DNA of 64,000 bases, from contig CAVPOM010000004.1 in NCBI GenBank assembly GCA_963707025.1, positions 160,001 through 224,000 on the forward strand. Direction: 5' to 3'. Position numbers and translations under genes: made by a program. The notes under the pieces are model-generated. The model had not been told where the DNA came from. It saw nothing but the letters and a program-made list of their open reading frames with translations, and did not search any database. Source of the stretch: an uncultured Verrucomicrobiae bacterium (lineage in GTDB: Bacteria; Verrucomicrobiota; Verrucomicrobiia; Limisphaerales; Palsa-1400). Shown piece by piece: positions 1 to 64,000 of the stretch (positions within the stretch are counted from its first letter, which is position 1; each line of letters begins with the position of its first letter).

Positions 1-1
1 A

Positions 2-406
2 TCCGCCACGGGGCGCCTGGACAAGGTTGTTGCCATGGCCGGACTGGTCGTAGAGGGTGGTGATCCAGCAATATGTGTTGGCGCAGAAGGCGTCCTGCGC
101 GGCCGCGTCGGCGTATCCGCCCCCATCCGCCGCGGAAGGTTGGACGACGCCGATGTCCAAAGTTTTGCCGTCCGACTGGCGCAGGACCTGGTAAAGCAGG
201 CCGTTGTAGGAGGCGTAGAGAGAGCGCGTGCTGCTGTGGGCGGCGGCGCAGGGACTGCCGCCGGCGGCGTAGATGTCACATGGGCCTTCCGGCCTGGGTA
301 GAGGAGCATTGCGTCCGGCCCCGGCCTGTCTGGCTAGCAGCAACGTGGCTAGAGGCAGCGTCAGCGCCATTGCGAGCAGTATCACAAAACTGTTTTTTGA
401 TTTCAT
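2..406 (-). CDS. Secreted GH54 alpha-L-arabinofuranosidase B, N-terminal part (runs off window edge; absent from the ORF track)
   Basis: Manual translation from ATG at 406 gives signal peptide MKSKNSFVILLAMALTLPLATLLLA, then EGPCDIYAAGGSPCAAAHSSTRSLYASYNGLLYQVLRQSDGKTLDIGV...AAAQDAFC...LYDQSGHGN, the GH54 catalytic-domain start. Confidence 0.9.
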   Translation of the reverse strand, partial: MKSKNSFVILLAMALTLPLATLLLARQAGAGRNAPLPRPEGPCDIYAAGGSPCAAAHSSTRSLYASYNGLLYQVLRQSDGKTLDIGVVQPSAADGGGYADAAAQDAFCANTYCWITTLYDQSGHGNNLVQAPRGG

Positions 407-544
407 GTTTATCCGACTCTTTAGACTGAGTTCTTCCAGTTGGCCCTCTGGCCGTGACCACCACGGACAACCGAGGAGCTGTGAGATGCATCATAACCGC
501 GATCCCAGGGGCGGGAAGCAAAATCTTGAACGCGGCGACGCCAA

Positions 545-663
545 ACCGCAGCGCCTGGCTGCCAGCCAATCTCATCCAGGCCCAGCGCGATTATTTCGGA
601 GCTCACACCTACGAACGGATTGATGCCAAAGGCACATTCCATACGGAATGGGAGAAGTCGTAG
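545..663 (+). pseudogene. gnd: C-terminal remnant of 6-phosphogluconate dehydrogenase
   Basis: [22 protein letters not shown]...FHTEW is the Gnd C-terminus. Only about 38 codons remain, directly upstream of zwf. Confidence 0.9.
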
Positions 664-668
664 GAATT

Positions 669-1969
669 ATGAAAACGACTGACCAACTCGAACAGACTGT
701 CCTTGTCATTTTTGGCGGGGGCGGCGACTTGACCTGGCGGAAACTCGTTCCCGCCTTGTTCGACCTCTCCCAGGACCCAAGCATGCCCGCCGCATCTTTT
801 ACATGGCCACACCACCGAGCATGTTCGGCGAAATCCCAAAATATCTCGGCAAGGCCGGACTGGCGCGCGACCGGGAATTTGCGCGGATCGTGGTGGAGAA
901 ACCGATCGGCTATGACCTGGAGTCCGCCCTGGCCCTGAATGCCATCCTCGCCGCCAATTTCGGGGAATCCCAGATTTTCCGCATCGATCATTATTTGGGC
1001 AAGGAAACGGTGCAGAACATTTTGGCGTTCCGTTTTGTCAACCCGCTTTTCGAGCCAATCTGGAACCGGCGTTACATTGACTATGTGACCATCACCGTGG
1101 GAGAGGCAGTGGGCATCGAGCACCGCGGCGGCTATTACGACCACGCGGGAGCGCTGCGCGACATGGTGCAGAATCATTTGATGCAGTTGCTCTGCCTGGT
1201 GGCGATGGAACCGATGGTTTCCTTCCAAGCCGACGAAATCCGCAACAAGAAGGTGGATGTGCTCCATGCGGCCCGTCCAGTTCACCGCGACGCGGTCGCT
1301 CAATCCGCCGTGCGCGGACAGTATGGCCCCGGCAACAGCGATGGCAAAAAAGTGCCCGGCTATCGGGAGGAAGAGGGGGTGGCCCCCGATTCCCAGACGG
1401 AGACCTTTGCGGCGTTGAAGTTGTTTGTGGACAACTGGCGCTGGCAGGACGTGCCATTTTACCTTCGGACGGGCAAGCGCCTTCCCCGGCAGGCCTCGGC
1501 GATTTCCATTCAATTTCGTGCCCTTCCGCATCGGTCGTTTCCGCCCGAGGCCTCGCTCGGCTGGCAGCCGTCCCGGCTCGTCATGGCCATCCAGCCGGTC
1601 GAGGGTATCGTGCTGGGCTTTCAGGCAAAATATCCAGGGCCGAAGATGCAATTGCGTCCGGTGGACATGCGGTTTAGTTATCGCCAGAGCTTCGACGCGC
1701 CTTCGCCTGATGCGTATGAAACGCTGCTGTGGGACGTGATGAAGAACGACGCCACGCTCTTCATGCGGGCCGATCAGGTCGAGGCAGCGTGGCAGTGGTT
1801 GATGCCGGTGCTCGAAGTCTGGGCCGAGGCACCGCCCAGTGATTTCCCCAATTGCGCTGCCGGCACCTGGGGACCTGAAGAGACTCAGGGGTTGCTGGCT
1901 TGCGGGCACAATTGGCCCCTCCCGGCTGAATTGGTGGAGTCGTGTAAAAGAAAGGGCAAGAATTCGTGA
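669..1969 (+). pseudogene. zwf: Glucose-6-phosphate 1-dehydrogenase with an internal deletion and frame break near 790
   Basis: VIFGGGGDLTWRKLVPALF (from 669) jumps directly to RIFYMATPP in another frame. RIDHYLGKETVQN, GALRDMVQNHL and WQDVPFYLRTGKRL follow. Part of the Rossmann domain is missing. Confidence 0.85.
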
Positions 1970-1997
1970 CTCGATGTAGTATGGAACATCTGATCGC

Positions 1998-2672
1998 ATG
2001 AAAATCCTGGTCATTGATATCGGCGGCACGCATGTAAAAGTGCGCGCCACCGGTCACAAAAAGCGGATGGAAATTCCATCCGGCCCAAAAATGACCGCCC
2101 ATGAAATGGTGGCGGCGGTTCGGAAGATCATCGCCGGCTGGAAATACGATGCCATCACGATTGGCTACCCGGGACCCGTACTACACGGACACATTGCCGC
2201 TGAACCGCACAATCTCGGTCATGGCTGGATGGGCTTTAATTTCAAAAGAGCATTCGGTTGTCCGGTGAAGCTTGTCAATGATGCGGCCATGCAAGCGTTG
2301 GGAAGTTATCGGGGGAAACGGATGCTTTTCCTGGGTTTAGGCACCGGCTTGGGTTCGGCGCTGATTGTTGACGGCGTGCTCGAGCCGATGGAACTGGCGC
2401 ATCTGCCTTACAAAAAAGGCCGCGCTTACGAGGATTATGTGGGTCTGGCCGGACTGAAGCGGCTTGGGAAAAAGAAATGGCGACGCCATGTCAACGACGT
2501 TGCCAGGCAACTCAAGGCCGCATTGGAGGCTGATTATGTCGTTTTGGGCGGCGGCAATGCGAGACTGCTCAAGAAACTCCCACTTGGAAGCCAACTCGGG
2601 GACAACGCCAACGCGTTTCGTGGCGGCCTTCGCCTTTGGTCAAAATCTCACAATCGGAATTTCCTAAAATGA
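1998..2672 (+). CDS. ROK family polyphosphate glucokinase-like protein
   Basis: Motifs VIDIGGTHVK, VNDAAMQALG, LGLGTGLGSA, ELAHL and VLGGGNA. Confidence 0.85.
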   Translation: MKILVIDIGGTHVKVRATGHKKRMEIPSGPKMTAHEMVAAVRKIIAGWKYDAITIGYPGPVLHGHIAAEPHNLGHGWMGFNFKRAFGCPVKLVNDAAMQALGSYRGKRMLFLGLGTGLGSALIVDGVLEPMELAHLPYKKGRAYEDYVGLAGLKRLGKKKWRRHVNDVARQLKAALEADYVVLGGGNARLLKKLPLGSQLGDNANAFRGGLRLWSKSHNRNFLK

Positions 2673-5148
2673 ATGATTCTGAAAACTCCGTGGCCTTCGG
2701 CGCGCCCGGCATCGAACCCCGTTGGACCTCCAGCGCCAAGGAAGGTCTCGGCACCGCTTATCATACGAGTTGCCGGGTCTGGTTCACACTCAGCCACGGC
2801 ATCATCAACGAAATCTACTACCCTACCGCAGACCAGCCAAACACGCGCGATTTTCAGTTTCTGATCAGCGACGGCGAGACGTTTTGCCACGAGGAGAAGC
2901 GCGACCTGGAGCACCGGATCGAATACCCGGAACGAGATTGTGTTTTCTACCGCCTGACCAATTCAGATCCCAACGGGCGATACCGGCTGATCAAGCACAT
3001 TCTCGCCGATCCGCATCGTTCGGTTGTGCTTCATGCACACCAAACTCGAAGTGCTTGATAAGTCGTTGCGCGGCAAGTTGCGTCTCTACGCGCTGTTGGC
3101 TCCGCACCTGGCGCGTCATGGTGCGGGCAACTCCGGTTGGTGTTCTGAAATCGGCGGCAACAGTCTGCTCCACGCCGAGCGCGAGGATGTGCATCTGGTC
3201 ATGGGATGCAGCCACGGGTTTTCGCGGCGATCCATCGGTTATGTCGGCGCCAGCGACGGCTGGCAGGATTTGATGGATAATCTCAAGATGGACTGGGAAT
3301 TCCGCAAAGCCGGGGACGGCAACATTGCGCTGACGGGCGAAATTGATCTTCAGGGCGGGGATGAGTTTGCGATCGCCATTGCGCTTGGGAGAAGCTGCCA
3401 GAGCACAGTGGCGAAGTTGCTGCAATCGCTGGCGGAGCCGTTCGAGGCCCATCGCGAAGCCTATATTCGCCAGTGGCAGCGCACAGTGGTCAATCCGAAG
3501 TTCGATTTCAGCAAGCACACATCCGACGGCGGGCACACGTATCGGCTAAGCCGCTGCATTTTGCTCGCCCACGAAGACAAAACCTTTCAAGGCGCGCTGG
3601 TGGCGTCCATGAGCATCCCTTGGGGCGAGACCAAGGGCGACAACGATCTGGGCGGCTATCATCTGGTCTGGACGCGCGATCTGGCGCAGAGCGCGACCGC
3701 ACTCCTGGCGACCGGCCAGACCGGGACTCCATTGCGCGCCTTGATCTGGCTGGCCGCCATTCAGCGGACGGATGGCAGATTCCCGCAGAATAGCTGGATC
3801 AATGGCAAGGCATATTGGTGCGGCGTGCAGCTTGATGAAGTGGCCGCGCCCATCCTGCTGGCGTGGCGTTTGCAGCGTGAAGGCGTCGCGCTGGGCCGGT
3901 TCGATCCCTGCGTCATGATTTCGCGTGCCGCAGCCTACCTCATCCGGCAGGGTCCGGTGACCGCGCAGGAACGATGGGAGGAAAACGCGGGCTTTTCTCC
4001 TTCGACGCTCGCCACGGTGATCGCCGGCCTGGTTTGTGCCGCGGAGTTTGCCAAACAGCGCAAGGACGCGGGCACTGCGGAATTCATACTGGTCAATATG
4101 CGGACTGGTTGGCCGCCCACCTTGAGGAATGGACCGTCACCACCGCCGGTGAATTGGTCGAAGGTTTCCGGCGCCATTACATTCGGATCAATCCCACGGA
4201 TCCCGGCCGCGCCCGATCCGCACGCCGATCCCAACACCACGATGCTTGCTATCGCCAATGGCGGCGGACGTCCGTCCGGCAAGGAACGTGGTCGGCGGCG
4301 ATTTTCTTCACCTGGTGCGATTGGGCATCCGCGCGGCTAATGATCCCCTCGTGCGTGATTCCATCGCTGTCATGGATCGCTTGCTCAAGGTCGATCTGCC
4401 GCAAGGTCCGGGCTGGCGCCGCTACAATCACGATGGCTATGGACAGAAGGAGACGGCAGCGCCTTCGACGGGACAGGCGTCGGACGATGCCTGGCCGATT
4501 CTGACCGGGCGAGCGCGGCCATTACGAGCTGGCGGCCGGGCGTGATCCCAAGCCGTTTATTGCCGCGATGGAAAAATTCGCCAACGAAGGCGGCATGATC
4601 AGCGAGCAGTTGTGGGACGCCGAAGACCTGCCGGAGAAGGGAATGAGGCGCGGGTTTTCCAGCGGTGCGGCAATGCCGCTGTGCTGGTCACATGCGGAAT
4701 ATGTCTCCCTCGTGCGCAGCGCTCACGACGGCGTGTGCTTTGATCGAGTCGAACCGGCCTTCCAGCGCTACGTCGTCAACCCGGTGGTAAGCCGGCACGA
4801 AATGTGGAGCTTTCGTCATTCGATTCGCCGCATGCCGCCCGGACAAATCTTGCGCCTCATCGTAGAGGCGGAGGCGACCGTCGTTTGGTCCGACGACTGC
4901 CTGGGCCAGCACCAACAAAGCGGACACCACCCATGATAGGCGCGCTGGGTTTGTGGTTCGCCGATCTTCCCACGGAGAATTGCCCGAACGGCTCGGTGAT
5001 CGAGTTCACTTTCTTCTGGAAAGCAGCCGGGCGTTGGGAAGGCACGAATTATTCAGTGGCGGTCACCGGACAAAGCCCGAGAGCTTCGGGAACGCGGAAG
5101 AATCCCAAAAACAAACTGACTGTCACGAGGGGCAGGGAAAACCGTTGA
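2669..5148 (+). CDS. GH15 glucoamylase/glucodextranase-like protein, split by several frameshifts
   Basis: Consecutive ORF pieces carry AFGAPGIEPRWTSSAK, GGYHLVWTRD, QLDE, QERWEE, WRRYNHDGYG and AMPLCWSHAEY. ATGA overlap with the ROK gene. Confidence 0.88.
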
Positions 5149-5162
5149 TCTATGAGTCCTCC

Positions 5163-5420
5163 ATGAATCCTGAAACCCCGCCCAAACCCAAAGGACTCTC
5201 CGGCGCCGAAGCCGCCGAGGCCGCCGGGTTGGTGAACTACCAGGACGGCTCCATTGTCAGCCGCGAAATTGTTAAGAAGCCAACTGGGAACGTGACCATC
5301 TTTGCGTTTGATGAAAGGACAAGGCTTGAGCGAGCACACCGCACCATCCGATGCGCTCGTGCATGTGCTCGAAGGAGAGGCGGAAATCAGCATCGCCGGC
5401 AAACCGCATTGCTTGCGTTG
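5163..5420 (+). pseudogene. Cupin-domain protein, frameshifted and truncated
   Basis: YQDGSIVSREIVKKPTGNVTIFAFDE / GQGLSEHTAPSDALVHVLEGEAEISIAGKPH, after which similarity is lost. Confidence 0.75.
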
Positions 5421-5633
5421 TGCCTTGCTGGTTCGTGGAATCCGCACCGAAGACATCATGAGTCCCACTCGCCGCCAGGTGCATACGCTGACTCCCTTCG
5501 CCAAAGTTCGGGGCACTTCCATCACTTATCCGCCCGAGTCCTTGCCGAGCACGGCAAAAAAGCCGTCGGCCAAGCGCGCCCGGTTGCTACCTGTCGAGAA
5601 TTTCCGGCCAACCAAAGCATCGGTTTCCAAACC

Positions 5634-5897
5634 ATGAATCATGACGTTGCGCACTTCGGTTTCCCGCTCTGGTTGCGTCTGACGCACTACATCAATTTCC
5701 TGTTTCTCACTTTGCTTATCCGCAGCGGCATTGAGATCCTTGCCGAGCATCCCAGGCTGTATGGGAACAAAGACTGCACTCCACGCAGTGAATGGCTCAA
5801 ATCCATCTAATTGGTGGAGGACTATCGGACCATTGGCGAAGGCCACGGCGGCTACCGGGAAGACGTCCAATACTACGGAACCGGGGCTGAGATTTGA
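5634..5897 (+). pseudogene. Remnant of a cytochrome b / molybdopterin (MsrPQ-like) oxidoreductase: N- and C-termini fused, middle deleted
   Basis: GFPLWLRLTHYINFLFLTLLIRSGIEILAEHPRLY...CTP.SEWLK joins in frame to SI*LVEDYRTIGEGHGGYREDVQYYGTGAEI*. Family assignment is from recall of motifs. Confidence 0.65.
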
Positions 5898-5954
5898 ATC
5901 GGTAGGGTTTTACCCCATAGGAAGATTTCGGCCAGGCGCTTAATTTGAGCTTGC

Positions 5955-6130
5955 TGACGATCAATTGCTCATTGCCACAGGTTCGACAGTTCCTCGGTTG
6001 CAGGTGCCCGGTGCGGACCGGCCCGAGATTTTCTTTCTGCGGCAAATGCAGGATTCTCAGGCCATCCACGCGCAGATCAAACGAGGAAAGCGGGCTGTGG
6101 TGATCGGATCAGGCTTTATTGGAATGGAGG
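5955..6130 (+). pseudogene. Internal fragment of an FAD/NAD(P)-dependent (ferredoxin reductase-like) oxidoreductase
   Basis: LLIATGS...FLR...AVVIGSGFIGME; no start or C-terminus. Confidence 0.75.
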
Positions 6131-6193
6131 GGCCACGGACGCAACCATCTCCGTGATTGACCTTCAACCCCTCCCGACATTAAACCTTCACGC

Positions 6194-6568
6194 ATGACCA
6201 ACCTTAAAGACTTAACGATCAGCCAACTCAAGAGCATCATCGCCATCAAGGAGCAAATCGAGACGCTGCAAGGGCGAGTTGATTCCATCACTGTTGGTGG
6301 CGGTGTGATTCCAATCCCGTCTGCCGAGGAAGCCTCTGCGTCCGCCAAGCGCAAATATCACATGACCGCAGCCCACAAGCGTAAACTCATTAAAGCTCTG
6401 GCGAAGGCACGGAAAATACGCTGGGCAAAGGCAAAAGCGGCCAAGCCGGCCAAGAAGAAGGATTGGCGCAGCAGTCCGGCAACGAGGGCCAAACTTGCAG
6501 CAGCAGCCAAGGCGAGATGGGCCAAGGTGCGGGCGGAGGGAAAGAAGACGCTGCATAATAAAAGTTGA
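6194..6568 (+). CDS. Small basic K/A/R-rich histone-like protein
   Basis: N-terminal coiled coil (IKEQIETLQGRVDSI) and two RWAK-containing basic helices (ARKIRWAK, AKARWAK). Confidence 0.75.
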   Translation: MTNLKDLTISQLKSIIAIKEQIETLQGRVDSITVGGGVIPIPSAEEASASAKRKYHMTAAHKRKLIKALAKARKIRWAKAKAAKPAKKKDWRSSPATRAKLAAAAKARWAKVRAEGKKTLHNKS

Positions 6569-6583
6569 TCGCTGGTGAATTTT

Positions 6584-6793
6584 ATGAAGAGAACTGGAAG
6601 ATGTCCGAAATGCGGTGGGACAGACCTCATCGCCGATGCAATGGCGATTGGTCGCGGATACGAAATATCTATCGCCAAGTTTCAGAAGCCCGACGCGCTA
6701 ATCTTCAAGGGGAAGGAATCCTCCACCGTGTCTGCATGGAAGTGTTCCACTTGCGGCTATATCGAGCTATACGCTAACGACCCTGAAAAATGA
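6584..6793 (+). CDS. Small zinc-ribbon protein, possible gene cassette
   Basis: CPKCG and CSTCGYIELY motifs; followed by an attC-like site. Confidence 0.7.
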   Translation: MKRTGRCPKCGGTDLIADAMAIGRGYEISIAKFQKPDALIFKGKESSTVSAWKCSTCGYIELYANDPEK

Positions 6794-6820
6794 AATTACC
6801 GAGAGCCTGACAATCGCCGC

Positions 6821-6931
6821 ACGCTAACAGTCGCTAGAGCCAACTACTGTTGGCGCATGCTGTTCTGCTTCGCGGTTCTGCTTCGCGGTTGACATTGCAC
6901 ATCCGGCGTGGCTCAGTTCTGAACATTGGGC
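6821..6931 (+). mobile_element. Degenerate integron attC-like site
   Basis: Begins with CGCTAAC (R''-like), has GAGCCA...TGGCTC complementary inner boxes, and ends CATTGGGC (GTTRRRY with G>A). Contains a 13-bp tandem duplication GTTCTGCTTCGCG. Confidence 0.55.
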
Positions 6932-6947
6932 CTGAAATGAGGCCATT

Positions 6948-7877
6948 ATGAAAATCACGCGCAGGGAGTTTACGATGAAAGTGAGCGGGCTTGGAGTTGG
7001 AGGCTTGTTTGCACTTGGAGGTTGCGACAGAGGGGAAAGGAAGAAGGCCTTGTCGGAGACACTGCCAAAGCAGCCAGGTGCAGCCGGGCAGTCCAGAACT
7101 GCGTCGGCTGGGGAAGACGGGGCTGGTGCTTTCGTCCGTGGGTTTTGGCGCCCAGAGGACCAGAGATGACGACCTCATCCGCTACGCTCTTGACCAAGGC
7201 ATGACTCACATTGAAACGGCGTGGAGCTACGGTTTTGGACGCTCAGGCAACAGTTGCGAATGCATCGGCAAAGCGATTGCGGGGAGGCGCGATTCGGTGT
7301 GTCTGGCGGTGGCTTACTCGATGGAGGCGTCTCCAACCAGCAAGGCCTGGCTTCCGAATCAATTTGAGCAGACGCTCCGAGATCTGGGCACCGATCATAT
7401 TGAGGTATTCCTGTGGCACCACCGGGGGGCGGATCGATCAACAACAGCCAATTGACCTTGGAGCAGAGTCAGGCGCTGGTCGCTGCGGGCGAGAGGGTGG
7501 ATCTGATGCTGAAATGGAAGAAGGAAGGGAAGATCCGATGGTGCGGTGTGACCGCCCACAGCGAGCAGGTCGAATGGCCGAAGTTCGTGGCGGAATCCAA
7601 GCTGTATAACGTCGCGGTGGTCGCCTTTAACTACAACAGCCCCACAGCGGTTGCCCAGGCCATGCAAGAGGCCTCGCGGGCGGGAGTCGGCCTGATCGCG
7701 ATGAAGACCCAAAGCCCCAATTACGTTGATGGGGAAGCGCAGATTGGCAATGCACCCGACCATCGCCAAGCCTTGAGCTGGGTTCTCTCCAAGGACTTTG
7801 TCACTGCGGCCATACCTGGCATGACCACACGCAGTCAGGTTGACCTGAACCTGAAAACAATGGGTTCAGCGATATGA
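6948..7877 (+). CDS. Aldo/keto reductase with a Tat-like leader; two frameshifts (~7070, ~7420)
   Basis: Motifs TRREF, RRLGKTGLVLSSVGFG, IETAWSY, LRDLGTDHIEVFLWH, KKEGKIRWCGVTAH and GVGLIAMK. Confidence 0.8.
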
Positions 7878-7906
7878 GATTCCAAATACCGTAAGGCAAG
7901 CAAAGC

Positions 7907-9091
7907 ATGAACGGAATTTCAGAAACATCGTCGCCGGCTTCCCTCCCGACAGCGACGCAGCCGAAGGCGGGCGCCCCGGCGTTCTGGCCGGGTCTTCTTC
8001 TCTCGCTCGCCGCCGGCTTCATCACGGTCGGGATTATGTGGGACATTTCCTGGCACGAGACGGTCGGGCGCGACACTTTTTGGACCGCGGCGCACATGGT
8101 CATTTATCTGGGGGGCGCTTTAGGAGGATGTGTCGGCGGATGGCTGGCTATACATTATACGTTTCTGGCCGGCCCGGAGGAACGGGCGGTGGCGGTGGGC
8201 GTGTTTGGAGCGCGCGCGCCGTTGGGAGCCTGGGTGGCAATCTGGGGAGCAGTGGCGATGCTGACTTCCGGGCCATTCGATAATTGGTGGCACAATGCCT
8301 ACGGGCTGGATGTCAAGATTATCAGTCCGCCCCACGCTTTGCTGGGACTGGGAATGTTTGGGATCACTTTTGCCGCGTTGCTCCTGGTGCTCTCGCGCCA
8401 GAACCGTTTGCAGGATGGCGCGGGCAGCGGATTATTTGTTCTCGTGGGCGGCGTGTTCGTGGTGATGGCGGGCGTGTTCGTGATGGAATACACGTTTCCC
8501 AACATGCAACACGCGGCGCCTTTTTACGAGGCGTGCGGATTGACTTTTCCACTTCGTTTGGTCGCCTTGGGGCGCGCCGCCCGAACCTCCTGGCCGGTAA
8601 CGCGCGTCGCTGCGGTCTACATCCTGGTCGAATGCCTGATGATCTGGATTCTGCCGCTCTTTCCCGAGCAGCCCAGGCTGGCGCCGATCTTCAATCCTGT
8701 GACGCACATGGTGCCTCCACCCTTCCCGCTTTTGCTCGTCTTTCCAGCCGTGGCGATGGATCTGGTGCTGCGTTGGGCGAGCGGCGTCACCGGCTGGAGG
8801 CGCGTGGCCCTCGCCTTTTTGCTCGGCGCGGTTTTCCTGGCGGTGTTCATCCCGGTGCAGTGGTTCTTCTCCGCGTTTTTGCTCTCGCCGCACGCGGAGA
8901 ATTGGTTTTTTGTGGGAAACCGGGTCTGGAGTTACGGTGATAATCTCGGTGATTGGACGAGGCAGTTCTGGAATGTAAATCTCTCCCGCGCCGCCGTCCT
9001 GACGGCGCTGGCCTGGAGTTGGGGGTGGGCCGCCGTCACTTCCTGGCTCGGACTGCTCCTGGGCGGTTGGATGCGAAAGGTGCAGCGATGA
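7907..9091 (+). CDS. Polytopic membrane protein with two D-x3-H-x12/13-H motifs
   Basis: Many hydrophobic segments; WDISWHETVGRDTFWTAAH and FDNWWHNAYGLDVKIISPPH. Confidence 0.8.
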   Translation: MNGISETSSPASLPTATQPKAGAPAFWPGLLLSLAAGFITVGIMWDISWHETVGRDTFWTAAHMVIYLGGALGGCVGGWLAIHYTFLAGPEERAVAVGVFGARAPLGAWVAIWGAVAMLTSGPFDNWWHNAYGLDVKIISPPHALLGLGMFGITFAALLLVLSRQNRLQDGAGSGLFVLVGGVFVVMAGVFVMEYTFPNMQHAAPFYEACGLTFPLRLVALGRAARTSWPVTRVAAVYILVECLMIWILPLFPEQPRLAPIFNPVTHMVPPPFPLLLVFPAVAMDLVLRWASGVTGWRRVALAFLLGAVFLAVFIPVQWFFSAFLLSPHAENWFFVGNRVWSYGDNLGDWTRQFWNVNLSRAAVLTALAWSWGWAAVTSWLGLLLGGWMRKVQR

Positions 9092-10635
9092 GGCGGCTGC
9101 TGCTCTTGGCGGTTCTATTGACACTGTTTTGTCCCTGGCCGGCGTGGGCGCATGTCGGCAGTCCTGATGTTTTTTATGACGGCATGGTGGGGAAATGGCG
9201 AGTGCATATTGCCATCCGCATGCCGGGAGTTGTCCCCGGACGGGCCGAGATCATTGCGCAAGTCCAGAGCCAGGAACCGGTGGTCGTTTCCTTCACGCCA
9301 CTTGCCTCGCGGAATGCTGTCAGCAACGCGCCCCCGGCGGAAACGGCGAAACTGGTGCCCGGTGAAACGAACATTTACACCGGCGATTTGTGGTTGATGA
9401 CGATTGGAGCTTACAGCATTGATGTGCGGATTCATGGAGCATCGGGCGATGGCGCGGTGCAAATTCCGGTCAATTCGGTCGCGATCATGCAACTTCCGCT
9501 GCCGCCCTGGCTCGGCGGCCTGTTGCTCGCACTGGGCGTGATTTTATTTTGCGGAGGGATGGCCATTGTCGCCGCCGCCGCTGGAGAGAGCGTGCTGCCA
9601 GTGGGAGCCGCGCCGGGGAAAACCGAGCGTCGCAAATACTGGATGGCGGCAGCCATCACGGGCATCGTGCTGGCGCTGGCGCTTTTGGGTGGCAAGAAAT
9701 GGTGGGATGCGGATGACCGGGATTTCCGCGCGCGACTGCGTGGGGGCGGCTGGCCGGATGTCGCGGCGGACGTCCACATGGAAGGCGCGCAACGCATTCT
9801 GGCGTTGACCTTCGGTTCGACAGGTAATTCTTCCTCCGGGCCGAATGCCTATCTGGGTTTGTCGCCCGACCACGGCAAACTCCTGCATCTGTTTCTGGTT
9901 CGGCAGCCAGGCCGCGAGGCGTTTGGGCATATCCATCCAGTGCGCAAAGGCAATCGAACTTTCGCGGTGGCTTTGCCGCCATTGCCGGAAGGCGATTACG
10001 AACTGTTCTGTGACTTGACTCTGGACTCTGGACTGAGTTCCACCGCCACGAACAGGGTCCATCTTCCCGCCATGCCTGCCACCACCAACGCCACTAATTC
10101 CCTGGAACCGGACGCGGACGATTCGTGGGCGGTCGAGTCTGCGGCCGCCGTCCGCGCCGATGCCGGCCACGACACCATTTGTCGTCTGCCTGATGGAACG
10201 CAAATCATTTGGAAAGCCCATCCACCGCCGCGCGTGAAACAAGACGCCGCTTTGCGATTCGAGGTCCTTGACCAAGCCGGACAACCGGCCCAGCTCGAAC
10301 CTTACATGGGCATGACGAGTCATGCCGCGGTGCTGCGTTCTGACGGACGCGTTTTTGACCACCTGCATCCTTCGGGAAATTATTCGATGGCGGCCCAAAT
10401 GATTTTTGACGCCAAGATCGCCAAAGAAACCGGCGCCCTTCCGCCCGGAATGATGAAGATGCCAGACGGCTCCATCATGGATCGTTCGATGATGGGTCGC
10501 GCTTCCAATGGCGATGAAACCTCGTTGGTCTCCCTGCCCTACGAATTTCCGGCGCCGGGGAATTACCGGATTTGGGTCCAGATCAAGATAGCCGGCAAAA
10601 TCATGACCGGCATTTTCGATACGACCGTCCGGTAG
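9088..10635 (+). CDS. Exported membrane-anchored His/Met-rich putative copper-binding protein
   Basis: ATGA overlap with the upstream gene. Signal peptide ends AWA then H22; two central TM helices; DHGKLLHL, GHIHP, PYMGMTSHA, DHLHP and a Met-rich segment. Confidence 0.75.
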   Translation: MRRLLLLAVLLTLFCPWPAWAHVGSPDVFYDGMVGKWRVHIAIRMPGVVPGRAEIIAQVQSQEPVVVSFTPLASRNAVSNAPPAETAKLVPGETNIYTGDLWLMTIGAYSIDVRIHGASGDGAVQIPVNSVAIMQLPLPPWLGGLLLALGVILFCGGMAIVAAAAGESVLPVGAAPGKTERRKYWMAAAITGIVLALALLGGKKWWDADDRDFRARLRGGGWPDVAADVHMEGAQRILALTFGSTGNSSSGPNAYLGLSPDHGKLLHLFLVRQPGREAFGHIHPVRKGNRTFAVALPPLPEGDYELFCDLTLDSGLSSTATNRVHLPAMPATTNATNSLEPDADDSWAVESAAAVRADAGHDTICRLPDGTQIIWKAHPPPRVKQDAALRFEVLDQAGQPAQLEPYMGMTSHAAVLRSDGRVFDHLHPSGNYSMAAQMIFDAKIAKETGALPPGMMKMPDGSIMDRSMMGRASNGDETSLVSLPYEFPAPGNYRIWVQIKIAGKIMTGIFDTTVR

Positions 10636-11309
10636 TCTCCACGCGGCAGCATTCTCCAGTATGACATCAATTTTATTTTATGGCCGACGTTCTTTGCCGC
10701 ACTTACGGCGCTCGACGACCAACCTCTCACAAATCATCGCCGCATCGAGCTGCAAGTGTGCTTGTGGCCCCGCGACGACCACTTCTGAAAGAAAGTCGTC
10801 GCGCCTCAGGCCATGCCAATCAATATTAACCAAAATGCTGGTGCAACCTGTGGAGATGATTTATTATCTGAATTCGACTTCCTGGGTGCTGGCGTTAAAT
10901 GGTGAGAGCACTCCGAGTGAAAGATTGATTTTGCAACAATTTGCAACAGTTTCGATGCCCAAAGGTGCCTTTTGGTGCGAAACTGCGGTCAAACAGGAAG
11001 TTTATAACATCTTGTGTCCCAGGTAATTATGAATCTATGAAAAACGCGCGGCATGATTCGAATCCCTTCGCTCGCTCCATCTGCCATCCCCGGCCAAGCC
11101 GGTGTTCAACTCCAGAACGGCTTGGTTCACAGGACTTTCCGCGCATTGCCGGCTAATATCAGATCTGTCAAACAGTGCGTGGTTTTCATGGTGGCGCCCA
11201 GGCCATGCTTGTTGAGCATGGCTTATGTTGAACCATTAAGAAAGTAGCGACTCTTCTTGCATGGCCGGGAGTGCTTCGATAGAATATTTGACGCTTCGGA
11301 AGATTTTTT

Positions 11310-14300
11310 ATGAAAACGCTTTCCGTGTCTCTTGCGACGGCTCTGGCTGTCGTCTTCACTCCCTGCGCCTTTGGACAGTTCACCAACGCCATGCCGGGTC
11401 GCGCCTTGAACAAGTTGTTGCCCGACTATGCCCGCCCGCTGGTTTACGGGCTTAATCAAGCCAACGGCTCCGTGCCCGGCACCTTGCTGGCCCTCAACGC
11501 CAGCAATGGAGTCATCGTCAACGAGATCACGCTGGACTTGAATCCGACGGACATGGCAGCCAGTCCGGCAGGCGACGCGCTGTATGTCATCAACGCGGGC
11601 AGCCGAACGATTTCCAAAGTGGATTTGAATTCTTTCGCAGTGGTGTCGGAAAAGGCCATATCAACGCCCAGTACTTACAGCCTTTCCAATCCGTTGTATC
11701 TGGTGGTTAGCCCATCGGGCCTGATTTACTACACCGACGGAGCTTGGGGCCCGGAGATTTATTCTTTCGATTTCAATGCCGGGACGAACATGCTCGTCTT
11801 GGACACCGGAGGCAACCAGAGTATCGGCGCCGGCGGAATGGTGCTGAATAAGAGTGGCGATACTCTCTATATCTGGCAACAATATGGATGGAGCGCTGGT
11901 TACGCAAACTCAGCGATAGCCAGTCTCGCTGTGGGCGCCGGTTCATTGACGACGACCGCAACCGGCCCGTCGCAGGGCCGCGATCCGCTGAACACCCCTA
12001 TTTTCCTGGATGCAGCGGGGAGATGGGTATTTAACAAAGTGCAGAGAGTTTCTGCAACAAATGTCACAGTTCTGTTAAGTCAATTTGCCGACAACATATA
12101 TGCCATTTCGCTCGATGGCGCGGTCGCCTTTGGGCCCAATGAGGTTTACAACGGGCTGACGGGCTTTTTGCTGACCAATCTGCCGTTCGCGACGGCGGTG
12201 CAGACGTTGTCCGGCGATCAAACGAAGTTGTTTCGTTACAACGGCACGACCACGAACCTGGTGGTCTATGATATGGCCGGCATTGCCCCCGTCAGCGGGC
12301 CGGCCATTGTTCCCACGCCTGCGGATGGCTCGGTCGTCAGTCCGCCCATGACCAATCTGGCCTGGACGGTTTCCCCATTGGCCCTGGCCTATGACGTGTA
12401 CTTGGGAACCAACCGGGCTCAGGTTGCCGCCGCTGCCACTTCCTCTCCCCAGTACTTGGGCCGCGTCACAACTCCGGACGAGTCCCTCGCTCCGGCTCTG
12501 ATTCCAGGAACAACCTATTACTGGCGCGTGGATATCGCGGGCTTCAACGCCACCAACACCGGCAGCGTCTGGTCGTTCACAGTTGCCACTTTGTCCGTCA
12601 GTCCGCCCCAGATCGGCGTCGGTTCCATTGCGGGTTACAGTCCCGCCGCCACGACCCTGACCCTGACCGGTGGCGCGTCCGTCACTTGGTCCGCCGCGGT
12701 GACAGGCCCCAACTGGATGACGTTGAATCCGACCAGCGGAAGGACGCCATCTTCGCCGGTCGTGTCCTTCACCACGGCCAGCCTGGCGGCTGGATCGTAC
12801 ACCAACAATATTGAGTTCACGATTGGTGCTTCCAAGCTGGAATTGCCGGTCACCCTCACCATCACACCGCTCAACATCGTGAAGATGGCGGCGGACAAGC
12901 AGCGCCCCTACATCTATGCGTTGCAGCCACCATCGCTCTCCGGCCAAAACGGGTTGTTGCTTTTTATCAACACCGCCACCGGGAACATTGATAAAACTCT
13001 GGCCATCGGCCTCAACCCGGTGGACCTGAGCATTAATTACGGCGAGGGCAATTTGTATGTAGCCAGTTGGGGTGAAACCTGGACATACGTTGTGAATTTG
13101 AACACCCAAACCCTCCTCCCCTCTTTGAACCTCGGCACCGATGTTTACAAAATCAACGCCGGCAAGGCGGGACGGGTCATGATCGAAGGGGAAGACCAGT
13201 GGGTGTACGTGAGCTTGATCAATACGGGGAACGCCTCTGTGGTGTCTTCCATCTTTGTCCGTGAGGGCGATGGCGCGTGTGATCCGACCGGAACGGTTTA
13301 TTACCATTGCGACAACAATATATCCGATGCTTGCGTCCACAAATACATGACCACAAACGATTCGTTTGTCGAAGTAGCCGACAGCCTCCAGCATCCTTAC
13401 GGCACACGCAATCTGGTTTTGTCCCCCGATGGAAGCATTCTCTTTTGGAACAGTTACGCCTACGACCCCAATTTGAACGAGCTGGGCACTTTTAGCGCCG
13501 AAATCTACTCCTGTTCCACCAACGGCCGCATCGTCTTTGGCGCCAGCCAGGCGTTCGACAGCACGACCCGCCAGGCCATCTTTAATCTCCCCGTTTCCAG
13601 CGGCGTCTCTGTAGTGGACGGTCAGAATCTGGGCTTCTGGTATTTCAATTCCACCAGCGCCGCGTTGGGCCGTGTGCCGATGAGCTTGGTTGAAACTCCT
13701 GCCTTCAGCGTGCAGCCTGCCGCTGCCACCTCCGTTGCCATTGGAGGCTCGGTTTATTTAACGGGAACCGCCATCGGGCTGGCGCCCCTTTCCTATCAAT
13801 GGATCTTGTCGGGAACCAACCTCCCCGGCGCGACGAATTACTTCCTCTCGATGAACAATGTGCAGCCGGCGCAGCAAGGCGCCTATCAACTTGTCGTCAA
13901 CAATTCGTTTGGCGCGGTGACCAGCTCCGTCTCCCATCTGACGGTGGTTGTTCCTCCGACCATCTCGAGCCTTTCGCCCGGCACCAATGTTCTGGCGGGG
14001 GAGCCGATCAACTTGGCTGTCGGAGCCGCCGGCACCGCCCCGTTCACCTACCGTTGGATGTTTGAAAATGTCTCCATCGCCGGCGCCGCCAATTCGACGC
14101 TGACGATCAGCAATGCCCAGGCGACAAATGAGGGCATTTACAGCGTCGTCGTTGCCAATGTGGCTGGGTCCGTCACCAGCGCGGTCGTCGCGGTCCGCGT
14201 CTCTCCCTCGGCGCCCGTCCTGGTCACAGGGCCGGCCTCCCTTACCCTGCCAGCCTCGTCCAACGCGCTTTTTAGCGTCACCGCCGTTGGCAGTCAGCCG

Positions 14301-15977
14301 CTGGCCTGCGGCTGGCTCTTTGACAACCTGCCGATCGTGGGTGCCACTTCCCCGCTGCTCGTCCTGACCAATGTTCAATTCTCCAACAGCGGCAGCTATC
14401 AAGTAGTTCTCTCTAATTCCGCCGGCTCCACCACCAGCGCCGTGGCCGCGCTGACGGTCACCCCGCTGGCGCCTTATTTCACCCTGCAGCCTGTCGGCGC
14501 TTCCAACAGCGTCGGGACCAGCCGCACTTTCACCGCCTTGGCCAACGGCTCCCAGCCGATTGCCTACCAATGGCAGCAGAACAACACCAACATTCCTGGT
14601 GCCACTCAGACGTCCCTCCTTCTTGCCAACCTGGCCCCCGGCAACGCAGGCTCTTACACCGTCATCGCCACCAACTCCGCTGGCTCCTGCACCAGCGCCG
14701 TGGCACCACTGACCGTCTTCCAAACACCTGCGATCACCACACCGCTGACAAATGTTGTCACCGATATCAGCAACACCGTGCTTCTTTCTGTCGCCGCCCA
14801 GGGCAGCGCAACTCTCCATTACTGCTGGCGCTTCAACGGCGCGCTCCTCGCAGAAACCAGTTCCGTCCTCACCCTCACCAATCTCCAAACCTCGCAGTCG
14901 GGTTACTACCAAGTCACCGTCACGAACCAGTACGGCAGCGCCGCCTCTCTCGCCCGGGTCAGCGTCTTGTCCTTCCGATGCATGGTCATTGCGTGGGGCG
15001 ACAACTCCGGCGGCCAATGTTCCGTCCCGGCCAATTTGATGGATGCGGTTGGCGTGGGCGGCGGCGACTACCACACCATCGCCCTCCGGCACAACGGCAC
15101 CTTGCTTGGCTGGGGCTACAACGGCGACGGCCAAACAAACGTTCCTGCCGGCTCCCTGCTTTACGTGTCCATCGCATGCGGGGCCGCCCACAACCTTGCC
15201 ATCAGGGAGGATGGTTCTCTGGTCGCCTGGGGCCGCAATGACGCCGGCCAGATCAACATTCCGGCCAACGCCAAGTCCAATATTCTTTCCATTGCCGCCG
15301 GGGATTCGCACAGTGTGGCACTGCTTTCCGCAGGCTCCGTTGTTGCCTGGGGCGACAATTCGTTCGGACAAACTTCCGTGCCGGCTGGGTTGACAGGTGT
15401 CCGCGCTGTGGCCGCCGGTCGCAACCACAGCCTTGCCCTCCTCGGCACGGGCCGGGTGTCCGCGTGGGGTTTCAACACGTACGGCCAGTCCTCACCCCCG
15501 GCGAGCCTGACCAACGCCATGGCCATCGCGGGCGGCTATCTCCACAGTGCGGCGCTTTGTTCCAATGGCACCGTAGTCGTTTGGGGCGATAACTCTTATG
15601 GTCAAACCAATGTTCCAGCAGGAGTGTCCAACGTCGTCGCCATCGCCGCCGGAGATTTCCACACGCTGGCTTTGCGTGCGGATGGGACCATTGTTGGCTG
15701 GGGCAACGACAACTATGGGCAGGTTGATGTTCCGGCCGCCGCCGCCGCCGCCTCGGGTATCGGCTCGGGCAATTATCACAGCCTTGCGCTTGTTCCTGCT
15801 GTCGTGCTTCAAGCTGCCCTCAATTCATCCCAATTAATTGTCAGTTGGGATGGTCCGGGCGTTTTGCAATGGGCTCCGACCCCGATTGGACCTTGGACTT
15901 CGGTCATTTGCCAGGGCACCTGTTACACCAACCTTGATATGTCCTGGCCGGCCAGGTTCTTCCGCGTCCAACGCTGA
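11310..15977 (+). CDS. Large secreted multidomain surface protein (beta-propellers, BACON-like domain, 5 Ig-like repeats, 7 RCC1 repeats)
   Basis: Signal peptide; five P..F/I...Y.W Ig units; seven WG.N..GQ..VP-type RCC1 blades; C-terminal ...GPW...RFFRVQR. Confidence 0.85.
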   Translation: MKTLSVSLATALAVVFTPCAFGQFTNAMPGRALNKLLPDYARPLVYGLNQANGSVPGTLLALNASNGVIVNEITLDLNPTDMAASPAGDALYVINAGSRTISKVDLNSFAVVSEKAISTPSTYSLSNPLYLVVSPSGLIYYTDGAWGPEIYSFDFNAGTNMLVLDTGGNQSIGAGGMVLNKSGDTLYIWQQYGWSAGYANSAIASLAVGAGSLTTTATGPSQGRDPLNTPIFLDAAGRWVFNKVQRVSATNVTVLLSQFADNIYAISLDGAVAFGPNEVYNGLTGFLLTNLPFATAVQTLSGDQTKLFRYNGTTTNLVVYDMAGIAPVSGPAIVPTPADGSVVSPPMTNLAWTVSPLALAYDVYLGTNRAQVAAAATSSPQYLGRVTTPDESLAPALIPGTTYYWRVDIAGFNATNTGSVWSFTVATLSVSPPQIGVGSIAGYSPAATTLTLTGGASVTWSAAVTGPNWMTLNPTSGRTPSSPVVSFTTASLAAGSYTNNIEFTIGASKLELPVTLTITPLNIVKMAADKQRPYIYALQPPSLSGQNGLLLFINTATGNIDKTLAIGLNPVDLSINYGEGNLYVASWGETWTYVVNLNTQTLLPSLNLGTDVYKINAGKAGRVMIEGEDQWVYVSLINTGNASVVSSIFVREGDGACDPTGTVYYHCDNNISDACVHKYMTTNDSFVEVADSLQHPYGTRNLVLSPDGSILFWNSYAYDPNLNELGTFSAEIYSCSTNGRIVFGASQAFDSTTRQAIFNLPVSSGVSVVDGQNLGFWYFNSTSAALGRVPMSLVETPAFSVQPAAATSVAIGGSVYLTGTAIGLAPLSYQWILSGTNLPGATNYFLSMNNVQPAQQGAYQLVVNNSFGAVTSSVSHLTVVVPPTISSLSPGTNVLAGEPINLAVGAAGTAPFTYRWMFENVSIAGAANSTLTISNAQATNEGIYSVVVANVAGSVTSAVVAVRVSPSAPVLVTGPASLTLPASSNALFSVTAVGSQPLACGWLFDNLPIVGATSPLLVLTNVQFSNSGSYQVVLSNSAGSTTSAVAALTVTPLAPYFTLQPVGASNSVGTSRTFTALANGSQPIAYQWQQNNTNIPGATQTSLLLANLAPGNAGSYTVIATNSAGSCTSAVAPLTVFQTPAITTPLTNVVTDISNTVLLSVAAQGSATLHYCWRFNGALLAETSSVLTLTNLQTSQSGYYQVTVTNQYGSAASLARVSVLSFRCMVIAWGDNSGGQCSVPANLMDAVGVGGGDYHTIALRHNGTLLGWGYNGDGQTNVPAGSLLYVSIACGAAHNLAIREDGSLVAWGRNDAGQINIPANAKSNILSIAAGDSHSVALLSAGSVVAWGDNSFGQTSVPAGLTGVRAVAAGRNHSLALLGTGRVSAWGFNTYGQSSPPASLTNAMAIAGGYLHSAALCSNGTVVVWGDNSYGQTNVPAGVSNVVAIAAGDFHTLALRADGTIVGWGNDNYGQVDVPAAAAAASGIGSGNYHSLALVPAVVLQAALNSSQLIVSWDGPGVLQWAPTPIGPWTSVICQGTCYTNLDMSWPARFFRVQR

Positions 15978-16164
15978 TCGGGCGCGTGGAATGCGTCAGT
16001 TTCCCGAAGACCATGGTGCAGGACATTGGCTCCGCCGGCCATAACCCGCTCATCTTGGGGAATTATCACTCCAGAGCCTCGAATGCTGCCCTTGCGACAA
16101 CCGCCCTGCACGCGACGAAACGCGAAGGTGGCCGCAGACTGGTGCCATGCGACAGCGCCTGCAT

Positions 16165-16457
16165 CCGGAGCGGCCTCAAGCTGGGGGCGATTTCCAATTG
16201 GGACCAGCGCCTGCGCCCGCTGTTGAAGGAATTTAAGCTGGACAGTTGGTTCGATGCCCTCGTCATAAGCGGTCGAGGCGGGGGTGGCCAAACCGCACGC
16301 CGCCATTTTCCAGCGCGCCGCGGAGCAACTGCAACTGGCTCCGGCACAAATTCTGCGCATAGGGGACTGCCGGGAGGAAGATTTTGAAGGCGCCCAAGAC
16401 GCCGGTTTCCAAGCGCTGCTGCTCCGCCGCGGCGAAGCGTCCCACCCTGGCCAATAA
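16165..16457 (+). pseudogene. C-terminal fragment of a HAD-superfamily hydrolase
   Basis: LGAISNWDQRL...WFDALVISG / EAGVAKPHAAIF...IGD..EEDFEGAQDAGFQALL; N-terminus absent; one frameshift. Confidence 0.75.
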
Positions 16458-16704
16458 ATCTCTTCCCTGGCAGAGGCCATTCTGCGCCCTTGAGAACAGT
16501 CTGCGCTTGTGCGAATGGAGATACCCATTTTTACATCTTCCCATTCTGGTTTCAAGCCGATGAGCCACAGCAGCCAAATCACCCAATTCAAGGCCCCTTT
16601 CAGCAATCGCCGGTCTTGGGAGGCGAATCTTGCAGGGCAAGATATGTAAAACAAAGGACAACCAATGGGAAGAGGGATACGCCGCTTGGAGCGACCCTTT
16701 AACG

Positions 16705-18461
16705 ATGGGTACTCGATTGATTTTAACCTTGGCGGCAGGGCTTCTCGCAACAACGGCCGTGGCCGCCGCCGAGATCAGCAGCAGCGACTGTCTGGTATGC
16801 CACGGCGACAAGACCTTGACCGGCACCAACGCGGCGGGGCGGACGGTTTCGTTATATGTTGATGCGGCGGCGCTGGCGGCTTCGGTGCATCGCACCAATT
16901 CCTGCGCTAGTTGCCATAACGACATCACGGACAAGCATCCGGACGATAACGTCGTGGCGCGTGCGGTGGGCTGCGCGCGCTGCCATTCGGAAGCGTCCCT
17001 GAGTTTCACGGCCAGTGTGCATGGGGTGGCCCTTCGGGATGGCGTCACCAACGGGACGCATCACGCCCCGGTTTGCAGCGACTGCCACGGGTCGCATGGA
17101 GTGGTGCTGCCCAGTTCGCCGCAGTCCCCCCTTAATTTTGCCCATCTCGCCCTCACCTGCGGCCAATGCCATGAACAGGAGGCCAAAGACGTGATGGAAA
17201 GCGTCCACGGCAAGGCGGTGGCGGCGGGGCAGCGCGAGGCGGCGACCTGCACCGATTGCCATTCGGAGCACAAGATCGAAGCGCTCAAGGGAAGCTCGTC
17301 CCTGAAAATCTCGCAGGAGGTTTGCAGCAAGTGTCACGCCTCGGAGCGCCTGAACACCAAATACAATCTGCCGCCGGACCGGGTGAAAACGTTTTTCGCC
17401 AGTTACCACGGGCTGGCCGCGCAGTACGGCTCCACCCGCGCTGCCAATTGCGGCAGTTGCCACGGCTTCCATCTGGTTCTCCCCTCCTCCGACCACCGTT
17501 CCAGCATTTACAAGAACAACCTGGCCGCCACCTGCGGAAAATGCCACGAGGGAGTCAGCGCCAATTTCGCGCAGAGCAAGGTGCATGTGGACATTGACGC
17601 GGCGCGCGGCGACGCCCAGTTGAGCGAACGCATCAATTGGTGGGTGCGCAAAATCTACGTGGGGCTGATTTTTGCCGTCATCGGCTTGATGGCCGCCCAC
17701 AACGCCCTCATCTTCGGCCGCAAGGCGGCGGTGCTCAATCGCCGCTCCGAACGCACCCTGGTGCGGATGGATGCTTCCCAGCGCTGGCAGCACTGGGTGC
17801 TCGCGGCCAGTTTTATCGTGCTGGCGTGGAGCGGATTTGCCTTGAAGTTTCCTGATTCGTTTGTGGCGCATTCGCTGGGGTCGGGCGAAAACTTCCGTCG
17901 CTGGACCCATCGCATTGCCGGGGTTTTGCTGCTCCTGGCCGGCGCCTATCACCTCGGCTACGTCTCCGCCGCCCGCGAAGGGCGCCGGCTGCTCAAGGAC
18001 ATGCTTCCCAGCCTGAAGGATGCGCGGGACGCGGCGGCCAATGCGCGCCGGCTGGCCGGCTGGGCGGTGTCAAACCAAAATTCGGGCGGTTCGGCTACGC
18101 CGAGAAAATGGAGTATTGGGCCGTGGTCTGGGGAACCGTCATCATGGGCGCGACCGGCCTGACGATCTGGATGAAGATGGGAGTGACGCGGTTTCTGCCG
18201 CGCTGGGCGGTTGATGTGGCGACCACCATTCATTATTACGAGGCGATCCTGGCCTGCCTGGCTATTTTGGTGTGGCACCTTTATCATGTCATTTTCGATC
18301 CGGACGTGTATCCTCTGAACCGCGAGGTTCTGGACGGTCGCGTCTCGCGGGAATGGTTGGAAGAAGAACATCCGCTGGACCCGGCGCTGGCCGGCGCAGA
18401 GCCGCCCGCCCCCGCAGCCGATCAAGCCAAACATCAGGAGACGCAACCGGCGCAGCATTGA
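16705..18461 (+). CDS. Nine-heme cytochrome c fused to a cytochrome b membrane domain (CbcL-like); frameshift near 18065
   Basis: Nine CxxCH motifs counted, then QRWQHW..AASF, HRIAG, EKMEYWAVVWGT and IHYYEAILACLAILVWHLY. Confidence 0.85.
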
Positions 18462-18513
18462 GCGCCTGAGTGACCGGGAGGTGCTTTCCCCGGCCATCGC
18501 ACTGGCGGTGTCT

Positions 18514-20223
18514 TCAGGCGGACAATACTCCTTTGATTTTCAGCGTGACGGCGTGCGCGCAGGGTGGCTGGTCCGGCAGCTTGACGTTGAGTCCCTGCTC
18601 GTCCTGGGTCCACTCCATCTTGCCACCGTGGCCGAGGAGCGAGACATCGGCGACTTTGCGTCCGCCAATCAGCGGCGAGTTGGAGGCAAGGCTTTTGACG
18701 GCCGTGCTCCTCGTTTCGGGCCAGACCATGATGAAGGCGTAGAGCGTGTCTCCCTTCCTCGTGAAACGCAGGTCCCCGGAGGTGTAAGGCCGCACATCGC
18801 GCGCGCCGCCAAACTGGCCCCGCTGCTGCGGGCCGGTGACGGACGGGCCTTCTCCATACACGTTCCACGGGCGCGTGCCATGGATGCCCTCGCTGTTCAC
18901 ATCCATCCAGGCGGTGAATTCGGAGAGAAACTTAAGTTCGTCGTCGTCGGGAAAACCGTGGCCGGGCAGGGGAATGTTCAACTGGAGGTTGCCGTTCTTG
19001 CTCACAATATCAATGAGCATCTGGCAGACCTGTTGGGCCGTCTTGTATTTGTGCTGGTCGAAAAGGCTGCGCTCATAATGCCAGGAGCCGATGCAGGTGT
19101 CGGTCTGCCACGGCAGAGTTTCGCCGCCATTGGTGACCCCGCGCTCGACGTCCAGCACCAGGGCGCGGCGTTGTTCGGCGTTCAAGCCTTTGCCGGTCAA
19201 CACCGCCTCCAGCTTGCCGCCGTGGCGCGCCAGGCTCGTATTATAGTAATAGGCGGCGATGCGCAGGCCAATGTCGCTGGCGGGATAAATGGGCAGAACC
19301 GTGTCGTCGAAATACAACAGGTCGGGATGGTACTGGTCAACCAGGTCAATCGTGCGGTTGAAAAACTTCTCGATATAGGGCTTGGCCAGCGGGGGATTGC
19401 CGCTCTGCGGCCAATCGTAACGGCCCATGGCGTGGTACTGGGCGTAATAGTCCTGCGGATCCAGACCCTTCCACCATTGGCCCTGGCCGTCGGCTTTGCT
19501 CATGCGCCCGTCGTAAGGCACTCCCGCCAATGGGCCGCTCGGATCGGTGCCTTGCGCCGCTTGATACCAACTCCAGGCGCGGTCCCCGTGCGAGGTCACC
19601 GCCAGCCGCAGGCCGGCCGCGCGCACCGCCTTGGCCCAGCCCCCAACGATGTCCTTCTTCGGCCCAAGGGCGACGCTGTTCCACGGCTGATACCTGGAAT
19701 TGAACATGTCGAAGTTATCATGGTGATTGGCCATGGCCGCGAAGTATTTCGCCCCGGCACGCTTGTAGAGGGAAATAAGGTGCTGGGGATCCCAGCGCTC
19801 GGCCTTCCATTGGTGGACCACATCCTTGAAACCAAACTTGGAGGGATGGCCGTATTTCTGGACATGGAATTTGTAGATGGGGCCGTTAAATTGATACATC
19901 CTTTGCGCATACCAGTCGCCCATTTCGGGCTGGCATTGCGGCCCCCAGTGCGCCCAGATGCCCAACTTCGCGTCGCGGAACCAATCGGGCACCTGATAGC
20001 TGCTGGAGAGCGATTCCCACGCCGGCTGAAACGGCCCGGGGGCGACGCCAAAACCGGGCGGCGCGGAAATCGCCCTCGGCGCCGGAGGCAAGCCGGACGC
20101 CGGCGCGGCGACGGGTGTGTTCCCTTTGCTGGCGCAGGAAGGCAGGAGCGGCAGGCTGGCCGCGGCGCCGGCAAAGAGCGCGGATTGTTTGAGGAATTGA
20201 CGGCGGGAGAAGTGCTTCTTCAT
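18514..20223 (-). CDS. GH29 alpha-L-fucosidase, Tat-exported
   Basis: Motifs SRRQFLK, WFRDAKLGIWAHWG, ANHHDNF, LLYFD and DIVSKNGNLQLNIP. Confidence 0.92.
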   Translation of the reverse strand: MKKHFSRRQFLKQSALFAGAAASLPLLPSCASKGNTPVAAPASGLPPAPRAISAPPGFGVAPGPFQPAWESLSSSYQVPDWFRDAKLGIWAHWGPQCQPEMGDWYAQRMYQFNGPIYKFHVQKYGHPSKFGFKDVVHQWKAERWDPQHLISLYKRAGAKYFAAMANHHDNFDMFNSRYQPWNSVALGPKKDIVGGWAKAVRAAGLRLAVTSHGDRAWSWYQAAQGTDPSGPLAGVPYDGRMSKADGQGQWWKGLDPQDYYAQYHAMGRYDWPQSGNPPLAKPYIEKFFNRTIDLVDQYHPDLLYFDDTVLPIYPASDIGLRIAAYYYNTSLARHGGKLEAVLTGKGLNAEQRRALVLDVERGVTNGGETLPWQTDTCIGSWHYERSLFDQHKYKTAQQVCQMLIDIVSKNGNLQLNIPLPGHGFPDDDELKFLSEFTAWMDVNSEGIHGTRPWNVYGEGPSVTGPQQRGQFGGARDVRPYTSGDLRFTRKGDTLYAFIMVWPETRSTAVKSLASNSPLIGGRKVADVSLLGHGGKMEWTQDEQGLNVKLPDQPPCAHAVTLKIKGVLSA

Positions 20224-20823
20224 AAGTGAGTTTTAAGGGACACGCTGCCATATCCGCAACGGCAGCGCTACAGTTTGACGTGTTGAATGTTGGGTCCGTC
20301 CGTGAAGCGCAGCCCGCGGCCCGACTGGCTGGCCGCCGCCGAAAGGAAGGCCGCCAGCGCGAGTCCGCATGAGAAAACGTATCTGGCTCGTCCGTTCATA
20401 AACTTCAATCCACTTGCGTGCTGTGCTCCCGCAAAGCTTGTCTTCCCGGCCGTTGGCGAACAAGCAAATTTCCAATGGCCAAACCGTAAAAGGACTCAGC
20501 GTGGATTGGGATGGTTGCGTCCACCCATGAAAACTCTGGCGCGATTTGTTTTGCTGGCCGGATTGTCCTGCCGCTCCACCCCGCCCAGCCCGGCCCACCA
20601 GCCGTGCCGGGAAGTCACCGTGCCGACACGATGACGGATCATGCAACAGGCTGGTTGCCGGTCAAACCAGCCGGCATCGTGGCCGGCCTGCCGCCGGCGC
20701 ATCGGCCGCCGGCGAAATATAGTGTTGACAAACTCGCCAGGGCCTGCCCATGTCAAACCAAACGTTTTCATGGCCCTGCCGGACACAGGCCGGCCCCGAA
20801 GGCCGGACTTGCGCGGCGCTTTC

Positions 20824-21771
20824 TCATTGCGCGTTTGCCTGCAACGCCGGCAGTTCCTCCGGGGCAACCCGCCGCACACAGCGGAAGCCGCAGAAGTCGG
20901 TGCAGAAACAGGCGTCGGTGTCGCCCGTGCGCTGGCCCTGGCGAAAAGTGGCCCGGCACATGGCGGCGCTGGCGTTCCACGAACCTCCGCGCAGCACGCG
21001 CTTGACGTCCCGGCCCGGACTGGGCGGCCCGCGCGGATCCACCGCCGCGCTTTGCTGATAATAAGCCGGGCTGTAAACATCCTCGCACCACTCTGCGACG
21101 TTTCCATACATGTCATACAACCCCCAGCGGTTGGGCTTCTTCTGGCCCACGGGATGAGTCCTCTGCTCGGCGTTGTCCGCGAACCAGGCGTATTGGCGCA
21201 ATTTGTCCGGCGGCCCGAAATCGTAAGGCCCGTCGGTGCCCGCGCGACAGGCGTATTCCCACTCCGCTTCGGTGGGCAGGCGATAACCGCCGGCCGCGTA
21301 ATCGCATTCCCAGTCCAGGGTCTTTTCGTTGTAACACGCTTTCAGCCCTTCCAGCATGGAGCGTTCGTTGCAGTATTGCTTGGCGTCCCGCCAGCGCACC
21401 CGCTCCACCGGTTTGTTGGGATTGTCCTGCCAGTGCGATGGATTGGGCAATTGCGCCCGGGTGAACATCCGGTGAGTCACCGTGTATTTATCCATCATGA
21501 AACTGCTCAGCCGGACGTTGTGGACCGGGCCTTCGTCCGCATTGCCCTGGCTGGTCCCCATCATGAACTCGCCTCCGGGCAGCCAAACCATTTCCACGCC
21601 GGATTTGGTGACGACCGCCAAGGGTGCGGCCGGCAATGTGGCCGCGGCAGCGCCGGCCCGGTTGACGGACCCGGCCTGGCTCTGCTGCTCCGAGCCGGAC
21701 TTGCCGCAGGAACAAACCAGACTTAATCCCGCCAGCAGACTGATTAAAGAAAGACTTCTGATCACGCGCAC
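20824..21771 (-). CDS. FGE-sulfatase (SUMF1, C-type lectin fold) domain lipoprotein, copy 1
   Basis: Motifs FMMG, YRLPTEAEWEYACRAG, PNRWGLYDMYGNVAEWC, RGGSW and GFRC. Confidence 0.88.
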   Translation of the reverse strand: MRVIRSLSLISLLAGLSLVCSCGKSGSEQQSQAGSVNRAGAAAATLPAAPLAVVTKSGVEMVWLPGGEFMMGTSQGNADEGPVHNVRLSSFMMDKYTVTHRMFTRAQLPNPSHWQDNPNKPVERVRWRDAKQYCNERSMLEGLKACYNEKTLDWECDYAAGGYRLPTEAEWEYACRAGTDGPYDFGPPDKLRQYAWFADNAEQRTHPVGQKKPNRWGLYDMYGNVAEWCEDVYSPAYYQQSAAVDPRGPPSPGRDVKRVLRGGSWNASAAMCRATFRQGQRTGDTDACFCTDFCGFRCVRRVAPEELPALQANAQ

Positions 21772-21776
21772 TCCGG

Positions 21777-22839
21777 TTAATTCCTGCGTGGCCGGATCCA
21801 GGCCGACTCCTTGTTGCTCAATCCATTGGTGGTGAGCATGGTGAAATCGGCTTCGTTCCCCAGGTTGAGATCAATCGTCCTGGCCTCCCCGGCGGACACC
21901 GCCGCGATATTCCAGCCCGGCGCATAGACCCCCATGATCTCGCATGCCGCTTGGAACGTCCCCGGCTTGTTGGGATCCCCCTCGCCATCCGGCCCACGGC
22001 TGAAACTGAGAAACTGGCTGTCCGGCGACCATCTCACATGATAAATCTTGTTCGCGGCGTCCTTAATCCGAACGTGCCACTCGCCCACTTTGGGTTCATC
22101 GGCATCGGTGTCTATCGGCCCGACGGCAATCTCATTGTCGCCGGCGCCCCAGGCGAGCTGCTGGCCATCGGGGCTTGGACAAGGCCGGCAGCCGGGAATC
22201 TTCAAGTCAATAATTTTATTCCCGTGCGCCTCGATGAGCAGAATCGTGTGATCGTAACCCATGCCGGGCATGCACGGTGGAGACGATCCATTTGCCGTTG
22301 GCGCAGAAGCCGGGGTTATAGAGATGGAACAGATTGGTGTAGTTGGGATGCGGTGTCATCTTCCCCGTCGCCAGCTCGTAAAAATTCATCCCCTTGGTGT
22401 AATAATCTATCACATTGAACTTGAGATACTCCTGGTCCAGATACCCGATGACTTTGCTGTCTGGCGACCAGAACGGTTCCCGCGCGTAATCGGCGATCTT
22501 TTTCCGATTGTGGCCGTCCACATCCATGACATACAGGCTGCGGATGGCCTCGCGGCCCTCGCCCTGGTCCGCCACGAAGCAGATGCGCCTGCCGTCCGGC
22601 GAAACCTGCGGGTAATGCTCATTCAGGTCCGGCGTTTTGGTCAGATTCACCGGCTGCGACCCGTCCGCGTTCATGACAAAGATTTCCCAATTCCCATCCA
22701 CATAACTCTCGTAGGCGATCTTGAACGGCGACGCCTTCAAACGCTCGCGCAACGGCACGGGGTCAGCCGCGCCCGCCCGTTGAGTGAGCCACGCCAGCGC
22801 CGCCAGCAGGCTGGCCAGCCGAAATAATGTTGTTCTCAT
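21777..22839 (-). CDS. Exported TolB-like (PD40) beta-propeller protein; frameshift near 22270
   Basis: Signal peptide; NWEIFVMNADGS, SPDG and WSPDS repeats continue across two frames. Confidence 0.8.
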
Positions 22840-23016
22840 CGCAGCAACCCAAAGCCTAGCCCGCCCGCAGAATGGCGTCGAGCAAAACCCTCCGTGGTCA
22901 AGGTGGAAGGAACTCGCGTATTGGCTCCTCCGACGCCAAAGCCAGGGAGGACAGGGCGAATTGGCGCGAATCCTGAGTGAAATGGTTGGGTATTGGGATG
23001 GTGGAGTGATGGCCGT

Positions 23017-23355
23017 GGTCAAGGTTGAAGAAATGGTTTGACTGAGTTTGACCGGGTTTGACCGGAAAAGCTGATTCTTTGGCGCAAATACTTCGTGGAA
23101 AGGCACTTGAGTTGATTTGCCGTGAAAAGGCTCATCCGCCGTCGCTGAAGCTTTGGCGGACAAGAAAGGCGCAGAAAAAGACGCAGTTGCAGCGCAGGGA
23201 TCATAAAGTACAGTGATTTGGTTAGGTATTGGGATGCGCTTGGTGTGGTGGAGTGATGGAGTCTTGGGCATGGTCAAGGTTGAAAAAATGGTTTGACCTG
23301 GTTTGACCGGGCGGGAAGGCAAATGCAGAATGCAAAATGCAAAATGCAAAATGGG
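23017..23355. repeat. Intergenic imperfect direct repeat plus 7-bp tandem repeats
   Basis: TGGTCAAGGTTGAA(G/A)AAATGGTTTGAC...GTTTGACCGG at about 23017 and 23271; (AAATGCA)n at about 23321-23352. Confidence 0.7.
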
Positions 23356-23975
23356 AAGCAGGGCGGGAGCGATGAAGTTCTCATGGGTGCGACAAATTGG
23401 GGCAGCACGGTTGCTTTGAAGACAGGATGAACGGGAGGCACAGGATTTTGAGTGTTGAAACCTGCGCGGTCCCGGCAGGGCCGGGATTGGACATGGAACC
23501 CCTGACGCTTTGGAGTGTGCCGACGGGTCGGCACCGCTTTGCTCTCCGGGAATCGTTCCCCATGCAACAGCGGGACCGCGCTTCCCGCACTCCATATTCG
23601 CCGCCCTCATAACTCAGGAAATAATAGCATTTAAGTACGGGTTGTCAAAGGAAAAAGGAGGATTATTGCAAGGGCCTCATCATTAGACACTTATGTGGGA
23701 AAAGTATAAAGGATAAATGCAGAATGAGGAAAGGGGTTTCAACCGGAGGCCACCCAGGCAACGGAGATGGAAAGGCAGAGTGCAAAACTCCTCCTCCTCC
23801 GCCATCCCCGCCTGCGCGATTCAGCCCCGGGCCAATCACCGCAAAAATGCCGTGATGCGGGACCGGTTTATCTCGCTCACATCAAGGACAAATCTAAAAA
23901 GACGGCAACCGCCACGGGTTGGCTCGTGCGACATCAGCGGCATCCTCAAAATGTCATTTTTCCAGTCAGACACCT

Positions 23976-25004
23976 TCAGTGATGGGTCCCTTTCTTCTGC
24001 AACTTTGAAATGGGAACGTGACCACCGGGCCGACCAAATGGAGTCGCGGGTTCGGCGAGGATCAGGGCCATTTGCTCGCCGGATTCATCCGGTTGGACAA
24101 TTCCATGTAGTTCGACTTCCATCTGCTGACCATTGAATTGACGGTAGAGGCTGGCGAGACGGGGAATTGCCTTCTGGGCGAGGTGGAAATAAGCGCGGTC
24201 AATTTCCAGCCCAATGGAGGTGTAGCCAATGGCTTCGGCGGCGGCGATGGTGGCACCTGATCCCATGAAGGGGTCGAGAATTGAACCCTCACCCAACGGC
24301 AGGAGGGCGCGCACGATGATGCGCATGAAATGCTGGGGCTTGAGACAGGGATGGTCGGAAATGGCTTCTTCGCGCTTGGGCGTCCGGCCGCTGGGAATGG
24401 CGTCGGGCAGAGGCTTGTCCGTGGAGAGGCGGCGCAACGCGCCGGTTTTCCAGCGACGCAAGTTTTCGGCGACGGTATTGGTTTCGATGGGCTTGCGAAA
24501 GAGCATCCACGGTTCATACGCGCCTTTGGGGCTGACGCAGACTTCCGGGAATTCCGCTTCCGCGTTCTTGGGCCGGTCGCCGCCGCGAAAACTGTAGTAG
24601 AGGCGCATGATGGCCGGCCGCACTTCGAAGCCCGCCTCGGCCATTGCGCCCTGCACATGGTGTTGCAGAATCGGATGGCCCGCCACGCAAACATGCGCTC
24701 CGGGAACCAAGGCCGGCAGGAGCAGGTTGCCCCAGTCGCGAAAGTAATCCCGCAGGTTTTGTTTCTGGTCATCGGTGAGGATGGTAAAGCGCGGCAAGGG
24801 ATCGCGGTGGCTGCCGCCCATTTTCGGAGGCAGCCGCCAGACACCCCCTCGTCCGGCCCGCATCTTGGCCACCTCTTTTTCGGTGAACTCCAAAATGCCG
24901 TAGGGCGGGTCTGTGCAAACGGCGTGGAGCGAGTGGGCGGGACACTGCCGCAGCCAGGCAAAGCAATCAGTTTGTTCAATCCGAAACACGGTGCTTAATT
25001 TCAA
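23976..25004 (-). CDS. Site-specific DNA methyltransferase (N4C/N6A, beta-class motif order)
   Basis: N-terminal TDPPY (motif IV), HPCLKP, and C-terminal LDPFMGSG (motif I). Start codon uncertain. Confidence 0.92.
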   Translation of the reverse strand: MKLSTVFRIEQTDCFAWLRQCPAHSLHAVCTDPPYGILEFTEKEVAKMRAGRGGVWRLPPKMGGSHRDPLPRFTILTDDQKQNLRDYFRDWGNLLLPALVPGAHVCVAGHPILQHHVQGAMAEAGFEVRPAIMRLYYSFRGGDRPKNAEAEFPEVCVSPKGAYEPWMLFRKPIETNTVAENLRRWKTGALRRLSTDKPLPDAIPSGRTPKREEAISDHPCLKPQHFMRIIVRALLPLGEGSILDPFMGSGATIAAAEAIGYTSIGLEIDRAYFHLAQKAIPRLASLYRQFNGQQMEVELHGIVQPDESGEQMALILAEPATPFGRPGGHVPISKLQKKGTHH

Positions 25005-25055
25005 CTATAGGTGAAAGACAAGCAAGCGAAAAATGTGTATCAACTAAAGGCGAAA
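25001..25055. promoter_or_regulatory. Two 16-bp direct repeats in the divergent MTase/REase control region (putative operators)
   Basis: TCAACTATAGGTGAAA (25001-25016) and TCAACTAAAGGCGAAA (25040-25055), 14/16 identical. Confidence 0.55.
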
Positions 25056-25942
25056 TGGACGCCAAAACGATTCTGGGCCGATTCATCCGCAAATTGCGCG
25101 AACAGGCCAGCCTGACGCAGGAGCAGTTGGCCCAGAAAGCCGGGATCACATACCAGTATCTTTCCGGCTTGGAAAACGGGCGGGAGAACTTTTCCATAGA
25201 CATTCTGGATGCTTTGGGAACGGCGTTGGAGTGCCCTTTGCCGCACTTGATTTCCGGGGCCTTCGCCGAGGAGAGCCTGGCTCCAATTCCCACGGTCAAT
25301 AAAGATTACTTCCGAAGGCGGGTCCCGTTGCCGCCGAAGCTCAATCTCTCGCACATCGAAAGGTCCATGAACGCGGCTCAACGAGTATTGGCGGTGATCA
25401 ACAGCAATTTGGTTTCGACGGGGGCGAAGCCGTTGTACGACTACATTCAGGGGAATAACTTCAGCGGGCTGGTCTCGAATATTCTGTGCGACGCGCTGAA
25501 TGACCACTCGCCTTACAAACACAATTCTCATCAGGCTTACCCCGATTTGATCAATCCCGAAGTGGAGGAAGCTGGCAAACCCATCGGCCTGGAGGTCAAA
25601 ACGACGATTCAAATCGGCAAAGGCGGCGAAAGCCACAACGGGCATTCGGGCTGGCATTTGGTGGCCTGTTACCGGATTGACCGCGAGACATGGAACATCA
25701 AATTCGTCCATGTCATGCTGGCCGTTTTGAATGGACACGCGCAGCCGCAGCCGGATTGGACTTATGTCGGCAGCAAGGTCAACGCGAAGACCGGCAGCAG
25801 GCGGACGGAGACCTACAACACAAATCTGGTTGGGACGACGAAACTGCGCGATGGCTCTGTGTTTCTTGACGCGACGATGGTCAATTTCAAGCGATGGCGG
25901 GCGAAACGCCTGGGGGAGAAACCGCCCTACGCGCTTTGTTAA
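25055..25942 (+). CDS. XRE-HTH (controller-like) domain fused to a PD-(D/E)xK restriction endonuclease-like domain
   Basis: IRKLREQASLTQEQLAQKAGITYQYLSGLENG (HTH); YPDL...GLEVKT (nuclease motif); divergent from the MTase. Confidence 0.78.
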   Translation: MDAKTILGRFIRKLREQASLTQEQLAQKAGITYQYLSGLENGRENFSIDILDALGTALECPLPHLISGAFAEESLAPIPTVNKDYFRRRVPLPPKLNLSHIERSMNAAQRVLAVINSNLVSTGAKPLYDYIQGNNFSGLVSNILCDALNDHSPYKHNSHQAYPDLINPEVEEAGKPIGLEVKTTIQIGKGGESHNGHSGWHLVACYRIDRETWNIKFVHVMLAVLNGHAQPQPDWTYVGSKVNAKTGSRRTETYNTNLVGTTKLRDGSVFLDATMVNFKRWRAKRLGEKPPYALC

Positions 25943-26137
25943 CGATCCTTTCAACTCTGTTTAAAAGAACTCTGCCCTTTTGTTTCGTCCCATAAGCCTG
26001 TTTGCCTGAACATTTCCAACCGCCTGGAACGTCTTTGCCGACCAAGACGAGTGGTATTCCACATCATGTTCTAACATGATCTCCCCAAACGGCGGTCAAA
26101 GTGGCGATTGCGGCGGATGCAAAGAAAGGAAGAAAAC

Positions 26138-26365
26138 ATGATGCCAAGTAATGTGGAATTAAATGATTTGGAATCAACCAATGGCGTGTGTGACCATTGC
26201 GCCAAGCCGATTGAAAATTGTGCGTGCGAGGTGCATTGTGGATATTGTGAAGATTTGATGCCGCGAAAGCATGAACACGTTCCAGATAAAGATTACTGCC
26301 AAAACTGCGGCCAGCCTGCCCACGAGGGCGATTGCGAGGATTTTCCAGCCGACCATTTCGATTAA
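26138..26365 (+). CDS. Small Cys/His-rich acidic protein (putative zinc finger)
   Basis: AAAGGA RBS upstream; CDHC, CAC, HCGYC, CQNC and H..GDC. Confidence 0.6.
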   Translation: MMPSNVELNDLESTNGVCDHCAKPIENCACEVHCGYCEDLMPRKHEHVPDKDYCQNCGQPAHEGDCEDFPADHFD

Positions 26366-26410
26366 ATAGTTTCAAATTAGGGGACTACCTCCAATGTCCA
26401 AGTTGTCCGC

Positions 26411-26476
26411 TATCTTCCGCCGCGCCAGTGGCCCGGCGGGACGGGTCCCGATGGCATCGGGATTCCACCCATGCGG
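26411..26476 (-). repeat. 66-bp double-hairpin element, copy 1
   Basis: Reverse complement matches 43403-43468 at 62/66. Confidence 0.9.
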
Positions 26477-26491
26477 CAGGTAATGTGCGGG

Positions 26492-28960
26492 CTAAGGGGT
26501 GAGGTCAATGGCGTTGGCGCCGCTCTTGAGCTGCACTTCTTTGGCGCGCCATACGAAGACGCCGGTGATGTTCGGCGGCAGTTGCACGCTGCCACGACAG
26601 CGGCCGGCCTCAAAGGCGAGGTCCAGCGCAATGAAGCCGTCCGGATGCGGCGTGCGGCTGACGATCTTGGGCAGGTTGCCCGGCTGGGGCGCGATGCGCA
26701 CGGTGCGGAACCCCGGCGAATCAGGGCGCACGCCCGCGATGCTGGCATGGAGATGGAACAGGGGATGACTGCCCCAGGCATGGCAATCCGAACGCGTATC
26801 GCCCGGCATTTCGACCGGGGTTTTGAGTCCCTGCTTGACCAAATCCTTCCAGAAACCCATCCGTTCGACGATGAGATCGCCGCGTCCGAATTTTTGGAAC
26901 GTCTCCAGCAGGTAGAAACTGAAGTAAATGGTGGCGCGCTTCAGGCCGGGCGCAGTCAACAATTGCTCGAAGCAGCGCCGGGCCTGGTCGCCGGTCAGCG
27001 TATCGGAGAGCAGCGCCAGGCATTGGGCGTGCTCGCTGAATTCGGTATGCGCCAGGTTGTCGGCCATGAGGCCGCGGGATTCGTCCCAGAATTTGGCGCG
27101 CACGGCCGCGGCGGTGCGGGCCGCCTGCGCGCGCAGGCGTTGCGCCAGGAGCGGTTCGGCCAGGAAATCCTCGACCCCGGCGGATTGTTGCAGGGCATAA
27201 ACGTAGAGGAGGTTGTTGAGGGAAGAAATGCCGTTGACGCCATCGGGCGCGTCGCCGTTGCGCCACCCCGGCACCCAATCCATGAAGGGCCAGCCCGGCA
27301 AATTTTCCAGCAGGCCGTCGCCATTCATGTAAGGTTGAAAATGCTCGAGCATGGAGCGCAAGCCGATGGCGCGCGCCTTGACGAAGGCGGGGTCGTTGTG
27401 CCAGAAGGCATAGTCGTGGAGCATCAAGGCCCATATTAGGGAAAAGGTCGGCGAGTCTTGCGGCAGAAAGGCGGGATAGCGTTCGTTGACAAACCCCCAA
27501 TTGCGGCGCGAGAAATCAAACAGCTCGATGGCGCGCTTGACCAGTCGGTCATCGCGCGTCATCACCCCGGTGGTGAGCAGTTCCAGGCGGGTGTCGCCGT
27601 CGTACTGAAGTTGTTCGTAGTACGGGCAGTCCATGTAGGTTTCGTGGGCGCACATCTGAATGCCGCGCACGGCCAGGGCCATGACGCCCGCCAGTTCGGC
27701 ATCCCCGCCGTCGAAACTGCCCTCGTTTTCGTAGGGGTAGCGGTTCTCGTTCAGCGCCAGGCGGTGAATGGTCAGCGGTTCCGCCGCGGTTTTAATGGAG
27801 AGCAGGCACCAGCGGCAGGCGCGCCACCAAAGGGTGGTGAATTTCTTGTGCGTCCCGCCGCCCGGCAGGAAAGTGTCCGTCATGCCGCGGAAGGTTTTGC
27901 CGATGAATTCGCCGCGCTGGCCTTTGGCGTTGGACCTGGGCAGGTAGAGCGACTCGGCCCAACTCCACGCCAGTTTGGCGCCCGTGCCGCCGCTGACTTC
28001 GCAGAGCGGATAGGCGCAATAATAGTTGTCGAGGTCCCAGAGGAGGAACAGCTCGGTATTGGCCGGGACGACGACCGGCTCTCCGCCCCCGAGGAGCGCC
28101 TGCCACTTGGGCAAATCGGGATGCTGCGCCTGTTCCGCGCGCACGGGGTCATTCGCGCCCAGCGCGCCGCTGCCCAGCGCGACGGCGCGGCCGGCGGTGA
28201 TCTCGCGGTCCAACTGATCGGGCAGGGTGGTGGGAAACAATTTCCAGCCGGCCGCGCTTTCGCCGGTGGCGTTGCCGCGGATTGCGGAACGGACCACCTG
28301 GGCCTTGACGTAGTTGCCTTCCTTCCATTGCGGCCCGCAATCGTGCGCGGTCAATTGTGCGCCGACAAAGAAAACACCCGGAGCGAATTCGCAACCCTCC
28401 AGCCTGGCGACTTCCCACGCCGCCCTGCCGGTGGTGAGTTGCCGGTCATAATCACCCTCGGCCTTGAGGACAAAACCGCCGCGCCAGGACAACTGCGCGA
28501 CGGGCGCGTAGGGGCCGATGCTCCAGGCCAGCGCTTCGAGGCGGTGCTGGCCCGGCGCAAGCTGCAACTCGTAGGTCGCGTAGGACCAGTGCTCGACATC
28601 GGACCGGTCGGGGCCGCGCGCGATGCGGGCGCCGTCCAGAAACAACTCAAAACGTTCGTCGGCGCTGACGTGAATGCGCAGGGGCGCGGCGCCGGCTTCA
28701 AACTCCTTGCGAAAGCGCAACAAAACCGGCTCGCGCCATCCGCCGGAAAAAACGTCGCCATGCGACGGCGCCACCGCGTTGCCGAAGTCCGGATGCCAAA
28801 TCCACGCGGCCTCGTCAATGGGCTGGAGCGGGACAATCCCGGTGTTGCCAAGCTGCAGGCGCGGCGGCAGAAAAATTTTGCGGACGACGGGCGGATTATT
28901 TTCCGCCGCAACAGCGGAAAGCGCCAGCGCGGCGGCAAACAGGCTTGGCAGGAATTTCAT
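26492..28960 (-). CDS. GH78 alpha-L-rhamnosidase
   Basis: Signal peptide MKFLPSLFAAALAL; HVSADERFEL, CAHETYMDCPYYEQLQYDGD and RSDCHAWGSHP. Confidence 0.9.
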   Translation of the reverse strand: MKFLPSLFAAALALSAVAAENNPPVVRKIFLPPRLQLGNTGIVPLQPIDEAAWIWHPDFGNAVAPSHGDVFSGGWREPVLLRFRKEFEAGAAPLRIHVSADERFELFLDGARIARGPDRSDVEHWSYATYELQLAPGQHRLEALAWSIGPYAPVAQLSWRGGFVLKAEGDYDRQLTTGRAAWEVARLEGCEFAPGVFFVGAQLTAHDCGPQWKEGNYVKAQVVRSAIRGNATGESAAGWKLFPTTLPDQLDREITAGRAVALGSGALGANDPVRAEQAQHPDLPKWQALLGGGEPVVVPANTELFLLWDLDNYYCAYPLCEVSGGTGAKLAWSWAESLYLPRSNAKGQRGEFIGKTFRGMTDTFLPGGGTHKKFTTLWWRACRWCLLSIKTAAEPLTIHRLALNENRYPYENEGSFDGGDAELAGVMALAVRGIQMCAHETYMDCPYYEQLQYDGDTRLELLTTGVMTRDDRLVKRAIELFDFSRRNWGFVNERYPAFLPQDSPTFSLIWALMLHDYAFWHNDPAFVKARAIGLRSMLEHFQPYMNGDGLLENLPGWPFMDWVPGWRNGDAPDGVNGISSLNNLLYVYALQQSAGVEDFLAEPLLAQRLRAQAARTAAAVRAKFWDESRGLMADNLAHTEFSEHAQCLALLSDTLTGDQARRCFEQLLTAPGLKRATIYFSFYLLETFQKFGRGDLIVERMGFWKDLVKQGLKTPVEMPGDTRSDCHAWGSHPLFHLHASIAGVRPDSPGFRTVRIAPQPGNLPKIVSRTPHPDGFIALDLAFEAGRCRGSVQLPPNITGVFVWRAKEVQLKSGANAIDLTP

Positions 28961-29329
28961 ATACTCTTTCGATATTGTCACTCTTCCGGTTTCTCGGATG
29001 AACTGGCCGGAAAGATGAGCGATGCCCATGCGGCAGGCGAGTTAAAAAAGGGGCAGGTCAGCCAAATTCTGGATCGCGTTTGCGCTCCAACAGGCTGATG
29101 CCTCGGTCATTGGTGGGTCGGGAAAGGCAGGGCGGGCACTCTGCCCTTTGCGCCATAGCCTTGGCGAAGGCGCCCGCCCGCCGTCGGGCATTGGCAGAGG
29201 AAGCAACGCAACACAACCGTCCCGCCGCCGGCAGGGCACTGCCGGACCTGCCTCGCATGACGGACGCATTTTCAAACAGGTTTTTTATTTTGCCTTTCGC
29301 GGTCTTCGTTCGGGTACTCTCGTCATCCC

Positions 29330-31183
29330 ATGAACACCAAAATGCCACGCCGCGAGTTTTTGAAAGCCGCCCCCGTCGCCGCCTACGCGCTCTCCCAAGC
29401 CGTCCGGGCCGACGCCCCGCTCCCGGGCACGGCCGGGGCCGCCCTGAAGCTGGAGCCGTTCAATTACCGGGGAGTCACCCTGCGCGCCAGCCCGTGGCAG
29501 AAGCAGTATCAATCGGCCCGCGATTTTTATCTGGGCGTGGCCAACGACGACATCCTGCACGGCTACCGCGCCGCCGCCGGACTGCCCGCGCCGGGCAAGA
29601 CCCTGGGCGGCTGGTGCGAGACCAACAGCAACACCGTCTTCGGCCAGTGGCTCAGCGGGCTGTCGCGCATGGCTTGCGCCGGCGACGACCAGGCCCTGCG
29701 CGAGAAAGTCGCCTATCTCTTCACCGAATGGTCCAAGACGGTCAAGCCCGACGGCAATTGCGCCATTTTCACACGGACTGGCCTGGGCCATTACCCCTAC
29801 GAGAAATTGATTTGCGGCCTGGTGGACATGCAGTTGTACGGCGGCTACACCGGGACCGGCGCGATGATGGAAAAAGTCACCGACTATGCCATCAAGAATC
29901 TTCGGCGCGACCGCATTCCGGCCGCCCCGCGGCCCTGGCCGCTGCATTCCGGCACGCCCGGAGAATGGTACACGGTGGGAGAAAACCTTTATCGCGCCTG
30001 GCAATTGACGGGCAACTCCAAATACAAGGATTTTGCCGAAGTCTGGCACTACACGCCTTACTGGAACAAATTCGCCGACACGGCCGCGCCCGGCGACGCC
30101 TGGGGCGTTCACGCCTACAGCCACCTCAACTCCTTCAGCAGCGCGGCCATGGCCTATGCGGTCAGCGGCGACGCCTCTTACCTGCGCATCCTGAAAAACG
30201 CCTACGACTTTTTGCAAAACACCCAGTGTTACGCCACGGGCGGCATCGGCCCGGCCGAGCGCATCATGCCCGGCAACGGCAACCTGGGCAAAGCGCTGGA
30301 TTACCATCAGAACACCTGTGAAACACCGTGCTGCTCGTGGGCCTCGTTTAAAATGGCGCGCTACCTCACCCAGTTCACCGGCGAGGCCCGCTACGGCGAC
30401 TGGGTGGAACGGCTGCTCTATAACGGCGTCGGCGGCATCCTGCCGATCAAAGACAACGGCCGCCATTTTTATTACGCCGACTATCGCGTCTCGGGCGGGG
30501 TCAAGGTGTATGCGCGCGGCACTTACACCTGTTGCTCGGGCACTTATTGCCAGGCGGTGGCCGATTACCCCAACCAGATTTATTACAAGGACGACTCCAG
30601 CCTTTGCATCAGCCTCTATCTCCCCTCCGAAGTGACCTGGGACCGCCCCGGCGGCGCCGTCAAAGTCGTGCAGGAAACCCGCTATCCGCGCGAGGAAACC
30701 AGCGCCTTCACTGTGGACACCAAACCCGGCGCCGTCTTCGCCCTCAAATTCCGCGTGCCGGGGTGGTCGGAAAATATGTCTGTAAAAATCAACGGCGCGG
30801 CGGCGGCGGTGGATTGCCGGGCGGGAACCTGGGCGGTGGTGCAGCGAAGCTGGAATCCGGGCGACCAGGTGGAGGTGAGGATTCCCTTGCGCCTGCGCTT
30901 CCAGCCGGTGGACCGATGGCATCCGCAGCGGGTCGCGGTGGTGCGCGGGCCGGTGGTGATGGTGCAGGAGGGCAACGCCCACGAGCCGGTCTTCAAACTG
31001 CCGGACACCGATGAAGATCTGAACAAATGGCTGGTGGCGGATGACACCGCCGGCTGGTTCAGGATGGCCCCGCCCGACGGCCAGAACGTCATTGCCAAGT
31101 TCCTGCCCTTTCACGAGGCGATTGAGTCACTGGCCTATCGCATGTATTTCGACAATGACAAACTTCCCTTTATTTTATGGTAG
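29330..31183 (+). CDS. GH127/GH146-like beta-L-arabinofuranosidase, Tat-exported
   Basis: Motifs PRREFLK, HAYSH, YATGG, CETPC, ERLLYNG and TCCSGT. Confidence 0.88.
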   Translation: MNTKMPRREFLKAAPVAAYALSQAVRADAPLPGTAGAALKLEPFNYRGVTLRASPWQKQYQSARDFYLGVANDDILHGYRAAAGLPAPGKTLGGWCETNSNTVFGQWLSGLSRMACAGDDQALREKVAYLFTEWSKTVKPDGNCAIFTRTGLGHYPYEKLICGLVDMQLYGGYTGTGAMMEKVTDYAIKNLRRDRIPAAPRPWPLHSGTPGEWYTVGENLYRAWQLTGNSKYKDFAEVWHYTPYWNKFADTAAPGDAWGVHAYSHLNSFSSAAMAYAVSGDASYLRILKNAYDFLQNTQCYATGGIGPAERIMPGNGNLGKALDYHQNTCETPCCSWASFKMARYLTQFTGEARYGDWVERLLYNGVGGILPIKDNGRHFYYADYRVSGGVKVYARGTYTCCSGTYCQAVADYPNQIYYKDDSSLCISLYLPSEVTWDRPGGAVKVVQETRYPREETSAFTVDTKPGAVFALKFRVPGWSENMSVKINGAAAAVDCRAGTWAVVQRSWNPGDQVEVRIPLRLRFQPVDRWHPQRVAVVRGPVVMVQEGNAHEPVFKLPDTDEDLNKWLVADDTAGWFRMAPPDGQNVIAKFLPFHEAIESLAYRMYFDNDKLPFILW

Positions 31184-32967
31184 CCGGAATCACCCAATCC
31201 CGGGCAACGTCCCCGTCTGGCGCGGCCGGGCGCGCGCTCTGTGCCCGCCCTTTTTTTCTGGTCGTGCTGGCTTTTTTGATCGGCTTTGCGCCCTGGGCGT
31301 TCGCCGGCCGCGGCGCGCAGACGGGCACCAATTCAGACCGCCCCGCGACCCGCGCGGAAATCCTGCGGGGCGCTCTCACCCCTCTGCGCACTTGCTACGA
31401 CATCACCTCCTACCATCTGGACGTGAGGATTGATCCCGGCGCCAAATCCATCAAAGGCTCCAATCGCATCGGGTTCAAAGCGACGGAGGATTTTGACAAG
31501 CTGCAAGTGGACCTGTTCACTAATCTGGACATTGAAAAAATCGTCTTGGACGACGGAGCCGAGGCGAGCTTCACGCGCGAGTGGAACGCGGTCTTCGTCC
31601 AGCTTCCCGTCACGGCGCGAAAGGACAGCAGCCATGCGCTGACGGTTTATTATTCGGGGCGGCCGACGGTGGCGCGGCGGCCTCCGTGGGAGGGGGGATT
31701 CACCTGGACGAACGACGCGGCGGGCCATCCCTGGGTGGTGGTGACGTGCGAGGGCACCGGCGCCAGCCTGTGGTGGCCCAATAAAGACCATCCGACCGGC
31801 AAACCCGGCGACGTGACCATCAGCGTGACCGTTCCGCCCGGCCTGGAGGACGTTTCCAACGGCCGATTGCTGGCCCGGACGGCGCTGCCGGACGGCTGGA
31901 CCCGCTTTGACTGGCACGTCAGCTATCCGATCAACAATTACGATGTCACCGTGAACATTGGAAAATTTGCCCACTTCAGCGACCAGTATGCCAGCCGCGG
32001 ACAACCGCCCGTCACCCTGGATTATTACGTCATGCCGGAGAATCTGGAGAAGGCGAAAAAGACCTTCCAGCAAGTCAAGTTAATGATGGCGGCCTACGAG
32101 AAGTACTTCGGCCCGTATCCCTTTCCGCGGGACGGCTACAAGCTGATCGAAAGCCCGCACACCGGCATGGAGCATCAGAGCGCGGTGGCCTATGGCAACC
32201 ACTGGCTGGGCGGTTATCGCGGCGACGCCCCGTCGGCAGAGGGCCTGAAATTTGATTTCATCATCATTCACGAGAGCGCGCACGAATGGTGGGGAAACAA
32301 CCTCAGCGCCCGGGATGTCGCGGACATGTGGATTCACGAAAGTTTCGCGGCCTATGCGGAATCTCTTTTTGTGGAAAACCAGTACGGCCGGGCCGCCGCC
32401 CTCAAATACATCAACGGCAAGAAGCCCGGCGTGCGCAACGACCGCCCCATGATCGGCCCGTATGGCCTCAATCGCGAGGGTTCCGGCGACATGTACAACA
32501 AGGGCCAACTGGTGCTCAACACCTTGCGCGACGTGATTGATGACGACGCGCGCTGGATTGCCATCCTGCACGGCCTGCAGCAGACCTTCCGTTATCAAAC
32601 CGTCACCGCCGAGGACATTTTCGGCTACATCAGAAAAAATGCCGGAAAAGATCTGACCGGCTTCTTCGAGCAATATTTCCAGCACGCCGCCATTCCGAAA
32701 CTCATGGTCGAGACGCAAAAGAAAGGCAACGTGGTCACGGCCCGCTACCGCTGGCAGGCGGACGTGGCGGATTTTCGGATGCCCATCAAAGTGACCACCG
32801 CGCCGGGCAAATACCAATTCATCGTCCCCACCACCGAGTGGCAGACCAACACCCTGCACCGGATGGCGCCGGAAGATTTCAAGATTGCCGACGACCTGTT
32901 CTACGTTGACCTGAGCCTGCGCTGGTCCTATCACGACCCGCGCAAGACCCAGCGCGACGCCCGATAA
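31177..32967 (+). CDS. M1 family zinc aminopeptidase
   Basis: GMEHQS and HESAHEWWGN...WIHESFA (HExxH-x18-E). Confidence 0.92.
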   Translation: MVAGITQSRATSPSGAAGRALCARPFFLVVLAFLIGFAPWAFAGRGAQTGTNSDRPATRAEILRGALTPLRTCYDITSYHLDVRIDPGAKSIKGSNRIGFKATEDFDKLQVDLFTNLDIEKIVLDDGAEASFTREWNAVFVQLPVTARKDSSHALTVYYSGRPTVARRPPWEGGFTWTNDAAGHPWVVVTCEGTGASLWWPNKDHPTGKPGDVTISVTVPPGLEDVSNGRLLARTALPDGWTRFDWHVSYPINNYDVTVNIGKFAHFSDQYASRGQPPVTLDYYVMPENLEKAKKTFQQVKLMMAAYEKYFGPYPFPRDGYKLIESPHTGMEHQSAVAYGNHWLGGYRGDAPSAEGLKFDFIIIHESAHEWWGNNLSARDVADMWIHESFAAYAESLFVENQYGRAAALKYINGKKPGVRNDRPMIGPYGLNREGSGDMYNKGQLVLNTLRDVIDDDARWIAILHGLQQTFRYQTVTAEDIFGYIRKNAGKDLTGFFEQYFQHAAIPKLMVETQKKGNVVTARYRWQADVADFRMPIKVTTAPGKYQFIVPTTEWQTNTLHRMAPEDFKIADDLFYVDLSLRWSYHDPRKTQRDAR

Positions 32968-33097
32968 AAACCTGGTTCTTGATCTCGATTGGGTGTGCCG
33001 GGGTAAGGCAGGGCGGGCAGTCCCTTGCCCGCCGCTCGACTCCACCATCCCGTCTTGTGTTCTTGGGTTATTGGTGCAGTGTGAGGTGCATTTTAGC

Positions 33098-33187
33098 CGT
33101 TACACCGTTACACCTGTTGCACCACAAGCACTTACGCATTTTCGAGCCGTTACACTCGCCGTTACACCCCCGTTACATGCCGTTACA
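33098..33187. repeat. Six clustered copies of CGTTACA
   Basis: Copies start at 33098, 33106, 33148, 33160, 33171 and 33181. Confidence 0.85.
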
Positions 33188-33472
33188 TCTGCGGACGTGT
33201 TAAAACACCCATGCCTTGTACAGTATTATCGGTAAGGCGTGGCTGATGAAGGAACGCGGGCTTATTGAGTTTCACGATGATGCTGCCGTGCAATTTCTGC
33301 TTCGACACGATGGGACGGTTATTATTCGCCTGCCATATTATTAATTTGCTTTCGAGACCTCACCCCGGCCCTCTACTCGGTCGAGGCTGAGAGCGTAAAG
33401 CGGTCGGTTCCTAGCAGTGCCGCATTTATGGTTAACATGGGTGCCGGATGCTTCAAACCGGATTGGAACGTT

Positions 33473-33799
33473 CTAGCCTTGCTCCGACCTGAAGACACTC
33501 GCATTCCGAAGATGAATGCGGACAATAGCTTCAAGCTCGTCTGAGTCTATCTTCTCATTATTACCGATCTTGTCTAAAGGGAGATGAATCGGATCCATTA
33601 GATCACTAATCAGATCAGTGTGTTGGCTGGCATGAGGAGGTCCAGCATCCAAGAGCGCAGACATTTCTCGAAAGACAGTCTTTAAAACGAAAAAAGGCAG
33701 GACATAGGAACTGTCCTGCGCCAGGCCACTACAGCAAGCGACCAGACGATCCAGGTTCTCCTGGTAGAGGCCTTTCTTGAGCAGCTCACGCAGGGACAC
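33473..33799 (-). CDS. Hypothetical protein coupled to pyrE
   Basis: GTG start overlaps the pyrE 3' end; 108 aa; AT-richer than the backbone. Confidence 0.55.
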   Translation of the reverse strand: MSLRELLKKGLYQENLDRLVACCSGLAQDSSYVLPFFVLKTVFREMSALLDAGPPHASQHTDLISDLMDPIHLPLDKIGNNEKIDSDELEAIVRIHLRNASVFRSEQG

Positions 33800-34403
33800 A
33801 AGTTGCTGGCTTGGGCTGTTCGACACAATTCTCAACAAGTTCTTCCCGGTTAAAGGCAGCCACAACGCGATGGCCAGAATCCTCGATTTTCTCCCGGCCA
33901 CCCTCCTGGCGGTCAACGAGGACCGCGACGAAAGCAACTTTTCCACCTGCATCTTCAACTGCTTTTATCGCGGCGAGAGTGGAATCGCCGCGCGTAACAA
34001 CGTCATCAATGACCACCACCAAATCGCCGGATTTGAAATTGCCCTCGATCAGCTTTGCTTGTCCGTGGGCCTTTGGGGTCTTTCGCACGATAAATGTCTG
34101 AAGCGGCGGCGAGTCCTTCTCCCAAAAGGAATACATTCCGACAGCAAGGGCAATCGGATCAGCGCCCATGGTGAGGCCCCCGATCGCATTGATGTGAACG
34201 CCCCTGTCCGCGGCCTCCTTTTGAATCAACGAGTGCATGACCTGGCCAACGAGCCACGCGCCCTCCGGATCGAGCGTCGTCAGCTTGCAGTCAACGTAAT
34301 AAGAGCTTTTCGCGCCAGACGAAAGCACGAAGTCACCACGAGAAAAGGATTTCTCCCGCAGAAGAGACAGCAGCCTGGACTTGGCCTTTGCAATGGTTGG
34401 CAT
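33786..34403 (-). CDS. pyrE: Orotate phosphoribosyltransferase
   Basis: Motifs FVLSSGAKSSYYVD, GGLTMGADPI, VRKTPKAHG and VVIDDVVTRG. Confidence 0.88.
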   Translation of the reverse strand: MPTIAKAKSRLLSLLREKSFSRGDFVLSSGAKSSYYVDCKLTTLDPEGAWLVGQVMHSLIQKEAADRGVHINAIGGLTMGADPIALAVGMYSFWEKDSPPLQTFIVRKTPKAHGQAKLIEGNFKSGDLVVVIDDVVTRGDSTLAAIKAVEDAGGKVAFVAVLVDRQEGGREKIEDSGHRVVAAFNREELVENCVEQPKPATCVPA

Positions 34404-34505
34404 GTTTTGATTCTATCGGTGATTTAATGCGTTGGAATTAAAAGTTGTTCTTTCTTATGCACAGTTTATTCGCACAATTCCACCATTCTTGGTGGCATCT
34501 TTTCC

Positions 34506-34706
34506 TCAGCCCTTCTTATCATTACGGAGCGCGATTCTGATCTTCGACTTCGTTTCGTCTGTCACCGAGGAATCGCCGCCCTCCAAACGCGAAATGGTTC
34601 GGGCCGACACGCCTGCTCGCCTTGCCAATTCCTCTTTGCGCAAGCCCTTCTTGACGCGCTCATCACGCCATAAAATCTCAGAAATCATGCCTCTTTTTAA
34701 GGACAT
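34506..34706 (-). CDS. Small XRE/Cro-like HTH protein
   Basis: RVKKGLRKEELARRAGVSARTISRLEGG. Confidence 0.7.
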   Translation of the reverse strand: MSLKRGMISEILWRDERVKKGLRKEELARRAGVSARTISRLEGGDSSVTDETKSKIRIALRNDKKG

Positions 34707-34954
34707 GTTTGGACAAGTCAAGACAAAAAGCGAAAAAAAGCGACAAAATGTCATAAAACCGAACATGGCGGATAATTAGGTTCTGTCCGCTCCCCGGCCT
34801 TTCCACTCCGGGGCGGCCAGGGGACGGCCCGCCTTCAAGGAGAAGCCTGGCCGGAATGTGTTTGGCGGGACGCCAAACACGGCGTGCGAGACGCACGCGC
34901 TCCCCGAATCCGCCGTTGCCCGATGAGATCTACTGAAAACGTGGAGGAACCCAA

Positions 34955-35048
34955 AAATTTTGTATTCACAGGAGGCCAATTGAGGTTAGTTATGGGCTGC
35001 CATTAATACAAAGCGATGAATTTCAATCCAGACACGCGCGGCCCGCGG
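34955..35048 (+). repeat. ~94-bp direct repeat, copy 1 (upstream region plus first codons of the gene at 36277)
   Basis: Near-identical to 36215-36309: AAATTTTGTATTCACAGGAGGCCAA...ATGAATTTCAATCCAGACACGCGCGGCCC. Confidence 0.92.
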
Positions 35049-35088
35049 CCGCGAAACCGAAAGCGACGAAGAATAGAAATGGATTCCC

Positions 35089-35961
35089 ATGAGTGAAGAA
35101 TTGCCCATCCCCGCCACCACCAACACCTTCGAGCGGATCAAACGCGTCAACCCATCGGGCGCGGAATTCTGGTCCGCCCGCGAACTCGCCCGGGTGTCGA
35201 GTACACCGAGTTCCGCAACTTCGCCGCCGTCATCGCCAAAGCGCGCGAAGCCAGCGCGAAGAGCGGCCACACCGTCTCCGACCATTTCGTTGAATATCAC
35301 CGAAATGGTCGGCATCGGATCGGGAGCACAGCGGCCCATCGAAGATTGGGCACTCTCGCGCTACGCGTGCTATCTGGTGATCCAGAATGCCGACCCCAGC
35401 AAACCGCTTGTGGCGTTGGGGCAAAGTTATTTTGCGGTGCAAACGCGCCGCCAGGAATTGGCCGACGACCAAGCACTGAAGGAGGACAAAACGCGCCTGC
35501 TGCTGCGCGGTGAGATGAAGAAACACAACAAGAATCTGGCAGGCGCGGCCAGGCAGGCCGGCGTCGTCCAGCCGGTGGATTACGCCATCTTCATGGATCA
35601 CGGCTATCGCGGACTTTATGGCGGGCTGGGTATGCGAGACATCCACGAGCGCAAAAGGCTCCAGCCCAAGGAACACGTTCTTGACCACATGGGCAGCACG
35701 GAACTTGCGGCCAATCTTTTCCGCGCCACACAGACCGAGGAGAAGCTGCGCCGCGAGAATGTGCGCAGCAAAGACGCCGCCAATCGAATCCACAATGAAG
35801 TGGGGCGCAAAGTCCGCACGACGATCCACGAATTGGGCGGCACAATGCCGGAAAACCTGCCGGCGGCCGAAAGCATCAGGAAGGTGGAAAGCAGGGAGAA
35901 GAAACGGCTCAAGGCGGAGCAAAGGAAATCTCTGGACAATCCAGCGGACGCGGAAAACTGA
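35089..35961 (+). CDS. dinD: DNA-damage-inducible protein D; compensating -1/+1 frameshifts near 35197 and 35294
   Basis: Motifs EFWSAREL, LSRYACYLVIQNADPSK, GQSYFAVQTRRQE, GYRGLYGG and LDHMGSTELAANLFRATQTEEKL. Confidence 0.92.
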   Translation: MSEELPIPATTNTFERIKRVNPSGAEFWSARELARVSSTPSSATSPPSSPKRAKPARRAATPSPTISLNITEMVGIGSGAQRPIEDWALSRYACYLVIQNADPSKPLVALGQSYFAVQTRRQELADDQALKEDKTRLLLRGEMKKHNKNLAGAARQAGVVQPVDYAIFMDHGYRGLYGGLGMRDIHERKRLQPKEHVLDHMGSTELAANLFRATQTEEKLRRENVRSKDAANRIHNEVGRKVRTTIHELGGTMPENLPAAESIRKVESREKKRLKAEQRKSLDNPADAEN

Positions 35962-35971
35962 GCCATGCCGA

Positions 35972-36145
35972 ATGAGGACGGGCATTATCCACGAGCTTGT
36001 GATATTTGAGCCGGAATATCCCGCGCGCTTGCGCCAGAGACTGCAAGGACACGCCCCTCCATAATTGACGGCGCTCGGCAAGCTTGACCTGCTCGCCTTG
36101 CCAAAAACCGCGCTGCTCTGCTCCGTGCGATGCCCCGGCCATCCG
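35972..36145 (+). pseudogene. N-terminal remnant of a DprA/SMF-like protein with an internal stop
   Basis: YPARLRQRLQGHAPP*LTALGKLDLLALPKTALLCSVRCPG, truncated just before a REP-like repeat. Confidence 0.65.
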
Positions 36146-36214
36146 CGCCCCATTTCTCCCACGCGGGCGGCCAGGGGACTGCCCGCCCCACCCCCCAAGA
36201 CTGACGCATTGCCG

Positions 36215-36309
36215 AAATTTTGTATTCACAGGAGGCCAAATTGAGGTTAGTTATGGGCTGCCATAAATACAAAGCGATGAATTTCAATCCAGACACGCGC
36301 GGCCCACGG
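36215..36309 (+). repeat. ~94-bp direct repeat, copy 2
   Basis: Matches 34955-35048 with few differences. Confidence 0.92.
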
Positions 36310-38553
36310 GCGCGACGGGACGGGCGAAAATGGAGATGGGCGGTGACGCTGCCCGCCTGCTTGCTTTTCGCCCTGGCCGTGGCGCCGGCGCGAGGGCAGG
36401 GGAATCTCCTGAAGAATCCAGGCTTTGAGGAAACTCCGCGCGAGGGGGGCGCGCCCCCCGGCTGGGAGAGGACCGGCCCGGGCGCGGCGCGGATCACTGT
36501 GACGGACAAGGAAGCGCAGGCCGGCCGGCAGTGCGCCGCCGTCCCGGCCGGAAGCGCCGTCGGGCAGCGCATTGGAAACGCGGAGGCGGGAGCTTACGTG
36601 CTGCGATGCTGGGTCAAGTCCGAATCGGACCAGCCGGTGACACTCCTTCTTCAGGACCCCGACCGGCCCTGGGAGGCTTATGCGTGCGCGGAAGTGCCGG
36701 CCCCGAAGGAGCAATGGACCCAGCTCCAAGCCTTCTGTGTGTTGGACCAAAAGGGTTCGCTGACGGTCACGGTGGGTGGAACGTCCAAAGAGTTTAACCT
36801 TTATCACGGAGTGTCGGGACAAATGTCGTCCCCCATTCTGCTGGACACCTGCGAGTTGATCCGCTACCGGCCGACCGCCTCTGCCCCGGTGGCGGTGTGG
36901 GACACGAAAAAGGATTTGTCCGCCCTGCCGGATTGGTCCGCCAAGGGCAGGTGGACTTCGGTCAGCCGCCAGTCCTGGTCCTTCCGGGGCGCGCCTGTTT
37001 TTCAAGCCCGGCAGCTTGCCGGCACGGTTCGCAGCAGCGACGGGGGATTGGTGATTGGCGCCCTGGAGGGCCAGGCCCTGAAGACGCGCGCGGTGCTGGT
37101 TCCCTCGCCCGCTTTCACCGGGTGCAAATGCGCGCTGGTGCATGCCCGGCGACCGCACTGGCATTGAGGTGGCCTGCAAAGACGGAAAGCGCTCCTACAC
37201 CGCGTGGTTGACACCGCAAGGGCTGGTCCGCATCGGAGCCAGCCATGTGCCGGCGTTTCAGGCGCAGGGCTGCGCGTTGCGCTACGGCCTGCTGCCTTCG
37301 CTGGCGGGGTCGGATATCTGCTACGAGCCGCAGAAGCTGCTGGACAGCCAACGCATCAGCCTGCCCTCCACGCAGTGGTTCGTGGGATTGCGGGACGGCA
37401 ACGACAGCATGCTGGTGGCGGCGTGGGACACGGACTCGCAGGCCGTCTCGCTGGGGCTGGCCGGCGAAGGGGAAAACCGTATGTTTGACTCGCTTTCCAT
37501 CGCCACGGACAAGGCGGGATTCTCGATTTCGTTTGTGGAACACCCGGGGGTTTGGCACAAGGAACCGCTCCAGGAGGATTGGCTCAACCAGTACGTCCCG
37601 GTGGCCTGGCAGCCCCCGTTCCCGGCGCGCTGGATGGGGGAGTTCTTTGTCACCACAGGCCAGGCGGCCCTATTTCAACGATCCTGAGCATGCAGTATTC
37701 CTTTCCGTTTGCCAGCGCCAAGACGCGGATGTGGGGCGTCTGGCTGGAAGGTTGGAACCACTATCCGTTCTACTTCGACGGGGCGCGGACGATATTCCAT
37801 TTCGAGAAAGGCTTTGTGCCCAGAGGCGATGCGCTGGTTTATTTCCTGGAACCGGCGGCGGCGGACCTGTATTCGCCGTGCGAGATACTGGAGCAGGCCC
37901 TGGGCGGGGAAAAAGCCGCGGCGCTGCTGGATCCGGAGGCCAACGGGCTGCGGAAGCTGGCTTACTCGACGCCGGCGGAGTTTATGTATGACAGGCCGGT
38001 TTGCGCCACCACGACGCGTCTGACGGGCATCCGGCAGGACGAAAAGGCCACGGTGGGGATCAACCTGGCCACCCACATGTATGAGTTCATCCGGGAGATT
38101 CGCCTGCGGGTTGACCAGTACGCGGGCTTCTTCGACTGGATGCAGAGCTACCTGGCCGACGAAGACGTGGCCCATCCGGAATTGCACGCCTACGTGGCCG
38201 AACTGCAGGACCTGGTTTCCCAGGCCAAGGCCAGGGCCGCGGGAGTTTATGCGGAGCCTCTTTCCGCCGTGGAGGAGAAAACCGAGGGGATGAAGAAACT
38301 CCTGCTGGCGGGGCAGGGGGATGGTTTTAACTGCGGCACGCTGGATGTGCGCGACACCGCCGGCGAGCAGGACGACCTGTGCCGGCGTTACAACCGGCTG
38401 GCGCTCAGACTGGCGCAGACGGCGGCGTTGCAGTGCGGCGATTCCCCCGAAAAGGCCTTCATCGCCAAGCAGGTCTGGGAGCAAACGCGGCGGATCGTGC
38501 GCCAGCCGGTGCGCTGGGAAGCGCGCCGCACCCTGTATTTCTTCGAGCCGTAA
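36277..38553 (+). CDS. Large exported hypothetical protein with an N-terminal CBM-like domain; two frameshifts (~37145, ~37665)
   Basis: Signal-like segment, then NLLKNPGFEE; three consecutive overlapping ORFs. Confidence 0.65.
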
Positions 38554-38784
38554 CCCGCCGCAGAGGAACCTATGAGTCAACATCAAGCGGGCGGGGCGGC
38601 CGGGTCCTTTGCTGGGCAGGATGGCGCTATTGGACGCAGCTCCGCCGCAATGCGTCAGTCCTGGGTGGTGGGGCGGGTCCCGAATTATCGGCACCCGCTG
38701 CACGACGGTAGTGTGACGTTGCTTCCTCTGCCAGTGTCATGCGGCGGGCAGGGGACTGCCCGCCCTACCTTTCCCGGACAAGGC

Positions 38785-39657
38785 ATGACTGGCGCATTAC
38801 ACTCCACCGGCTCGCCTTGGCTCGCCGCCCTGGCCGCCCTGGCGCTGGTGATGATGAGCGCATGGGGGGGAACCGCCAAGGGGCCGGAACCTGTCGCCGG
38901 CCATGCGGATGACCATCTGGTCCAGACGGCGTGCGGGCTGGCCATGGTGGAGATAGCGGGGGGCCAATTCAGCATGGGCGCCAACGACGGCCCGGTGGAT
39001 GTCAAGCCGGCCCATCGCGTCAAGGTGGATGGCTTTCTCATGGACCAAACGCTGGTGACGCAGGAGGTTTTCCAGAAGCTGATGGGCATGAATCCGTCCC
39101 GCCGGAAGAACCCGCAGAACCCGGTGGAACAGGCCAGTTGGACGGCGGCGGCGAAGTTTTGCAACGCGCGCTCCCTCCAGGACGGGTTGACGCCGTGCTA
39201 CGATGTGAAAACCTGGCAATGCAATTTCGCCGCCAGCGGCTACCGCCTGCCCACCGAGGCGGAGTGGGAGTACGCCTGCCGGGCCGGGACCACCACGAAG
39301 TTTTATTTCGGCGACAACGAGGAAGAGCTCAAGTCTTATGGCTGGTTTCGAGGCAACTCGGAATCCAAAACCCATGTGGTCGCCAGGAAAAAGCCGAATC
39401 CCTGGGGTCTGTATGACATGGCGGGCAACCTCTGGGAATGGTGCAACGACTACTACGGCCCCAAGTATTATCAGGGCAGCCCGGCCGACAATCCGCGCGG
39501 CCCGGATCATGGCGAAAAGCGGGTGCTGCGGGGGGGCGCGTGGTCCAGCAGCGAGGAGGACTGCGCGTCCTGGGCGCGGGGCTGCGACGAGTCCGGCGCG
39601 ACCGACATATGTTTGACAATGGATTCCAACGGGTTCCGGTGCGTCCGCAGAAAATGA
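38785..39657 (+). CDS. FGE-sulfatase domain protein, copy 2 (start uncertain)
   Basis: Motifs YRLPTEAEWEYACRAG, PNPWGLYDMAGNLWEWC, RGGAW and GFRC. Confidence 0.88.
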   Translation: MTGALHSTGSPWLAALAALALVMMSAWGGTAKGPEPVAGHADDHLVQTACGLAMVEIAGGQFSMGANDGPVDVKPAHRVKVDGFLMDQTLVTQEVFQKLMGMNPSRRKNPQNPVEQASWTAAAKFCNARSLQDGLTPCYDVKTWQCNFAASGYRLPTEAEWEYACRAGTTTKFYFGDNEEELKSYGWFRGNSESKTHVVARKKPNPWGLYDMAGNLWEWCNDYYGPKYYQGSPADNPRGPDHGEKRVLRGGAWSSSEEDCASWARGCDESGATDICLTMDSNGFRCVRRK

Positions 39658-39692
39658 ATCCCGCCCCTTAGCCCTGCCGGGACCCCGCCACC

Positions 39693-41294
39693 ATGCTTTT
39701 CCACACCTGGCCGTTTTTTGTCTTCCTGCTCGTGGTGCTGCCGGTGTTTTTCGCGCTGCGCAAAACCCGGCTGTGGCTGCCGTGGCTGACGGCGGCGTCC
39801 TACTTTTTTTACGGCTGGTGGAATCCGTATTACCTGGTTCTGGTTTGGTATGCCACCGTGCTCGACTTTTCCCTGGTGGCCTTGATGGACCACTGCCCCC
39901 GGCAGGGACAGAAGGTGGATGTGATGGGGCGCCTGACGCGGCTGCGCTTTGACGACCGGGTTTTGAAATACGCCTTTCTCGGCTCGCTCGCCGCCGCCGT
40001 GGGCATGGCCGCCCTGGCGGCGGCCGGCCCGCGCACGCTGCGGCCGGCCCTGGCCGGGCTGGGTTTGATCGTGCTGCTGATGGGACTGGGGTCGCTTTAC
40101 AGCAGCCGGCGCATCTGGCTGGCCATTAGTCTTGTCAACAACCTGGCCCTGCTGTTTTTTTTCAAATACGCGCGCTTTGTGGTGGAGAACGCCAACGCCC
40201 TGCTGGCCTGGCTGCATATTCCGCTCCAGTTGTGGGAGCCGGCCGCGCTGATGCCCTTTGGTTTTCATTACCTGCTGCCGGTCGGCATTTCCTTTTACAC
40301 GTTTCAGTCGCTGAGTTACACCATTGACTTCTATCTGGGAAAGATGAACCGGGAACGGAACTTTCTGCGCTTTGCCACCTTTGTCTGTTTTTTCCCCCAG
40401 TTGATGGCCGGCCCGATCGAACGGGCCCGGCAACTGATCCCGCAACTGCGCCAGTTTCCGGCGATTTGCCTGCGGCAGTTCACCGATGGCGCCTCCCTGT
40501 TCCTGGTCGGTCTGTTCAAGAAACTGGCCCTGGCCAACTATCTGTCTGTTTACGTGGATCGGGTCTATGACAACCCGCAGGGGTTTGGCGCGCCCAGCCT
40601 GCTGCTGGCCACGGTCGCTTTCGCCTGGCAGATCTTCTTTGATTTCAGCGGTTACACGGACATGGCCCGGGGCGTGGCCAGGCTGATGGGGTTCAACTTG
40701 ATTTTGAACTTCAACAATCCGTACCTGGCGACCAGCCTGGGCGATTTCTGGACGCGCTGGCACATCAGCCTTTCCACCTGGTTCAGGGATTATGTGTACA
40801 TCCCGCTGGGAGGGAACCGGCAGGGGAAGTGGAAGACCTACCGCAATTTGTTCATTACCTTTTTTGTCGCCGGGGTGTGGCATGGGGCGGCCTGGACATT
40901 TGTTATCTGGGGCGCCCTGCACGGTGTGGGGGTGCTGGCCACCCGGGAGCTGGAGCGATCGGTCTTCTACCGCGAGCGCGTGCCCAAATTGCTCAAGCAG
41001 GCGGGCGTGTTCCTGTTTGTTTCTTTCACCTGGATTTTCTTCCGGGCCGATTCGTTGCCGGACGCCTTGCTCATCGTCCACCGGGTCTGCACCGCGGCGT
41101 GGCAGGACCCGGAGATTCCCGCCCTGATGGGCGCGCTGGTGCTGCTGGTCTGGCTGTATGAGTTCTCCTACGAATCCAGGGTGCGGGACTTTCTGCGAAC
41201 CGGCCTGGTCCGGGTCAGCCTGGCGGTTCTCATGGTGCTGTATCTGTGCCTCTGTTCGTCGCGGGGCGGCGCTTTCATTTATTTCCAATTCTGA
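39693..41294 (+). CDS. MBOAT family O-acyltransferase (AlgI/DltB-like)
   Basis: Motifs LPVGISFYTFQSLSY, FFPQLMAGPIER, DFSGYTDMA, FWTRWHISLS and GVWHGA. Confidence 0.93.
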   Translation: MLFHTWPFFVFLLVVLPVFFALRKTRLWLPWLTAASYFFYGWWNPYYLVLVWYATVLDFSLVALMDHCPRQGQKVDVMGRLTRLRFDDRVLKYAFLGSLAAAVGMAALAAAGPRTLRPALAGLGLIVLLMGLGSLYSSRRIWLAISLVNNLALLFFFKYARFVVENANALLAWLHIPLQLWEPAALMPFGFHYLLPVGISFYTFQSLSYTIDFYLGKMNRERNFLRFATFVCFFPQLMAGPIERARQLIPQLRQFPAICLRQFTDGASLFLVGLFKKLALANYLSVYVDRVYDNPQGFGAPSLLLATVAFAWQIFFDFSGYTDMARGVARLMGFNLILNFNNPYLATSLGDFWTRWHISLSTWFRDYVYIPLGGNRQGKWKTYRNLFITFFVAGVWHGAAWTFVIWGALHGVGVLATRELERSVFYRERVPKLLKQAGVFLFVSFTWIFFRADSLPDALLIVHRVCTAAWQDPEIPALMGALVLLVWLYEFSYESRVRDFLRTGLVRVSLAVLMVLYLCLCSSRGGAFIYFQF

Positions 41295-41295
41295 A

Positions 41296-42483
41296 ATGCA
41301 GACTCCGCCAAATCCCGCCAAACCAGCCGCGCCGCCGCCCGCCTCCGGGAACGGGGAAACGCCCTTCGGCGTCAACGAAGTGCGGCTCAACGCGCGGCAG
41401 TGGCTGGTGACGCTGGCGGTGTTGGGGATGGTGGCGCTGCTGGCGCCGCCGCTGTGGAAGCGGATCGAACGTTTCGACACCGGGCCGGACTATCGCCTGC
41501 CCTATGCGCTGAGCAAAGATTACTGGCTGTATGGCCGGCGGATGGAACAGGCGGCCGTGCCGGGCCAGGTCATCCTGCTGGGCGATTCGGTGGTCTGGGG
41601 CGAATACGTGCTGCCGGAAGGCACCTGGTCGCATTTCTTGAATCAGGAAGCGGGCCTGACCAACCGTTTCATCAACGGCGGCCTCAACGGTTTGTTTCCG
41701 CTGGCCCAGGAAGGGTTGGTCACTTACTACAGCAAGGCGCTCCGCCGGCAAAAGCTCATCCTCCATTGCAACGTGCTTTGGATGAGCAGTCCCAAGGCTG
41801 ACCTGAGCGCGGAAAAGGAACAGCGCTTCAACCACGCCGGCCTGGTGCCGCAGTTTTTCCCGCGCATCCCTTGTTACAAGGCCGATGCCAACGAGCGTTT
41901 GAGCGTGCTGGTGGAGCGCCAGGCCGGCTTGATCGCCTGGGGCGAGCATTTGCAGAACGCCTATTTCGGACAAATGAGCATCCCGGCCTGGACGCTGGAA
42001 GAGGACGGCGGCAGTCCGCCCCATTATCCCAACAGCTACAAAAATCCTCTGGCGCAAATCACTTTGGTGGTGCCGCCCGGCCCCCGGTCTGATCCGGACC
42101 GCGGGCCGGGCAGTCCGCGACACAGACCCTGGTCGGCGGAGACCGGGGGCGGCAACCGTTTTGACTGGGTGCCGCTGGACTCGTCGCTGCAATGGCAGGG
42201 CTTCCGGCGCGTCTTGCAGACCTTGCGCGGGCGGGGCAACGACGTGATGGTCATCCTTGGCCCCTTCAATGAACACTGTCTGGCGGACGACAATCAGCCG
42301 GCCTATCGAAAAATCCGTGACGGCATCGAAGCGTGGCTGACGGCAAACCACGTGCCTCATGTCACGCCGGAGACCCTGCCCGGCGCACTTTATGCCGACG
42401 ATTGCCACCCGCTGACGGAAGGCTATCAATTGCTTGCAAAACGTCTTTATGCCAATCCAACATTCCAGGCGTGGCTGCGATAA
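41296..42483 (+). CDS. SGNH-like (AlgJ/DltD-type) MBOAT partner
   Basis: N-terminal TM anchor; LLGDS and DDCHP motifs; directly follows the MBOAT gene. Confidence 0.75.
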   Translation: MQTPPNPAKPAAPPPASGNGETPFGVNEVRLNARQWLVTLAVLGMVALLAPPLWKRIERFDTGPDYRLPYALSKDYWLYGRRMEQAAVPGQVILLGDSVVWGEYVLPEGTWSHFLNQEAGLTNRFINGGLNGLFPLAQEGLVTYYSKALRRQKLILHCNVLWMSSPKADLSAEKEQRFNHAGLVPQFFPRIPCYKADANERLSVLVERQAGLIAWGEHLQNAYFGQMSIPAWTLEEDGGSPPHYPNSYKNPLAQITLVVPPGPRSDPDRGPGSPRHRPWSAETGGGNRFDWVPLDSSLQWQGFRRVLQTLRGRGNDVMVILGPFNEHCLADDNQPAYRKIRDGIEAWLTANHVPHVTPETLPGALYADDCHPLTEGYQLLAKRLYANPTFQAWLR

Positions 42484-42577
42484 ACTGCCGATTTATGAAA
42501 AAACATTCCATGCCGCCGCCTGCGGCCGCGGGTCTGCCCGCTCATGATTTTTCTTTCGGTCAAGCCCGCCGCACCCG

Positions 42578-43255
42578 ATGATCCGACGCGACTACATTGT
42601 GCGCATGATTGAGGAAATGGGCCGCGCTTTGGCCCAAATCCGCGCTTTGCGGCAGAGCGGCCGGGCGGAGGCGGCGCGGCAGATGATTGATGTCGAATGC
42701 GAAAAGCTCGCCGCGCTGGGAGCCTTGGGCGTTGTCGGCTTATCCGAGACGGAATTGCTGGCGCGGGTTTCCGAAGGCCAGTACGCCCACACCGTGCATC
42801 TGCGGACCCTGGCGGTGGTGAGCTTGTTGCGCGAGGCCGCCGAGATCGCCAGCGCCGCAGACAGAACAGCGCAGGCCCGTGTGTTTTACCTCAAGGCCTT
42901 GCACCTGCTCCTGGGAGTATTGTCCCAGGACGATCCGGCGGGATTTCCTGAGTTTGTTCCGGGAGTAGAGGCCATTGTCACCGCTCTGCAAGACCAGCCG
43001 TTGCCGGCTCACACCCAGTCCATGCTGATGCGTCATTATGAGGCGACGGGCCAATTCGCCAAAGCCGAGGACGCGCTGTTTTCAATCCTCGACGATCTGG
43101 GCAGTGATGCGGAGGTCATCGCATTTGGCCGCGCCTTTTACGAGCGCCTCTTGAGGCGGAGCGACGCATCCCTCCTGGCGGGCAATCTTCCCAGAGGCGA
43201 AGCGCAACAGGGCCTTGACGAACTCAACCGCCGCTCCCCCAGCATTCCACCTTAG
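42578..43255 (+). CDS. Helical hypothetical protein (DUF6483-like)
   Basis: MIRRDYIVRMIEE...YEATGQFAKAEDALF...LAGNLPRGE. Confidence 0.7.
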   Translation: MIRRDYIVRMIEEMGRALAQIRALRQSGRAEAARQMIDVECEKLAALGALGVVGLSETELLARVSEGQYAHTVHLRTLAVVSLLREAAEIASAADRTAQARVFYLKALHLLLGVLSQDDPAGFPEFVPGVEAIVTALQDQPLPAHTQSMLMRHYEATGQFAKAEDALFSILDDLGSDAEVIAFGRAFYERLLRRSDASLLAGNLPRGEAQQGLDELNRRSPSIPP

Positions 43256-43402
43256 AGCGTGGCTGAGAATTCAAATTCAGTCCGGGGAGCGCACGCGCCC
43301 CCGCCGACCGCATCTGGACGCCAAGGGAGAAATAGGCGGGTTTTTCCAGCTTTCATATTGCTTCTGATTTTTCAGACACGCTCTTGGCCCGCGCATTTCA
43401 TA

Positions 43403-43468
43403 CCGCATGGGTGGAATCCCGATCCAATCGGGACCCGTCCCGCCGGGCCACTGGCCCGGCGGCAGATA
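43403..43468 (+). repeat. 66-bp double-hairpin element, copy 2
   Basis: Hairpins TCCCGAT-cca-ATCGGGA and CCGCCGGGCC-act-GGCCCGGCGG; 62/66 identical to copy 1. Confidence 0.9.
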
Positions 43469-43823
43469 CCGACCAGCCAAAAGACCGGCCGAAATCGCTG
43501 CCGTCCCATCAGCCGCAGATTTAAAGACCCAAGAAGCGTCTCCGAAGCCTGTTGTCCCCGCCGATAAGGCGGTATAGTAATATATTCTGCCCTCGAAATC
43601 CTTCTTTGGCGCAGTGCCAAGCGTGAGGCGAAAGTTCAAGATATGACAATACCATTAACCCCTTTCTGACCCCTTTCCTTTCTTGGATTCGTCCTGCAAT
43701 AAGACTGCTGCAAATGCTCATGGGAAGGCTTCGACGTATCTAGGCTCGGCGATTAGGCACGAAGGTTTAGAGTAAAACAAATACGCTGGTATTCAAATTT
43801 GATGTGGTATAAAACTTAATGTC

Positions 43824-44747
43824 ATGAAGATGAAAATATACGGATTTTCGTGGGTTCCGGAGCATCTGCCGGAATCGGTTCCTCCAACAGCAGTTTTTGA
43901 ACGAATTAAGGAAACGGAAGGAAAACGTTTCGGAGATTACATAGGTGCTGCCACGTTAATCGGCGAGTGGTGGGCAGGAGTTCTGTTGAAAGTGAGGGAC
44001 TCGAAAGCGTTCACCACATTAAGACGACAGAATGGCATTTTGGTTTTCAAAGCGGAGAAGCTTGCCGATGGATCAAACATTGCGGAACCAAATTTTTTCA
44101 TTGCTCACACGACAAATGGGCTCGGACTTTACTGCCATCACCATCTTTCCGCTTCATTAATCGGCGATTTTGCATATTTCTGTCATCACCGGTTTCGTGA
44201 AATCCGCGACGCACGGCGCAAATTGGCAACTAGCGATCCCGATATGACCGAGGTCGAACGAAAGAAGATTATGCGCCAATACAAAGGAAGGCTTGTTCTT
44301 GAACAAATCCTCAAACCTGGTACATTCGACGATCACGTAAAGTTGTTGAAGAATGTGTCGAAATTTGAAGCCAATCTAGTGGCGTTTGAATTGAAGCAGC
44401 CGATGTTCCGGCCAATAACCCAAAACGCCCGACGAACGAAAGTTCTTTTGACTTTCGACCATGACGCAAATCATGGACTCATAACAAATTCGATTGCCAG
44501 CTCTCACGAGGCTGGAATTTTCGACAAAGCAACTGTAACGGGCGAAGACGCTGCTGGAATGGAACAAACCTACCGGACGGCCCACGACAGTGCGGTGTTT
44601 GGTGAACACGATTATGACGATATGATTACCGCGCTGACGGTCCGCTTCGACGATCTTGCTGGCTCAATAGAAAAATCGAAAATAACGACGGCACTTATTC
44701 AACACGGCAACGATAAAAAAGTCCGAGCCGCTCTCGGGCTGAAGTGA
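43824..44747 (+). CDS. Hypothetical soluble protein, candidate defence component
   Basis: 307 aa; AT-rich codon usage; extended -10-like TGGTATAAA just upstream. Confidence 0.8.
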   Translation: MKMKIYGFSWVPEHLPESVPPTAVFERIKETEGKRFGDYIGAATLIGEWWAGVLLKVRDSKAFTTLRRQNGILVFKAEKLADGSNIAEPNFFIAHTTNGLGLYCHHHLSASLIGDFAYFCHHRFREIRDARRKLATSDPDMTEVERKKIMRQYKGRLVLEQILKPGTFDDHVKLLKNVSKFEANLVAFELKQPMFRPITQNARRTKVLLTFDHDANHGLITNSIASSHEAGIFDKATVTGEDAAGMEQTYRTAHDSAVFGEHDYDDMITALTVRFDDLAGSIEKSKITTALIQHGNDKKVRAALGLK

Positions 44748-44754
44748 GCCGACC

Positions 44755-45303
44755 ATGCTGCGTTTCCTCGCCATCGTCGGAATCGGATTGGTGATCCTCT
44801 GTGCAGTTTTTTATCGGTTGGCAATCTATGCGGGAATGGATTCTGTTACAAACGTGTGGATTTGGGTGAAGCTGTATCATGAGAATTTGCGCATACCTTT
44901 GTTTACTGGTTTTCTCACAGTTGGGAGTTTCCTCTTGACACTCATGGCGACGATGCTGCTTCGGATAAAAGAGATTTATGACGAAGAAGAATACGCCCAA
45001 GACTGGAAAAGGTACCAGGACCAGAGGATCACCAAAGACCCGTCCGCCAAAACGACAGATTTCTACGGCCCGTTAAGGAATCTTGGGGATGCGTTATTAG
45101 CTAATGTGATATTGGCGCTCCTGAGTGCCATGCTTCAGGTGACTTTGGGCTTCGTTGACCTACCCGTTGCGGTTGCGATTTGCTTGGGCTTCGCCGCTAC
45201 AACGCTGCTGCTTCTCTTGTACTTGTGGTGGCAAATTGCTGGCAATCTATCGAAATGGTTCGACGTAATTGAGAGGAAGAAACGGAAGAATCTGGGCCGG
45301 TGA
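44755..45303 (+). CDS. Small multi-pass membrane protein, candidate effector
   Basis: 182 aa; about four hydrophobic helices; starts 7 bp after the previous gene. Confidence 0.8.
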   Translation: MLRFLAIVGIGLVILCAVFYRLAIYAGMDSVTNVWIWVKLYHENLRIPLFTGFLTVGSFLLTLMATMLLRIKEIYDEEEYAQDWKRYQDQRITKDPSAKTTDFYGPLRNLGDALLANVILALLSAMLQVTLGFVDLPVAVAICLGFAATTLLLLLYLWWQIAGNLSKWFDVIERKKRKNLGR

Positions 45304-45441
45304 AAGTGGGTAAAGGGGTGGGTTAATGGTATTGTCATATTCAGAGCATTCACACTTCTCACTGAATTCCAAAGCGCGAACTCGGCAGCAACGCTTTCCC
45401 ACCACGATTCAGCCTGTCACGAATAATGCCCTCCGCCGCTT

Positions 45442-48045
45442 TCATAAAACTTTGATGGTTTTGGTGGCGCGGATGTCGCGCTCGGAAAGGCCCGCCTCAA
45501 TCGTGAAAGTGTTTCCGGCGTCCACGGTCCAGTCTTTGCCGGTCGGACTCCAGTAGGCAAAGGAGGCGCGGGGCAGCGTGATCTCGACCTTCCCGGTTTG
45601 ACCGGGGGCAAGTGTCACTTTGCTGAAACCTTTGAGTTCGCGCCGCGGGCGCGGGACGGGGCAGTGTTCGTCACCCACATAAATTTGCACCACTTCGGCC
45701 CCGGCGCGGCGGCCGGTGTTCTTGATGTCCAGGGAAACTTTGACATCGGATCCAGCGGTCTCAACCTTTAGGTTTGACAGTTGGAAGGTGGTGTAACTCA
45801 AGCCGAAACCAAACGGGTAGAGCGGGTCCTTGCCGGCCTTGTCGTAGCCGCGGTAGCCGTAGAATATCCCCTCGGTGTAAGGCTCAACCGGGTATCCCTT
45901 GTCACTCTGTTCCCGGCCAGGGTAATAAGGGAAGGCCGGGTTGTCCTCGAATTTGCGGTCGAAGGTGGAGCAGAGATGGCCGCTGGGGTTGACGTCGCCG
46001 AAGAGCACTTCTCCCACGGCGACGCCACCTTCCTGCCCCAGGTACCAGGCCTGGAGAATGGCCGCCGCGCCGCCTTCCCAGGCGCTCATGCCCACCCCTG
46101 CCCCGCTGTTATTGATGACGATGGCATGACGATTGACCTTGGAGGCGGAGGCGATCAGATATTGCTGAAGGTCGGGCAGATCGAAGGGACGATCGCGGCC
46201 TTCGCTCTCCATGTTGCGATTCAAGCCGACACAAACGACCACGGCATCCGCATCCCTGGCCGCCGCGAGATCGGGAATCGCCGGAGGGATCAGGGCCACG
46301 CGCACCAGCCGTCCGCCGCCAGCCCCGCCGCGTCCGCCGCGGCGTCCGCCCCGGCCGGCCGGAGCATTGGCCAGGGCGCTGGCTTGAATGCGGATCGGCG
46401 CAGGCTTGTTGCGCTGAAGATGGATGATGGAGCCGGGGGCGTTGGTGCGGCCATCAATGAGGATGACAGGGTTGCCCGCGGCGGCAATCTGCCAATCGCT
46501 GTCCTTGGGCGCGAGCAGGACGCCGCTCCAGGTGAAGGTGGCATCGCGGCTGGCGGGCACGCCAAAGGGCAACTGCCCCGGCTGCCAGTTAGTATTGACA
46601 GCGGTTTGCACCGTGGGCGGGATTTGGACCGGCGGACCGGCGCCCGTCACGACCACCTCCAGCGTCAAGCCGGGCTGTCCCCGGGCTGAAGTGCGGGCGT
46701 TGGCCAGGGAATCGAAGGCCGAGTCCTCGGGCGGCCCCGGCATGGGAAGGTAAATGACTTTGACGCCGGGGCCCGCGCTTTCAGTGATGCCATCGAGATA
46801 ATTAGCCTCGGTGTAGCGGTAAGGGAAGGTCGTGACCGCGCCGCTCCCGCCGCCGCCGATGTTGGCGGGCATGGTGTTGGCCGGGGCCGAGGCGTTCGGA
46901 CCGACGACCACAATTGTTTTCACATCGGCGCGATTCAGCGGAAGAGTATTATGGACATTTTTCAGGAGCACGATGGCACTCTCAGCCACGGCCAGCGCGG
47001 TTTTGGCCGAGTCGGGCGAGTCCAACGGCAGCGCCAGATTTTTTTGCTGCCAGCCGGTGTCAAGCCAGCCCTGCGCGGCGGCGGTGCGAAGGATGCGATG
47101 CACGGCGCGGTTGATGTTCGATTCGGTGACGGAACCATCGGCCATGGCCGCCTGGATGTTGCGGAGGGAGAGATTCCGGGTGTTGGGCATTTCCAGGTCC
47201 AGGCCGCGGGCGACATCGGTGGTGGCGTGGGAAGCGCCCCAATCGGACATGACCAGCCCCTGGAAACCCCACTGGTTTTTGAGGACCTGGTTGAGCAGCC
47301 AGTCGTTGGCGCTGGCGTAGAAGCCATTGAGGCGGTTGTAGGAACACATGACCGCGACGATGCCACCCTCGGTCGCGGCCTTTTTGAAAGCGGGAAGATA
47401 GATTTCATGCAGCGTGCGTTCATCCACCTGGCAATCCACGGAATTGCGGTTCCACTCCTGGTTGTTGGCGGCAAAGTGTTTGATGGTGGGCACGGAGCCT
47501 TGGGCGCTGCAGGCTTTGACCCAGTTGACCGCGATGATCGAGGCCAGATAAGGGTCTTCGCCAAAATACTCGAAGTTGCGGCCGTTGACGGGGACGCGGC
47601 AGATGTTGAGGCCGGGGCCGAGTTGAAAATGCGTTCCGCGGGCGCGGTCTTCCAGTCCGATGGCCTTGCCGTAGGCGGCGGCCAAGTCCGCGTCCCAGGT
47701 CGCAGCCAGAGCCGCGCCGGCGGGGAAGGCGCAGGCCCCGCTCGGCCCGGGATTGCCCGGCGCGTTGCGCACGCCGTTGGGGCCGTCGGACATGGTGAAG
47801 AGCGGGATGCCCAGCCGCCCGACGGCGTGGGTGTTGAAGCCGCCGCTGTCCCCGCCGATGAGCGAGACTTTTTCCGCCAGCGTCATTTCCGCGAGCAATT
47901 GATCGGCCCGCGCCTCGGGGGAGCCCTTGGTGTCCTGCGCCTTGACGGCCGGAGTTTCGGCTGGCGCGGCCTCCTGTGCCCGGAGGCGGGCGGCGTCTGG
48001 CAGGATGACGAGCAAAAGCAGGCCGGCAAGAATGGTGAGTTTCAT
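45442..48045 (-). CDS. GH3 beta-glucosidase with an internal insertion and C-terminal Fn3-like domain
   Basis: Motifs MSDGPNGVR, GRNFEYFGEDP, IKHFAAN, VMSDWG, ESEGRDR, FGFGLSYT and ELKGF. Confidence 0.93.
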   Translation of the reverse strand: MKLTILAGLLLLVILPDAARLRAQEAAPAETPAVKAQDTKGSPEARADQLLAEMTLAEKVSLIGGDSGGFNTHAVGRLGIPLFTMSDGPNGVRNAPGNPGPSGACAFPAGAALAATWDADLAAAYGKAIGLEDRARGTHFQLGPGLNICRVPVNGRNFEYFGEDPYLASIIAVNWVKACSAQGSVPTIKHFAANNQEWNRNSVDCQVDERTLHEIYLPAFKKAATEGGIVAVMCSYNRLNGFYASANDWLLNQVLKNQWGFQGLVMSDWGASHATTDVARGLDLEMPNTRNLSLRNIQAAMADGSVTESNINRAVHRILRTAAAQGWLDTGWQQKNLALPLDSPDSAKTALAVAESAIVLLKNVHNTLPLNRADVKTIVVVGPNASAPANTMPANIGGGGSGAVTTFPYRYTEANYLDGITESAGPGVKVIYLPMPGPPEDSAFDSLANARTSARGQPGLTLEVVVTGAGPPVQIPPTVQTAVNTNWQPGQLPFGVPASRDATFTWSGVLLAPKDSDWQIAAAGNPVILIDGRTNAPGSIIHLQRNKPAPIRIQASALANAPAGRGGRRGGRGGAGGGRLVRVALIPPAIPDLAAARDADAVVVCVGLNRNMESEGRDRPFDLPDLQQYLIASASKVNRHAIVINNSGAGVGMSAWEGGAAAILQAWYLGQEGGVAVGEVLFGDVNPSGHLCSTFDRKFEDNPAFPYYPGREQSDKGYPVEPYTEGIFYGYRGYDKAGKDPLYPFGFGLSYTTFQLSNLKVETAGSDVKVSLDIKNTGRRAGAEVVQIYVGDEHCPVPRPRRELKGFSKVTLAPGQTGKVEITLPRASFAYWSPTGKDWTVDAGNTFTIEAGLSERDIRATKTIKVL

Positions 48046-48092
48046 AAGTTGGTCTGATTCTCCGGCAACGCGGCCGTGTTGGCAATAATAGA

Positions 48093-48710
48093 TTAGCTTG
48101 CTGAAACGCCTTCCAATTTGACCCTTTTTGCCGGCTCCAACAAGGTCACCACTTCCTCGGCAAAGAGGTTGGGGGAAAACCTAGCCCGGCCGCGCGCGTT
48201 AAAGCAGGCATAACGAATGGCCGAGACCTCCATCTGCTGGCAGAATTCGCGAAAGTCGAGGATGGACAGGAAGTGCAAGGTGGTCGTCTGGTACCAGAGC
48301 TGGGGGAGGGATTTGGTGACCGGGGTGCGTCCGCGAAACAGGATCTGCAGCCGCACCCGGTAATGGGCAAAGTTGCTGTAGGCGATGATGACGCGGCGTC
48401 CGACGCGGAAGGCTTCCCGCACGATCTCCACCGGGGAAATCAATTCCTGAAAGGTGCCGAGCAGGAGGACGTAATCGAAGGACTGATCCCCGTACTGATC
48501 CAGCCCCTCCATAATGTTGCCTTGATGGACCACCAGCCCGCGCTGGATGCAGCGGGCCACCAATTCGGGATTTTTTTCCACGCCCTCGGCCAGGACGCGC
48601 CGGGCGCGAACGACCCGCTCCAGGAAAGCGCCGTCGCCCGTTCCCAAGTCCAGCACGCGTGCGCCGTCGGGTATCCAGTCCAGAACGGTTTGGTAAATTC
48701 CGGGATGCAT
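48093..48710 (-). CDS. metW: Methionine biosynthesis protein MetW
   Basis: RVLDLGTGDG, SFDYVLL and GRTPVTKSLP..WY; follows metX. Confidence 0.88.
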   Translation of the reverse strand: MHPGIYQTVLDWIPDGARVLDLGTGDGAFLERVVRARRVLAEGVEKNPELVARCIQRGLVVHQGNIMEGLDQYGDQSFDYVLLLGTFQELISPVEIVREAFRVGRRVIIAYSNFAHYRVRLQILFRGRTPVTKSLPQLWYQTTTLHFLSILDFREFCQQMEVSAIRYACFNARGRARFSPNLFAEEVVTLLEPAKRVKLEGVSAS

Positions 48711-48717
48711 GGCGGCA

Positions 48718-51314
<2,597 letters not shown>

Positions 51315-51650
51315 TCAACCGGCGCGCCCGGAGGAACGGGACGCGACAACAGCACCAGGAGCGGTCCAGTCCCCGGCCTGAACTGGCACGCGCTCAAGAC
51401 TCCCATTGGGTTGTCACTCCCCGGACTCCGTTGGCTTGGTGATTCAATAGACTGCCAAAGTGACCATAACCCACGGCGAGCGTCAAGCGTTTGTTCACCG
51501 CGCCAGCGTCGCCGGGCGCATCTTGACACTGCCGCCGGCGGAGTGCGGCCGTCCTCGGCCGCAGCAAGCCAGGGATTGTTTGGGTGCTCAGGAAAATCAC
51601 CGCCGCGCCGTGTTTCCCACGCTGCTGCGCCCGAGGACGGGGAATGGCGC

Positions 51651-51998
51651 TTAAATAAGACCTAAAACTTTCTTACCCAGCCTCTTACGACGCGGGGGAT
51701 GCGGGATGGTTTCAAACAAGACCTGACGGCTCAAGCGTTGCATGGCTTTGATGGTGGCTTGCACCTCCCGCCACTCGGCAATGGCGTCATGGAGCCACTC
51801 ATATTGTTCTTTGGAGAGAGCGACACTGACCGTTTTGCCTTTGACCTTGCGGGTCCACTGATAACAAGGGCCGCCTGCTCCGGGGCCGCGGTCTTGCACG
51901 TAGCCCTCGCTGATCCAGCCGGTTCTGGCCAGCCGGTCGCGTAATTGGGCGTATTGGGCCTGCCATTGGGCTGGCCGGGTTGTTTTGTGAGTCGGCAT
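51651..51998 (-). CDS. IS passenger ORF (DUF6788-like small basic protein)
   Basis: GPCYQWTRKVKGKTVSVAL; stop codon lies within the left inverted repeat. Confidence 0.75.
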   Translation of the reverse strand: MPTHKTTRPAQWQAQYAQLRDRLARTGWISEGYVQDRGPGAGGPCYQWTRKVKGKTVSVALSKEQYEWLHDAIAEWREVQATIKAMQRLSRQVLFETIPHPPRRKRLGKKVLGLI

Positions 51999-52023
51999 AA
52001 AGAAAAGAGTAGCAGACGTGTCA

Positions 52024-52049
52024 ATAAGGCGGTATATATACCGCCTTAT
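52024..52049. promoter_or_regulatory. Perfect 26-bp palindrome overlapping the transposase start codon
   Basis: ATAAGGCGGTATA|TATACCGCCTTAT. Confidence 0.7.
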
Positions 52050-53535
52050 GCCCGACACCCCCTTCTTCCCGGCCTGGCGGCCCCGTCTGGCGGCGGCGGG
52101 CCGCCGCTGTGCCCACAGCCTGGCGCGCCTCCGTCACGCCACCTTGAGTCAGATCGAGGACCGCCTGGCTCCCGCCTTGCCCACCGACCTCCTGCGAAAA
52201 CCGGCCGCCGGCGACTACTCCCGCGAGCAGGTTTACACTCTGGTTCGCACCTGGTGGTGCTGGGTCTGGCCAGTCTTCCAAGCCAACACTTCCTGCCGCC
52301 ACGTCGTCCTTCAGGTGCAGGCCCTGCTGGCCTTGGTCCAAGGCCCGGAACCGGAGCCGGACAGCAGCGCCTATTGCCAGGCCCGCGCCAAACTCCCCCT
52401 GGCCTTGCTGGAGCAAGCCTTCGCGGCCAGCGCCGACAGCGCCGAAAAGCGCGCCCCGGCCAGTACGCTGCTACAGGGCCGCCCGTTGAAAGCGGTCAAT
52501 GGCAGCGGCACCCACCTGCCCGACACCCCGGCCAATCGGGCGGCCTTTCCCCCCAGCCAAAGCCTGCAGCCCGGCGGCGGCTTTCCCCACCTGCGCGTGG
52601 TGGCTCTGTTCTCCGCCGCCAGCGGCGCCCTTTTGGCCAAAGCCACCGGCAGCCTGCGCTCCTCCGAACTGGCTCTGTTTCTCCACGGCTTGCGCTCGGC
52701 TTTGCACCCCGGCGACATCCTCTTGGGCGACCGCGCCTATGGGGTTTATATTATCGCCGCCGTCCTCCAACTCCTGGGCGTGGATTTGCTCGCGCGGGTC
52801 TCCGTGCGCAACCGCAAGGTGGATTTCCGCCAGGCCCGCCAACGCCTGGGTCACTGGGACGCGCTCTTTACCTGGTCCAAACCCGGCCGGCCTTCGCCCC
52901 TGCTTTCGTTCCTGGAATGGCTCGGACTGCCGCCGCAGATCACGGTGCGGGTGCTGCGCGCGCGCCTGAGCCGGGCCGGCTTCCGCACCCGCCACCTGAC
53001 CCTGGTCACGACCCTGTTGGATGCGGCGCTTTTTCCAGCGGAGGAACTGGCGGCCGCTTATGCCCGGCGCTGGCGCATGGAACTGTGCCTGGACGATCTC
53101 AAAACCACCCTGGGCATGCAGAGCCTGCATTGCCTCTGTCCCCGCATGGTGGAGAAAGAACTCCTGCTCTTCCTCACCGCCCATAATTTCCTGCGCTGGA
53201 TCATGGCCGAAGCCGCGCAAAGCCAGAACGTGGACTTGGATCGGATCAGTTTCAAAGGCAGCCTGGACGCCTTCCGGCAATGGACGCAGGCACTGGCACA
53301 ACTCGGACACGCCCGGAACAAAGGGGGACGGCGCCGCCAATTATGGCAGCGGCTGCTCCGAAGGCTGGCGACCGATCTGGTGCCCAGGCGTCCGGGAAGA
53401 GCGGAGCCGCGCGCTGTCAAGAAACGATCCAAATACCCCCATTTGAACAAATCGCGGCATCAATACCGCCAGCCCTGGAGCCGCAATAAACGCCGCCGTC
53501 TGGCCCGGGCCAAAAGAAAGGCTTCCCTTATTTAA
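52048..53535 (+). CDS. IS4-family DDE transposase; first catalytic Asp appears as Asn
   Basis: AVNGS (expected VDGS), GDRAY and YARRWRMELCLDDLK (Y-x2-R-x3-E-x6-K). Confidence 0.9.
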   Translation: MPDTPFFPAWRPRLAAAGRRCAHSLARLRHATLSQIEDRLAPALPTDLLRKPAAGDYSREQVYTLVRTWWCWVWPVFQANTSCRHVVLQVQALLALVQGPEPEPDSSAYCQARAKLPLALLEQAFAASADSAEKRAPASTLLQGRPLKAVNGSGTHLPDTPANRAAFPPSQSLQPGGGFPHLRVVALFSAASGALLAKATGSLRSSELALFLHGLRSALHPGDILLGDRAYGVYIIAAVLQLLGVDLLARVSVRNRKVDFRQARQRLGHWDALFTWSKPGRPSPLLSFLEWLGLPPQITVRVLRARLSRAGFRTRHLTLVTTLLDAALFPAEELAAAYARRWRMELCLDDLKTTLGMQSLHCLCPRMVEKELLLFLTAHNFLRWIMAEAAQSQNVDLDRISFKGSLDAFRQWTQALAQLGHARNKGGRRRQLWQRLLRRLATDLVPRRPGRAEPRAVKKRSKYPHLNKSRHQYRQPWSRNKRRRLARAKRKASLI

Positions 53536-53771
53536 GCGCCATTCCCCGAGGACGGGCGCACTCCGGTGGCATTCTTCCGCCTGACGCCGGTAGCAGTGTC
53601 AAGATTCACCCAGCGGCGCCGGGCGCCGCCGGGCGACCCTCCGCGTTGGCCGGATGGCCGGGTCTGCGCCAGAGATGGGCGGGCCTGGAAAGTGCAATGA
53701 GCTTGAAGTGGATGGGCAAAGGATGAAACATGGGTGCAGCCGTTTTTAACCTGCTGCGCTCCGTCGCTTTG

Positions 53772-55319
53772 ATGAAATTGATGCAAATGCCAATTCGTGT
53801 TTTGTGGGTGGTCGGGGCTTTTGTTCTGGCGGGGTGCGCGAGCCATCCGCCCGAAACCCGTGTTGTATTCCCAAAGGCTTCCATCAACGGACACCCGGCG
53901 CGGCTGGATTTGGACACCGGTGCGTCTTCCACCGTGCTGTTCGCGGCGCGGGCGGGGCGGCTGGGATTGAAATCCGCCGAAGTATCCGAGCCGGCGCCAG
54001 TGACGATCGCCGGTCAGACCTTGACGGCGCCGCTTCCCATGTTCCGCCTCCCGTGGTATTACCGCCTGGCTTTCATCACGATGAAAGGGCCTGCGCTGGA
54101 CGGGCTGGTGGGCTGGCCCGAAATCCGGGACAATATCCTGGTCTTCGACGCGGAGCGGCGCACGGTTCGCAGTGTGGAACAACTGCCGCCGGAAACGGCC
54201 GGATGGCTGAAACTGAAACTGGTGCCGAACCGGTGGTTGTTGCTGGAAATACCGTTGGCAGGCGGCAAAACGGGGACGTTGGAGGTGGATACCGGCTCTC
54301 CTTACGGCGTCGAAATGCCGCCAGGACAGTGGAAGGAATGGAGGACGGCCCATCCCAAGGCGGCGGTGGCTTCTTATTTGGGCGGCGTCCTTTCTTTTGG
54401 CATCCACTTTTGGCACATGGCCTGGGCGGACCAGATTCAACTGGGGCCTATCACCGTGGCCGATGTTGTTGTGGAAGACATGCCAGCCGACCAAGGCGCC
54501 TATCTCCAGAGCAACGCCTCCGGCGCCACAGCAGTCTGGTCCATTGGCGTGTACGCGCTGCGGCGGTTGGATTTGGTGGTGGATGGGAAGAACGGGTTTG
54601 CCTACGTCCACCCCAAAGCACCGCCCGGGCCGCCTTTTCCAGGGGTCAAACGTCCGGGCGCCCGGAATGGCCCGGCCAACGCTCCAGACACGGGCGGGAA
54701 TTGGACTGTGGCGGACGATGTGCGGTTGATCGGCGACGGTCTTTTCCTCCTCTCGGGCAAGAATAAAGCCAGCAAGGACGATTGGGCCGGCGCGCTGGCG
54801 GATTACAACCGCGCCCTGGAAATCAACCAGAAGAGCGCCGAGGCTTATTCCCGGCGCGGAGTGGCCAGGGAAGTCGAGGGCGACTTTGCTGGTGCCCTGT
54901 CTGACTTTGACAAGGTCATCGAATTGAATCCTGACGCTTCCGACTGGGAGCGTCTGTATCGCCAGACTTTGTTGCGGCGGCTGGGCCGGACGCCGGAAGA
55001 TTATGCCAGGATATTGGCCGGCTGCAAGGAAGGCTGGACCAAAACCCTCGGCCTGTTTCTGGTGGAGAAGCTGGACGAAAAGGCCTTGCTCGCGGCGGCG
55101 GCGAAGAGCGACGGCGAGACGGTGCCCGAGGAAAAAGCCCTGGCCTGTTATTATATCGGCATGATGCGTCTGAGCAAAGGCGACAAGGCGGCAACCCGGT
55201 ATTGGTTTCGCAAATGCCGGGCTGCCGGCATGCAGGGCGATGATGAATATCGGTGCGCAGGCGCGGAGTTGGGGCGGCTGGATGCGCGGAAAAGGCCGGG
55301 GCCAAAGGCCAAAGGCTAA
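53772..55319 (+). CDS. Lipoprotein with two retropepsin-like aspartyl protease motifs and a TPR/NlpI-like C-terminus
   Basis: LAGC lipobox; LDTGAS and VDTGS; ALADYNRALEIN TPR repeats. Confidence 0.75.
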   Translation: MKLMQMPIRVLWVVGAFVLAGCASHPPETRVVFPKASINGHPARLDLDTGASSTVLFAARAGRLGLKSAEVSEPAPVTIAGQTLTAPLPMFRLPWYYRLAFITMKGPALDGLVGWPEIRDNILVFDAERRTVRSVEQLPPETAGWLKLKLVPNRWLLLEIPLAGGKTGTLEVDTGSPYGVEMPPGQWKEWRTAHPKAAVASYLGGVLSFGIHFWHMAWADQIQLGPITVADVVVEDMPADQGAYLQSNASGATAVWSIGVYALRRLDLVVDGKNGFAYVHPKAPPGPPFPGVKRPGARNGPANAPDTGGNWTVADDVRLIGDGLFLLSGKNKASKDDWAGALADYNRALEINQKSAEAYSRRGVAREVEGDFAGALSDFDKVIELNPDASDWERLYRQTLLRRLGRTPEDYARILAGCKEGWTKTLGLFLVEKLDEKALLAAAAKSDGETVPEEKALACYYIGMMRLSKGDKAATRYWFRKCRAAGMQGDDEYRCAGAELGRLDARKRPGPKAKG

Positions 55320-57292
55320 TCGCTCTTGCGCAGCCGCAGCATGGCGGCGCCGTGGGCCGGAACGAACATCTCCACGCGCCCGTCGGCCCCTGGAAAATCC
55401 TTTCTCTGCCACAGGTCGCGCGCCTTGTAGCCGCCGGACAACCCCAACTCGGCCAAGTTTGCGCGCATCGTGGTGTCGTCGTCGGTTCTGTTGAACAAGG
55501 CGAGCGCCTTGGCCCCGCCGCTCAGGTCGCGCAACCAAATCTCCAGTCCGTCCCTGACGGACAGGCGTTTGGCTTGGATGGCTGCGGCGTCCTGGTCGAC
55601 CGCGAGCACTTCGTCGTTGGTCAGCAAGGCCAGTTCCCAGGGATCGGCGTCGGCGAAATTTCCGCCCAGCATCAAGGGGGAGGGGGCGATGCACCACAGC
55701 GTCATCATGGCCACCTGTTCGGATTTTGACAGTTTTGTCCGGCGGTCCGCTCCCACCGAGCGGCCGTTGATGGACAGGTGTCCGAAGGGCAGCATGTCCA
55801 GGTCCGGCCAATGACCCTCCGCGCCGTGGCCGGTCCATTTGGCGGCGATGGCAAAAGCGGCATCGAGCTGGTGCCAGTTGTCCCAGAGATCCCCGGTGGC
55901 GCGCCAGAGGTTGGCATTGGTGGAGACATGGGCGGCTTGGGTGACGGGCGTTTCACCGGGCGAAGTGCTGAACACGATGGGCCGGCCGCACTTGGCAATG
56001 GCCAGATGAATGGCACTGACCTCGGCGGCATGATAAGGGCTGGTCAGGTCGTCCACCTTGACAAAATCCACGCCCCAGGCGGCGTATTGGCGGAAGATGG
56101 AGTCGTACCAGGCCTGGCCCGCCGGGGTGTCGGCGCGCACTCCATACATGAACGGGCACCACGAACACCGGTCGCGGGTATTGCCCGCATCCTGCGCCGT
56201 GAAGCTGGAGCCTTCAATGGGCGTGTTGGCGGCAACCGCGCCCCGCGGAATGCCGCGCATGAGATGAATGCCAAACTTCAAATCCATGGCGTGAACCTCA
56301 TCCGCCAGCGGCTTGAATCCTTTCTCCCCCTCCGCCGAGGGAAACCGGTTCACCGCCGGCAACAAGCGCCCGTATGAATCCATGGGCAATTTAGCCCCCG
56401 CATGTTCGTTGGGCTGGTTGTTGTAGGCCGCCGGATCGTACCAACAATAATCCACCACCACGTATTGCCAGCCATGCGGCTTGAGCCGTTCCGCCACGGC
56501 CTTGGCGTTGGCGCGAAACTCGGCTTCCGTGACGCTGTCGCCATAGCCGTCGTAACTGTTCCAACCCATCGGCGGAGTGGCGGGTTGGCGGGCGGCGGTG
56601 ACGGTCGTGGCCGCTCCGTCCGCCGGCCCTTGCAGGGCAATGACCGGGTTGGTCATCGGACGTGTAAAGGTTTCCGGCTTGGCGCCCGTGACTTCAAAGA
56701 AAGCGTCCGCCCAATCCGCGTGATCGTAATCGAAACCGTCTCCGGCATCACCGACCCGGAGGGCGAGGGTCTTGGCGCCGCTGATATCCACGTCCACGGT
56801 TTTGCCTGGCTGGCCGCCGCTGAGCACACCGCTGCTCCAGATTTGCCTGCCGTCGGCGACGATTTGGAACTCGACCGAGCCGCGCGCGGCCGTTTCGTCA
56901 TCAACTCCAACCACCGCGTGGAACTGGGCGCTGCCGCCCTTGAGATCAATGAGCAACAACTCCACCGAGTGCGTGCCCAAACCGCGCTCAAATTTCTGGC
57001 CGCCAATGGCCAGCGGGTGATTCTCGACGGAACGGTCGGCGCGCGGCGTGCCCCATCCTTGACTGGCCTTGCTGATGTCCAGCGACGAAAGCCAGATTTT
57101 TTCGGCGCGGCCAGCCAGGCAAGCGGCCAGCAACAGGGCTGGAATAATCAGCTCCAGTGCCAGGCGGCGAGGCCGGGTTCTCAAATCAGCCGGCCCGGCC
57201 GTCGCGGCTGGGCGGAATGCAGAATGGAAAATGCCGGAGGCAGAAGTTAAAGCAGGCTGCCCGGCGGTCCCTCTGGCGCAATGGTTGTTCAT
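55316..57292 (-). CDS. GH27 alpha-galactosidase-like enzyme with an NPCBM domain
   Basis: FERGLGTH...DHADWADA (NPCBM); PPMGWNS, VVVDYCW, WGVDFVKVD and WPDLDML. Confidence 0.9.
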   Translation of the reverse strand: MNNHCARGTAGQPALTSASGIFHSAFRPAATAGPADLRTRPRRLALELIIPALLLAACLAGRAEKIWLSSLDISKASQGWGTPRADRSVENHPLAIGGQKFERGLGTHSVELLLIDLKGGSAQFHAVVGVDDETAARGSVEFQIVADGRQIWSSGVLSGGQPGKTVDVDISGAKTLALRVGDAGDGFDYDHADWADAFFEVTGAKPETFTRPMTNPVIALQGPADGAATTVTAARQPATPPMGWNSYDGYGDSVTEAEFRANAKAVAERLKPHGWQYVVVDYCWYDPAAYNNQPNEHAGAKLPMDSYGRLLPAVNRFPSAEGEKGFKPLADEVHAMDLKFGIHLMRGIPRGAVAANTPIEGSSFTAQDAGNTRDRCSWCPFMYGVRADTPAGQAWYDSIFRQYAAWGVDFVKVDDLTSPYHAAEVSAIHLAIAKCGRPIVFSTSPGETPVTQAAHVSTNANLWRATGDLWDNWHQLDAAFAIAAKWTGHGAEGHWPDLDMLPFGHLSINGRSVGADRRTKLSKSEQVAMMTLWCIAPSPLMLGGNFADADPWELALLTNDEVLAVDQDAAAIQAKRLSVRDGLEIWLRDLSGGAKALALFNRTDDDTTMRANLAELGLSGGYKARDLWQRKDFPGADGRVEMFVPAHGAAMLRLRKSD

Positions 57293-57450
57293 GGAGATTG
57301 CTGAGATCATCCACCAGAATCGGGCCTGAGCCAACCGAAAAATCAGCCGAACAGGACAGAGGGGAGGGACAAACCTGGAGGTAACGTGTCCGTCATCGGT
57401 TGGACGTGAACGACAGCCGACTGCCCGCCCTGCCACCCAGGACTGGCACA

Positions 57451-58479
57451 TTACTCCTGGAGCGCCCAACTCGGTTCGATTTCGGCGTCCAGGCCGGTGG
57501 GCGGGAGGCGGGCCAGGAATTTGCGCTCGGCCAGGATGGCGATCATGGCGGCGTTGTCGGTGGCGTATTTCTTTTCGGCCAGTCGCAACACTAATCCTTC
57601 GCTCTGGCAGGCCTGGGTCAGTTGCCGGCGCAAGGCGCTGTTGCAGGCCACGCCGCCGGAGACGGTGACGCACGGCGCCCCCAGGCGCAGGGCGGCCCGC
57701 ATTGTTTTGGCGACCAGAACGTCCACGATGGCCGCTTGCACGCTGGCGCAGAGGTCGCGCAGACGGGCGGGATCGTCCGGCCAGGCCGGGTTTTTTTCCA
57801 GAAAGTAGCGGACGGCCGTCTTTAAGCCGGAGAAGCTGAAATCATCGCCAGGCTCGTGCAACATGGGGCGGGGAAAGGCGTGGGCGCGCGGGTTGCCTTG
57901 TCCCGCCAGACGGTCCATCTCCGCGCCGGCCGGATAGGCCAAACCGATCATCTTCCCCACTTTGTCGAAGCATTCGCCGGCGGCGTCGTCCACGGTCGAG
58001 CCAAGAACACGATGCCGGAATTCGGCCTCGACCTGCACGAGCAAGGTGTGGCCGCCGCTGACGATCAGGGAGACGGAGGGCTGGAACTGGGCAAAACCAG
58101 CATGAAGCGGCCCGGCGGAAATCCAGGGCGAATAGAGGTGGGCTTCGTGGTGGTGGATGCCGAGGAAAGGCTTGCCGAGGCTGAAGGCGAGCGCCTGGGC
58201 GGCTTTCAAACCGATGAGCAGCGCCCCTGGCAAACCAGGGCCTTGAGTGGCGGCGACGGCATCCAGGTCCGCCGCGGTCAGGCGGGCCTCGCCCAAGGCC
58301 TGGCGGGCGACGGGGAGAAGATTGCGCAAATGTTCGCGGGTGGCCAGTTCTGGAACCACGCCGCCATAGGGGGCGTGCAGACCCGTCTGGCTGGCGACGA
58401 CGTTGGAGAGGACGCGGCCGCCGGAAACGACCGCCGCGCTGGTTTCATCGCACGAAGTCTCGAAAGCGAACAAGTTCAA
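57451..58479 (-). CDS. tsaD: tRNA N6-adenosine threonylcarbamoyltransferase
   Basis: Motifs ETSCDETS, GGVVPELA, HHEAH, VSGGHT, DDAAGECFDK and TDNAAMI. Confidence 0.95.
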   Translation of the reverse strand: MNLFAFETSCDETSAAVVSGGRVLSNVVASQTGLHAPYGGVVPELATREHLRNLLPVARQALGEARLTAADLDAVAATQGPGLPGALLIGLKAAQALAFSLGKPFLGIHHHEAHLYSPWISAGPLHAGFAQFQPSVSLIVSGGHTLLVQVEAEFRHRVLGSTVDDAAGECFDKVGKMIGLAYPAGAEMDRLAGQGNPRAHAFPRPMLHEPGDDFSFSGLKTAVRYFLEKNPAWPDDPARLRDLCASVQAAIVDVLVAKTMRAALRLGAPCVTVSGGVACNSALRRQLTQACQSEGLVLRLAEKKYATDNAAMIAILAERKFLARLPPTGLDAEIEPSWALQE

Positions 58480-58552
58480 AGCTCAGAGGGCGCGCCGGGC
58501 GGGGCGCCCGTTGCCATTTCCGCACCCGCGGGGGCCAGGCGGCGCCATGGGA

Positions 58553-59881
58553 TTATTTGGCCGCCTCAGCCACTTTGGCGGGGGTAAAGCGCTGGGCGTA
58601 GAGGAGCACCCCTTTGAGCAGGTCAGCCGCCCGTTCCAATTGGAGATCATGTGTATTCTTGACTCGTTCGCGGTCCTTCTCATCGAGCAGTTCCACGGCG
58701 CCGGAGGTGTGTGCGACGTGCAAATCCTCTTCCTCCTGCGGGGTCAGCGGCACCAGAATGTCCGGGGTGATGCCGTGCTCGTGGATGACTTTGTGGCTGG
58801 GGGTGTAGTATTTGGCGGTGGTCAGCTTCAAGGCCGAGCCGTCGCCCAGGGGCAGGATGCTTTGCACGGAACCTTTGCCGAAAGTCTGCTCGCCAACGAC
58901 GATGGCGTGGGTAAAAGTTTCCTGGTAATCCTGGAGGCAGCCGGTGACGATTTCGGCGGCGCTGGCGCTGCCCGAGTTGACCAGGATGACCATGGGCAGA
59001 TTAACGCGCTGGCCGCGGGTGTGGGCGCGGTACTCGTAATAGTGGTTCGGGCCGCGGCCTTCGGTGGAGACAATTTTCTGGCCGTAGGGCAGGAATTGTT
59101 CGCAGACATGTTCGGCCTGGTCGAGCAGTCCGCCGGGGTTGTCGCGCAGATCCAGGATCAGGGCCTTCATCCCTTTGTCGGTCAGCTTGGCCAGGGCGGC
59201 GCGCAAATCGTCGGACGTTTTCTCGCCGAACTGGTTGATGCGCACGTAGCCGATGCTGTTTTCGCCCAGCGGAAATTCCTGTTTGTTGTTCATGTCCTGC
59301 ACGGTGGGCACCTTGACGATGGCCCGCACCAGATCGAATCTCTTGGTTTCACCGCTGGAAGGGCGATGGATGGTGATGGAGACCTTGGTGCCCGGAGGGC
59401 CGCGCAAGACCCCAACGGCGTCTTCCAAACCCATCTTCTCGGTGCTGCGGTCGTTGATTTTGATGATTTGGTCCCACGGCAGAATGCCGGCGCGATAGCC
59501 GGGCGAGTCGTCCATGGGCGTGATGACCGTCAACAATTTGTCCCGGCCCACTTCGACCATGATGCCGATGCCGCCAAACTCGCCCTCGGTGTCGTTTTTC
59601 AGGTCCTCAAAGCGGCGCGCGTCCATGTATTCGCTGTGGGGATCCAGCGAGCCGAGCATGCCCTTGAGGGCGGCGCGCACCAGGTCCTGATAGTTGATTT
59701 TGTCGCCGTCCACGTATTCCGTGCGCACTTTCTCCATGACATCGGCCAGCAGTTTGTAGTTTTCGTAGGGGTTGTCGCTGGCGGGGGCGGCCTGGGCGGA
59801 ATAGAAATAAATGCGCGCGCCGATGAGGAGGTTGGTGGCCAGCAGGGCGAGGAGGCAGGAGTAGAACACACGGCGTTTCAT
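58553..59881 (-). CDS. ctpA: S41 carboxyl-terminal processing protease
   Basis: Motifs LDPHS, PDZ domain, LDLRDNPGG, SASAAEIV and TFGKGSVQ. Confidence 0.92.
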   Translation of the reverse strand: MKRRVFYSCLLALLATNLLIGARIYFYSAQAAPASDNPYENYKLLADVMEKVRTEYVDGDKINYQDLVRAALKGMLGSLDPHSEYMDARRFEDLKNDTEGEFGGIGIMVEVGRDKLLTVITPMDDSPGYRAGILPWDQIIKINDRSTEKMGLEDAVGVLRGPPGTKVSITIHRPSSGETKRFDLVRAIVKVPTVQDMNNKQEFPLGENSIGYVRINQFGEKTSDDLRAALAKLTDKGMKALILDLRDNPGGLLDQAEHVCEQFLPYGQKIVSTEGRGPNHYYEYRAHTRGQRVNLPMVILVNSGSASAAEIVTGCLQDYQETFTHAIVVGEQTFGKGSVQSILPLGDGSALKLTTAKYYTPSHKVIHEHGITPDILVPLTPQEEEDLHVAHTSGAVELLDEKDRERVKNTHDLQLERAADLLKGVLLYAQRFTPAKVAEAAK

Positions 59882-60101
59882 AAGCATTTAATAATGGATC
59901 ACAATATATAACAAGCAGCCTACCATACCTTCTCAACGGGAGATTAGCAAGGCGGCTTGGCGACTTTTACCCCGGTTTTCAGCAACCGGCTGGAAGCGAC
60001 GGGGTGAACCCGCCGTGGCTCCGCCAGATTGCGCCGCGGCGGGAAGGCCGGTTTTGGAATTAGGAATGGGCATTTCCCGGGTCCAGTGGTATTGCTGGGG
60101 C

Positions 60102-60803
60102 GTGACTTCCGCCATAATCGTTGCCGCGGGAAAAAGCACCCGGATGGGAGGGCAGACGGACAAATTGTTTTTGCCGGTGGCGGGACGGCCCCTGGTGGCG
60201 CATACCTGGCAGCGCTTTGATTGCGCCGCCTGCATCGCGGAGATTGTTTTGGTGGTGCGCGAGGGCCGGCAGGAGGCGTTTGCCCAGTTGGCCGCCACCA
60301 GCAGGTTTCAGAAACCTTTCCGCCTGGTGGCCGGCGGCCCGGAGCGGCAGGACTCGGTCTGGAACGGATTGGAGAATCTGGCGCCGCAGACGGAGATTGT
60401 CGCCATTCAGGACGCGGCCCGGCCTTGCACGAGCGAGGCGCTGATTGAGGAGACGATTGCAGCCGCCCGCCAGCACGGCGCGGCGGCGGCCGCCCAGCCG
60501 GTGTCCGACACGATAAAGCACTCCGATGACGGACGTTTCATCACGCGGCATTTGGATCGCGCGCAGCTCTGGGCGGTGCAAACTCCGCAGACCTTTCGCG
60601 TGGAGGTGATTCGACGGGCGCTGGCTCAAGTGCGGGAGAACAAATTGCTGGTGACGGACGACACGGCGGCCTGCGGCTTGATCGGCCAGGCGGTGCAACT
60701 GGTCTGCCGGGCCGAGCCTAATCCGAAAATCACACGGCCCGAAGATGTGCCCTATGTGGAGATGTTGCTGAGGAATCTAAAGGCAGGATCGCGGAAGGCG
60801 TGA
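60102..60803 (+). CDS. ispD: 2-C-methyl-D-erythritol 4-phosphate cytidylyltransferase
   Basis: Motifs AAGKSTRMG, GGPERQDSV, QDAARP, QTPQ and NPKITRPED. Confidence 0.93.
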   Translation: MTSAIIVAAGKSTRMGGQTDKLFLPVAGRPLVAHTWQRFDCAACIAEIVLVVREGRQEAFAQLAATSRFQKPFRLVAGGPERQDSVWNGLENLAPQTEIVAIQDAARPCTSEALIEETIAAARQHGAAAAAQPVSDTIKHSDDGRFITRHLDRAQLWAVQTPQTFRVEVIRRALAQVRENKLLVTDDTAACGLIGQAVQLVCRAEPNPKITRPEDVPYVEMLLRNLKAGSRKA

Positions 60804-60814
60804 GGGAATACAAT

Positions 60815-61930
60815 TCATCGGTCCGATTTAGTCGGATCGGACGGATTGGTCGAATTGGTCGGATCGGACGGATCGGACGGATGAGAGGCAAGCGGCGCCG
60901 GGGCGGGCACTTGGGGGGCGGCAGTCACGGGTGAATGGTGGTCGCGGCCGGCGGCCAGGCGCCCGGCCAGGCGCAGGGCGGCGCGCATGCTGGAAGGGTC
61001 GGCTTTGCCCTGGCCGGCGATGTCGTAGGCGGTGCCGTGATCGGGCGAGGTGCGGATGAAGGGCAGGCCCAGCGTCCAGTTGACGCCGCTGGCAAAGGCC
61101 ACCATTTTCAGGGGAACCAAACCCTGGTCATGATACATGGCGACAACGACGTCGTAATCGCCGCGATAGGCGTGGTAAAACAAGGTGTCGGCGGAGAGAG
61201 GGCCGGCGACCTCCAGGCCGCCTTGCCGGGCGGCCTCCACGGCCGGCTTGATGATGGTGATTTCTTCGTCCCCCAATTTGCCGCCTTCCCCGGCGTGCGG
61301 GTTGAGGCCGCAAACGGCGATGCGGCAGCGCGGCAGGTCCAGATCGCGGCAAGCCTGGGCGGCGAGCGCGATGGCCTTTTCCACCGAGGCGCTCTGCAAT
61401 TGTGCGGCGACCAGTTTGAGGGGAAGATGAGTGGTGGCCAGCACCACGCGCAACCAGCGTTGGCGCTCGTCCTGCCCCAGCAACATCATGGCGGTCGGTG
61501 GCGCGCCGGCCAGTTGGGAAAGAAACTCCGTCTGGCCGATGAAGGCCTGGCCGGTGCGCAAAATGGATTCTTTGCTCAGCGGCGCGGTGACCAGCGCGTC
61601 CATTTCCTGGCGCAAACAGCGGTAGGCTCCATCGGTCAGGCAGGCCAGGGCGGCGCGGGCGGCGGAGGGGGAACCGGGCGGCAGAGCGGCGGCCAGCGGC
61701 TCGGGCAGCGGGTTGTGCAGATAAAAGCGCCCGCCGGCGGCGGGGCCGGGGAATCGCGCCAGGGGCAGGTTCAGGCCCAGCGCCTGGTTGAGCCGCCGCG
61801 TGGAGGCCTCGTCGCCGATCAGGAGATAGCGGAAATTGTCCGGCGGCGCTTGCGCGGCCAGGGCCTTGAGCGTGACTTCAGGGCCGATGCCGGTGGCATC
61901 ACCCAGTGAAACAGCAATCCAACCGGTCAT
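60815..61930 (-). CDS. pdxA: 4-hydroxythreonine-4-phosphate dehydrogenase
   Basis: Motifs GDATGIGPE, GLNPHAGE, MYHDQGL and RTSPDHGTAYDIAG. Confidence 0.93.
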   Translation of the reverse strand: MTGWIAVSLGDATGIGPEVTLKALAAQAPPDNFRYLLIGDEASTRRLNQALGLNLPLARFPGPAAGGRFYLHNPLPEPLAAALPPGSPSAARAALACLTDGAYRCLRQEMDALVTAPLSKESILRTGQAFIGQTEFLSQLAGAPPTAMMLLGQDERQRWLRVVLATTHLPLKLVAAQLQSASVEKAIALAAQACRDLDLPRCRIAVCGLNPHAGEGGKLGDEEITIIKPAVEAARQGGLEVAGPLSADTLFYHAYRGDYDVVVAMYHDQGLVPLKMVAFASGVNWTLGLPFIRTSPDHGTAYDIAGQGKADPSSMRAALRLAGRLAAGRDHHSPVTAAPQVPAPAPLASHPSDPSDPTNSTNPSDPTKSDR

Positions 61931-62060
61931 TTGGCTAAGAGCTAATTGCCTGATGTTTGCCAGGGCGGGACTCTGCCGGGCCGCGGCTTATTCCCGGGAA
62001 ATCGAGTTGCGGCCCGACCGAATTTCGACCGGCCGGGTTAGCGGGAGCCGGGACAACTCC

Positions 62061-63048
62061 CTAGAAATTCTCGACGTGCGATTTGGCTTCCAGACGCTTG
62101 ATCCACTGGTCCAGCAGAAGGTTGCCTCTCTGGACTTGCAGCATCCGTTCAATGGCGCCTTCCACTTCGGACAAGGGACTGACATGGTGCGGACGGACCT
62201 CATCCACCATGAACAGATAACAATCGGTTGCCTTGGTCCGTTCGTCCGGCAGTTCCACCACCGGACCGCGCTTGCCCGCCGGGAGGGAAAAGGCGACATC
62301 CCGGAGCGGGGCGATCAGTTCCTTGCGCTCGACCCACCTCCCCCAGTCGCCCCCGGCCGCGCGATACTCGTCGGAGGAATAAACGGCGGCCATTTCGGCG
62401 AAGGGTGTGCCGCTGTCAATTTTGCGAAGGACTTCGGCGGCCAATTCCCTGGCGGCGCCGGGAGGGCTGTCCGCCGGCAGGGCGATGAGAATGGTCCGCA
62501 GCTTGACCTGGTCGTCCACTTTAAAATCGTCCAGGTGATCGTTGTAGGTACTTTTCAATCGCGGCCGGGGAGATGATGAATTTGCCGGTGCTATGCAGGT
62601 GGGAGAGCGCCTCCACGATGACGCTCTCGCGCATTTGCTTGCGGTACTCTTCCTTGGTTCGGCCTTCGGCCTGCAAGGTCAGCGTCAACTTGGTCTGGCT
62701 CCCGCCGTAGGTTTCTTTGAGATCTTGCTTGAGGGCCGCATTTAACGCGTCATCCAGCCAGTTGGTGGAGTACTCGCCTTTGGCGAAGTCGTCCAGGATC
62801 AACTTGCTCCGCTGCAACGACTCCAGTTGGTCCTGGCGCAACTTGGTCACCTTGGCCATAAAGGTGGTCGGGTCGTCGCGATAGACACTGGCCAGTTTTG
62901 CCACGTACATCGCGATGGGATCCTCCACCTGGAGCTTGGTGATGACCGAATTGTTCACGACGGCGACGATGCCGTCCAAGGTGTCCGCAGAAGCGGCGGT
63001 GGCGGCGGCGAAGAACGCGCCGGCCGCAAAAAGACAAAAGCATTTCAT
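62061..63048 (-). CDS. SurA/PpiC-type peptidyl-prolyl isomerase; frameshift near 62550
   Basis: DGIVAVVNNSVIT (SurA N-domain); FAEMAAVYS...GGDWG (parvulin); upstream of pdxA. Confidence 0.85.
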
Positions 63049-63155
63049 AACTTTCCTCAACGGGTCGCGAGTTTAGGCCAGGAGGCCGGGAAGTTCAAGC
63101 GCAATTGCGCATTGCCGGGCGCGGCAAAAGGTCTAAAATGGGGCTTTGCAAAATT

Positions 63156-64000
63156 ATGATTATTGTCCTCAAACCCGGGTTGTCGAAGAAGGACGAGACG
63201 GCAGTTCTGCGGGAAATCAAGAAACTGGGCTACCGGCCGCACGTCATGCGCGGGGTGGAACGGATCGTGGTCGGGGCCATCGGGGACGAACGGACCCACC
63301 AAAGCCTGGAAATGCTGGCCTCCTGGCCGCAGGTGGAGCGGGTCATGCCCGTGCAAAAACGCTACAAGCTGGTCAGCCGCGAGGCCCACAAGCTGACTTC
63401 CACCATGACGGTGCGCGGCCAGGTCATCGGCGCCAAAAAAATCCAGGTCATGGCCGGCCCGTGCTCGGTGGAGAATGAGCGGCAGTTGCTCGCCACCGCC
63501 CACGCCGTCCAGCAGGCCGGCGCCACTTTCTTGCGCGGGGGCGCTTTCAAACCGCGCACCTCTCCGTATGAATTCCAGGGGCTGGGCCGCAAAGGGCTGA
63601 AATTGCTGGCCAAGGCACGGCGCGAAACCGGCCTGGCGGTCATTACCGAGTTGCTTTCCGAAGCGCACGCCGGCCTGGTGGCCGAATACGCCGACATCAT
63701 TCAAATCGGGGCCAGAAACTCCCAGAACTTTCAGTTGCTCATCGCCGCGGCCAAAACCGGCCGGCCCGTTTTGCTCAAACGCGGCCTGTCCATGCGCATC
63801 GAGGAATGGCTGCTGGCGGGCGAATATGTTTTGTCCAACAACAATCCCCATCTGCTCTTCTGCGAACGGGGCATCCGCACCTTTGAAACTTACACCCGCA
63901 ACACCCTGGACCTCTCCGCCATTCCCATCATCAAACAGGAATCCCATTGCCCCATCATTATTGATCCCAGCCAGGGGGCGGGGCGGGCCGAATTGGTCGC
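63156..64000 (+). CDS. aroF: DAHP synthase class I-beta (runs off window edge; absent from the ORF track)
   Basis: Manual translation: MIIVLKPG..., MAGPCSVE, RGGAFKPRTSPYEFQGLG, QIGARN and CERGIRTFE. Confidence 0.93.
   Translation, partial: MIIVLKPGLSKKDETAVLREIKKLGYRPHVMRGVERIVVGAIGDERTHQSLEMLASWPQVERVMPVQKRYKLVSREAHKLTSTMTVRGQVIGAKKIQVMAGPCSVENERQLLATAHAVQQAGATFLRGGAFKPRTSPYEFQGLGRKGLKLLAKARRETGLAVITELLSEAHAGLVAEYADIIQIGARNSQNFQLLIAAAKTGRPVLLKRGLSMRIEEWLLAGEYVLSNNNPHLLFCERGIRTFETYTRNTLDLSAIPIIKQESHCPIIIDPSQGAGRAELV

Follow-up and report, generated by a model that had tools for sequence, protein, structure and literature searches.

The locus raises the question of whether two unannotated genes of an uncultured Verrucomicrobiae bacterium are related to the copper membrane monooxygenases (CuMMOs, among them pMMO and AMO) and, if so, whether their products oxidise a substrate or handle copper. 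The genes lie in a stretch of 64,000 nucleotides, called the window below. On the evidence presented here, the gene pair looks like an undescribed branch of the pMMO/AMO enzyme family, with copper a likelier object of its function than methane.

A conserved gene pair

The locus is made up of the following features.

7907-9091, plus strand: gene 1, a polytopic membrane protein of 394 aa with a PmoC-like N-half fused to a PmoA-like C-half
7979-8416, plus strand: PmoC/AmoC-like four-helix core, residues ~25-170 (hhalign prob 90%, E 1.8e-6)
8042-8095, plus strand: CuC-type ligand set D46, H50, H63, with conserved R55-D56
8279-8335, plus strand: CuD-type ligand set D125, H129, H143, with conserved D135
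8405-9088, plus strand: PmoA/AmoA-like domain, residues ~167-394 (fold Z 12.8-13.9; hhalign E 8e-4)
9088-10635, plus strand: gene 2, 515 aa, an exported, membrane-anchored, His/Met-rich partner
9088-9150, plus strand: putative signal peptide ending in AWA, with H22 the first residue after it (from the sequence pattern)
9151-9486, plus strand: domain 1, a YtkA-like beta-sandwich in which W102 and M104 are invariant
9505-9735, plus strand: two transmembrane helices
9760-10065, plus strand: domain 2, beta-sandwich with H262, H267, H281 and H283
10162-10629, plus strand: domain 3, a repeat of domain 2 with M409, H412, H425 and H427 and a CrdA-like fold

The two genes overlap by their start and stop codons (ATGA), which bears out the translational coupling proposed in the first-pass annotation, and the pairing is conserved, with gene 2 after gene 1 in 79/80 loci. 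Searches of Pfam, NCBIfam and the PDB with the two protein sequences gave no significant match, and we found no published description of the family in the literature searched. The only match among longer proteins searched for a fusion of gene 1 to gene 2 was P0392, which we rejected as an artefact, a stretch in its mid-region looking out of frame; an apparent split into two genes at the C/A boundary in G562 was rejected as a frameshift. Cultured, non-pathogenic carriers are Chondrinema litorale, which has the pair as WP_284688389.1 and WP_284688390.1, and Streptomyces and Mycolicibacterium chubuense, which have a one-gene form.

Across the 80 two-gene loci we observed neither a recurring third gene of copper-related look nor a recurring downstream catabolic gene; the commonest neighbour family, sensor-kinase-like as judged by its sequence, was found at 14 of them. 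In 96 upstream regions, neither a common palindrome nor any operator pattern tried rose above shuffles, no riboswitch was detected in 20 loci, and promoter and terminator scans stayed at chance level.

The two halves of gene 1

The N-terminal half carries the two Asp/His motifs reported in the first-pass annotation, D46-x3-H50-x12-H63 and D125-x3-H129-x13-H143, and these are the only D-x3-H-x10..15-H matches in the protein. All six residues are kept well beyond chance: in the gap-free rows of an alignment of gene 1 with 103 of 150 listed 50%-identity representatives, the counts are 86/87 for D46, 77/87 for H50 and 87/88 for H63 in the first motif, and 99/102 for D125, 90/102 for H129 and 93/103 for H143 in the second. 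In the profile comparison (E 1.8e-6), the six positions align without gaps to the CuC and CuD ligands of PmoC, the latter taken from part of PMC12576850, and the link to PmoC is stronger than had been claimed. The second motif had been read as a second copy of the first; the motif is real, but it matches the CuD site. Its spacing and that of the first equal the spacing of Asn207/His211/His225 and Asp136/His140/His153 in AMO, as these residues are numbered in a portion of bioRxiv 10.64898/2026.08.31.748207.

With PmoC/AmoC (PF04896), gene 1 thus shares the D-x3-H-x12-H and [N/D]-x3-H-x13-H sets, their W-H, R-D and P-x-H context and a similar distance between the motifs (71-83 residues in the family, 71-73 in PmoC/AmoC). 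On the other hand, the first CuD ligand is Asp in 73/73 family rows with both motifs (90 examined) and Asn in 65/65 PmoC/AmoC, D135 stands in place of a Glu of PmoC, the N-terminal part of bacterial PmoC is unmatched in gene 1, and the C-like part is fused to an A-like domain. The AmoC Pfam model gave weak matches in 35/135 gene 1 homologues (best E 3.5e-4, under the cut-off), and neither protein of the pair, nor any other of its own genome, exceeded the cut-offs of Pfam AmoC, AMO or Monooxygenase_B. Run against 301 genomes, the family profile retrieved only the gene in the window and one methanotroph pmoC (E 7.7e-4). In a quick, unrooted tree built without archaeal AmoC, the family forms its own long branch apart from 25 bacterial PmoC/AmoC rows.

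The PmoC profile signal lies mostly in the first motif block, and 23/40 block shuffles scored equally high. Since no PmoC chain appears among the fold matches listed for the whole-chain model of gene 1, where the C-half filled the lists, the link of the N-half to PmoC rests on sequence. A viral fold library gave no match for gene 1, and the ESM Atlas returned unnamed clusters only. A cytochrome b561 reading (Z 7.6) was rejected because the four His all sit at hairpin ends, on what we infer to be the same membrane face.

For the C-terminal half, the earlier statement that a separate pmoA gene is lacking at the locus is correct to the letter, yet it misleads: since this half folds like PmoA/AmoA, pmoA would not be missing but fused onto gene 1. 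Of 993 chains aligned to the gene 1 model, PmoA/AmoA occupy the top 13 listed rows, 12 of them at Z 12.8-13.9, although helical bundles can reach a Z of about 13, and one at 9.2; the next listed row is at 7.8. The matches cover 185-207 residues at an rmsd of 3.9-5.2. In a Foldseek search, the E-values were 0.04-0.24. The hhalign comparison of this half with the PmoA profile is weak but collinear (prob 24%, E 8e-4, 189 columns), and the score of the trimmed alignment was reached by 1/40 block shuffles; the cross pairs, N-half with PmoA and C-half with PmoC, gave no significant profile match. PmoA/AmoA (PF02461; 4phz_B, 7s4h_B, 9cl6_B, 9leg_A) share the fold over ~200 residues at 10-15% identity, and differ in being encoded by a separate gene and in their loop GDWxFWxDWKDR, instead of which gene 1 has an E194...H202 loop; E194, H202 and H267 are conserved in its family. 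The two halves stand in the usual C-then-A order. Taken together, gene 1 is very probably homologous to the CuMMO core.

Gene 2 and its predicted complex with gene 1

The first-pass annotation described gene 2 as a PmoB-like protein with a His as predicted first mature residue. The AWA/H22 junction is present, and its pattern is widespread at the level of sequence: 79/80 rows (79 loci plus the window) have an H-[VIS]-G start, preceded by A, G or S in 77/79. The model, a beta-domain followed by two transmembrane helices and two more beta-domains, agrees with the soluble and membrane parts as predicted. Both HxHP motifs are found (H281-H283 and H425-H427), and H262, H267, H281 and H283 are each kept in 66/66 rows; a Met-rich patch does occur at 434-469, but as a variable insert in which 28/66 rows have at least 4 His+Met.

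Like PmoB/AmoB (PF04744), gene 2 combines a signal peptide, a leading His, a soluble domain, two transmembrane helices and further soluble domains, and it stands third in the C-A-B order. It differs in having three sandwiches and in bearing its His sites in a tandem repeat after the helices. Comparisons with PmoB profiles were not significant (E at least 0.029 in all), and no PmoB chain is among the fold matches listed for the whole gene 2 model. In domain 1, H22 is the only conserved His (H40 and H116 are not conserved) and a CuB-type HxH pair is absent. The PmoB reading holds at the level of layout; the positive matches are with YtkA, with CrdA and with a protein encoded in a copper island.

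Domain 3 has the copper-resistance protein CrdA as its best fold match (Z 11.6-11.9, rmsd 2.0-2.2, 100-101 residues aligned), domain 1 gave weak YtkA matches in 4/38 homologues, below the Pfam cut-off, and domains 2 and 3 are homologous to the twin-HxHP protein MYCCH_RS28025 (E 2e-19), the gene of which sits between those of an HMA-domain protein (metal chaperone) and a heavy-metal P-type ATPase. In fold and in conserved His/Met residues, gene 2 resembles a copper-binding beta-sandwich of the YtkA/CrdA type. This fold is common to CrdA of Helicobacter pylori (9ll2, 9ll4), YtkA (PF13115) and gene 2; CrdA, which binds copper through a Met-rich loop according to part of PMC9182242, has a single domain and no His, whereas gene 2 is membrane-anchored and predicted to be bound to a CuMMO-like partner. 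As leads only, the ESM Atlas returned for gene 2 a YtkA cluster at 0.76 and, at 0.87, two unnamed clusters from actinobacteria.

When the two proteins were modelled as a 1:1 pair with zinc included, the complex scored 0.76, a mark reached by 116/157 solved pairs and 2/215 mismatched pairs, and the best of 3 controls scored 0.00. The runs agreed in at least 87% of contacts, with a partner pLDDT of at least 81. In the model, domain 1 of gene 2 docks on gene 1 over the loop bearing the second ligand set, and the first transmembrane helix of gene 2 packs on the gene 1 helix 106-132; no metal contacts were reported despite the zinc. The two proteins are thus predicted to bind each other.

CuMMOs are encoded by three genes, xmoC, xmoA and xmoB, in the part of PMC6215863 that concerns us. 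The locus has two, with the C-like and A-like parts in one chain; it shows the CuC Asp-x3-His-x12-His, the CuD His-x13-His and the PmoA fold, and has neither the CuD Asn nor a CuB site. As the CuMMO family is defined, the gene pair falls outside it. CuMMOs also form trimers of protomers, bind copper and hydroxylate with O2; the model of the pair covers one copy of each protein. CuB ligands are not universal in true pMMO, as is also visible in our analysis, and a passage of PMC13058606 describes verrucomicrobial pMMO as lacking them.

Proposed copper handling and its alternatives

Between oxidase and copper handling, the evidence leans towards copper handling, given the homology to MYCCH_RS28025, the CrdA fold, the YtkA matches and the metal-gene context in actinobacteria. 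There, plasmid relatives carry both motifs and an internal AxA/HDPGQG domain in a single ORF (5/5 inspected); annotated copper or heavy-metal genes lie near 4/5 and a YHS protein with a BlaI/MecI/CopY regulator near the fifth, a context that belongs to a distant subfamily on five plasmids that are not independent samples. A Rubrobacter plasmid copy with two overlapping frames was left uncounted.

We tentatively propose, at slightly less than even confidence, that the pair forms a two-protein membrane complex with a predicted copper-handling function. Built on the catalytic core of the copper membrane monooxygenases, it would act on the outer side of the cytoplasmic membrane. Domains 2 and 3 of gene 2 may collect periplasmic copper, and domain 1, with its N-terminal His and invariant Met104, could pass it to the two Asp-His-His sites, where it might be held, changed in redox state (e.g. 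by Cu(I) oxidation with O2) or handed on. Against copper handling, the two-gene loci are without a copper-related third gene or a shared operator, and both sites together with a PmoA-like half go beyond what mere binding of copper would require.

Possible but rather unlikely, in our view, is a pMMO/AMO-like copper enzyme that would activate O2 and oxidise a small or lipophilic substrate at a CuC/CuD-type centre, the role of gene 2 being confined to copper loading or electron relay. Both ligand sets are conserved along with the neighbouring R55, D56 and D135, the PmoA-like half is retained, the two-gene form lacks copper neighbours, and both the favouring of CuC/CuD as active site in parts of PMC13058606 and the verrucomicrobial pMMO without CuB ligands speak for such an enzyme. 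A haem-copper oxidase family gene accompanies the pair in 13/13 carriers among 41 related genomes, but this co-occurrence is uninformative because 39/41 of all these genomes have one. The invariant Asp in place of the CuD Asn, the lack of a recurring catabolic gene downstream and the location of relatives in metal islands argue against it, as does the wealth of glycoside hydrolases in the window, which suggests a heterotrophic host that degrades sugars. Just as doubtful is a fourth deep branch of the pMMO/AMO superfamily, spread among ordinary heterotrophs and encoded by two genes (by one in actinobacteria), with a CuC/CuD-type centre that would activate O2.

We consider it improbable that the pair transports or binds another metal or a cofactor through an S-component-like C-half, its Asp-His-His sites holding Zn, Fe, Ni or Co. 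ECF S-components (5edl, 4z7f) do have a related six-helix fold and make up 11 of the top 13 rows listed in a wide fold search of gene 1 (best Z 11.2, rmsd 3.4, 163 residues aligned), and zinc occupied CuC in the first crystal structures, according to part of PMC12576850. However, PmoA outscores them on the C-half and covers more residues, their profiles, shallow ones built from 5 and 23 sequences, did not match (E 0.19 and 0.4), the C-half is joined to a bundle that bears the metal sites, no riboswitch accompanies the genes in 20 loci, and the relatives of gene 2 are copper-linked.

Convergence of a common helical-hairpin metal motif and a common membrane fold is least likely of all: the missing sequence matches for gene 1 itself, the absence of PmoC from the whole-chain fold lists and the Z that helical bundles can give would allow it, but the two halves point to two subunits of one enzyme in the order of its operon, the motifs agree in spacing and in distance, and 14/44 columns conserved in both profiles hold the same residue.

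Where the active site of pMMO/AMO lies and how these enzymes arose are long-standing questions, and current work, in the parts of PMC12576850 and PMC13058606 that address them, points to the CuC/CuD centre as the active site. A large family with a CuC/CuD-type centre in one chain, a natural Asn-to-Asp exchange and a different partner offers an evolutionary comparison group and a simpler object for biochemistry; the gene pair is unsuitable as a marker of methane or ammonia oxidation. If the fourth-branch reading were true, it would link the beginnings of methane and ammonia oxidation with proteins of copper homeostasis and with an S-component-like fold, and the pair would provide a small system for the question of CuC versus CuD as active site. 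If the complex only handles copper, it would still be an undescribed copper system, and would suggest a possible source of the enzyme's core.

A conserved two-gene locus

Two genes on the forward strand overlap by the sequence ATGA, bearing out the coupled pair described in the first-pass annotation:

7907-9091, + strand: gene 1, membrane protein, 394 aa
9088-10635, + strand: gene 2, predicted exported, membrane-anchored partner, 515 aa

Neither product gave a significant match in Pfam, NCBIfam or PDB sequence searches. The host genome (6.96 Mb, 88% complete) carries one copy of each gene, and no true pmoA, pmoB or pmoC was found in it with profiles derived from real sequences (89, 77 and 65, respectively).

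The gene 1 family is large, comprising 2,316 clusters at E 0.001 (50% library); among the candidates scored, 5,816/8,000 for gene 1 and 1,881/8,000 for gene 2 fell in the family. Gene 2 lies immediately 3' of gene 1 in 79 of 80 GTDB loci, and about 52 of the 79 paired loci have the same 4-base overlap, as counted by hand with start codons chosen by a heuristic. These loci had been collected by motif patterns, and we therefore recounted the pairing on profile-found loci, where it was complete (19/19; one genome, G429, is unpublished). The genome with the sole unpaired locus of the 80 also has a paired one; its unpaired, second gene 1 (locus L078, 5881-7068) is followed by a tRNA. According to record labels, carriers are mostly Verrucomicrobiota, Gemmatimonadota and Acidobacteriota. 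Their distribution is patchy, since the family occurred in 12/40 sampled relatives of the host, 17/100 genomes around a Gemmatimonadota centre, 7/150 around an Acidobacteriota centre and 0/300 sampled across the host's phylum. Three metagenome bins (loci L030, L046 and L057) bear the names Klebsiella pneumoniae, Chitinophaga pinensis and Akkermansia muciniphila, which may be placeholders and on which nothing here rests.

Just upstream of gene 1, an aldo/keto reductase gene is split over two overlapping frames, both PF00248 (6991-7877), a frameshift due to assembly error or to a pseudogene. A glucoamylase (GH15) gene also seems split among several overlapping ORFs (2636-4936, with Pfam support only at 3024-4340), and the two breaks suggest indel errors in the assembly; genes 1 and 2 are nonetheless intact. 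Elsewhere, the window encodes a basic Lys/Ala-rich protein of 124 aa with no Pfam match, possibly nucleoid-associated (6194-6568), an exported 1555 aa protein with RCC1-like repeats and five Ig domains (11310-15977), a cytochrome b domain fused to a multihaem cytochrome c, whose b domain match covers 1-78 of 179 and may reflect a frameshift (16630-18162), and a DDE transposase amid glycoside hydrolase genes (52018-53535).

Two CuMMO-like subunits in gene 1

The two Asp-His-His motifs reported in gene 1 are present. In an alignment of gene 1 with 103 of the 150 representatives listed at 50% identity, they are kept in 88-99% of the rows that have no gap. AmoC was the commonest weak Pfam match among gene 1 homologues (35/135, best E 3.5e-4). 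Against a PmoC/AmoC profile made from sequences of real xmoCAB operons, residues 25-170 matched with 90% probability and E 1.8e-6, a score carried mostly by the first motif block. D46, H50 and H63 align without gaps on the CuC ligands, and D125, H129 and H143 likewise on the CuD ligands, supporting the proposed link to PmoC. The spacings equal those of AMO residues 136/140/153 and 207/211/225, as given in bioRxiv 10.64898/2026.08.31.748207. Run blind on 301 genomes, the family profile retrieved only gene 1 of the window and one pmoC. No PmoC chain was among those listed in the fold searches of gene 1. The CuD ligands of pMMO are reported as Asn227, His231 and His245 (PMC12576850). The first CuD position is Asn in 65/65 PmoC/AmoC sequences and Asp in all 73 family rows having both motifs (90 examined). 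In a quick, unrooted tree calculated from 52 core rows, leaving out archaeal AmoC, the family formed a long branch of its own.

The structure model of gene 1 (pLDDT 94.3, pTM 0.91) ranked AMO and pMMO chains at the top in Foldseek, with probabilities of 0.91-1.00 yet E values of 0.04-0.24. Realignment of 12 such chains gave Z 12.8-13.9 over 185-207 residues, centred on residues 167-394, against Z 7.8 for the best unrelated chain. The lengths of the matched chains point to subunit A, in agreement with the profile comparison: the C-half matched PmoA at E 8e-4 over 189 columns (probability 24%), and neither PmoC (E 0.93) nor two small S-component sets (E 0.19 and 0.4). Of 44 columns conserved in both the C-half and PmoA profiles, 14 hold the same residue, and the score observed against a 9-sequence PmoA set was reached by 0/40 column and 1/40 block shuffles. 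Since the N-half resembles PmoC/AmoC and the C-half resembles PmoA by fold and profile, gene 1 is best read as a C-A fusion preserving the operon order. The first-pass statement that there is no separate pmoA gene here is correct as worded but misleading, since a PmoA-like part is present as the C-half of gene 1.

The PmoA-like domain modelled from 8405-9088 also resembles ECF S-components (best Z 11.2 in a wide fold search, which also returned 3chx_B at Z 9.2). Compared with an S-component profile, PmoA gave E 0.03-0.04, and we found no paper on such a link in the literature searched.

Gene 2 and the predicted complex

The gene 2 model (pLDDT 93.7) comprises two TM helices and three beta-sandwiches, of which domains 2 and 3 are mutual repeats (probability 94%). 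In 66 rows (the window and 65 full-length locus copies, trimmed to the first His), W102, M104, H262, H267, H281, H283 and H412 are invariant, H425 and H427 are kept in 65 and M409 in 64. No domain matched PmoB profiles (E 0.029 or higher). The nearest fold to domain 3 is CrdA (Z 11.6-11.9), described as a periplasmic copper-binding protein (PMC9182242); 4/38 gene 2 homologues gave weak YtkA matches in domain 1, and domains 2-3 share homology (E 2e-19) with a protein whose gene is flanked by those of an HMA-domain protein and a heavy-metal P-type ATPase. The B position therefore appears to be filled by a protein that is PmoB-like in layout alone; the likeness to PmoB first suggested is supported at the level of architecture.

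The gene 1-gene 2 complex prediction gave a score of 0.76, the best of three controls 0.00. The former value was attained by 116/157 solved and 2/215 mismatched pairs, counts that apply only approximately here because of the custom alignments and the two Zn ions. Runs agreed in at least 87% of contacts, with partner pLDDT of at least 81. In the model, gene 2 packs with its first TM helix against gene 1 helix 106-132, and the interface holds domain 1, including W102 and M104 (81 and 83 in mature numbering), with gene 1 residues 129-135 and 255-262. As a prediction, the model supports binding between the two proteins.

Relation to CuMMOs and possible function

The observation made in the first-pass annotation is real. 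The pair appears to be built from the same parts as a CuMMO core but does not qualify as a CuMMO, from which it departs in the number of genes, the family scores, the Asn of CuD and the CuB site. CuMMOs known so far are described as having three genes (PMC6215863), with separate C, A, X and B genes in the most divergent group described (PMC9038741); the word "fusion" does not occur in the main text of either paper. Among the papers listed, titles and abstract openings, mainly of open literature, yielded no prior description of the family, which supplementary files may mention.

Five actinobacterial plasmid proteins (475-496 aa) carry both motifs followed by an internal AxA|HDPGQG segment, in sequence terms an apparent His-first domain fused into the same chain; a comparison of this segment with domain 1 of gene 2 was not significant (E 0.056). 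Neighbours at four of these loci include multicopper oxidases, cupredoxins, HMA proteins, heavy-metal ATPases and a four-helix copper-binding protein; near the fifth, a YHS protein and a BlaI/MecI/CopY regulator are encoded. In contrast, the 80 two-gene loci showed no comparable copper or heavy-metal context and no third gene recurring beyond 14/80; neither a riboswitch (20 loci) nor a common operator (96 upstream regions) was found for the two-gene form. A true CuMMO operon and a one-gene relative lie about 165 kb apart on plasmid pMYCCH.01 of Mycolicibacterium chubuense NBB4 (L247:8905-10374 and L095).

We tentatively favour a complex that handles copper itself. An O2-activating enzyme acting on an unknown substrate is the chief alternative, a less probable reading for which speak the retention of both sites and the A-like half in gene 1, the CuC/CuD region being the favoured active site, and verrucomicrobial pMMO being able to dispense with CuB, both as reported in PMC13058606. 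Transport of another metal or of a cofactor appears unlikely, and convergence, as the source of the likeness to CuMMO subunits, more unlikely still. If the complex does handle copper, gene 2 would gather the metal and dock it on two outward-facing Asp-His-His sites of gene 1, which might then hold it, alter its redox state or pass it on.
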